Source: Candidatus Eiseniibacteriota bacterium
GTDB lineage: Bacteria; Eisenbacteria; RBG-16-71-46
Assembly: GCA_021414165.1 (NCBI GenBank)
Contig: JAIOPA010000175.1
Span: forward strand, 1-24,710
DNA: 24,710 nucleotides
Reading direction: 5' to 3'
Part shown: one piece after another, positions 1-24,710 of the stretch
Position numbering within the stretch: the first letter of the stretch is position 1
Layout of the letters: the number at the start of each line of letters is the position of its first letter
Translations under genes and position numbers: made by a program
Notes under the pieces: model-generated
What the model was told of the DNA's origin: nothing
Databases searched by the model: none
Seen by the model: only the letters and a program-made list of their open reading frames with translations

Positions 1-1028
1 TCCTCGGCGTTGATGCGGCATTCGATCGCGTGGCCACGGATCGTGACGTCGTCCTGCGTGAACGACATAGGTTCACCGGCCGCCACGAGGATCTGCTCCT
101 TCACGAGGTCGATGCCCGTGACCTCCTCGGTGACCGGGTGCTCGACCTGGATGCGCGTGTTCATCTCCATGAAGTAGAACGAGCCGTCCTCGTCGTACAG
201 GAACTCCATGGTGCCGGCATTCAGGTAGTTGATCGAGGCGGCGCCGCGTGCGGCCAACTCGCCCATGGTCTTGCGCTGCTCGGGCGTGAGCACCGAGCTG
301 GGGGCTTCCTCGATGAGCTTCTGGTGGTTGCGCTGCACGCTGCACTCGCGCTCGCCCAGATGCACCACGTTGCCCTTGCCATCACCGAACAGCTGGATCT
401 CGATGTGGCTCGGCTTGGTGATGTACTTCTCGAGGTACACCGCGTTGTTGTTGAACGCCGCGCCGGCCTCGGCCTGCGCGATACCGAAGCCCATGCGCAG
501 CTGCTTCTCGTCCCACGCGATGCGCATGCCGCGGCCACCGCCGCCGGCCGACGCCTTCACGATGACCGGGAACCCGATCTCGCGCGCGATCGACACGGCT
601 TCCTCGATGTCCGTGATGATGCCGTCGCTGCCCGGCACCATGGGCAGGCCCGCGGCCTTCATGGTGCGCTTGGCCTCGGCCTTGTCGCCCATGCGACGGA
701 TCATCTCGGGCGTGGGGCCGATGAACGTGAACCCGCACGATCCGCAGACTTCGACGAAGTGCGCGTTCTCGGACAGGAAGCCATAGCCCGGATGGATCGC
801 GTCGGCGCCCGTGACCTCGGCGGCCGCGATCAGGCGGGCGATGTGGTTGTACGACTGCGCCGGGGCCGGCGGTCCGATGCACACCGATTCGTCGGCCAGA
901 CGCACGTGCAGGCTGTCACGGTCGGCTTCGCTGAACACGGCCACGGTGGCGATATCGAGTTCGCGGCAGGCGCGGATGACGCGCAGCGCGATCTCACCGC
1001 GATTGGCGATGAGTACCTTCTTGAACAT
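1..1028 (-). CDS. accC: Acetyl-CoA carboxylase biotin carboxylase subunit (partial; runs off the left edge)
   Basis: Hand translation from ATG 1028: [21 protein letters not shown]...[11 protein letters not shown]...[12 protein letters not shown]...[18 protein letters not shown]...[16 protein letters not shown]. Absent from the ORF track because it is truncated. Confidence 0.97.
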
Positions 1029-1037
1029 GCTTGGCCT

Positions 1038-2243
1038 TTACTCCCGCGACATCCAGTCGGGACGAGAGGAACCGGGGGCACCGCCACCCGGCGAGGGGTT
1101 CGAGCCTGCCGCGGGCGCGCCGGTTTCCGGCTCGCTCTCCGCGGCTTCGATGGGCTGCCACGTGCGATCCGACGTGCCCGCGATGCCCTTCAACTTGAGG
1201 CTCAGTTCGTTCGGGTTGTTGCAGTTCTTGAGCGCGTCCTCTTCGGTGATCAGGCCCTCGCGCAGCAACGCGAGCACGCTCTGATCGAACGTCTGCATGC
1301 CGTACTGCGTCACGCCTTCACTGATGAGCGTGTGCAGGAACGGGATGCGCTCGGGGTCCAGGATGTACTCACGCACGGTGGGCGTGGACACCATGACCTC
1401 GACGGCCGGGATACGGCCGGCGCCGTCCTTGCGTGGGATGAGGCGCTGCGAGATGACGGCGCGCAGGTTGGCGGCGAGCGCCATGCGCACTTCATCGTGC
1501 TGGTGCGGCGGATAGAACGAGATGATGCGCTGGATGCTCTGCACGACGTCGGTGGTGTGCAGCGTGCTCATGACCACGTGACCGGTGTCGGCCGCCATGA
1601 GTGCGGTGGACATGGTCTCGTAGTTGCGGATCTCACCGACCAGGATGATGTCGGGATCCTGGCGCAGCACGTAGCGCAGTCCATCCTGGAACGAGGCGGT
1701 GTCGAGACCGACCTCGCGCTGATGGATGAACGACAGGCGGTCGCGGTGCAGGAACTCGATCGGGTCCTCGACCGTGATCACGTTGCGCGTGGTCGTACGG
1801 TTGATGGTGTCGATCATGGCCGCGAGCGTGGTGGACTTGCCCGAGCCGGTACGCCCGGTGACCAGGATGAGTCCGCGCGGCGAGAACGCCAGGTCGCGGA
1901 TCGTGGGCGGCAGCCCCAGGTCATCGAGCGTGGGCACCTCGACCGGCACGTGGCGCAAGGCCACGGCGGGCGTGCCGCGCTGCATGAAGATGTTGGCGCG
2001 GAAGCGGGCCAGACCGGCCACACCGAACGCGAAGTCGATCTCGTGGTGCGTCGCGAAGTGTGCGCGCTGCTCCTCGTTGAGCATCTGCTGGCACACGTCG
2101 CGCAGTTCCTGCGACGTCGGGGCCGGCTCATCGAGCGTGTACAGCACGCCATCGACACGCACCACCGGCGGGGTACCCGCCTTGAGGTGCAGATCACTGG
2201 CGCGCGCCGCGATCATCTTCTCGAGCACGCTACGGATGTTCAT
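1038..2243 (-). CDS. pilT: PilT/PilU-family type IV pilus retraction-type ATPase
   Basis: ASDLHL N-terminus, Walker A GRTGSGKSTT, Asp box EDPIE, Walker B DIILVGEIR, His box TLHT. The AIRNLIRE motif position reads TVREYILD, so PilT versus PilU is uncertain. SD-like GAGGG upstream. Confidence 0.9.
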   Translation of the reverse strand: MNIRSVLEKMIAARASDLHLKAGTPPVVRVDGVLYTLDEPAPTSQELRDVCQQMLNEEQRAHFATHHEIDFAFGVAGLARFRANIFMQRGTPAVALRHVPVEVPTLDDLGLPPTIRDLAFSPRGLILVTGRTGSGKSTTLAAMIDTINRTTTRNVITVEDPIEFLHRDRLSFIHQREVGLDTASFQDGLRYVLRQDPDIILVGEIRNYETMSTALMAADTGHVVMSTLHTTDVVQSIQRIISFYPPHQHDEVRMALAANLRAVISQRLIPRKDGAGRIPAVEVMVSTPTVREYILDPERIPFLHTLISEGVTQYGMQTFDQSVLALLREGLITEEDALKNCNNPNELSLKLKGIAGTSDRTWQPIEAAESEPETGAPAAGSNPSPGGGAPGSSRPDWMSRE

Positions 2244-2313
2244 GGGTCCCTCGTCCGCCGTCCGCTCGGGCCGGGTGGAGCCCCGGGGGCCGGTGGGACG
2301 TACGACGTCCGTG

Positions 2314-2931
2314 TCAGATCGGCTCGATCAGGAACAGCTTCTGCCCGAACTCCACGGGCTGGGCATTGTCGATCAGCATCTTCACGACACGGCCCTTCAC
2401 CTCGGCCTCGATCTCATTCATGAGCTTCATGGCCTCGATGATGCAGACGGTCTGTCCCACCTCGACGATGTCCCCGACCTCGACGAACGGATCGGCATCG
2501 GGCGCGGGCGAGCGGTAGAACGTGCCCACCATGGGCGACGTGACCGCCTTGAGGTTGCTGTCGGGGTCGGCCGCCGGCGCGGGTGCAGCCGCCGCTGCGG
2601 CAGCCGCCGGAGCCGCGCCACGCGCGGCCGGTGCGGCCGCCGATGCGGGAGCTGCCGCGACCCACGTGCCACCCGAGCCCGCGTTGGCCGAGATACGCAC
2701 CGAGCGTCCGCCCGATTCGATCTCCAACTCACCGATGCCCGTGCGCTGCACGAGCTTGATGAGCTGACGCAGTTCCGCGAGTTCGAAGCCCGCGACGGCC
2801 GAGACCGCCGCGACGTTGTTCGCGGGCTTGGCCGCAGGCTTGGAGGGAGCGGACTTCGACGAAGCGGCTTTCGCCGCAGGGGACTTCGACGACTTGGCGG
2901 CAGTCTTGCCGCGCTTCGGAGCGCTAGCCAC
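2314..2931 (-). CDS. accB: Biotin carboxyl carrier protein of acetyl-CoA carboxylase, with N-terminal Lys/Ala/Ser extension
   Basis: SPMVGTFY and biotinylation motif EAMKLMNEI; Ala/Pro linker. Start is GTG 2931 (AGGTGG 6 nt upstream) or ATG 2937; overlaps the aroQ stop. Confidence 0.95.
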
Positions 2932-3367
2932 GAGCATCCACCTTCTGAAGGAGTCCGCGCAGAGCGAGCGCGTAGCTCTCGACGCCGAAGCCCGCGACCA
3001 GACCGAGCGAGACGCCGGCGGTCAGCGAGACATGGCGAAACGATTCACGTGCGTGCGGATTCGACACATGCACCTCGACCGTCGGGAGACCGGCGCCCGC
3101 GATCGCATCGCGCAACGCGACACTCGTGTGCGTCAGGCCGCCCGGGTTGAAGATCACACCGTGACAGCGGCCGCGGGCCTGGTACAACGCGTCGATGAGA
3201 ACCCCTTCGTGCGCACTCTGGAGGGTCTCGACCTCACAGCCGAGTTCCTGCCCGAGCGTGCTCAACCGGGTGTTCACCTCGTCCAGCGTCACGCGACCGT
3301 AGATCTCTGGCTCGCGTGTGCCGAGCGCCTGGAGGTTGGGGCCGTGCAGGATCAGGATTCGTCGCAT
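2924..3367 (-). CDS. aroQ: Type II 3-dehydroquinate dehydratase
   Basis: [54 protein letters not shown]. Start reassigned from the ORF track (3460) to ATG 3367. Confidence 0.96.
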
Positions 3368-3377
3368 CGGTCCGCCC

Positions 3378-4493
3378 TCAGGCACGCGTCGGGCGCGCAC
3401 CGGAGTGCTCCAGCGCGGCACGCACGAGTCGGGATTCCACAGCGCGCGGCACGCTAGCATCGCCTATCCGGGGCGTCAATACCCAGCGGACCTCACCTGA
3501 TGCGCGCTTCTTATCTTGTTTCATGGCTTCGAGTAACCGCTCCATGGGTAGGTTCGGCATCCGTACCGGCAGCCGCAGGTGGTCCAAGGCAGCCTCGAGC
3601 CGGATCTGGGACTCGGGTTTGAGCCCGGCCGAGCGCACCGACAGCCAGGCGGCGGCCCGCATGCCGATCGCGACCGCTTCACCATGCAACAGTTGCTCGT
3701 AGCCCAGCACCGCCTCGATGGCGTGCCCGAGCGTGTGCCCGAAGTTGAGCGCCGTACGGCCCCCACCCTCACGCTCGCGCTCATCCGCCTGGACCACGCG
3801 CGCCTTCACGGCGATCGCGCGCGACACCGCCCCGGCCAGTGCGGCCGGCTCGCCGTCGGCGAGCGCATCGAGCCGGGCCTCGCACCAGCGCCAGAGCGGC
3901 GCATCGACCGCGAAGCCCTTCTTGAGCACCTCGGCCAGCCCGTTGCGCCGCTGCCGCGCCGAGAGCGTGGCCAGCACCTCGGGGTCCACCAGCACACCGG
4001 CCGGCTGGTGGAACGCGCCCACCAGGTTCTTGCCCGCACTCAGGTCGATCGCGGTCTTGCCGCCCACGCTGGCGTCGACCTGTGCGAGCACCGTGGTCGG
4101 CACACCGATCCAGCGCACGCCGCGCAGCCACGTGGCTGCGGCGAAGCCGGCCAGATCCCCCACCACGCCACCGCCCAGCGCCACGACCACGCCATCACGG
4201 CCCAGCTCGGCGGCCGCGAATGTCTCCCAGAGCCGCTCCAGTACCTGCGCGCGCTTGGCCTGCTCGCCCGCGGGCACGATCGCGGCATCCACCGCGAGCC
4301 CGGCTTTGCGGAGCGAACGCAACGTGGCCTCGCCATGGAAGCGCGCCACGCGCGGATCGGTGATCAACACCACGTGCGACGCGCCGGTGGTGGTCTTGAC
4401 GAACGCACCCAGCTTGGCGAGCCCACCGTTCGCGATATGGATGCGCGACGTGGCAGCGGTACCGGGGAATCGCAGCACGAGGTCTTTACTCAT
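3378..4493 (-). CDS. aroB: 3-dehydroquinate synthase
   Basis: GGGVVGDLAGF, PTTVLAQVDASVGGKTAI, NLVGAFHQP, LNFGHTLGHAIE, HGEAVAIGM. Start ATG 4493 (MSKDLVL). Confidence 0.96.
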   Translation of the reverse strand: MSKDLVLRFPGTAATSRIHIANGGLAKLGAFVKTTTGASHVVLITDPRVARFHGEATLRSLRKAGLAVDAAIVPAGEQAKRAQVLERLWETFAAAELGRDGVVVALGGGVVGDLAGFAAATWLRGVRWIGVPTTVLAQVDASVGGKTAIDLSAGKNLVGAFHQPAGVLVDPEVLATLSARQRRNGLAEVLKKGFAVDAPLWRWCEARLDALADGEPAALAGAVSRAIAVKARVVQADEREREGGGRTALNFGHTLGHAIEAVLGYEQLLHGEAVAIGMRAAAWLSVRSAGLKPESQIRLEAALDHLRLPVRMPNLPMERLLEAMKQDKKRASGEVRWVLTPRIGDASVPRAVESRLVRAALEHSGARPTRA

Positions 4494-4530
4494 GCGCGCA
4501 GCATACACAGGCTGCCCGCAGCGTGCAGGC

Positions 4531-5775
4531 TTAACGCGCGGTGCTGTCGGCGGCTTCGCGCAGCGCGCGGCCCACGCGCGGCGTGCGTGCATCGAGCGCG
4601 GTCGGCGTGCTCGACGGCCCGGCGCTACCCGAGATCGCGGGCGTGGCCTCGACGCGCATCCACGAGGGGATGGCGCTCGGCGCTTCATCGAGCCGCGTGC
4701 GGCCCTCGCGACCGAGTTCGTCGCGCACCCACACCAGCCTCACCTCGCTCGCGGGCCCGGTCACGGCGACCCAGCGCGCGAGCTGCTCGGAGTACTCCAC
4801 CTTCTCGCCGTTGAACGCCACGATGAGATCGCCCTTCTTGAGCCCGAGCCGCGCGGCAGGCCCATTGGGCGCCACGGCCTCGACCAGCGCGCCGATGGGC
4901 ACGCGATCGGATGGCCCGCCCGCACCGTTCACGAACACGCTGCGCGTGGATACCCCGAGCATGCCGTGACGCACGCGGCCGTGCTTCGCCAGACCATCGA
5001 GGAACGGCACGATATCCTCGACCGGGATGGCGAAGCTCATGCCACCCGGGCGCCGCTCGGCGCGCTCGCGCTTGCCGGGGGCCTCGGGCGCACCGAGTTC
5101 ACCCTGCACGAGCCCCAGCAGTTCGCCGCGCGAGTTGAGCGCCGCGCCACCGCTGTTGCCCGGATAGACCTCGTTCGTGAGCTGCAGCAGGCTCGTGCCC
5201 GGCTCGGCGAAGCGCATGGCGACCGTGCCCACCGACTGCGTGGGGGCGCTGCGATACGACGAACCCAGCGCGATGACCCAATCGCCACTCGCACCCGGCT
5301 TGGCGGCCAGCGGCACGCTGGGCAGTTCGAGCCCCTTGGGCTCGAGCAGGGCGATATTGCGCACCGGGTCCATGCCCACGATGCGTGCTTCGACCTGCAG
5401 ATGATTCTCGGTCACCACGAACACGCGCTCGGCGCCCAGCACCACGCTCGCAGTGGTCACCACACCATTCGCCGACACCGCCACGCCCGAGCCCACGCGG
5501 CTGTGCTGGCGAGACGGCCCCACGTTCTTGCCCAGCACCGCACGCTGCGCGATGACCGTGACCATGCACGGACGCGCACGCTTGGCGATGCGATCGACAT
5601 CGGCCTCGAACGCCGACAGCGTGGACTGAGCTCTCGCCACCGCGACGATCGGCGCCACGGGTGCAGCGAGCATCGCGAGCGATGCCAGACATCGCATCGC
5701 GAGCGAAGCCAGACAGAAAATAGCGCGCGCGCCCCTCGTGCGAACGGAGCGCGCAGCGCGGGGGATGCGGTTCAC
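4531..5775 (-). CDS. HtrA/DegP-like S1C protease-fold protein with one PDZ domain; probably catalytically impaired
   Basis: Signal-peptide-like N-terminus (GTG 5775 or ATG 5697), GSGVAV, GDWVIALG, PGNSGG, PDZ loop GMLGV and GPAARLGLKKGDLI. His and Asp triad positions read Ser and Asn. Confidence 0.88.
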   Translation of the reverse strand: MNRIPRAARSVRTRGARAIFCLASLAMRCLASLAMLAAPVAPIVAVARAQSTLSAFEADVDRIAKRARPCMVTVIAQRAVLGKNVGPSRQHSRVGSGVAVSANGVVTTASVVLGAERVFVVTENHLQVEARIVGMDPVRNIALLEPKGLELPSVPLAAKPGASGDWVIALGSSYRSAPTQSVGTVAMRFAEPGTSLLQLTNEVYPGNSGGAALNSRGELLGLVQGELGAPEAPGKRERAERRPGGMSFAIPVEDIVPFLDGLAKHGRVRHGMLGVSTRSVFVNGAGGPSDRVPIGALVEAVAPNGPAARLGLKKGDLIVAFNGEKVEYSEQLARWVAVTGPASEVRLVWVRDELGREGRTRLDEAPSAIPSWMRVEATPAISGSAGPSSTPTALDARTPRVGRALREAADSTAR

Positions 5776-5783
5776 GGACGGGC

Positions 5784-6377
5784 TCAGAACGAGATCACCG
5801 TCTGCTCACCCTGGACGCCCTCGGGCAGGTTCGACACCGCCTGCGCGCGGCCGCGATGCAGCACGACCGGGTCGAGGATGAACTCGACGTCCTCGGAGTG
5901 ATCGAAGATGGCGTTCGTGTCCATGGTGCGCGCGGCCGACGGCGCCGGGCTGCCGGTCGCCGGCTCGGCGCTGGCCACCAGACGCGGCTGCACGACCTTG
6001 GCATCACGGTTCGCGAGCGACGTATCGGCCGCACCGTTCGGGAGCACGCGCGGCAGGATCACCAGCGCGCCCACGATGAGCAGCGCGGCGGCCGCAGCGA
6101 CCGGCACCCACGCCGGACGTGCCGCAGGGACCACGATGCGATCGGGCGCGGGCTCCGCGCGACGAGCCGCAGCGAGCGCACGCTCGGGCAGATCGCTCGC
6201 CGTCTCGACGCGCGCGAGCGAACCCGCGAGCTCCAACGTGCGTGCGAACTGGTCGTACTGCGAGCGGCAGCCGGTGCAACCGGTCAGGTGCGCATCGAGC
6301 CACTCGCGCTCGGCCTGCGTCACCTCATCATCCCAGTACGCGCCGAACATCTGCCGAGCCTGGTCACATCGATTCAT
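5784..6377 (-). CDS. Zinc-binding (ZAS / zf-HC2) membrane anti-sigma factor
   Basis: N-terminal Cys followed by HxxxCxxC (HLTGCTGC); single TM segment WVPVAAAAALLIVGALVIL; immediately downstream of the ECF sigma gene. Confidence 0.88.
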   Translation of the reverse strand: MNRCDQARQMFGAYWDDEVTQAEREWLDAHLTGCTGCRSQYDQFARTLELAGSLARVETASDLPERALAAARRAEPAPDRIVVPAARPAWVPVAAAAALLIVGALVILPRVLPNGAADTSLANRDAKVVQPRLVASAEPATGSPAPSAARTMDTNAIFDHSEDVEFILDPVVLHRGRAQAVSNLPEGVQGEQTVISF

Positions 6378-6386
6378 GGAAGTCCC

Positions 6387-7037
6387 TCATGGTGCTTCCT
6401 GTTGTTGTTGAACGAACGGTTGGAGCTTGCGCTGTAGCATGCTGCGGGCGCGATTGATGCGGGATCTCACCGTGCCGCCCGGCAACCCGAGCACCTCGGC
6501 GATCTCCTCGTACGACAAGCCTTCGATGTCACGCAGCACCAACGCCAGCCGGTACTTCTCGGGCACCGTCGCGATGGCCTTGCCGACGGCTCCCTGCAGC
6601 TGCTCCCGCTCCATCCCCGCCTCTCGCCCCTCGCGCGGATCCGCGAGCTGCGGCAGGCTGTCGGACAGCACCTCGGTGAGGGCATCGAGCGAGAACCAGT
6701 TGCGACGCCGGACCCGCCGGCGGATCTCGTTCTTCGCGAGATTCGCGGCGATCGTGAACACCCAGGTCGAGAACTTCGAGCCGCGCCGATAGTTCCGGCG
6801 ATGCACGAACACGCGCACGAAGACTTCCTGCGCGAGGTCGTCGACGTTCTCCCGGTCGTTCAACACCCGGCTGATGAGGTTACCGACCCGTCCCTGGAAC
6901 CTGCGGACGAGTTCGGTGAAGGCTCTGTCATCATCCTCAGCCACTCGCGCCATGAGGTCCTCATCGGACAAGCTCACGATCGTGGGCGGCAGGGGATCTC
7001 GGTCAGGGGCCAAATGGGACCTCACTTGCGGTGACAT
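6387..7037 (-). CDS. ECF RNA polymerase sigma factor (RpoE/SigE/SigW-like)
   Basis: SDEDLMARV, DDLAQEVFVRVF, SKFSTWVFTIAANLAKNEIRR, LRDIEGLSYEEIAEVLGLPGGTVRSRINRAR. Start ATG 7037 is likely; a shorter start near VSLSDEDL is possible. Confidence 0.93.
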   Translation of the reverse strand: MSPQVRSHLAPDRDPLPPTIVSLSDEDLMARVAEDDDRAFTELVRRFQGRVGNLISRVLNDRENVDDLAQEVFVRVFVHRRNYRRGSKFSTWVFTIAANLAKNEIRRRVRRRNWFSLDALTEVLSDSLPQLADPREGREAGMEREQLQGAVGKAIATVPEKYRLALVLRDIEGLSYEEIAEVLGLPGGTVRSRINRARSMLQRKLQPFVQQQQEAP

Positions 7038-7472
7038 ACCCCGCAGCCGGACATAAGTTCCAGACCTGTGAACCCTGAGGGGCCCGCAGAAGGGCCGCGG
7101 CCGGGTCCGAGAACGGACCAAGTGGCTCGGGTAGAAGCACTTGCCGGATTCCGAAGGGCCGGACCTGGGCCGCCACAGGGGCGGTGACGCAGCCGGCGGA
7201 GCCATGCGAGGTGCGGGTCGAACGATCGACGGTGAGGGGCCCGGTGCCGAGCGTTCGAGCGGGCTGCCCCGGCCCGCGGCCCGGAGGGTACCCGGGGCGC
7301 GCTGGGCTGGATGCAGGATCGAACGCGAGCGACGTCGATGCCGTAATCATCGCTCAGCCACGCGTGCGCTCACAAGACAAACCGTTGTGAGGCGCGTGAA
7401 CGCGCGCGCGCCGTGCACTCACACGCAACTCATCGGGGCATCGCACACAGCACCCGGGTCAGCAACGAGCGT

Positions 7473-9209
7473 TCAGCGCAGCGCGCGCAACTTGTCGTTG
7501 ACGCGTCGCGCGTTCTCGCCATTCACCTCCGCGCCCAGCTTGTACTGCTCGCGCGCCAGTTCGTTCAACTGGAGCGCGTGGTACACGTCGCCCAGATGCT
7601 CGCGCACCACGGGGTCGCCGTTCGTGAGCTGGATCGCGCGCTCGAGCGGCTCACGCGCCTCGGCATGATGCCCCAGCCGGTACAGCACCCAGCCGTAGGA
7701 ATCCAGATACGCGCCGTTGTCGGGATCACGCTTGAGCGCGCGCTCGATGAGCTTGCGTGCCTCGCCCAGGTCGCGGTTGTGATCGGCCAGTACGTAGCCC
7801 AGGAAGTTGAGCGCCGGCCCCCACTCGGGTGCCATCTTGAGCGCCTCGCGTCCGGCCGCCACGGCGCCATCGATGTTGCCGCCACGTTCGCGGCAGCCGC
7901 CCAGGTCGAGCAGCACGCCAGGCTCGTTCGGCAACAGCTTGCGGACCACGAGCCACTCCTGTTCGGCGTCGGCATAGCGGCCGGCATCCTGCAGCGCACG
8001 CGCGAGCAGCCGGCGCGATTCGACGGAATCCGGCATGGCCGCCACCGTGGCGCGCGCACGCGCCACCGCGGAGTCCGGCAGACCGGCAGCGCTCCAGGCA
8101 CGCACCGCGAGCACGAGCCCGGCCGGGTGCCCGGGATGCTGGCGCACCCACTCGTCGGCGATGCGCGCGGCCTCACGGCCACGGCCGTTGCGGGCCATGA
8201 CCACCACGACGCGTGCGGTGTTCTCGGGATCCCCGGGGTTCAGCGCGCGCAGGCGCGCGATCGCGGCGTCGGCGTCGCTGGTGCGCTTCAAGCGCATGGC
8301 GAGATCAGCGATCACTTGCAGACCCTCGGGATCATCGGGCTCGGCGAGCTGCGCGCGACGCGCCTCGTCGTAGGCGTCGCGCACGCGATCGGCGCGCATG
8401 AGCAGCCCCACCAGACGGCGGCGCGTGCCCACGTCGTCGCGATGCACCTCGAGATGATGCTGGTACAGCTCGATGGCCTCGTTGGTCTTGCCCAGGTTCT
8501 CCTTGACCCACCCGAGCAGGAACAGCATGCCGGGCCGCGTGGGATTGAGATCCATGGCGCGCTCGAGCGCCTGCTCGGCCGGAGCGAACTCGCCCCGCCG
8601 CCCCAGCACCGCGGCGATCTGGAACCACGCCTCGCCGTCCTCGGGATCGACGTACGACAACCGCCGCCACGCGCGCTCGGCGACCTCGGGCTTGCGCAGC
8701 GTCTCGGCCACCCGTGCGGTGGTGCGCAGCACCTCGGCCTGTGTGGAATCGATGTCGCAGGCCCGCTCGAGCGGCCCCAGTGCCTCGGCGCTCCGGCCGG
8801 TGCTGAAGTACGCGGCGCCCTGCAGCCACAGCGCGCGCCAGTCGTTCGGATCCTGCGCCAGGGCGCGATCGGCGAACTCCAGGGAACGCGACGGGTCGCC
8901 GAGTTGCGCGCACAGCTGGCTGATCCGCACCAGCAGATCGGCCGAACGCGGATCGAATGCGAGCGCGCGGTAGTACTCGCCCAACGCCTCGGTGAGCTGG
9001 CCGCCTTGCTCGAGGAGCCGCGCCGACAGATAGCGCCGCAACCCTTCCTCGCTCACGAAGCGCCCACGCGTGCTGTCGGCCGCCGGTACCACCGGCACCA
9101 CGACCTTGGGCGCGGGAGCGACAGGCGCCCGCTTCGGCTTCGCCGCGCTCGCGGCACCCGGAGTCCCGAGTGCCACGATGACGGTGAGAACAGCGAGCAG
9201 GCGCCTCAT
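7473..9209 (-). CDS. Exported tetratricopeptide-repeat protein
   Basis: Signal peptide MRRLLAVLTVIVALGTPGAASA; many TPR units (e.g. ALNFLGYVLAD...ALKRDPDNGAYLDSYGWVLYRLG); SD-like AGGGGA upstream of ATG 9209. Confidence 0.88.
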   Translation of the reverse strand: MRRLLAVLTVIVALGTPGAASAAKPKRAPVAPAPKVVVPVVPAADSTRGRFVSEEGLRRYLSARLLEQGGQLTEALGEYYRALAFDPRSADLLVRISQLCAQLGDPSRSLEFADRALAQDPNDWRALWLQGAAYFSTGRSAEALGPLERACDIDSTQAEVLRTTARVAETLRKPEVAERAWRRLSYVDPEDGEAWFQIAAVLGRRGEFAPAEQALERAMDLNPTRPGMLFLLGWVKENLGKTNEAIELYQHHLEVHRDDVGTRRRLVGLLMRADRVRDAYDEARRAQLAEPDDPEGLQVIADLAMRLKRTSDADAAIARLRALNPGDPENTARVVVVMARNGRGREAARIADEWVRQHPGHPAGLVLAVRAWSAAGLPDSAVARARATVAAMPDSVESRRLLARALQDAGRYADAEQEWLVVRKLLPNEPGVLLDLGGCRERGGNIDGAVAAGREALKMAPEWGPALNFLGYVLADHNRDLGEARKLIERALKRDPDNGAYLDSYGWVLYRLGHHAEAREPLERAIQLTNGDPVVREHLGDVYHALQLNELAREQYKLGAEVNGENARRVNDKLRALR

Positions 9210-9222
9210 CACTGGGGATCCC

Positions 9223-11052
9223 CTAGCGCCGGCGACCGCGCCGGCCGTAGTCCGGCGAACGTCGCCGTCCGAAGTTGTCGAGCGCCTTCTCCATCTCATC
9301 GATGCGGGCCTCGCGCTCGGCCTCGGTCTCCTCGGGTTCCACCTCGGCCGGCGTCACATCGACGACCGGCGGCAGTTCGGGTTCCGGTTCGGGCTCGGGC
9401 TCGCGCTGAATGACGCGCGGGCTCGGGGCCTGTGCGACCGGCTCTTCGACCGGTCCCGGTGCAGGACCACTCGCGGGCGCGGGTGCAGCCGGCGTGTTGC
9501 GACGCCGGCCACGACCGAACGCCACGGGCTGCGGCCGCGGTGCTGCGGGTGCGGCAGGCTGGGGACGCGGCTCGGGCTCGGGTTCGTCGGCCATGCGCTC
9601 TTCGCGCACGGGCTGCGACCACGACCCGTCGTCGTCATCGTCGTCATCGTCATCGTCGCTGGCGACCACGGCCGGGGTGAACGTGCGGCCATGATCGTCG
9701 TTCGAGCGCGACTCACGGCGCGGCGCCTCGAGCGGCTCGGGCGTCTCGTCGTGATCATGCTCGTCGCCGGTGATCTCGCGCATCTCGGCCCGCACGGCCT
9801 CGACGAACGAATCGCGCTTCGCCTGACGCGCGTCGTCACTGGGCCGCGTGGCCGGCGTGTCGTCCTGCGGACTCGATGCGACCGCGTCGTCGTCGCTGTG
9901 CGGCGTGCGCTCGGTGCCCTCGGCATCGCGCGCGCCTCCCCGGCGGCGGCCACCGCGGCGGCGGCGACGGCGCGAACCACTCGCCGAGTCCTCGCCGTCT
10001 TCACGGTTGTCGTCACGCTCGTCATCGGTGTCGTCGCTCACGGGTGCCGGCAACTCGCGCACCGGCTCCGGACGGCTCACGGCCGCCGGACGCTCGGCCT
10101 CGGCGTCACGCGAACGGTCGCGGTCGCGATCGCGCCCACGGCCCCCGCGCTCGTCGTCGCGATCGCGGCCACCACGGCCACGCCGCGGCTCCCGCTCACG
10201 CGTCTCCTCGACCACGGCGACATCGACCTCGGCGTCGCCCTCCTCGCGCGTGCTGCGGCGCACCTTCTCGACCTTCTCGAGCGCGTCACGCGCCGCCGCC
10301 TGCTCGGCCTCCTTCTTGTTGTGACCGCGGCCTTCACCGAGCGTGCGCCGGCCGACCATGACCTCGACCATGAAATGCTTCGAGTGGTCCGGGCCGTACT
10401 CGCTGCGGATGCGGTACACCGGGTGCGTGCGGAACGCGTTCTGCACGTACTCCTGCAGGTGGCTCTTGTAGTTGGTGTGGCGCTTGTCCGACGTGATCGC
10501 GTCCGACTCGCTCAGCAGGTGCTGATGGATGAACGCACGCGCCGCCTCGAAGCCCTGGTCCAGGTAGATGGCACCCAGCACCGACTCGAACGCGTCGGCA
10601 AGGATCGACAGGCGCTGACGGCCGCCCGACTCGACCTCGGAATGGCTCATGAGCACGAAGCGCCCAAGGCCCATGCGCAGCGCACGCCGCGACAGGATCG
10701 CCTTGGAGACCAGCAGCGACTTGGTCTTGGTGAGCTGCCCCTCGTGCTCGTCGGGGTGACGGCGATACAGGTACTCGCTCGTCGTGAGGCCCAGCACAGA
10801 GTCGCCCAGGAACTCGAGACGCTCGTTGGATTCGCGCGGCCCCTGCCCGGTGACACTGAGGTAGGAACGGTGCGTGAGCGCGAGCTTCAGGAGCGTGAGG
10901 TCGCGGAACGGGATGCTGTACTGGCGGCAGAACTCCGCGAGGACGCGCTGTTCCTGCGCCCCCAGGGCCTGCTCACGGCTCGCCTCGGGCTTGGGCGCCC
11001 GGACGAACAGTGACTTGAGCCAGCCGAAGAACGACGGCTTCGACGACTGCAC
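9223..11052 (-). CDS. rnc: Ribonuclease III with long disordered C-terminal extension (~609 aa)
   Basis: ALTHRSY, signature NERLEFLGDSVLG, ILADAFESVLGAIYLDQG, dsRBD (NYKSHLQEY...GPDHSKHF...GHNKKEAEQAAARDAL). GTG 11052 is the first in-frame start downstream of the fabF stop; start is uncertain. Confidence 0.92.
   Translation of the reverse strand: MQSSKPSFFGWLKSLFVRAPKPEASREQALGAQEQRVLAEFCRQYSIPFRDLTLLKLALTHRSYLSVTGQGPRESNERLEFLGDSVLGLTTSEYLYRRHPDEHEGQLTKTKSLLVSKAILSRRALRMGLGRFVLMSHSEVESGGRQRLSILADAFESVLGAIYLDQGFEAARAFIHQHLLSESDAITSDKRHTNYKSHLQEYVQNAFRTHPVYRIRSEYGPDHSKHFMVEVMVGRRTLGEGRGHNKKEAEQAAARDALEKVEKVRRSTREEGDAEVDVAVVEETREREPRRGRGGRDRDDERGGRGRDRDRDRSRDAEAERPAAVSRPEPVRELPAPVSDDTDDERDDNREDGEDSASGSRRRRRRGGRRRGGARDAEGTERTPHSDDDAVASSPQDDTPATRPSDDARQAKRDSFVEAVRAEMREITGDEHDHDETPEPLEAPRRESRSNDDHGRTFTPAVVASDDDDDDDDDDGSWSQPVREERMADEPEPEPRPQPAAPAAPRPQPVAFGRGRRRNTPAAPAPASGPAPGPVEEPVAQAPSPRVIQREPEPEPEPELPPVVDVTPAEVEPEETEAEREARIDEMEKALDNFGRRRSPDYGRRGRRR
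9628..9657 (-). repeat. GAC/GAT tandem run encoding 10 consecutive Asp in the RNase III tail
   Basis: Plus strand gtcgtcgtcatcgtcgtcatcgtcatcgtc. Confidence 0.85.
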
Positions 11053-11111
11053 CTCGGGCTGTGGACGCGACTTGCGGCGTCCACGCCCACCACGACGGCG
11101 GCTACGGGCCT

Positions 11112-12359
11112 TTACGACACGGCCCGCATCACCAGACTGACGTTGTGTCCGCCGAACCCAAAGGAGTTCGACATCACGGCCTTCAACTTCGCGTTCCGGG
11201 CCGTATTCGGAACCAGATCGAGATCGCATTGGGGATCCGGTGTCTCTAGATTGATGGTCGGTGGAACGACCCCCCGCTGCAGGGCGAGCGCGCACACGAC
11301 GGCCTCGAGGCCGCCGGCAGCACCGAGCAGATGTCCGGTCATGGACTTGGTGGAACCCATCCAGAGGGAGCGAGCAAGCTCGCCGAAGACCGTCTTGACG
11401 GCGGTCACCTCGATGGGGTCCCCGGCCGGCGTGGAAGTGCCATGGGCGTTGATGTATCCCACCTCGTCCAGCGGTTGGGCGGCGTCGGCGAGCGCGCGCT
11501 TCATGGCGCGCGCCGCGCCTTCCCCGTCCACACATGGGCTGGTCATATGGTAGGCATCGCCCGAGGCGCCGTAGCCCGCGAGCTCACAGATCAGATTGGC
11601 GCCGCGAGCTTTCGCGTGCGCCTCCGTCTCGAGCACGAGCATCCCGGCTCCCTCGCCGATCACGAATCCGTCTCGTCCGGTGTCGAACGGGCGGCTCGCA
11701 TGCTGGGGGTCGTCATTACGAGTGGAGAGTGCGCGCATGTTGCCGAAGCCGGCCACCGCCATGGGCGTGATGGTCGCTTCTGCCCCGCCGCACAGGATGA
11801 CATCCGCGTCGCCGGCCCGCAGCAACCGGAGCGCCTCGCCAATGGCGTGGGCGCCCGATGCACATGCGGACACGGTGCCGAAGTTGGGGCCCTTGAGCCC
11901 GAACTGGATCGACACCTGACCGGCGGCCATGTCGGAGATCATCATGGGGATGAAGAACGGGCTGACGCGGCGATGGCCCTTCGTCATGAGCGCAGTATGC
12001 TGCTCCTCGAAGGTCTCCATGCCGCCGATGCCACTGCCCACGATGACGCCGATCCGCTCGGGGTCGGGGCGATTGTCCCCGAGACCTGCGGACCGCAGCG
12101 CTTCGTGCGAGGCCACGACCGCGAACTGGACGAAGCGATCCATCCGCTTCGCCTCCTTGCGATCGAGGATGCCCTCGAACGAGAAGTCCTTCACCTCGCA
12201 CGCGAAACGCGTCTCGTAATCAGACGCGTCGAACCGCGTGATGGGTCCGGCGCCGGACTTCCCGCTGACCAGGCTCTGCCAGCATTCCTCGACGTTATTC
12301 CCGACCGGCGAGACTACTCCCGCTCCGGTCACGAACACGCGTGGGGCGTTGCCGTTCAT
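11112..12359 (-). CDS. fabF: 3-oxoacyl-ACP synthase II
   Basis: RVFVTGAG, SACASG (catalytic Cys), INAHGTSTPAGD, KSMTGHLLGAAG, SNSFGFGGHN. ATG 12359 has better spacing to AGGAGA than ATG 12368. Confidence 0.97.
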   Translation of the reverse strand: MNGNAPRVFVTGAGVVSPVGNNVEECWQSLVSGKSGAGPITRFDASDYETRFACEVKDFSFEGILDRKEAKRMDRFVQFAVVASHEALRSAGLGDNRPDPERIGVIVGSGIGGMETFEEQHTALMTKGHRRVSPFFIPMMISDMAAGQVSIQFGLKGPNFGTVSACASGAHAIGEALRLLRAGDADVILCGGAEATITPMAVAGFGNMRALSTRNDDPQHASRPFDTGRDGFVIGEGAGMLVLETEAHAKARGANLICELAGYGASGDAYHMTSPCVDGEGAARAMKRALADAAQPLDEVGYINAHGTSTPAGDPIEVTAVKTVFGELARSLWMGSTKSMTGHLLGAAGGLEAVVCALALQRGVVPPTINLETPDPQCDLDLVPNTARNAKLKAVMSNSFGFGGHNVSLVMRAVS

Positions 12360-12480
12360 GCGTCGCATCTCTCCTGGGAAAGGGATCCGGAGGTTCCGTG
12401 CGTCCCCGCGCCGGCCCAGCCGCGTGAAGCGGCTCTGGTGGCGGCGCGGGAGCCCGGGCCTCCGAGGCGGCCCAGCAAGG

Positions 12481-12723
12481 TCACTTGGCCGCGTGCTGCT
12501 GCAGGTAGTTCAGTGCATCACCGACGGTCTTCATCTTGTCTGCATCCTCGTCGGGGATGTCGATGCCGAACTCTTCTTCGAGCGCCATGACCAACTCGAC
12601 GATGTCGAGCGAGTCCGCACCCAGGTCCTCGATGAACTTCGCCTCGGGCGCGAGCTGCTTCACATCGACCTCGAGCTCCTTGGCGATGATCTCCTTGACC
12701 TTGCCTTCATCGAACGCTGCCAT
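12481..12723 (-). CDS. acpP: Acyl carrier protein
   Basis: [29 protein letters not shown]; strong SD AAGGAGG. Confidence 0.98.
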
Positions 12724-12759
12724 GATGGATGTCCCTCCTTGTTTGGGGATTCGAACTGC

Positions 12760-13542
12760 TTATTCCATGACCATGCCACCGTCGACCGTCCAGGTCTGAC
12801 CGGTGACGTATCCCGCGCGCGGAGACGCGAGGAACGCGATGACCTCCGCCACGTCCTCGGGAGTGCCGAGGCGGCCCAGCGGGATGCGGGCCTTGAGCTC
12901 CGTCTGCGCCGCTTCCGGCAATGCAGACGTCATATCGGTGGTGATGTAACCGGGGCACACGGCGTTGACCGTGATGCCGCGCGAGGCGATCTCACGCGCG
13001 AGCGACTTGGTGAAGCCCAACAGGCCCGCCTTGCTCGCCGCATAGTTCGTCTGGCCGGCGTTGCCCATGAGGCCCACCACCGACGACACGTTGATGATGC
13101 GCCCGGAACGGGCCTTCATCATGGAGCGCGCGACCGCCCTGCAGCAACGGAACGCACCCGCGAGGTTCGTGTCGAGCACCTCGCTCCACTGATCGTCGGT
13201 CATGCGCATGAACAAGCCATCGCGCGTGAGACCGGCGTTGTTCACCAGGATGTCGACACGGCCCAACTGCTCGAGGGCCTGACCGAACGCGGCGTCGACG
13301 GATTCCGTCTTGGAGATATCGGCGGCGAACGCGTGCGCCGCACCACCATCGGTGCGGATCGCGGCGGCGGCATCCTCGGCGCGCGCATGATTGCGCGCGA
13401 AGATCGCCACCGTGGCGCCACGCGCAGCCAGTGCGCGCGAGACCGCGAGGCCGATGCCGGTGGCACCGCCGGTCACGAACGCGACCTGAGTGGCGAGCTC
13501 CTTGGCGGGCGCGACCGCGGGTGCCATCTGCGTCTCGCTCAT
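12760..13542 (-). CDS. fabG: 3-oxoacyl-ACP reductase
   Basis: [29 protein letters not shown]; ATGA overlap with the fabD stop. Confidence 0.96.
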
Positions 13543-14486
13543 GCAGTCCTCCCGGCCGCTTCGAGCGCGGCCTTGGTGGCGGTGAGGCTGTCGGGGTCTT
13601 CCACGTTCCAGCTGGTGGCCGTGCTGTCGATGGTGCGCAGGAGACCGCGCAGCACCTTGCCGGTGCCCAACTCGACAAAGCCCTCGACGCCCTCGCTGCG
13701 CAGGAGCCGCATGGACTCCTCCCAGCGGACGCTCGCGAGCAACTGCTCCTCGAGCGCCGAGCGGATCTCGGCGGCCTTCTGCACGGGGCGCGCCCACGCG
13801 TTGCTCACGATGGGGCAGCGCGCATCGCGGATGGTGACCTTGGCTAAAGCGTCCTTGAGGCCTGCCGCAGCGGGCTCCATGAGCGGCGAGTGGAACGCGC
13901 CACTCACCTCGAGCTTGATCGCGCGCTTGGCGCCACGCGCCTTGGCCTTCTCGCATGCCAGATCGACCGCAGCCGGCTCGCCCGAGATGACCACCTGGCC
14001 AGGGGCGTTCAAGTTCGCGGCGCGCACGATACCGGCGCTCGCAGCCTCGGCGCACGCGGCCTCGACGTCCGCCGCCGACAAGCCGAGCACGGCCGCCATG
14101 GCGCCCGGCCGCGCGAGCCCGGCCTCGTACATGAGTTCGCCACGCGTGCGCGTGAGCGTGAGCGCGTCCTCGAACGCGAGCGCACCGGCGGCGACGCACG
14201 CGGAGTACTCGCCCAGGCTGTGGCCGGCCACGAAGTCGGGCGTCACGCCCGCGGCCTCGACCAGACGCCACGCGGCGACACTGTGCGTGAGCAGCGCAGG
14301 CTGCGTGTTCTTGCTCTTCTTGAGATCCTCGGCGGGACCGTTCCAGCACAGCTCGGTGAGCCCGAAGCCCAACACGCGGTCCGCGGTCGCGAACGTGTCA
14401 CGCGCGAGCGTGTTCGCATCGGCGAGCGCTTTGCCCATGCCGACGGCCTGGGCGCCCTGACCGGGGAACAGGAACGCGAGCTTCAC
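13539..14486 (-). CDS. fabD: Malonyl-CoA:ACP transacylase
   Basis: [37 protein letters not shown]; GTGA overlap with the fabH stop. Confidence 0.96.
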
Positions 14487-15550
14487 GCCACGACCTCCTT
14501 GGCCGCACCGGTGATCAACGAGGCACGCATGGCGCGCTCGACCGGGATCGTCCACGTCATGGCCGCAGCGCCCCACGTGGCGCCGCCACCGAACGCAGCG
14601 ATGCCCAGCTTGTCGCCGGGCTTCAAGCGGCCCGTGCGCACGCATTCATCGAGCGCGATCGGGATGCTGGCCGACGACGTGTTGCCGTACTTCTCGATAT
14701 TCACGAACACCTTCTCGGTCGGCAGACCCAGACGCTCGCGCACGGCTTCGATGATGCGCAGGTTCGCCTGATGCGGCACGAGCAGGTCGAGGTCCGAGGG
14801 CGCCCAGCCCGACAACTCGGCGCAACGCCGCGTGGATTCCTCCATGCTGCGCACCGCGAACGGATAGAGCTTCTTGCCCTGCATGCGGATGAAGTGCTCG
14901 CGCGCGGCCACCGTGGCGTCACTGGCGGGATTGCGCGAGATACCGGCAGGCACCTCGAGCACTTCGCCCAGCTCGCCGTCGGAGTGCATGTCGATCGCGT
15001 GGATGCCCATGCCGGGCTCGCACGCCTGCAGCACCGCTGCGCCGGCGCCATCGCCGAACAGCACGCAGGTGTTGCGGTCGGTGTAATCCACGATGCGCGA
15101 CAGCGTCTCGACACCCACCACGAGCACGGTGTCGGACACGCCCGCGCCGATCAAGCCGCGGCCCAGGCCCATGCCGAACACGAAGCCGGTGCAGGCCGCG
15201 AACATGTCGTAGGCCGCTGCCTTGGTGGCGCCCAGCTTCTGCTGCAGCGTGCACGCGCACGACGGCAGGATGCGATCGGGCGTGGTGGTGGCGAGCACGA
15301 TCTGATCGACGTCCTTGGCCTCGACGCCGGCCATCTCGAGCGCGCGCTGGCAGGCGATCAACGCCTGGTCGCTCGAGGCCTGCTCGGGCGCAGCCTTGCG
15401 GCGCGCCTTGATGCCGGTGCGTTCGACGACCCACTCATCGGAGGTCTCGACCAGCTTGGCAAGGTCGTCGTTCGTGACGATCTGATCCGGCACGTACATA
15501 CCCGTGCCGGTGATGGTGGTGCCGCGGATGCCGTCAGGCCGCCGAGTCAT
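14483..15550 (-). CDS. fabH: 3-oxoacyl-ACP synthase III
   Basis: AACTGF (Cys), VLFGDGAGA, PHQANLRII (His), YGNTSSAS (Asn); start ATG 15550 overlaps the plsX end. Confidence 0.96.
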   Translation of the reverse strand: MTRRPDGIRGTTITGTGMYVPDQIVTNDDLAKLVETSDEWVVERTGIKARRKAAPEQASSDQALIACQRALEMAGVEAKDVDQIVLATTTPDRILPSCACTLQQKLGATKAAAYDMFAACTGFVFGMGLGRGLIGAGVSDTVLVVGVETLSRIVDYTDRNTCVLFGDGAGAAVLQACEPGMGIHAIDMHSDGELGEVLEVPAGISRNPASDATVAAREHFIRMQGKKLYPFAVRSMEESTRRCAELSGWAPSDLDLLVPHQANLRIIEAVRERLGLPTEKVFVNIEKYGNTSSASIPIALDECVRTGRLKPGDKLGIAAFGGGATWGAAAMTWTIPVERAMRASLITGAAKEVVA

Positions 15551-16556
15551 GATCGGACTGGATCTCCTCGCGGATATGTTCGTTGACCTTCTGCTCGACG
15601 AACGTGGTGAGCGTGCGGATCGCGCTGCGGAACGCGCGCGGGCCGCTCGAACCATGCCCGATGAAGCAGACTCCGTTGACGCCCAGCAGTGGGGCTGCGC
15701 CGTACTCCTGCCAATCGATACGCGCGCGCAGACGATCGAGCGCGCCCTTCATGAACAGCGCGCCGACCATGGCGAGCGGATCGCGCTTGATCTCGGCCTT
15801 GACCGAGCGGCCGAGGAACGTGGCCGCGCTCTCGGCGGTCTTGAGCAGCACGTTGCCCGTGAAGCCATCGGCGACCATGACGTCGCACGTGCCCTTGAAC
15901 AGGTCACGGCCCTCGACGGGCCCGATGAAGTTGAGACCGCGCGCCGCCTTGATGAGCGGGATCGTCTCCTGCACGAGCGCGTTGCCCTTGGACTCCTCTT
16001 CGCCGATCGACAGCAGACCGACGCGGACGTCCTGACGCTCGAGCAGGAAGCGCGCATACACCGCGCCCATATGCGCGAACTGCACGAGCCACGGCGCCTT
16101 CACCTCGGCGTTGGCGCCGACGTCCAGGACGACCGTGCCATTCTCCGAGTTGGGGATGAACGCCGCCAGAGCGGGGCGCGACACGCCCTCGAGACGCCCG
16201 AGACCCAATAGCGCACTCGCCACCACAGCGCCGGTGTTACCTGCGCTGAAGATGGCGTCCAGCTCACGCTCCTTGTGGAGTTGCGTGAGCACACCGAGGG
16301 AGGTGCCGGCCTTCCGTGCCGCGGCGGCCGCCTTGGCGCCCATGTCGACCTTCTCGGCCGCGTGGACGATGCGCACCTGCGACTCGCTGACCCGGGCGCG
16401 CTTGAGCGCAGCCCGGATCTCGGTCTGGTCTCCGACGAGGGTGAGCGCAAAACGCCCAGGCCACTCGCGGAGTGCGAGCGCGGCGCCTTCGGCCACCGGT
16501 AAGGGGCCGAAGTCGCCTCCCATCGCATCAATCCCGATGCGCGGGATAGAGGTCAT
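15534..16556 (-). CDS. plsX: Phosphate acyltransferase PlsX
   Basis: IGIDAMGGDFGP, SAGNTGA, RPAL, LDVGAN, DGFTGNVLLKTAE, GAAPLLGVNG, HGSS. Confidence 0.97.
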   Translation of the reverse strand: MTSIPRIGIDAMGGDFGPLPVAEGAALALREWPGRFALTLVGDQTEIRAALKRARVSESQVRIVHAAEKVDMGAKAAAAARKAGTSLGVLTQLHKERELDAIFSAGNTGAVVASALLGLGRLEGVSRPALAAFIPNSENGTVVLDVGANAEVKAPWLVQFAHMGAVYARFLLERQDVRVGLLSIGEEESKGNALVQETIPLIKAARGLNFIGPVEGRDLFKGTCDVMVADGFTGNVLLKTAESAATFLGRSVKAEIKRDPLAMVGALFMKGALDRLRARIDWQEYGAAPLLGVNGVCFIGHGSSGPRAFRSAIRTLTTFVEQKVNEHIREEIQSDHDSAA

Positions 16557-16571
16557 GAAGAGCGTCCGTCG

Positions 16572-16754
16572 CTAGACTTCGCGCGACGGGCCGACCTGTT
16601 CACCCTTGTAGTAGCCACACGTCCCGCAGATGCGGTGCGGGACCTGAGGGGACCCGCAGTGGGCGCACTTCGAAAGGCCCGGCTTGCCGAGCTTCCAGTG
16701 GGTGCGCCGCTTCTTGCCGCGCGTGTGCGAGTGACGTCGCTTCGGAACCGCCAT
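16572..16754 (-). CDS. rpmF: 50S ribosomal protein L32 (zinc-ribbon form)
   Basis: MAVPKRRHS...CAHC...PHRICGTCGYY; SD GGAGG. Confidence 0.97.
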   Translation of the reverse strand: MAVPKRRHSHTRGKKRRTHWKLGKPGLSKCAHCGSPQVPHRICGTCGYYKGEQVGPSREV

Positions 16755-16797
16755 GACGCTTCAACCTCCGTTGGCCGGAACGATGCCCCTGTGTGGC

Positions 16798-17280
16798 TCA
16801 GTCGTCGGCCTGGGGCGTGCAACCGCACGGTCCCAGCGACAACTCGGCACCACAACTCGGGCACAGCCCCGGACAGTCCTCCCGGCAATAGGGAGTGATC
16901 GGCAACTCCAACAGCAGGGCCTCGCGCACCGCTTCGCGCAGGTCCAACCGCCGGCCATCGTGGAACAACATGTGATCGTCGCGCTCGAGTTGGTCCTGCT
17001 CCTCACGCGACGTACTACCGGTCCGTTCTGCGTAAATCACCATCGGCACTTCGAGCGGGAGGTCGAACTCCCGCAGGCAGCGCACGCACTCGAGGTGGGC
17101 CCGGGACTGCACCGAGCCTCGCACGGTCACCCGCGCGCCCGACTGTTCAATCACGAACGTGCCGCGAACTTGTTCGCGCCATTCGGGTTGCAACAGTCCG
17201 ACGTCGGACGCCGCGGCCTCTTCCTCCGTCCGGTCCATGCCCGGGCGGAAGGTGGCGAGATCGAGGACGAATCCGGTCAT
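16798..17280 (-). CDS. yceD: DUF177 / YceD family protein
   Basis: CVRCL, LDLREAVREALLLELP, CREDCPGLCPSCG; canonical position upstream of rpmF-plsX. Confidence 0.9.
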   Translation of the reverse strand: MTGFVLDLATFRPGMDRTEEEAAASDVGLLQPEWREQVRGTFVIEQSGARVTVRGSVQSRAHLECVRCLREFDLPLEVPMVIYAERTGSTSREEQDQLERDDHMLFHDGRRLDLREAVREALLLELPITPYCREDCPGLCPSCGAELSLGPCGCTPQADD

Positions 17281-17289
17281 ACCGACAAA

Positions 17290-17308
17290 GGACGGCCGGT
17301 GGCCGTCC
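17290..17308. promoter_or_regulatory. 8-bp stem hairpin just upstream of the yceD start
   Basis: ggacggcc-ggt-ggccgtcc. A -10-like TATGCT lies at 17329-17334 (minus) with no good -35. Confidence 0.4.
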
Positions 17309-17365
17309 CCCTCAAACGAGCAAAAACTAGCATAGGGCCTTCGGTACCGTCCACCCCGGCGAATC

Positions 17366-17399
17366 CGGAGGGGGCACCCGGGTCCGGATGCCCCCTCCG
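17366..17399 (-). terminator. 11-bp inverted repeat downstream of ndk (putative terminator or stabilising hairpin)
   Basis: cggagggggca (17366-17376) / tgccccctccg (17389-17399); no U-tract. Confidence 0.55.
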
Positions 17400-17416
17400 T
17401 TCGCCCGCGGGTGAAC

Positions 17417-17839
17417 TCAATGCGACAGCGCCGCGACGCCGAAGAACAGCTTCACCTCGCGCTCCGCCGAGGGAACGCTGTCCGAGGCGTGGACCGAGTT
17501 GCGGCCCTTGGACTCGGCGAAAAGCTTGCGGATCGTGCCCTCGGCCGCGGCGGCCGGGTCCGTGGCGCCGATGACCTCGCGCAGCTTGGCCACGGCACCC
17601 TCGCGCTCCAGGCAGCAGAGCATGACCGGGGCAGACGTCATGAAGTCCACGAGCTCCGGGAAGAAGCCCTTGCCGACGTGCTCGGCGTAGAACTCGTTGC
17701 ACTGCTCGCGGGTCAGGCGGGTGTAGCGCGCCTCGACCAGCTTGAAGCCCTCGCCCTCGACGTGGGCGATGATCTTGCCGACCAGGTTACGGGTGGTCGC
17801 GTCCGGCTTGACGATGAACAGCGTACGTTCGATGGCCAC
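17417..17839 (-). CDS. ndk: Nucleoside diphosphate kinase
   Basis: GTG start with SD AAGGAG; [33 protein letters not shown] (catalytic His). Embedded in the ORF-track entry 17417..18475. Confidence 0.97.
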
Positions 17840-17930
17840 GGAGAGTCTCCTTGAAGCGGCAGCCGCTGGGGCGCCGCGCTGTTGGTGCGTGGGGTGAGTG
17901 CCGGCCCCGTGGAGACGGGACCGGTGGAGT

Positions 17931-18161
17931 CTACTTCTTGTTGCGGGCCGCTGCCTTGGCCGGCTGCTTGGAAGCCTTCTTGGCGACCTTCTTGGCCGGC
18001 TTGGGGGCGGGCTTGGACTTCTTGGCCGGCTTGGCCGCCGCCTTCTTGGCGGGGGCAGCCTTCTTGGCCGGCGCGGCCTTCTTCGGAGCCGCCTTCTTGG
18101 CAGGCGCCGCCTTCTTGGCCGGAGCCGCCTTGGCCGGGGCCTTCTTCGCAGCTCCCTTGGC
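17931..18161 (-). repeat. Imperfect (A)KKAAP peptide repeats (~18-nt unit) forming the SucD tail
   Basis: Repeated gccttcttggc on the plus strand with variable third codon positions. Confidence 0.9.
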
Positions 18162-19067
18162 CCTCGCGCGGCGCCGCTGCAGCAGCTCGGCGACCAGGCC
18201 CGGGATCTCGGACGGGATGCGCGCCACCGGCACGCCTGCCGCCTCGAACGCCGCCATCTTCTCGGCCGCCGTACCCGTGCCGCCCGAGATGATCGCACCG
18301 GCGTGGCCCATGCGCTTGCCCGGAGGCGCGGTCTGGCCGGCCACGAACGCGACCACGGGCTTGGAGACGTGGCGCTTGATGAACTGCGCCGCCTGCTCCT
18401 CGGCGTTGCCGCCGATCTCGCCCATGAGCACGATCGCCTCGGTCTTGGGATCGGCCTCGAACAGCGTGAGCGCATCGATGAAGTCGGTGCCGATCACGGG
18501 GTCACCGCCGATGCCGAGACACGTGGTCTGGCCCAGGCCGGCGTCGGTGAGCTGCTTCACGACCTCGTAGGTGAGCGTGCCGCTCTTGCTCACCACGCCG
18601 ATCGGGCCCGGCGTGCAGATGTGACCGGGCAGGATGCCGACCTTGGACTGGCCCGGCGTGATGAGACCGGGGCAGTTGGGGCCGATCAAGCGAGGACGGC
18701 CGAGCGTGTTGTTCGGGCCACGCAGGTTGTTGACCTTGTGCCACGCGGCGAGCGTGTCGCGCACCGGCACGCCCTCGGTGATGCACACGATGAGCGCGAT
18801 GCCGGCATCGGCGGCCTCGTGGATGGCGTCGGCGGCGAAGGGCGCCGGCACGTAGATCACCGAGGCGTTCGCCTTGGTGGCTTCCACAGCCTCGGCGACC
18901 GAGTCGAACACCGGCACGCCGTGGATCTCGGTGCCGCCCTTACCGGGCGTGACACCGCCCACGACCTTGGTGCCGTACGCGATCATCTGCTGCGTGTGGA
19001 ACGCGCCATCGCGGCCGGTGATGCCCTGCACGATCAGACGGGTGTTGCGGTCGATCAGGATGCTCAC
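17931..19067 (-). CDS. sucD: Succinyl-CoA synthetase alpha subunit with histone H1-like C-terminal tail
   Basis: MSILID...[38 protein letters not shown] (phospho-His); GTGA overlap with sucC. Confidence 0.97.
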
Positions 19068-20203
19068 GCCCCCACCTCCTGCGCCTTCTCGATCACCATG
19101 CGCACGGCTTCATCCATGCTGGTGGTGGCGCTGAGACCAAAGTCATTCAGGATCTGCCGCGCCTTCTCCTCGTTCGTCCCCGTGAGGCGGATGACGAGCG
19201 GCACGGACAGCGGCGACGCGGTGAGCGAGGCCACGATGCCGTTGGCGACGTCGTCGCAGCGCGTGATGCCACCGAAGATGTTGAACAGGATGCCGCGCAC
19301 ATGCGACTCGGTGGTGATGATCTTGAGCGCCGCGGTCACCTTCTCCGGGTTCGACGAGCCGCCGATGTCCAAGAAGTTCGCGGGTTCGCCGCCGTAGTGC
19401 TTGATCACGTCCATGGTGGCCATGGCGAGGCCGGCGCCATTGACGACACAGCCGATGTCGCCATCGAGCTTCACGTACGACAGGCCCTTCTCACGCGCCA
19501 GGCGCGCACCGGGCGTCTCCTCGGCGGGGTCACGCCAGTTGTCCCAGTCCTTGTGGCGGAACTCGGCGTTGTCGTCGAGGACGACCTTGGCATCGAGCGC
19601 GATGACCTTGCCCTCGGGCGTGACGGCCAGCGGATTGATCTCGGCGAGCGAGCAGTCGCCCTCCATGTACACGCGGTAGAGACGCATGAGGATGTCGGCC
19701 GCCTGCGACGCCTGCTTGAAGTCCGGGAACAGCGGCGTCATGAGGTTGCGCGCGTGGTACGAGCGCAGGCCCTCAAGCGGGATGTGGAACTTCACGATCT
19801 TCTCGGGCGCGGTCTTGGCGACCTCTTCGATGTCCACGCCACCCTCGGCGGACAGCATGACGAGCGGCGCCTTCTTCTCACGGTCCATGACGATCGCGCA
19901 GTAGTACTCCTTGGCGATGTCGGCGGCCTGGGCCACGAGCACCTTGTGCACGGGCAGGCCCTTGATGGTGAGCGCCAGGATGTCGCGCGCCTTGTCGTAG
20001 GCCTCGTCGGGGTTGTGCGCGAGCTTCACGCCACCGGCCTTGCCGCGGCCACCGGCCTGCACCTGCGCCTTGATCACCACGGTGCCGCCGAGCGAGGCCG
20101 CGATGTCACGCGCCTCTTCCGGCGTGCCCGCGACCTGACCCGGCAGCACCGGCATGCCGAAGCGCGCGAACAGTTCCTTGCCCTGATATTCGTGGAGGTT
20201 CAT
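19064..20203 (-). CDS. sucC: Succinyl-CoA synthetase beta subunit
   Basis: [64 protein letters not shown]. Start reassigned to ATG 20203 (SD GGGAGA). Confidence 0.97.
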
Positions 20204-20287
20204 CGGATCTCCCAGGGCCGTGACCGGTGCGCAAGGCTGCGCACGATGACGGCGGAGGACATAGGTGGGGGGAGGAAAAGACGGGCA

Positions 20288-20317
20288 AAGGTAATGGACC
20301 CGGGGCGATATGGGCAA
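20288..20317 (-). promoter_or_regulatory. Putative sigma70 promoter for sucCD-ndk
   Basis: TTGCCC (20317-20312) - 18 nt - TACCTT (20293-20288). Confidence 0.45.
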
Positions 20318-20423
20318 ACGGTCCGGAAGGGGCGTTCCGGGGCGGGACGGCGGGCTGCTCCGGGGAATCTGCGCGTTCCGGGCGGCGCTCGGGTGGGCGC
20401 CTCTGGGGTAGCCAAGAATCCCG

Positions 20424-20452
20424 TTCCCTAGGCCCGCCCTGAACGTTAAGCT
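20424..20452 (+). promoter_or_regulatory. Possible sigma70 promoter for the secreted protein
   Basis: TTCCCT - 17 nt - TAAGCT; weak -35. Confidence 0.3.
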
Positions 20453-20518
20453 CTTTTCACCCCCAGTAGCGCCCCGGGCTGCGCTCATGCCCCCGGAACC
20501 CATGACTGGAGCCGCAGC

Positions 20519-21289
20519 ATGCTCAAGGCCGTCCGCTCCACCCTGCTCGCGCTGGGACTGGTGTGCGTTGCCGTCCCCTCGCTCGCCGGCACGATCGTGC
20601 TTGAACCTTGGACGACGCCGTTCCCTCCCAACCTGTGCCTCGAGGACACGCACGCTGCGGTGATCTTCGCGGGGCCGTATTGCGACGGATTCAGTTGCCC
20701 TCCGGGGACCATTCGATTCGGCCCCTGCAACGGCAGCAACAGCACCGAGTTCAGCGTGCTTTCCTCAGAGTCGTTCGGGACGTTCACTCGTTACGTCGAT
20801 CTTCAGGGAGAGACGGTCTCGAGCGGCATCCTGCCATCGGCCCAGCGGATCGACTTCCGACATGGCGACATTCCGGTCTGGCTCTCGGTGCTGGACTATC
20901 AGTGGTCCATCCCGGGTGGCTTCAATCTGCCCGCCCACGGGGTGGATGAACTCCAGTTCGAGGTCCTCGGCACCCCGGGGATCGACCCTCCGATCTCGGT
21001 GACCGTGATCCTCTGGGGGCTGACCGGCCAGCTGACGCTCACTCGGTCCATCACCCAGCCGGGCCTGGTCTCGCTACCACTCGCCGACTTCGAATCGGTG
21101 ACCGGCTACACGGGCACGGATGTGAATGAGGTCTCGGTCGAGTTCAGCAACTGTCCGAATGCCGATTGCACCGGCCTGCCTCCCGCGACCGCAGGCGGCT
21201 TCTCGCTCGGCCCGATCTCGTTCCACAGCACGCTTCCGACGCCGACGAAGCAGCGCTCGTGGTCACAGGTGAAGTCGATCTACCGGTAA
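20519..21289 (+). CDS. Secreted hypothetical protein (beta-rich, 6 Cys in the mature part) with C-terminal SWSQVKSIYR motif
   Basis: SD GGAG; Sec signal MLKAVRSTLLALGLVCVAVPSLA; protein-like composition; no family recognised. Confidence 0.85.
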   Translation: MLKAVRSTLLALGLVCVAVPSLAGTIVLEPWTTPFPPNLCLEDTHAAVIFAGPYCDGFSCPPGTIRFGPCNGSNSTEFSVLSSESFGTFTRYVDLQGETVSSGILPSAQRIDFRHGDIPVWLSVLDYQWSIPGGFNLPAHGVDELQFEVLGTPGIDPPISVTVILWGLTGQLTLTRSITQPGLVSLPLADFESVTGYTGTDVNEVSVEFSNCPNADCTGLPPATAGGFSLGPISFHSTLPTPTKQRSWSQVKSIYR

Positions 21290-21301
21290 CGCGCACCCAA
21301 G

Positions 21302-21340
21302 CGAACGGCCGCCCTCGCACCTCGCGAGAGCGGCCGTTCG
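21302..21340. terminator. Hairpin between convergent genes (probably a bidirectional terminator)
   Basis: cgaacggccgc (21302-21312) / gcggccgttcg (21330-21340) plus inner ctcgc/gcgag stem; short T-run follows on the plus strand. Confidence 0.65.
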
Positions 21341-21355
21341 GCTTTGTGGCTTCGG

Positions 21356-22840
21356 CTAGTTGTTGTCGATCTGCGCGCGCTGGACCTTGCCGCTGAAGTC
21401 GACGTACAGGCTCTTCCACTCGGTGAACGCGTCGAGCATGGTGTGGCCGGCCTCGCGGTGGCCATTGCCCGTGCCGCGCGTGCCGCCGAACGGCAGGTGC
21501 GTCTCGGCGCCCGTGGTGCCGTGGTTCACGTACACGATGCCGGTGGTGAGGTCGCGCATCGCCGTGAACGCGGCGTTCACGTTGCTCGTGAAGATGCTCG
21601 ACGACAGCCCGAACGGCGTCTCGTTGTTGACCGCGATCGCCTCCTCGAGCGACTTCACCTTCACGAAGCCGACCACGGGTCCGAAGATCTCCTCCTGCGC
21701 TACGCGCATCTTGGCCTGCACGCCGGTAAGTACGGTGGGCTGGAAGAAGTGGCCGTTATCGAGCCCGGCGCCCGTGGCGCGCGCGCCGCCGGTGGCGATG
21801 GTGACGCCCTCTTCGGCCGCGACCTTCATGTAGCCCGAGACGCGCTGCATCTGCTTGTCGTTCACGAGCGGGCCCATCTCGACGCCGTCCTTCAGGCCAT
21901 CGCCCAGCTTCAAGGCCTGCGCGCGCTGCACCACGAGCTTCACGAGTTCGTCGTGCACGCGCTCGTGCACGATGACGCGGCTGGTGGCCGTGCAGCGCTG
22001 GCCGGTCGTGCCGAACGCGCCCCACGCGACCGCATTGGCGGCCAGCGAGACGTCGGCGTCATCCATGACGATCACGCCATTCTTGCCGCCCATCTCGAGC
22101 GACACGCGCTTGCCGAGCCGCGCGCCCTCGGTGGCGATCTGCGCGCCGATGGCATTGGAGCCGGTGAACGACACCACATCGACGCCCGGGTGCTGCACCA
22201 TGGGCCAGCCGACGTTCTTGCCGTTGCCATGCACCACGTTGAACACACCGGCCGGAAGACCGACCTCCTCGAACAGCTTGGCGAGGTGATAGCCCATCTC
22301 GGGCGTCTCTTCCGACGGCTTGAACACGACCGTGTTACCGGCGAGCAGCGCCGGGAAGATCTTCCAGGTCGGCACGGCGAACGGGAAGTTCCACGCGGTG
22401 ATCACGCCCACCACGCCGATCGGCACGCGCACGCTCATCGCCCACTTGTTCGGCATCTCGGACGGCGTGGTGACGCCGTACATGCGACGGCCCTCGCCGG
22501 CGGCCAGGTACGCCATGTCGACGCCTTCCTGCACGTCGCCGCGCGTCTCGATGAGGATCTTGCCCATCTCACGCGTCGCCGCCTGAGCGAGCATCTCCTT
22601 CTTCTCGGCGATCAACTGGCCGAGCTTGTAGAGCATCTCGCCACGCTTGGGCGCGGGAGTGAGCTGCCACATGCGCATGGCACCACGCGCAGCCTTGACC
22701 GCGTCATCGAGATCATCGGCGCCCGACTCGGGGAACGTGCCGAGCTTGTCGCCGGTGGCCGGGTTGAGGTTCTCGAACGTCTTGCCCGAACGCGCGGGCA
22801 CCCACTTGCCACCGATGTAGTTCTGGAAGGTCTGGGACAT
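21356..22840 (-). CDS. NAD(P)-dependent aldehyde dehydrogenase family protein (substrate unknown)
   Basis: [31 protein letters not shown] (Glu), GQRCTA (Cys), [20 protein letters not shown]. Start ATG 22840 with SD GGAG. Confidence 0.95.
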
Positions 22841-22937
22841 GGCCACTCCGGATCGCAGGTGGTTTCGTCGCGCGAAGGTCGCGCCGCACGCGATGGCCGA
22901 GCCATCCACACACACCCGCTAGAGATAAGGACGGGTC

Positions 22938-22967
22938 AGACTAGGGGGGCGGCGGCGCGGGGCGCAA
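22938..22967 (-). promoter_or_regulatory. Putative sigma70 promoter for the aldehyde dehydrogenase
   Basis: TTGCGC (22967-22962) - 18 nt - TAGTCT (22943-22938). Confidence 0.45.
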
Positions 22968-23060
22968 GCATGGCCGCGGAGGGCGGTCCCAGCGGCTGTT
23001 CCCGCTGTGTGCGGGTGGGCAGTTCGCTCGCCCCGGGGCGATTGGAGGGTGCGGCGGGGC

Positions 23061-23091
23061 TTGACGCGGAGCTTTTCGCAGATGCTAGCGT
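23061..23091 (+). promoter_or_regulatory. Putative promoter for the DUF2442-DUF4160 gene
   Basis: TTGACG at 23061 and extended -10 TG-C-TAGCGT (23083-23091); spacer is long (19 nt). Confidence 0.4.
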
Positions 23092-23131
23092 TCTTGCGTT
23101 AGCGCGGGGTGGTTCGGCAGAGGAGCGTGCG

Positions 23132-23713
23132 ATGTACCACGACGTGACGCAGTTGGAGGTGCTGGAGCCCTATCGGCTCCGCATCACATTCGAGGATGGC
23201 ACCTGCGGTGAGGTCGACGTCCGCGACCGCGTGCCATTCGTGGGCGTGTTCGCGCCGCTCGAGGACCCGCGTGTCTTTGCCCAGGCACGCATCGATCCCG
23301 AACTACGAACCGTGGTCTGGCCGACCGGCGCCGACCTCGCGCCCGATGCGATGTACGAACGGATCAAGGCTGTGCAGACTGGAGATGTCGTCGCGCTCCC
23401 TTCCACTTCCACTTCGCCCCCGACTCGACCCGCCCCCGCGGAGTCCTCGGGGAGGCCGGAGCTCAGTCGCTTCCTGGGCCTCGTGATCTCGATGTACTAC
23501 GACGATCACGAACCACCGCACTTCCACGTTCGCTACGGTGAACACATCGCAGCGATACGGCTGTCACCACTTGGCGCATTGCGTGGCTCCTTGCCGAGGA
23601 GAGCGCTCGCGATCGCACTCGAGTGGGCTGCGCTGCATGAGCGCGAGCTAAAGGACGACTGGGAACGCGCCCGGCGTGGGGAACCACTCGTGGCGATCGC
23701 GCCGCTGGAGTGA
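23132..23713 (+). CDS. DUF2442-like + DUF4160-like fusion protein (193 aa; putative fused toxin-antitoxin)
   Basis: SD GAGGAG, ATG 23132. N-half YRLRITFEDG...GVFAPLED...TVVWPTGADLAPDAMY; P/S/T linker; C-half PELSRFLGLVISMYYDDHEPPHFHVRYG...EWAALHERELKDDWE...IAPLE. Hidden at the end of ORF-track entry 21344..23713. Confidence 0.85.
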   Translation: MYHDVTQLEVLEPYRLRITFEDGTCGEVDVRDRVPFVGVFAPLEDPRVFAQARIDPELRTVVWPTGADLAPDAMYERIKAVQTGDVVALPSTSTSPPTRPAPAESSGRPELSRFLGLVISMYYDDHEPPHFHVRYGEHIAAIRLSPLGALRGSLPRRALAIALEWAALHERELKDDWERARRGEPLVAIAPLE

Positions 23714-23787
23714 GTGCGCAGGCCCTCGAATCGCCCCGGGGCGAGTGAATTTGCCATCTCACTTCGAGCCGCAGAGGGAACGAAGAC

Positions 23788-24270
23788 TCAGACCCCTCGC
23801 CCGGTCTTGATGCGATCGATGATCGTGCTCGTCGACAGGCCCTCGCGGAGCGTGATCGTGGTCACGGTGCCGCCGCGGGACTCGACCACTTCGCGGCCGA
23901 CGATGTCGGCGATGGCGTAGTCGGCACCTTTCACGAGCACGTCGGGCTGCACGGCCTCGATCAAGCGCAGCGGCGTGTCGTCGTCGAACGCGATCACCAG
24001 GTCCACGCACGAGAGCGCGCGCAGCAGGCCGGCGCGGTCCTCGAGGGCGACGACCGGGCGCGACGGACCTTTCAGCCGGCGCACGCTGGCGTCGGTGTTG
24101 ATGCCGACCACCAGGCGGTCGCCGAGTGCGCGGGCTTCCTCCAGGTACTCGGCGTGGCCGCGGTGCATGAGGTCGTAGACACCGTTCGTGAACACGATGC
24201 GGGCGTCACTGGCGCGCCAGATCGCGAGCTTGCTGGCGGCCTCGGCGGGTAGCACGAACGTCTCGCTCAC
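23788..24270 (-). CDS. rfaE2: D-glycero-beta-D-manno-heptose 1-phosphate adenylyltransferase (RfaE domain II)
   Basis: FTNGVYDLMHRGH, GDRLVVGINTDASVRRLKGPSRP, PDVLVKGADY, GLSTSTIIDRI; GTGA overlap with the upstream gene. Confidence 0.93.
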   Translation of the reverse strand: MSETFVLPAEAASKLAIWRASDARIVFTNGVYDLMHRGHAEYLEEARALGDRLVVGINTDASVRRLKGPSRPVVALEDRAGLLRALSCVDLVIAFDDDTPLRLIEAVQPDVLVKGADYAIADIVGREVVESRGGTVTTITLREGLSTSTIIDRIKTGRGV

Positions 24271-24710
24271 GCGAGCGTGCCCGCGAGTGACGACTTGAGC
24301 TGTGCAGGCGAGCACGTGGCGGTACCGACCTCTCGAATGACCACACCGGCGGCATGGTTCGCGAGGTAGCAGGCCTCGGGATAATCGGCGCCCGCGGCCA
24401 ACGCGAGCGCGACCACACTCACGACCGTGTCACCGGCGCCGGTCACGTCGTAGACCTCGCGTGCGACGGTGGGCAGGTGCGTGTAGTGGCCGGACTTTTC
24501 AAATAGGCTCATGCCGTCGGGGCCGCGGGTCACGAGCGCGCACTCGGCATCGAGGCGCTTCTGCAGGCCCCAGCCCACGCTCATGAGCGAGGCGTCGTCC
24601 TTGATGCGCTGCGCCATCATGTTGCCGGCCTCGTACTGGTTCGGCGTCAAGATGCTCACGCCGACATAGGCATCGAGGTGGCTCTCCTTGGGGTCGACGC
24701 AGATCGGGAT
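24267..24710 (-). CDS. rfaE1: D-glycero-beta-D-manno-heptose-7-phosphate kinase (RfaE domain I), partial (5' end off the right edge)
   Basis: VDPKE...Y...SILTPNQYEA, LVTRGPDGMSL, AREVYDVTGAGDTVV, LANHAAGVVIREVGTAT. Confidence 0.92.
   Translation of the reverse strand: MPICVDPKESHLDAYVGVSILTPNQYEAGNMMAQRIKDDASLMSVGWGLQKRLDAECALVTRGPDGMSLFEKSGHYTHLPTVAREVYDVTGAGDTVVSVVALALAAGADYPEACYLANHAAGVVIREVGTATCSPAQLKSSLAGTLA

Follow-up and report, generated by a model that had tools for sequence, protein, structure and literature searches.

The window analysed here, a stretch of 24,710 nucleotides, carries on its reverse strand the rnc gene of an uncultured soil Candidatus Eisenbacteria bacterium. As in many bacteria, rnc sits after acpP-fabF, and the wider gene order fabD-fabG-acpP-fabF-rnc-TPR-ECF sigma is kept among relatives. 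By its domain matches, the product is the housekeeping class-1 RNase III of this organism: it matches the equivalog model TIGR02191 with 246 bits (cut-off 166) over model positions 3-219 of 219, and its catalytic domain is recognized by both PF14622 (6.6e-37) and PF00636 (3.7e-23), while a Pfam search of the product gave no match to the RNase E/G catalytic domain PF10150. The motifs NERLEFLGD and ADAFE vary little or not at all among 113 homologues: in P0001 numbering D153 and E156 are invariant, and conservation of E77, E80 and D84 reaches 90% or more. The core has a dN/dS of 0.007 and is modelled with pLDDT above 90 (AlphaFold2, 113-sequence alignment). Class-1 enzymes such as Rnc of E. coli, Aquifex and Thermotoga have about 220-250 aa. 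The product shares with them a single RNase III domain with acidic catalytic residues and one dsRBD (a domain that binds double-stranded RNA) directly after it, but departs from their compact size with nothing behind the dsRBD, having a probable 668 aa against a 219-position model, with some 95 extra residues before the first canonical RNase III helix and 344 predicted-disordered residues at the C-terminus (Table 1).

Table 1. Features of rnc and its product, with positions in the window
Feature	Positions	Strand	Evidence or remark
rnc, revised full frame	9223..11229	-	668 aa + stop, from ATG 11229
First 39 codons of rnc over last 38 codons + stop of fabF, other frame	11112..11229	-	
N-terminal Arg box RSRRRGGRGRRK (RRRGGRGRR)	11071..11106	-	Between fabF stop and GTG 11052; coding-type entropy
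Hydrophobic/amphipathic motif SFFGWLKSLF	11005..11034	-	Candidate membrane- or partner-binding helix
RNase III catalytic domain	10510..10896	-	NERLEFLGD + ADAFE acidic residues; P0001 residues 53-181
Double-stranded RNA-binding domain	10273..10470	-	PF00035, E 4.6e-16; P0001 residues 195-260; pLDDT 80-95
Predicted-disordered polyampholyte tail, 344 aa	9226..10257	-	pLDDT, composition, dN/dS, conservation across family
Arg box RRRRRRGGRRR (R6GGR3)	9940..9972	-	About 90% column identity, 113-118 homologues
Predicted helix DDARQAKRDSFVEAVRAEMREIT	9769..9837	-	AlphaFold2 helix 406-428, block pLDDT 59-80; closest relatives only
D10 acidic block	9628..9657	-	Acidic character partly conserved, length variable
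FGRGRRR motif	9499..9519	-	G513, R514 at least 90% conserved
PVVDVTP motif	9349..9369	-	About 70% column identity; appears in consensus (PVVDV)
C-terminal module: amphipathic helix EAEREARIDEMEKALDNF, then GRRRSPDYGRRGRRR-COOH	9226..9324	-	Kept in nearly all close homologues

Translation of rnc probably starts at ATG 11229, which lies 117 nt inside fabF and is built from CAA-TGC, the codons for Gln-Cys of FabF. All 30 genomes compared within the order have an ATG at this position. Across genomes the codon before the FabF Cys is of seven A-ending types (GAA, ACA, AAA, GCA, CAA, CTA and GTA), and A-ending codons are rare in fabF, at only about 8%. Further, through GAT, an uncommon codon for Asp, most of the 30 genomes (27 by count) have a GGA at -9 to -7 of the rnc ATG. 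Between the fabF stop and GTG 11052, codon entropy at positions 1/2/3 is 0.73/0.42/1.62 (26 genomes), and because this pattern is a coding signature, we take the stretch to be translated. The same MR(P/S)R start is found in some database records, including three NCBI entries named ribonuclease III [Candidatus Eisenbacteria]. The original prediction had placed the full length at about 609 aa, a figure that the conserved ATG and the coding-like upstream stretch revise to a more likely 668 aa. A start at GTG 11052, which would yield the 609-aa protein, is rejected, since the 60 nt upstream of it show the substitution pattern of a coding region and a start codon is missing at this site from at least 11 genomes of the order. 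The position of the start is relevant to annotation, as gene callers assign this gene three or more different N-termini, and a conserved start 117 nt inside the preceding gene constitutes an unusually long conserved gene overlap. N-terminal peptides of the predicted 668-aa protein would include MRSRSGSEYGPER and the Arg-box region.

Within the N-terminal extension, the motif SFFGWLKSLF is kept in nearly all homologues that cover the region, and AlphaFold2 predicts a helix there (residues 8-16 of P0001). Other families of the phylum have counterparts (GFIGWLKRLFGG, VNFLRKLFGL and MNFLLRWFG). The membrane-targeting sequence of E. coli MinD is KGFLKRLFGG (PMC5471200); the rnc motif follows the same pattern, with a hydrophobic moment of 0.44 versus 0.45 for the MinD anchor, and the version in family f3, GFIGWLKRLFGG, shares LKRLFGG with it. 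In contrast to the MinD anchor, which is found at the C-terminus of an ATPase, the rnc motif is placed at the N-terminus of a nuclease, and the version in the window is more hydrophobic. The motif is a candidate membrane- or partner-binding helix that resembles the MinD anchor and is conserved phylum-wide.

On the other side of the core, the tail is rich in charge and nearly devoid of lysine (61 R, 46 E, 46 D, 42 P and 2 K), with a charged fraction of 0.45, a net charge of -29 and 11% hydrophobic residues. Its acidic and basic residues are segregated into blocks, with a z of 4.5 relative to same-composition shuffles and a median z of 4.5 over 99 homologues, and net charge is negative in all 99 homologous tails (median -19, range -67 to -2). 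Over residues 277-570 pLDDT is mostly below 50 (AlphaFold2, 113-sequence alignment), which we read as disorder, and two helices are predicted, at 406-428 and 577-593. The original prediction, made from the window's DNA, had described an intact catalytic domain and dsRBD followed by a charge-blocky tail of about 345 aa with two helix-like islands, for which disorder was to be predicted; the domain matches, the tail length, the charge segregation and the low pLDDT are all in line with it, the two predicted helices coincide with its islands, and each of its listed motifs is present (RRGRGGRDRD, SRRRRRRGGRRRGG, D10, EPEPEPE, FGRGRRR, FGRRR and YGRRGRRR-COOH).

High-G+C DNA is rich in long spurious ORFs, several of which overlap rnc, and the tail might be suspected to stem from read-through, a frameshift, an assembly chimera or such an ORF. 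We assign this a negligible probability, given that the same architecture and the same C-terminal motif recur in independent assemblies and in about 40 genomes of the order, that gene order is conserved and that the tail is under selection. Comparison with orthologues, which continue past the dsRBD and conserve short motifs of the tail, refutes an artefactual origin. Relative to the closest orthologue, tail dN/dS is 0.26 and every indel is in frame; more distant pairs give 0.5-0.9, values from alignments that are unreliable. GC3 is maintained at 0.75-0.86 throughout the tail. Judged by the substitution patterns, the tail is under purifying selection. Tail and motifs alike are genuine and translated, and both are selected and specific to the clade.

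Another reading is that the tail grew largely by neutral replication slippage in a gene of 68-73% G+C, such that a short basic C-terminal motif came to sit on a tolerated spacer and only the terminal motifs count. Such growth would agree with tail lengths that span 185 to 352 aa and vary even between closely related genomes, with the dN/dS of the distant pairs (subject to their unreliable alignments), with the unrelated repeat tails, GERGER and EPREGR, on RNase III of other families, and with long low-complexity segments in SucD and KhpB. It is difficult to reconcile with the dN/dS of 0.26, with a frame that stays open across all indels, with a proportion of charged residues, a negative net charge and a charge pattern that are all maintained in 99 homologues, and with four conserved internal motifs, and we therefore consider it improbable.

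The tail is present in 489 long homologues; those that carry a name belong to Eisenbacteria, and their tails measure 185-352 aa. Tailed RNase III is found throughout the taxonomic family of the window. Families f1, f3 and f7 and a single genome of f2 have long open rnc frames, and families f4, f8, f10 and f13 have frames of 253-310 aa. When a tail profile was compared with 1.84 billion representative proteins, strong matches were confined to RNase III of the same clade, with no tail homologue detectable outside it; weak matches included an NYN RNase and the C-terminal regions of RNase E, the latter a likeness in composition. Full-text literature searches returned no paper that describes a long disordered tail on RNase III from bacteria, in keeping with the earlier remark that none was known. 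As a separate observation, charged low-complexity segments also occur in KhpB and SucD of the same genome, and KhpB has a very similar Arg box within a 345-aa linker.

Conservation within the tail is concentrated in short motifs. The R6GGR3 box extends to the tails of family f7, and in the C-terminal module conservation is 90% or higher at F594, G595, R597 and R604. The helix of this module (577-593) reaches a pLDDT of 87 in the AlphaFold2 model, the module holds the most amphipathic 11-mers of the whole protein, and its [FY]GRR..R-rich end is common to family f1. All matches to the module in sequence searches were RNase III proteins, with none found on any other protein, and a six-frame scan of the genome identified no aromatic-Gly-Arg C-terminus besides that of rnc. 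Of the two helix-like islands, the C-terminal one is conserved, as are the short motifs, whereas for the first, RDSFVEAVRAEMREITG, conservation outside the closest relatives was not seen in the homologue alignment.

In bacteria, RNA decay is organised by scaffold tails on RNase E and, in other forms, on RNase Y and RNase J. With the RNase E scaffold (E. coli, Caulobacter BR-bodies, P. aeruginosa) the rnc product shares a long disordered region on an endoribonuclease, conserved short motifs, Arg-rich boxes, acidic blocks, an Arg-rich aromatic C-terminal motif and a candidate amphipathic membrane helix, and the alternation of charge blocks is common to BR-body-type scaffolds and the rnc tail (z 4.5). 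The differences are that the rnc product has no homology to RNase E, that its head cuts double-stranded rather than single-stranded RNA, and that the RNase E membrane helix is internal while the rnc candidate is N-terminal. C-terminal PNPase sites that are Arg-rich or aromatic have been described as RRRRRRSSA in cyanobacteria and EKPRRGWWRR in Caulobacter (PMC3964918), and Arg-rich motifs drive RNA binding and foci of P. aeruginosa RNase E (PMC11964227). Among eukaryotes, the rnc product resembles Drosha in being an RNase III family enzyme with a long low-complexity, Arg-rich region outside its catalytic part. Drosha is a class-2 RNase III with Pro-rich and Arg/Ser-rich N-terminal regions; it differs in having two RNase III domains and a low-complexity region that lies elsewhere and has another composition, and the tails are unrelated.

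The explanation we favour, with roughly even confidence, is that rnc encodes a class-1 RNase III of 668 aa, flanked by an N-terminal extension and a motif-bearing scaffold tail, that works in the manner of RNase E. The protein would be translated from the ATG 117 nt inside fabF. Its Arg boxes would then give it additional sites for multivalent RNA binding, comparable to the AR and REER motifs in the tails of RNase E; the acidic blocks between them would make intra- and intermolecular electrostatic contacts favouring self-association or clustering with RNA; and the two amphipathic helices would dock the membrane or a protein partner. The enzyme would in this way follow, on an RNase III basis, the RNase E-type plan of a catalytic head joined to a disordered scaffold with motifs. 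A lineage-wide tendency may instead account for some of the length of the tail, as KhpB and SucD also carry charged low-complexity segments. The tail is net acidic (-29; median -19), and this agrees with regulation or autoinhibition no less well than with the capture of RNA.

In such a role the net-acidic tail would act as a nucleic-acid mimic that folds onto its own Arg boxes, the dsRBD and the catalytic valley. Substrate selectivity would rise, or the enzyme would be kept away from bulk RNA until a signal or a partner sets it free. In Hfq, SSB and HMGB1, competition with nucleic acid by a disordered acidic tail is established. In line with this, net charge is negative here and in 99 of 99 homologues, acidic and basic blocks are segregated (z 4.5), and the core dN/dS of 0.007 would fit extra intramolecular contacts. 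Conservation in the tail is, however, highest in elements of basic or hydrophobic character (R6GGR3, FGRGRRR, the Arg end and the C-terminal helix), and its acidic blocks differ in length and position, so that we regard autoinhibition as rather unlikely. The Arg boxes themselves could alternatively tether RNase III to nascent rRNA or assembling subunits, with the 30S precursor being cut during transcription. Of the roles of RNase III in bacteria, rRNA processing is the best established; an Arg to Lys ratio as extreme as 61 to 2 and the three aromatic-Gly-Arg motifs are typical of RNA-binding low-complexity segments, and the RNA-binding KhpB of the same genome has a very similar Arg box in its 345-aa linker. 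Nevertheless, no feature ties the tail specifically to the ribosome, and in other families of the phylum a tail-less enzyme processes rRNA; we judge this tether to be doubtful.

For the favoured scaffold reading, the other RNA-decay enzymes of the clade provide context. Its single RNase E/G, encoded by a gene separate from rnc, has about 515 aa and no C-terminal scaffold, which answers the initial question of whether this enzyme lacks a disordered tail. RNase E/G frames measure about 500-620 aa in all families of the phylum, and longer ones reflect upstream read-in (three cases checked). RNase Y is present in three near-complete relatives and PNPase in the clade; RNase J was not found in the genome of the window or in three near-complete relatives. 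A short, tail-less RNase E/G together with the presence of RNase Y and PNPase makes an RNase III-based degradosome or condensate plausible. On the other hand, RNase Y could itself be the scaffold of the clade. Across the families of the phylum we also saw no complementary pattern between the RNase III tail and RNase E length, because tail-less families have the same short RNase E/G, and there is accordingly no hint that the tail replaces a lost RNase E tail. One partner pair was modelled, the C-terminal 54 residues (556-609) together with a 546-aa PNPase core (G000 contig C457); its fold score was 0.22 against a mark of 0.34, a value that argues neither for binding nor against it.

Going further, RNase III rather than RNase E/RNase G may be the RNA-processing hub in this order, an RNase III-centred degradosome or condensate in which the MinD-like helix provides a membrane tether and the Arg boxes and docking module collect RNA and partner enzymes, with the fabF-internal start tying its level to translation of the fatty-acid operon. 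We offer this broader proposal as speculative and improbable in its full form.

To our knowledge, RNase III has so far been regarded as a compact, free-standing enzyme. That a family-level clade keeps a tail on its RNase III, and the RNase E/G of the phylum is without one, suggests that the arrangement of a nuclease head plus a disordered scaffold arose here on a different nuclease. The 33-residue C-terminal module, the two Arg boxes and the MinD-like N-terminal helix are the concrete pieces of this arrangement.

The minus-strand frame of rnc, which ends at 9223, encodes a complete RNase III domain and dsRBD (Pfam), and its product scores 246 bits against the RNase III equivalog model of NCBIfam (cut-off 166). 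Every sequence element originally listed for the C-terminal tail is present (RRGRGGRDRD, SRRRRRRGGRRRGG, D10, EPEPEPE, FGRGRRR, FGRRR and the C-terminal YGRRGRRR). With 61 R, 2 K, 46 D and 46 E, the tail is 45% charged (net charge -29), 12% proline and 11% hydrophobic, and its charges are segregated beyond the level of same-composition shuffles (z 4.5). In an AlphaFold2 model built with 113 homologues, pLDDT exceeds 90 in the core, whereas most of residues 277-570 (numbered from GTG 11052) stay under 50.

Several lines of evidence show that this tail genuinely belongs to the protein and is under selection. GC3 holds at 0.75-0.86 throughout. A search of 5.8 billion proteins, limited to those close in length to the rnc product, yielded 489 RNase III enzymes that bear a tail of this kind, the named ones being Candidatus Eisenbacteria. 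Nearly all close homologues share the C-terminus RI(D/E)EMERAL(D/E)NFGRRRxxDYGRRGRRR, and more distant ones retain the aromatic-GRR..R-rich end. The order fabD-fabG-acpP-fabF-rnc-TPR protein-ECF sigma-anti-sigma is identical in independent assemblies, and against the closest orthologue with available DNA, dN/dS is 0.007 in the core and 0.26 in the tail, with all indels in frame. Orthologues thus carry on past the dsRBD, and the reading of the tail as an artefact is excluded. The antisense ORF overlying this region extends over the catalytic domain as well and is therefore a shadow frame. The RNase III core is itself unusually conserved (>90% identity across 118 homologues, at the dN/dS noted), and has a small insertion, SVTGQGPRES, ahead of the signature motif.

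Features of rnc and of other genes discussed here (positions in the window unless a contig is named)
Feature	Position	Strand	Remark
rnc tail	9226-10257	-	344 codons past the dsRBD, frame open
RNase III core	10273-10896	-	
Probable rnc start ATG	11229	-	conserved ATG; product 668 aa
rnc/fabF overlap	11112-11229	different frames	117 nt; conserved across an order
Antisense ORF	9070-11013		shadow frame
SucD tail	17934-18160	-	about 75 aa
SucC longest ORF	19067-20653	-	529 aa
KhpB/Jag	contig C42 (stretch L023, 441-2090)	+	
PNPase frame	contig C457 (stretch L024, 1934-3574)	-	

The original prediction of a 609-aa protein starting at GTG 11052 is probably wrong, given a conserved upstream ATG and a coding signature upstream. 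An in-frame ATG lies 38-42 codons ahead of the fabF stop in 30/30 genomes of the order. It is built from the last base of the codon before a conserved FabF Cys (TGC); that codon always ends in A and specifies seven different amino acids (GAA, ACA, AAA, GCA, CAA, CTA, GTA), while A-ending codons make up only about 8% of fabF overall. Just upstream, the rare Asp codon GAT is retained in 29 of the 30 genomes and places GGA at -9 to -7 of the rnc ATG in most of them (27, manual count). Selection is visible on both the embedded ATG and the SD-like GGA. At least 11 genomes have no other canonical in-frame start before the catalytic domain, and several database records, three from NCBI among them, begin at this ATG. 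The stretch from the fabF stop to GTG 11052, KARSRRRGGRGRRKSR, has entropies of 0.73, 0.42 and 1.62 at codon positions 1, 2 and 3 (26 genomes), a pattern that marks it as translated. Ribosomes on fabF would have to pass over the site where rnc is initiated, and this passage could set the level of RNase III.

In the N-terminus gained in this way are a second Arg box and SFFGWLKSLF, a motif conserved in nearly all homologues. Motifs of this type also occur at the extreme N-terminus in tail-less families (e.g., MNFLLRWFG, VNFLRKLFGL). They resemble the membrane-targeting sequence of E. coli MinD, KGFLKRLFGG (PMC5471200), with which the version of family f3 has LKRLFGG in common; the hydrophobic moments are 0.44 for SFFGWLKSLF and 0.45 for the MinD sequence. 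We take this likeness as a lead to a candidate membrane-targeting role.

Alignments of 113-118 homologues revealed four conserved islands in the tail: R6GGR3 (about 90% identity), FGRGRRR, PVVDV (about 70%) and a C-terminal module in which FGRRR and YGRRGRRR come after an amphipathic helix. AlphaFold2 predicted two helices in the tail, corresponding to the two islands noted originally; the second (577-593) is conserved, and the first (406-428) is confined to the nearest relatives. The most amphipathic 11-mers in the entire protein lie in the helix of the C-terminal module, and we found the module on no protein other than RNase III. When 1.84 billion representative proteins were searched with a whole-tail profile, 70 matched, the strong ones all RNase III of the window's clade or their fragments, with no detectable homologue outside that clade. 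Weak matches were composition-level; the 10 checked included two RNase E C-terminal regions and one NYN-domain RNase.

Across 151 genomes of the phylum, RNase III frames measured stop-to-stop span 500-1000 aa in f1 (the window's own family), f3 and one f2 genome, 360-600 aa in f7, and 253-310 aa in f4, f8, f10, f13 and the remaining f2 genomes. The f1 tails end in an Arg-rich aromatic motif; those of f3 have GERGER-type repeats and then a terminal acidic motif; those of f7 start with the same Arg box as in f1, run on in EPREGR repeats and finish with DPWAASRLH. Since the tails of these three families are unlike, the charged tail is a lineage-specific addition, elaborated differently in each family.

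RNase E/G has no C-terminal scaffold: in the window's relatives one gene encodes it, with a product of about 515 aa that stops just past the small domain. Because its frames are similar in size in every family, the phylum is without an RNase E scaffold tail, irrespective of whether RNase III has one. PNPase is present in the window's genome and all three near-complete relatives (4/4); RNase Y is found in those relatives and as a fragment in the window's genome. RNase J was found neither in the relatives nor in the window's genome, which is 80% complete. In the window's genome a TAG interrupts the PNPase frame after a 546-aa core, perhaps through a sequencing error in the metagenome-assembled genome, perhaps as a genuine interruption. 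RNase G lies on two short contigs, C90 and C310 (stretches L001, L002), with overlapping sequences; most relatives have a single match, and the pair has the look of one gene, split by an assembly break and showing strain variation, and not of two.

KhpB and SucD of this genome carry charged low-complexity segments too. In the RNA-binding protein KhpB/Jag (Jag_N, KH and R3H domains), Jag_N and KH are separated by about 345 aa of charged, disordered linker containing RKRRRRGRRGGRGRRRGG, an Arg box of the same kind as in rnc; these two genes hold the only credible coding copies of the box in the 2.1-Mb assembly. SucD, the succinyl-CoA ligase alpha subunit, has a terminal tail of AKKAAP-type repeats like that of histone H1 or HupB, its Pfam domains finishing near residue 283 of 378. 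The longest SucC ORF has about 150 residues ahead of the ATP-grasp domain, either from a mis-set start or as an N-terminal extension.

Among possible roles for the rnc tail, we rank a scaffold-like one first, because Arg-rich or hydrophobic motifs of the RNase E-tail kind are its best-conserved parts, its charge patterning is conserved, and its C-terminal module resembles a docking site. In RNase E tails, such motifs bind RNA, PNPase and membrane (PMC11964227; PMC3964918). A structure prediction that paired the PNPase core with the C-terminal 54 residues scored 0.22 against a mark of 0.34, which speaks neither for nor against PNPase docking. Autoinhibition by the tail is kept alive by a net charge that is negative in every homologue; tethering of RNase III to rRNA and partly neutral growth of the tail are further rivals to a scaffold-like role. 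Full-text literature searching found no account of a long disordered tail on a bacterial RNase III. The protein can be described as an RNase III with an RNase E-style, predicted disordered region.

Follow-up and report, generated by a model that had tools for sequence, protein, structure and literature searches.

The succinyl-CoA synthetase (SCS) alpha subunit, SucD, from a Candidatus Eiseniibacteriota bacterium continues past its normal end into a long, disordered and acid-free polycation. Comparable tails are kept across several families of Eisenbacteria and, judging from a phylogeny of SucD cores, were gained separately on the same enzyme in the Steroidobacter family. That the tail exists and that selection acts on it are both near certain, and by analogy with characterized tails of similar composition it may hold this Krebs-cycle enzyme to nucleic acid.

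An ordinary SucD core with a polycationic extension

The window, the whole stretch of 24,710 nucleotides that was analysed, belongs to a metagenome-assembled genome (MAG) of 2.1 Mb that is 80% complete and whose nearest named relatives are Candidatus Eisenbacteria. The features considered here are as follows.

19064-20203, minus strand: sucC, succinyl-CoA synthetase beta subunit (Pfam ATP-grasp_2, 1.3e-66; Ligase_CoA, 6.2e-28; ORF coordinates)
17931-19067, minus strand: sucD open reading frame including the tail, 378 aa
18171-19067, minus strand: sucD core, aa 1-299 (NF004230, Pfam, alignment to E. coli SucD, AlphaFold2)
18162-18179, minus strand: QRRRAR, aa 297-302, at the junction of core and tail (reading of orthologues; AlphaFold2 helix 285-309)
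17934-18170, minus strand: polycationic disordered tail, aa 300-378 (composition, pLDDT, tails of orthologues)
18033-18122, minus strand: (P)AKKAA / KKAAP repeat array, aa 316-345, within the tail (Tandem Repeats Finder (TRF); unit positions and codons)
17931-17933, minus strand: TAG stop of sucD, followed by a 91-nt spacer to ndk
17417-17839, minus strand: ndk, nucleoside diphosphate kinase (Pfam NDK, 7.4e-50; GTG start after AAGGAG)

Every feature of the SucD family that we looked for was found: equivalog-level scores (NF004230, 453 bits against a cut-off of 336, covering aa 2-297 and profile positions 2-289 of 291; TIGR01019, 451.5 bits against a cut-off of 353.2), two Pfam domains (CoA_binding PF02629 at aa 6-99 and Ligase_CoA PF00549 at aa 159-279), the catalytic-His (phosphohistidine) loop MGHAGA at aa 253-258, which is nearly invariant in the SucD alignment, and a sucC partner. 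An alignment with E. coli SucD (288 aa, 1JKJ) covers aa 2-288 (5.5e-113); the two proteins have the whole core in common (1JKJ/2SCU; about 65% identity where alignable over aa 2-288), and share both domains, the GHAGA loop and an upstream sucC with overlapping stop and start codons. By these comparisons the core is predicted to be an ordinary, catalytically intact SCS alpha subunit. It ends at about aa 299, as judged from the ends of untailed relatives about 45 residues after GHAGA; E. coli SucD stops at residue 288, whereas the protein in the window has 79 further disordered, basic residues. Net charge of the core is about -3. We rejected charge compensation, under which tailed lineages would have more acidic cores, as the cores of tailed and untailed relatives have the same mean charge, about -3.

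The original prediction described a 76-residue basic extension with 27 Lys and no acidic residues, and our recount of positions 17934-18161 agrees in full (31 Ala, 27 Lys, 11 Pro and no Asp or Glu). The complete extension, about 79 residues (300-378), has a net charge of +30, the same 27 Lys, no Asp or Glu, and a C-terminal ARNKK. At 68% GC, base composition alone would give about 1.3% Lys codons, so that 27 of 76 is far beyond chance; the open frame taken alone is not significant, with about 18% of random 79-codon stretches at the same GC free of stops. Four exact KKAAP units (aa 318, 324, 329 and 335), preceded by QRRRAR, are present as first described, and PAKK occurs six times. Variation at third codon positions between repeats, also claimed at the outset, holds up: the four units differ only by synonymous third-position changes (GCG/GCC/GCT and CCT/CCG/CCC). 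Lys is always encoded by AAG in the tail, as in the core, and GC3 is 0.90 in the tail versus 0.93 in the core. TRF detects an 18-nt period array at 18037-18131 (5.4 copies, 80% matches), and the repeated tract spans only about 30 residues, with KKAAP/PAKKAA units in 4 to 6 copies.

AlphaFold2, run on a 45-sequence alignment, gave pLDDT above 90 for the core up to about aa 300, a last helix at aa 285-309, and from aa 310 onwards coil devoid of secondary structure with pLDDT of 44-57. QRRRAR forms the basic end of that last core helix, and RRRxR is conserved in the genus and family. The histone H1-like composition noted in the original prediction is borne out, the tail being Lys/Ala/Pro-rich and disordered like the C-terminal domain of eukaryotic linker histone H1, with PAKK units resembling S/TPKK (PMC9239181). 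Linker histone H1 also has a winged-helix globular domain, whereas a Pfam scan of the 378-aa protein (E<=0.01) returned three SucD-type domains only and no Linker_histone domain, so the protein is not a histone. The same threshold gave no report of PF07382 (chlamydial Hc2-like) for this protein; a precomputed match to that family exists for a single Steroidobacter-type tailed SucD, P0342. The tail contains neither GRP nor RGRP, and hence no AT-hook of the HMGA type, and no tandem KPAA array of the AlgP/PhaF type with its tens of copies. Searching a 5.8-billion-protein index with aa 297-378 alone gave two matches, both SucD, under a composition correction that strips low-complexity matches, and a protein-atlas look-up with aa 250-378 returned sub-threshold leads only.

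The tail is a genuine gene end

We considered and rejected a lost stop codon, a frameshift or a fused small gene as the source of the extension. In untailed families ndk lies about 50 nt past the sucD stop with no gene between them, and indels between strains preserve the frame. An independent activated-sludge metagenome contig (3.4 kb, depth 40) spans ndk, the tail and the SucD core; it differs from the window by 33 substitutions and by indels of +3, +6 (clustered at 18113-18119) and -3 nt only, all of which keep the frame. The best 120 database matches in the 5.8-billion-protein index are all 338-393 aa long. A survey of SucD length over the lineage, on which the original prediction had staked its case, likewise found close orthologues tailed and none of these close kin lacking the extension. 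The tail is in frame and coding-like.

The AAG/GCC repeat itself (18025-18134) draws hundreds of short foreign contigs from DNA and RNA runs (X2, X3, X4 and X15), with depth rising to about 2,800 versus about 4 on the flanks, metatranscriptome included, which makes this depth uninformative on expression; coverage by contigs from the RNA runs is limited to parts of the locus. These communities appear to hold many K/A-rich coding repeats.

Positive charge, not sequence, is conserved in Eisenbacteria

We read orthologues from 30 relatives belonging to the genus, family and order of the MAG, a few copies being cut by contig ends, and every complete copy runs in frame into a basic tail. Across families f1, f3, f10 and f16, 35 of 35 complete orthologues are tailed (26-232 aa, median 65), and tail-length alignments indicate a tail in f2 as well. 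Families f7, f11, f12, f13, f15 and f17, together with Gemmatimonadales, have normal ends. Six Eisenbacteria families thus have the same operon with an untailed SucD, which indicates that the tail is dispensable for SCS function.

Over the 35 tails (2,458 residues), K+R make up 36%, A 26%, P 9% and D+E 0.8%, and net charge per tail residue ranges from +0.27 to +0.50. The sequences cannot be aligned even between species of the same genus, and the K:R ratio varies among relatives from Lys- to Arg-dominated (the latter at loci L014 and L021). A dependence of Lys on GC3 was significant in the Steroidobacter family only (rho -0.42, p 0.02) and was absent in Eisenbacteria. From these comparisons it is positive charge that is conserved, and not lysine as such or the AKKAAP unit: the AKKAAP repeat of the original prediction is real, but it is specific to this genome. 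Tail sequence turns over completely through slippage and in-frame indels while its length class, its approximately 36% K+R and its scarcity of acidic residues are kept. Basic residues also cluster at the very end, with at least three among the last four residues in 30 of 35 tails against about 15% expected from tail composition.

Lack of sequence conservation, lengths of 26-232 aa and a tandem array at the DNA level are what would be seen if the tail had no ligand and were a tolerated or weakly beneficial low-complexity expansion typical of high-GC lineages, whether as a solubility aid or 'entropic bristle', as protection of the C-terminus or as neutral slippage; the six untailed families fit this as well. 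Neutral drift, however, would admit acidic residues and stops, which is hard to square with the D+E content above or with the finding that 0 of 35 orthologues have lost the tail over family-to-class divergence.

Basic tails arose separately on SucD

A MAG labelled 'uncultured Steroidobacter sp.' encodes a SucD with a different C-terminal core helix and a 92-aa K/A/P tail. Of 30 loci read in the Steroidobacter family, 29 hold complete genes, and 28 of these are tailed (17-143 aa; K+R 38%, D+E 0.8%; several with more R than K). Cultured isolates are among them: Steroidobacter sp. S1-65 (376 aa) and Povalibacter uvarum (352 aa) have tails of the AKKAP type.

In a maximum-likelihood tree of 103 SucD cores, f1+f3 and f10 fall inside a 39-row clade (support 97/93) that also holds untailed f7+f12; f16 stands alone, next to untailed f17; the Steroidobacter family forms a clade (support 99/99) with one apparent tail loss; and P0124 stands alone. 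Well-supported branches force at least three changes of tail state. The tailed groups are separated by untailed ones on this tree, which argues for independent origins, and by core phylogeny basic tails are judged to have arisen separately on SucD in the Steroidobacter family. Such a separate gain on the same enzyme, retained in nearly all Steroidobacter-family genomes and with a basic terminal cluster in both lineages, is again not what a ligand-free expansion would lead one to expect.

P0124 (L136:4001-5086, GCA_053488695.1) is itself a SucD 58% identical to that of the window with a 65-aa K-rich tail, and it has no sucC beside it; upstream lies an alpha-amylase gene on the opposite strand and downstream a Cauli_VI-domain gene. 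When the 150 best representatives at 50% identity were inspected, the majority of the long SucDs had Arg/Cys/Trp-rich, out-of-frame-looking ends that are probably gene-call or frameshift junk, and clean K-rich tails occurred in P0123 and P0124 only.

Among the closest 120 database relatives of each lineage (P0002-P0122 and P0274-P0393, matches that are close kin of one another), 35% of Eisenbacteria-type and 64% of Steroidobacter-type proteins end in ARKK or ARKKK, mostly as (P)ARKK(K). ARKK occupies only 0.06-0.09% of internal tail positions, and the terminus in the window, ARNKK (17934-17948), is a variant of it. Basic C-termini are common in bacteria. The (P)ARKK(K) terminus may be a short linear motif, convergent or transferred, and we offer it as a lead; its frequency in the closest relatives also speaks against an expansion that binds nothing.

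Other basic tails in the same genome

A six-frame scan of the MAG found about ten ORFs with K-rich, acid-free segments. One encodes the B12-binding subunit of methylmalonyl-CoA mutase (TIGR00640, 155 bits; G000 C131:1133-1861, L097/L106), which has a Pro-rich linker and then a basic tail, some 115 residues past the domain including 31 Lys; this tail is present in the 21 complete f1 copies read and absent from f2, f8 and f10. The mutase subunit is a second succinyl-CoA-handling enzyme with such a tail. K-rich, acid-free extensions also occur on myo-inositol-1-phosphate synthase (Ino1, C-terminal), RimO (N-terminal, about 95 aa), ribosomal protein S16, a PilZ protein and a DUF1801 protein, and three further tailed ORFs (C378, C81 and C416) had no Pfam match.

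Five identified extension carriers: contigs C372, C53, C471, C333 and C192; loci L105, L099, L100, L098 and L101

With about nine other basic-tailed proteins in the genome, the SucD signal could partly be a habit of the lineage, and at least ten ORFs with such tails in a 2.1-Mb assembly would suit a tail that is merely tolerated. Against this, the mutase tail is confined to f1 whereas the SucD tail spans f1, f2, f3, f10 and f16, which implies that the SucD tail is older and more widely held. Taking this together with the charge conservation, retention and separate gain described above, we regard a ligand-free tail as unlikely.

The second tailed succinyl-CoA enzyme bears on a different proposal, that the tail lysines act as an acyl-sensing switch or sink, being succinylated by succinyl-CoA or succinyl-phosphate (+1 to -1) so as to release or regulate SCS. 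Succinyl-CoA succinylates lysines non-enzymatically, abolishing DNA binding by Abf2p/TFAM, and loss of SCS alpha raises succinylation in yeast about threefold (PMC8477199); the mutase subunit, tailed throughout f1, would fit the same scheme. But the Arg-dominated tails of L014, L021 and several Steroidobacter-family members cannot be acylated, and with many tails Arg-rich, a lysine-acylation switch cannot be the conserved function. We judge this proposal highly improbable; lysine acylation is at best an add-on in K-rich members.

A tail of this kind has also become embedded in a curated model. The last 70 or so positions (967-1044) of the valine-tRNA ligase (ValRS) model NF011492 (PRK14900) match SucD tail residues 292-366 at 24 bits, and the MCM tail at 42 bits. 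The model describes a different enzyme and the match is purely compositional; to our knowledge no function is assigned to its tail. NF011492 is thus an instance of a K/A-rich tail of a housekeeping enzyme built into a profile, and it can give spurious low-level ValRS hits.

ndk adjacency is independent of the tail

sucC lies directly upstream of sucD, its stop overlapping the GTG start of sucD (GTGA, 19064-19067), an arrangement suggesting that translation of the two SCS subunits is coupled. ndk is the next gene after sucD, on the same strand and 91 nt downstream; a scan of the spacer, weak for this phylum, found neither a sigma-70-like promoter nor an intrinsic terminator. The original prediction linked the tail to NDK, with the two enzymes supplying NTP locally. 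Synteny comparison does not bear this out: Eisenbacteria families share the order sucC-sucD-ndk whether their SucD is tailed or not, as do Gemmatimonadales, and adjacency therefore lends no specific support to a story joining tail and NDK. The position of ndk beside sucD is an old operon feature.

A complex of SCS and NDK is reported in P. aeruginosa and in mitochondria, according to references given in PMC5126846, and PMC3917248 describes defects of SCS subunits as a cause of mitochondrial DNA (mtDNA) depletion. Mitochondrial SCS with nucleoside diphosphate kinase (NDPK) thus offers a precedent for SCS acting beside a genome. It has no basic tail there, and in the window the adjacency of ndk does not depend on the tail.

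A candidate electrostatic tether to nucleic acid

The mechanism that we propose starts from a disordered Lys/Ala/Pro polycation of about 79 residues (+30) added after the last core helix of SucD, which would act through charge alone. SCS is normally an alpha2-beta2 complex, so that each complex would carry two tails (about +60) and could serve as a bivalent electrostatic tether to a cellular polyanion. The polyanion would most likely be nucleic acid, either nucleoid DNA or RNA, and through the tether succinyl-CoA/succinate turnover and substrate-level NTP formation would take place beside that polymer, leaving the enzyme chemistry of SCS unchanged.

Several bacterial proteins carry comparable tails. 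AlgP and PhaF of Pseudomonas have disordered, basic C-terminal domains of Lys/Ala/Pro-rich KPAA repeats that function in DNA binding and in the placement of polyphosphate (polyP) and polyhydroxyalkanoate (PHA) granules (PMC9239181). Like the SucD tail, these are very basic, disordered tandem-repeat segments attached to an unrelated folded domain. They differ in unit and length (KPAA over 154-195 aa, against (P)AKKAA in a tail of 79 aa), no sequence homology was detected, and AlgP and PhaF are structural or regulatory proteins whereas SucD is a metabolic enzyme. In Mycobacterium smegmatis, PMC3553676 reports that a PAKKA-repeat C-terminal tail of Ku modulates DNA binding. As in SucD, this is a Lys-rich, low-complexity PAKK(A) tail on a conserved protein and is patchy among lineages. 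Mycobacterial HupB and TopA likewise have Lys-rich tails. Ku, HupB and TopA already act on DNA, and we know of no nucleic-acid function of SucD.

Nucleic acid is favoured as the ligand because tails of matching composition, where experiments have been done, bind DNA and position granules, and on that analogy tethering to the nucleoid can reasonably be inferred. On balance, and with modest confidence, we therefore read the conserved charge of the tail as that of an electrostatic tether of SCS to nucleic acid, the ligand being deduced from composition alone. Such a polycation would bind to anionic membranes or to polyphosphate as well.

Long polybasic stretches bind acidic phospholipids, and the product and substrate of SCS feed the membrane-bound succinate dehydrogenase (SDH). 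The tail might accordingly bind the anionic inner membrane face (phosphatidylglycerol (PG) or cardiolipin), holding SCS beside SDH in a membrane-proximal tricarboxylic acid (TCA) metabolon, for which a charge of +30 and the lack of acidic residues are as suitable as they are for DNA. The tail has, however, no amphipathic or hydrophobic element, and the tails nearest to it in composition for which data exist bind DNA or granules, which leaves membrane attachment improbable.

Attachment of SCS to polyphosphate granules, perhaps coupling polyP, NDK and NTP supply, was among the roles first suggested. AlgP, a protein of charge +55 that carries a KPAA-repeat tail, came to light through granule proteomics and is enriched on polyP granules (PMC9239181), and the SucD tail resembles that of AlgP in composition. 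The suggestion is weakened by the distribution of polyP kinases, which were mostly not found in the tailed genus, in contrast to the AlgP/PhaF setting: PPK1 (PF02503) was detected in 0 of 15 genus genomes (G001-G015) and 1 of 25 relatives, and PPK2 (PF03976) in 2 of the 15, one of them with 6% contamination. Several of the negative genomes are 95-99% complete, all of these genomes keep the tail, and control genomes scored correctly. We consider a polyP tether the least probable of the roles weighed here. Separately, the genus (G001-G015) may make little or no polyphosphate through known kinases.

Returning to the nucleic-acid tether, a broader and more tentative extension is that SCS is a nucleic-acid-associated enzyme in several unrelated bacterial lineages (at least one besides Eisenbacteria and Steroidobacteraceae), its recruitment having happened repeatedly by way of a polycationic tail whose terminus is often (P)ARKK. 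We hold this to be possible but doubtful. If true, bacteria would have a counterpart of the connection of SCS/NDPK with mtDNA maintenance, with NTP or succinyl-CoA chemistry carried out on the chromosome or on RNA.

Discussion

Our literature search found no description of a lysine-rich or basic extension of SCS alpha (SucD), nor any report joining Steroidobacter and SCS, and database entries for the tailed proteins read simply 'succinate--CoA ligase subunit alpha'. The type of tail is known: H1-like Lys/Ala/Pro tails are a feature of proteins that handle DNA or belong to granules, among them AlgP, PhaF, Ku, HupB and TopA. Its recurrent attachment to SucD appears to be undescribed.

A tail that is long kept and independently gained on a Krebs-cycle enzyme suggests that the cellular location of SCS is under selection. 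Tailed SucD in the cultured Steroidobacter sp. S1-65 and Povalibacter uvarum makes the question accessible to bench work beyond metagenomes. If the ligand is the nucleoid or RNA, the tail would be a simple natural case of spatially organised bacterial central metabolism, and would echo the unexplained link between SCS, NDK and the maintenance of mitochondrial DNA.

Follow-up and report, generated by a model that had tools for sequence, protein, structure and literature searches.

A short C-terminal tail shared by unrelated secreted proteins of Candidatus Eisenbacteria and other phyla, a putative envelope docking signal

A solitary gene for a secreted protein with a conserved tail

The window analyzed here, a stretch of 24,710 nucleotides from Candidatus Eiseniibacteriota bacterium (assembly GCA_021414165.1, contig JAIOPA010000175.1), includes in the list of its open reading frames a protein-coding gene at positions 20519 to 21289 of the forward strand, stop codon included, with a predicted secreted product of 256 aa. 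The gene stands alone amid housekeeping genes, with sucC/sucD on one side and an aldehyde dehydrogenase gene on the other, and its GC3 of 0.83 is typical for coding sequence of this genome. Its product begins with a typical Sec signal peptide of the SPI type, MLKAVRSTLLALGLVCVAVPSLAG (20519–20590, forward strand), consisting of a basic n-region, a hydrophobic core and an A-x-G cleavage-like site. Cleavage is predicted at MLKAVRSTLLALGLVCVAVPSLAG/T, and the signal peptides of homologues align with this one.

The body of the protein (20591–21235, forward strand) carries an N-terminal CDGxxCPP(G) motif followed by a predicted beta-sandwich domain. In the AlphaFold2 model, built with the family alignment, strands span residues 79 to 240, with pLDDT values of 84–93 over residues 141–210. 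Foldseek matched this model to jelly rolls of the CBM11, CBM30 and CBM29 type with E values of 1e-5 to 1e-3 and low TM scores (0.33/0.46), and among the AFDB matches of the body are small jelly-roll proteins whose annotation names a PEP-CTERM or T9SS CTD anchor.

The last 17 codons of the reading frame (21236–21286, CCG ACG CCG ACG AAG CAG CGC TCG TGG TCA CAG GTG AAG TCG ATC TAC CGG), together with the TAA stop codon that follows immediately (21287–21289, forward strand), translate to PTPTKQRSWSQVKSIYR-stop; in a longer view, the protein ends in ...HSTLPTPTKQRSWSQVKSIYR. Two halves can be recognized in this tail, hereafter the tag: a linker, P-T-P-T-K-Q-R-S (21236–21259, forward strand), devoid of secondary structure in the model, and a core, W-S-Q-V-K-S-I-Y-R (21260–21286, forward strand), predicted to form a short amphipathic helix. 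Within the final 31 residues, uncharged hydrophobic stretches reach six residues at most, hence there is no transmembrane helix. The Sec signal, the Pro/Thr spacer and the amphipathic, non-transmembrane end described in the original prediction are thus all present in the protein.

Pfam and NCBIfam scans of the protein at E<=10 matched no family. These libraries include models for LPXTG, PEP-CTERM, GlyGly-CTERM and T9SS CTD signals, and the original prediction was right to set the tail apart from all four.

A homologue search with the window protein matched only the protein itself, and an exhaustive HMMER search of 1.84 billion proteins recovered a family of 167 representatives, the best-scoring full-length members being about 240–280 aa long. 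In the family alignment, residues C55, D56, G57, C60, P61 and P62 do not vary, while past position 191 only the W, K, Y and R of the tail are invariant in a six-sequence alignment with 23–33% identity; within the family, the tail is the part conserved best. The strict tail occurs in 67 of 149 representatives, or in 90 of 149 if the variants ...YRR, ...YRN and ...LYH are counted, and those lacking both are mostly fragments. A few members have one to three additional residues beyond YR, which indicates that an exact free carboxylate is no strict requirement. The family itself is patchy, with a homologue in 6 of 41 relatives, and has a paralogue in the same genome (the C95 protein, 26% identity).

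Copies of the tag within the genome

In order to be read at genome scale, the tail was sought at the C-termini of 17,826 six-frame ORFs of at least 60 aa in the full assembly, an 80% complete MAG of 2.10 Mb in 513 contigs with 68.7% G+C. The pattern W-x-x-[VILM]-K-x-x-[YF]-R ends 14 of these ORFs, against a chance expectation of 0.0016 ORFs calculated from C-terminal residue composition, and one further ORF has F replacing W. The strict motif was never internal in the 17,826 ORFs. At the DNA level the genome gave 14 matches and the reversed control none, and a tail HMM recovered the same ORF set plus two probable variants, ...SWKQLKDLYRSK and ...TWWRLKSLTR. Synonymous sites vary among the 14 tags, and TAA, TAG and TGA are all used directly after the tag; it is therefore the peptide, and not a repeated DNA sequence, that selection maintains.

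A signal peptide was recognized by eye in all 15 tagged ORFs. Using simple in-house heuristics for gene and signal-peptide calls, the latter a loose one, signal peptides were found in 13/13 called tagged genes and in 35% of the other genes (Fisher p=1e-6). Judged by eye from N-terminal sequence, with no pairwise comparison, the 15 ORFs fall into at least seven groups. The largest is an NLRW..C..GD family of six members, three of them in tandem on contig C31; others are formed by the window protein with its paralogue and by two QN..NP.FE proteins. Several ORFs are singletons, and the C280 protein is, by eye, apparently lamin-tail-like. Both the claim that the motif ends many unrelated exported proteins and the motif scan with signal-peptide enrichment that had been proposed as its check are borne out by these data.

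Occurrence in other genomes

Distribution was assessed with a DNA pattern for W..hK..[YF]R-stop, which misses variant tails (e.g. YQ, YH); the sampled genomes are related, and counts across them are non-independent. All 41 nearest relatives contain matches, 5–47 per genome (reversed control 0–1), as do 145 of 151 genomes of the phylum, mostly with 5–65 each (reversed control 0–3). The exception is the family f10 (32 genomes of 1.4–3.5 Mb), with only 0–5 matches per genome. This family had been considered as a tag-free contrast and was ruled out as such, given that 800 kb of a closed f10 genome contain one canonical and two variant tags, ...KLYQ and ...TLYH, on small signal-peptide proteins. 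The family is depleted in tags rather than empty.

A stricter pattern, run on 185,579 species genomes, detected at least 120 loci, and all but two of the approximately 127 pattern matches within the loci listed are real tags. With taxon labels being those of the depositors of the MAGs, the named records among the matches listed are Ca. Eisenbacteria, Krumholzibacteriota/Krumholzibacteriia, Latescibacterota/Latescibacteria, uncultured Fibrobacteraceae, a GC-rich Fibrobacter sp. MAG, uncultured Gemmatimonadota, Cloacimonadota, Zixiibacteriota, UBP1 and one Verrucomicrobiia contig. The first three are groups in which the motif had been expected. No record among the matches listed is named Bacteroidota. 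The TPT-type linkers of the window genome resemble those in records named Eisenbacteria.

Whole-genome counts reach 55 tags in a Gemmatimonadota-labelled MAG, 40 in a Fibrobacter-labelled MAG and 25 in a closed Latescibacteria chromosome, the phylum of the latter being patchy (0–60 per genome). One Cloacimonadota and one Zixiibacteriota MAG have a single tag each, and the Cloacimonadota protein was found again, tail included, in a second MAG.

Anatomy and predicted structure of the tag

A consensus was derived from 109 tails collected round tags in seven other genomes. It consists of a last Cys followed by P-[VT]-P-[VT]-[ER]-x-x-[ST]-W-G-x-[IVL]-K-[SA]-L-[YF]-R-COOH, with the Cys at -19/-20, P at -17, [VT] at -16, P at -15, [VT] at -14, [ER] at -13 and [TS] at -10. 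The W, K and R columns were preset by the search pattern, the bias-free measure of their conservation being the family alignment. The proline at -15 is present in 83/109 tails, T or S at -10 in 106/109, and the residue after W is G in 87 and S in 11. In the window protein, the linker corresponds to the first half of this consensus and the core to the form W-[GS]-x-[IVL]-K-[SA]-L-[YF]-R-COOH.

The final Cys lies 18–21 residues before the end in 69 of the 109 tagged proteins, suggesting that the tag starts where a disulfide-stabilized body ends. Tagged proteins are small, with a median of 286 aa versus 687 aa for T9SS-CTD proteins, and their Cys content is 4.5% versus 1.2%. Their bodies comprise jelly-roll, beta-helix and Cys-module types, and many have no Pfam match. 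In many lineages the tag is preceded by a six-Cys module, GACC..C..C..GG..C.PNPC, which corresponds to no Pfam model and is absent from the window genome.

In AlphaFold2 models of two unrelated contexts, the tail lies away from the body and consists of a linker and a helix. Residues 242–256 of the window protein have pLDDT values of 29–37, and the helix (residues 248–254) is of low confidence; where the tag follows the Cys module, the model shows a small knot, then the linker and a helix on W-G-x-I-K-x-x-Y with pLDDT ~70. In both, the models show an unstructured linker and a 7-residue helix, not a folded Ig-like beta-sandwich. A helical wheel puts W, I/V, L and Y together on one face, with K and R at its flanks, and the hydrophobic moment of the tag is 0.48–0.55 (0.55 for the window protein). 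No Pfam or NCBIfam model matched the tail of ten other tagged proteins at E<=0.1, the Por_Secre_tail model matched neither these nor the window protein, and no paper describing the tail was found in the searchable full-text literature. The tail matches no catalogued sorting signal.

Interchange with T9SS C-terminal domains

Ten proteins encoded near tags have bodies homologous to those of tagged proteins but terminate in a T9SS type-A CTD. Examples are tagged L072 and CTD-bearing L055_8045 (59% identity over 209 aa), and tagged L061 and CTD-bearing L074_574 (42% over 393 aa). The two endings occur in the same genomes and are interchangeable on homologous bodies, suggesting, as judged from these sequence pairs, that the tag may be an alternative means of sorting or anchoring.

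A full T9SS is present in the lineage, with SprA in 5/5 of its genomes, and the T9SS CTD model has 43–119 matches per genome in tag-rich relatives. SprA was present in 76/76 genomes tested, namely 5/5 of the lineage, 5/5 of f10, 5/5 other tag-bearing genomes and 61/61 of the Latescibacteria phylum, in the last case regardless of tag number. As far as tested, the tag is restricted to genomes with the T9SS translocon; SprA being universal in the genomes tested, its co-occurrence with the tag carries no weight. Also, the CTDs of the phylum end in [RK][RK]-hydrophobic(4)-R, with a terminal R in 66% versus a background of 20%, an ending that resembles the K-x-L-Y-R of the tag with the register offset by one residue. 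That no Bacteroidota name appears among the matches listed counts against the conserved T9SS core alone as the reader of the tag.

Candidate readers

The genes surrounding the tag were compared in 100 loci of up to 20 kb from seven genomes of six families (1,449 genes). No specific conserved neighbor gene was found in this set, and no sortase- or exosortase-type sorting enzyme family recurred in it. One family present in 36 loci proved to be a mixture of Ser/Thr kinases, sigma-54 activators and histidine kinases lumped together by single linkage, and a block common to four genomes was housekeeping synteny (lspA, ruvX, mltG); both were discarded. Next to the Cloacimonadota tagged gene nothing recognizable was found, its upstream neighbor encoding a large unknown protein and the downstream one a 121-aa transmembrane protein.

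PorV-like paralogues amount to 7–8 in both tag-rich and tag-poor genomes and were rejected as a correlate of the tag. A complex prediction for the PorV-like protein of the window genome (G000:C15) with residues 215–256 of the window protein scored 0.00, a value that weighs neither way on binding. S41 peptidases occur in 151/151 genomes, mostly one in f10 and 2–12 elsewhere. An additional S41/Ctp paralogue follows the tag as a loose trend only, with counter-examples in G043 (10 tags, one S41) and G056 (no pattern match, four S41). In the Latescibacteria chromosome, tandem tags at 906023 and 907101 are directly followed by an S41 match at 908707, an adjacency that was not seen in the approximately 11 other genomes of the roughly 12 compared by coordinates. 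Towards the profiling of the motif against translocon genes recommended in the original prediction, these comparisons gave SprA in all 76 genomes tested, PorV-like counts that do not track the tag, and no candidate.

Likeness to known C-terminal signals

One of the closest counterparts of the tag is the T9SS type-A CTD (TIGR04183/PF18962 Por_Secre_tail, with a FlgD_ig-like form in FCB candidate phyla), which likewise occupies the extreme C-terminus of Sec-exported proteins and has no transmembrane helix. The known T9SS signals are folded domains of 70–100 aa rather than short peptides. The CTD is a beta-sandwich of that size, whereas the tag is a 17-residue linker plus helix that the CTD model does not match. 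Also, T9SS cargo is larger and poorer in Cys than tagged cargo, and the system is constant where tags range from 0–5 to 65 per genome.

In being short, portable, lineage-restricted and present on many unrelated secreted carriers per genome, the tag resembles the tripartite signals LPXTG/sortase, PEP-CTERM/exosortase, GlyGly-CTERM/rhombosortase and MYXO-CTERM. It shares with them a small Pro-containing signature (P-[VT]-P-[VT]-E in the tag) and a basic residue at the end. However, the tripartite signals have a transmembrane helix of 15–20 residues between signature and basic cluster, in place of which the tag has a hydrophobic run of at most six; moreover, the tag matches no NCBIfam model, and no sortase-like enzyme adjoins tagged genes in the 100 neighborhoods. 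E. coli PBP5/PBP6 and the MinD membrane-targeting sequence also present a short C-terminal amphipathic helix with an aromatic/basic interface after a flexible linker, but in these single families it is the physical character that is conserved, in contrast to the sequence of the tag, conserved across unrelated families and several phyla. The BamA beta-signal is likewise a C-terminal recognition motif with an aromatic near the end. It is an F/Y/W that ends the final strand of a barrel, and the PorV-like protein of the window genome, for instance, ends in ...LTLGYHF. In contrast, the tag ends in Y-R, is predicted to be helical and follows soluble beta-sandwich or beta-helix bodies; the terminal R, beta-sandwich body and modelled helical tail place the window protein outside the beta-signal class.

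Possible roles of the tag

We favor, with a probability of roughly 0.6, a reading in which the tail serves as a portable docking peptide at the C-terminus: a conserved envelope component would recognize it and sort the cargo to the outer membrane or cell surface, or keep it there. Over some 17–20 residues, the tag would run from the last disulfide Cys (in most carriers) through a linker rich in proline to an amphipathic helix of 9 residues at the free C-terminus. The carriers, small Cys-rich proteins, would be exported by Sec and processed by signal peptidase I. After export, the exposed helix would most likely be bound as a docking peptide by the envelope component, which would deliver the cargo to the outer membrane or surface, or retain it there, the part that the T9SS CTD plays on the paralogues. 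Both the protein nature of the receptor and the destination of the cargo are inferred. The recognition tag for an uncharacterized envelope pathway put forward in the original prediction is consistent with the apparent swaps between tag and T9SS CTD, although the reader it presupposes was not found. Coupling of the tag to the T9SS, directly or via an adaptor, is one tentative form of this docking reading; a reader independent of the T9SS, that is, an undescribed sorting or surface-anchoring route with a dedicated envelope receptor or enzyme, is an equally tentative one.

The helix, with its hydrophobic face of W, I/V, L and Y flanked by K and R, could also insert unaided into a membrane interface or LPS and so tether the protein, as in the C-terminal anchors of PBP5/6 or, in the cytoplasm, that of MinD. 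Its prediction in two contexts, its hydrophobic moment of 0.48–0.55, the lack of a reader gene in neighborhoods and profiles, and the single copies in Cloacimonadota and Zixiibacteriota MAGs, which require no dedicated machinery, are in line with such an anchor. Yet the helix has just about nine residues, and membrane-targeting helices conserve amphipathicity, not sequence, whereas W, G, K, Y, R and, in the linker, the P at -15 persist from phylum to phylum and on bodies unrelated to one another. Conservation at the sequence level points to a specific binding partner, and we regard direct anchoring as unlikely. That the tail is a C-terminal pro-peptide or a signal for quality control, recognized through the PDZ domain of an S41/Ctp (tricorn-like) or HtrA-type protease and then removed, like the C-terminal extension of pre-D1 or of FtsI, seems distinctly improbable. 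The extensions removed by CtpA/Prc are of similar length to the 9–17 residues of the tag, S41 peptidases number one or more in each genome sampled from the phylum and 2–12 in the tag-rich ones, and in the Latescibacteria chromosome the S41 gene directly follows two tandem tagged genes. Nevertheless, S41 counts diverge from the tag in G043 and G056, an adjacency in one of approximately 12 genomes could be produced by chance, and Prc/Ctp favor apolar C-termini and not Y-R; processing alone would also leave the swap with T9SS CTDs unexplained.

Two further explanations are less probable still. That the tail is not a tag, and is instead the conserved end of a single large family or domain of homologues, or else a repeat due to chance or present at the DNA level, would agree with its presence on nearly all members of the window-protein family and with the Cys-rich module upstream of many carriers. 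This is highly improbable in view of the diversity of the carriers (jelly-roll, beta-helix, the apparently lamin-tail-like C280 protein, Cys-module and no-Pfam bodies), of the absence of that module from the window genome, of the chance expectation of 0.0016 and synonymous codon variation, and of models in which the tail does not pack on the body. A peptidoglycan link through the Lys at -5 was suggested by Braun's lipoprotein, since E. coli Lpp ends in ...K-Y-R-K, with the Lys linked by YkuD-type L,D-transpeptidases; the K-x-x-Y-R-COOH of the tag is superficially similar, and its Lys is invariant in the family alignment. However, YkuD (PF03734) was found neither in G071 (34 tags, 97% complete, main contig of 6.45 Mb) nor in the Latescibacteria chromosome (G169, 25 tags), two tag-rich closed or near-closed genomes, and is present in tag-poor f10. 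A link of this kind via YkuD is therefore rejected, retaining next to no probability.

Under the docking reading, the patchy tag numbers (0–60 per genome in one phylum, ~1–5 versus 20–65 in Eisenbacteria families) should make the reader findable by phylogenetic profiling. Each of the signals LPXTG, PEP-CTERM and T9SS CTD opened the way to the discovery of a machine for secretion or anchoring, and all are in daily use for surface-proteome prediction. To our knowledge no annotation pipeline recognizes the tag, and a model of it would label thousands of proteins as envelope or surface proteins. If the tag were a minimal T9SS signal, the view that T9SS recognition needs a folded domain would change. 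If a separate route were true, Eisenbacteria, Krumholzibacteriota, Latescibacterota and other phyla of the FCB group would have it in common; in each cell dozens of small exoproteins rich in disulfides would pass through it, and its sorting signal would be the first short one at the C-terminus of Sec substrates to lack a transmembrane helix. In many genomes of several almost uncultured phyla the tail is present on roughly 1% of genes, and most of the tagged cargo is dark protein with no family assignment.

Genomic context of the tagged genes

In four families of the phylum, genes for proteins bearing the C-terminal tag lie directly downstream of the same housekeeping block, which comprises lspA, an anti-sigma-kinase-like HATPase gene, ruvX, mltG/YceG and genes for a small transmembrane protein and a Big_1-like protein (L047, 3-5706; L099, 2653-8702; L033, 11247-17929; L083, 2-2688). 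In one genome, five tagged genes follow the block in tandem (L047). Tagged genes thus recur at a conserved site beside the lspA-ruvX-mltG block, but this is not an obvious reader of the tag.

Genome families f13 and f15 carry the tag immediately C-terminal to a six-cysteine module of about 40 residues, with the pattern GACC-x(4-9)-C-x(7)-C-x(2-4)-GG-x(7-9)-C-x-PNPC and often with a second PNPC upstream. The module was aligned from L022 (7587-7778), L033 (10181-10372), L080 (5636-5827) and 15 further occurrences. It had no match in Pfam, and AlphaFold2 predicted a small knot of three strands and a helix (pLDDT 79-85).

Two MAGs labelled Cloacimonadota each encode a single tagged protein, a conserved product of 234 amino acids with a signal peptide and the C-terminus ...MVPVFNQNRSWGRIKSIYR (L152, 2181-2885, forward strand; counterpart in L137). 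Its gene is flanked by those of a protein of more than 660 amino acids without an assigned family and of a 121-amino-acid transmembrane protein with an acidic tail; the downstream neighbor (120-121 amino acids) is present in both MAGs.

CTD termini and T9SS components

Among the 74 proteins of this phylum with a type IX secretion system (T9SS) type-A C-terminal domain (CTD) encoded in the loci surrounding tags (L001-L100), the C-termini follow the pattern [RK][RK]-(V/L/I)x4-R, and a terminal arginine occurs in 66% of the CTD proteins versus 20% of other proteins. The CTD itself therefore has a C-terminal signature that is specific to this lineage.

Among the outer-membrane proteins of the genome to which the window belongs, the best PorV-like (FadL-type) one ends in ...LTLGYHF and is encoded on contig C15 (L270, 877-1827, forward strand). 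The product of the gene directly after it (1628-3100, same strand) contains a metallopeptidase domain of the M6 (immune inhibitor A-like) type, HENGHNFFGFGDVYD. The M6 protein may be a T9SS-associated protease that either replaces a C25-type PorU or occurs alongside one.

Other genes of the window

In a single open frame at 23144-23710 (forward strand), DUF2442 is followed, with no intervening stop, by DUF4160; in the translation of this stretch the two domains span residues 82-156 and 193-255, respectively. Since these small domains usually reside on separate adjacent genes, the frame may represent a fusion, although its start position is ambiguous because the frame stays open further upstream, antisense to an aldehyde dehydrogenase gene.

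The succinyl-CoA ligase alpha subunit (SucD; 17931-19067, reverse strand; CoA_binding and Ligase_CoA domains) continues at its C-terminus into some 90 additional residues that are rich in Ala, Lys and Pro and resemble a histone H1 tail, a feature atypical for SucD. A gene for a PilT/T2SSE-type secretion ATPase (1038-2243, reverse strand; PF00437) is unexpectedly placed in a fatty-acid synthesis neighborhood, between a biotin carboxylase gene and that of a putative biotin carboxyl carrier protein, the latter read by eye.
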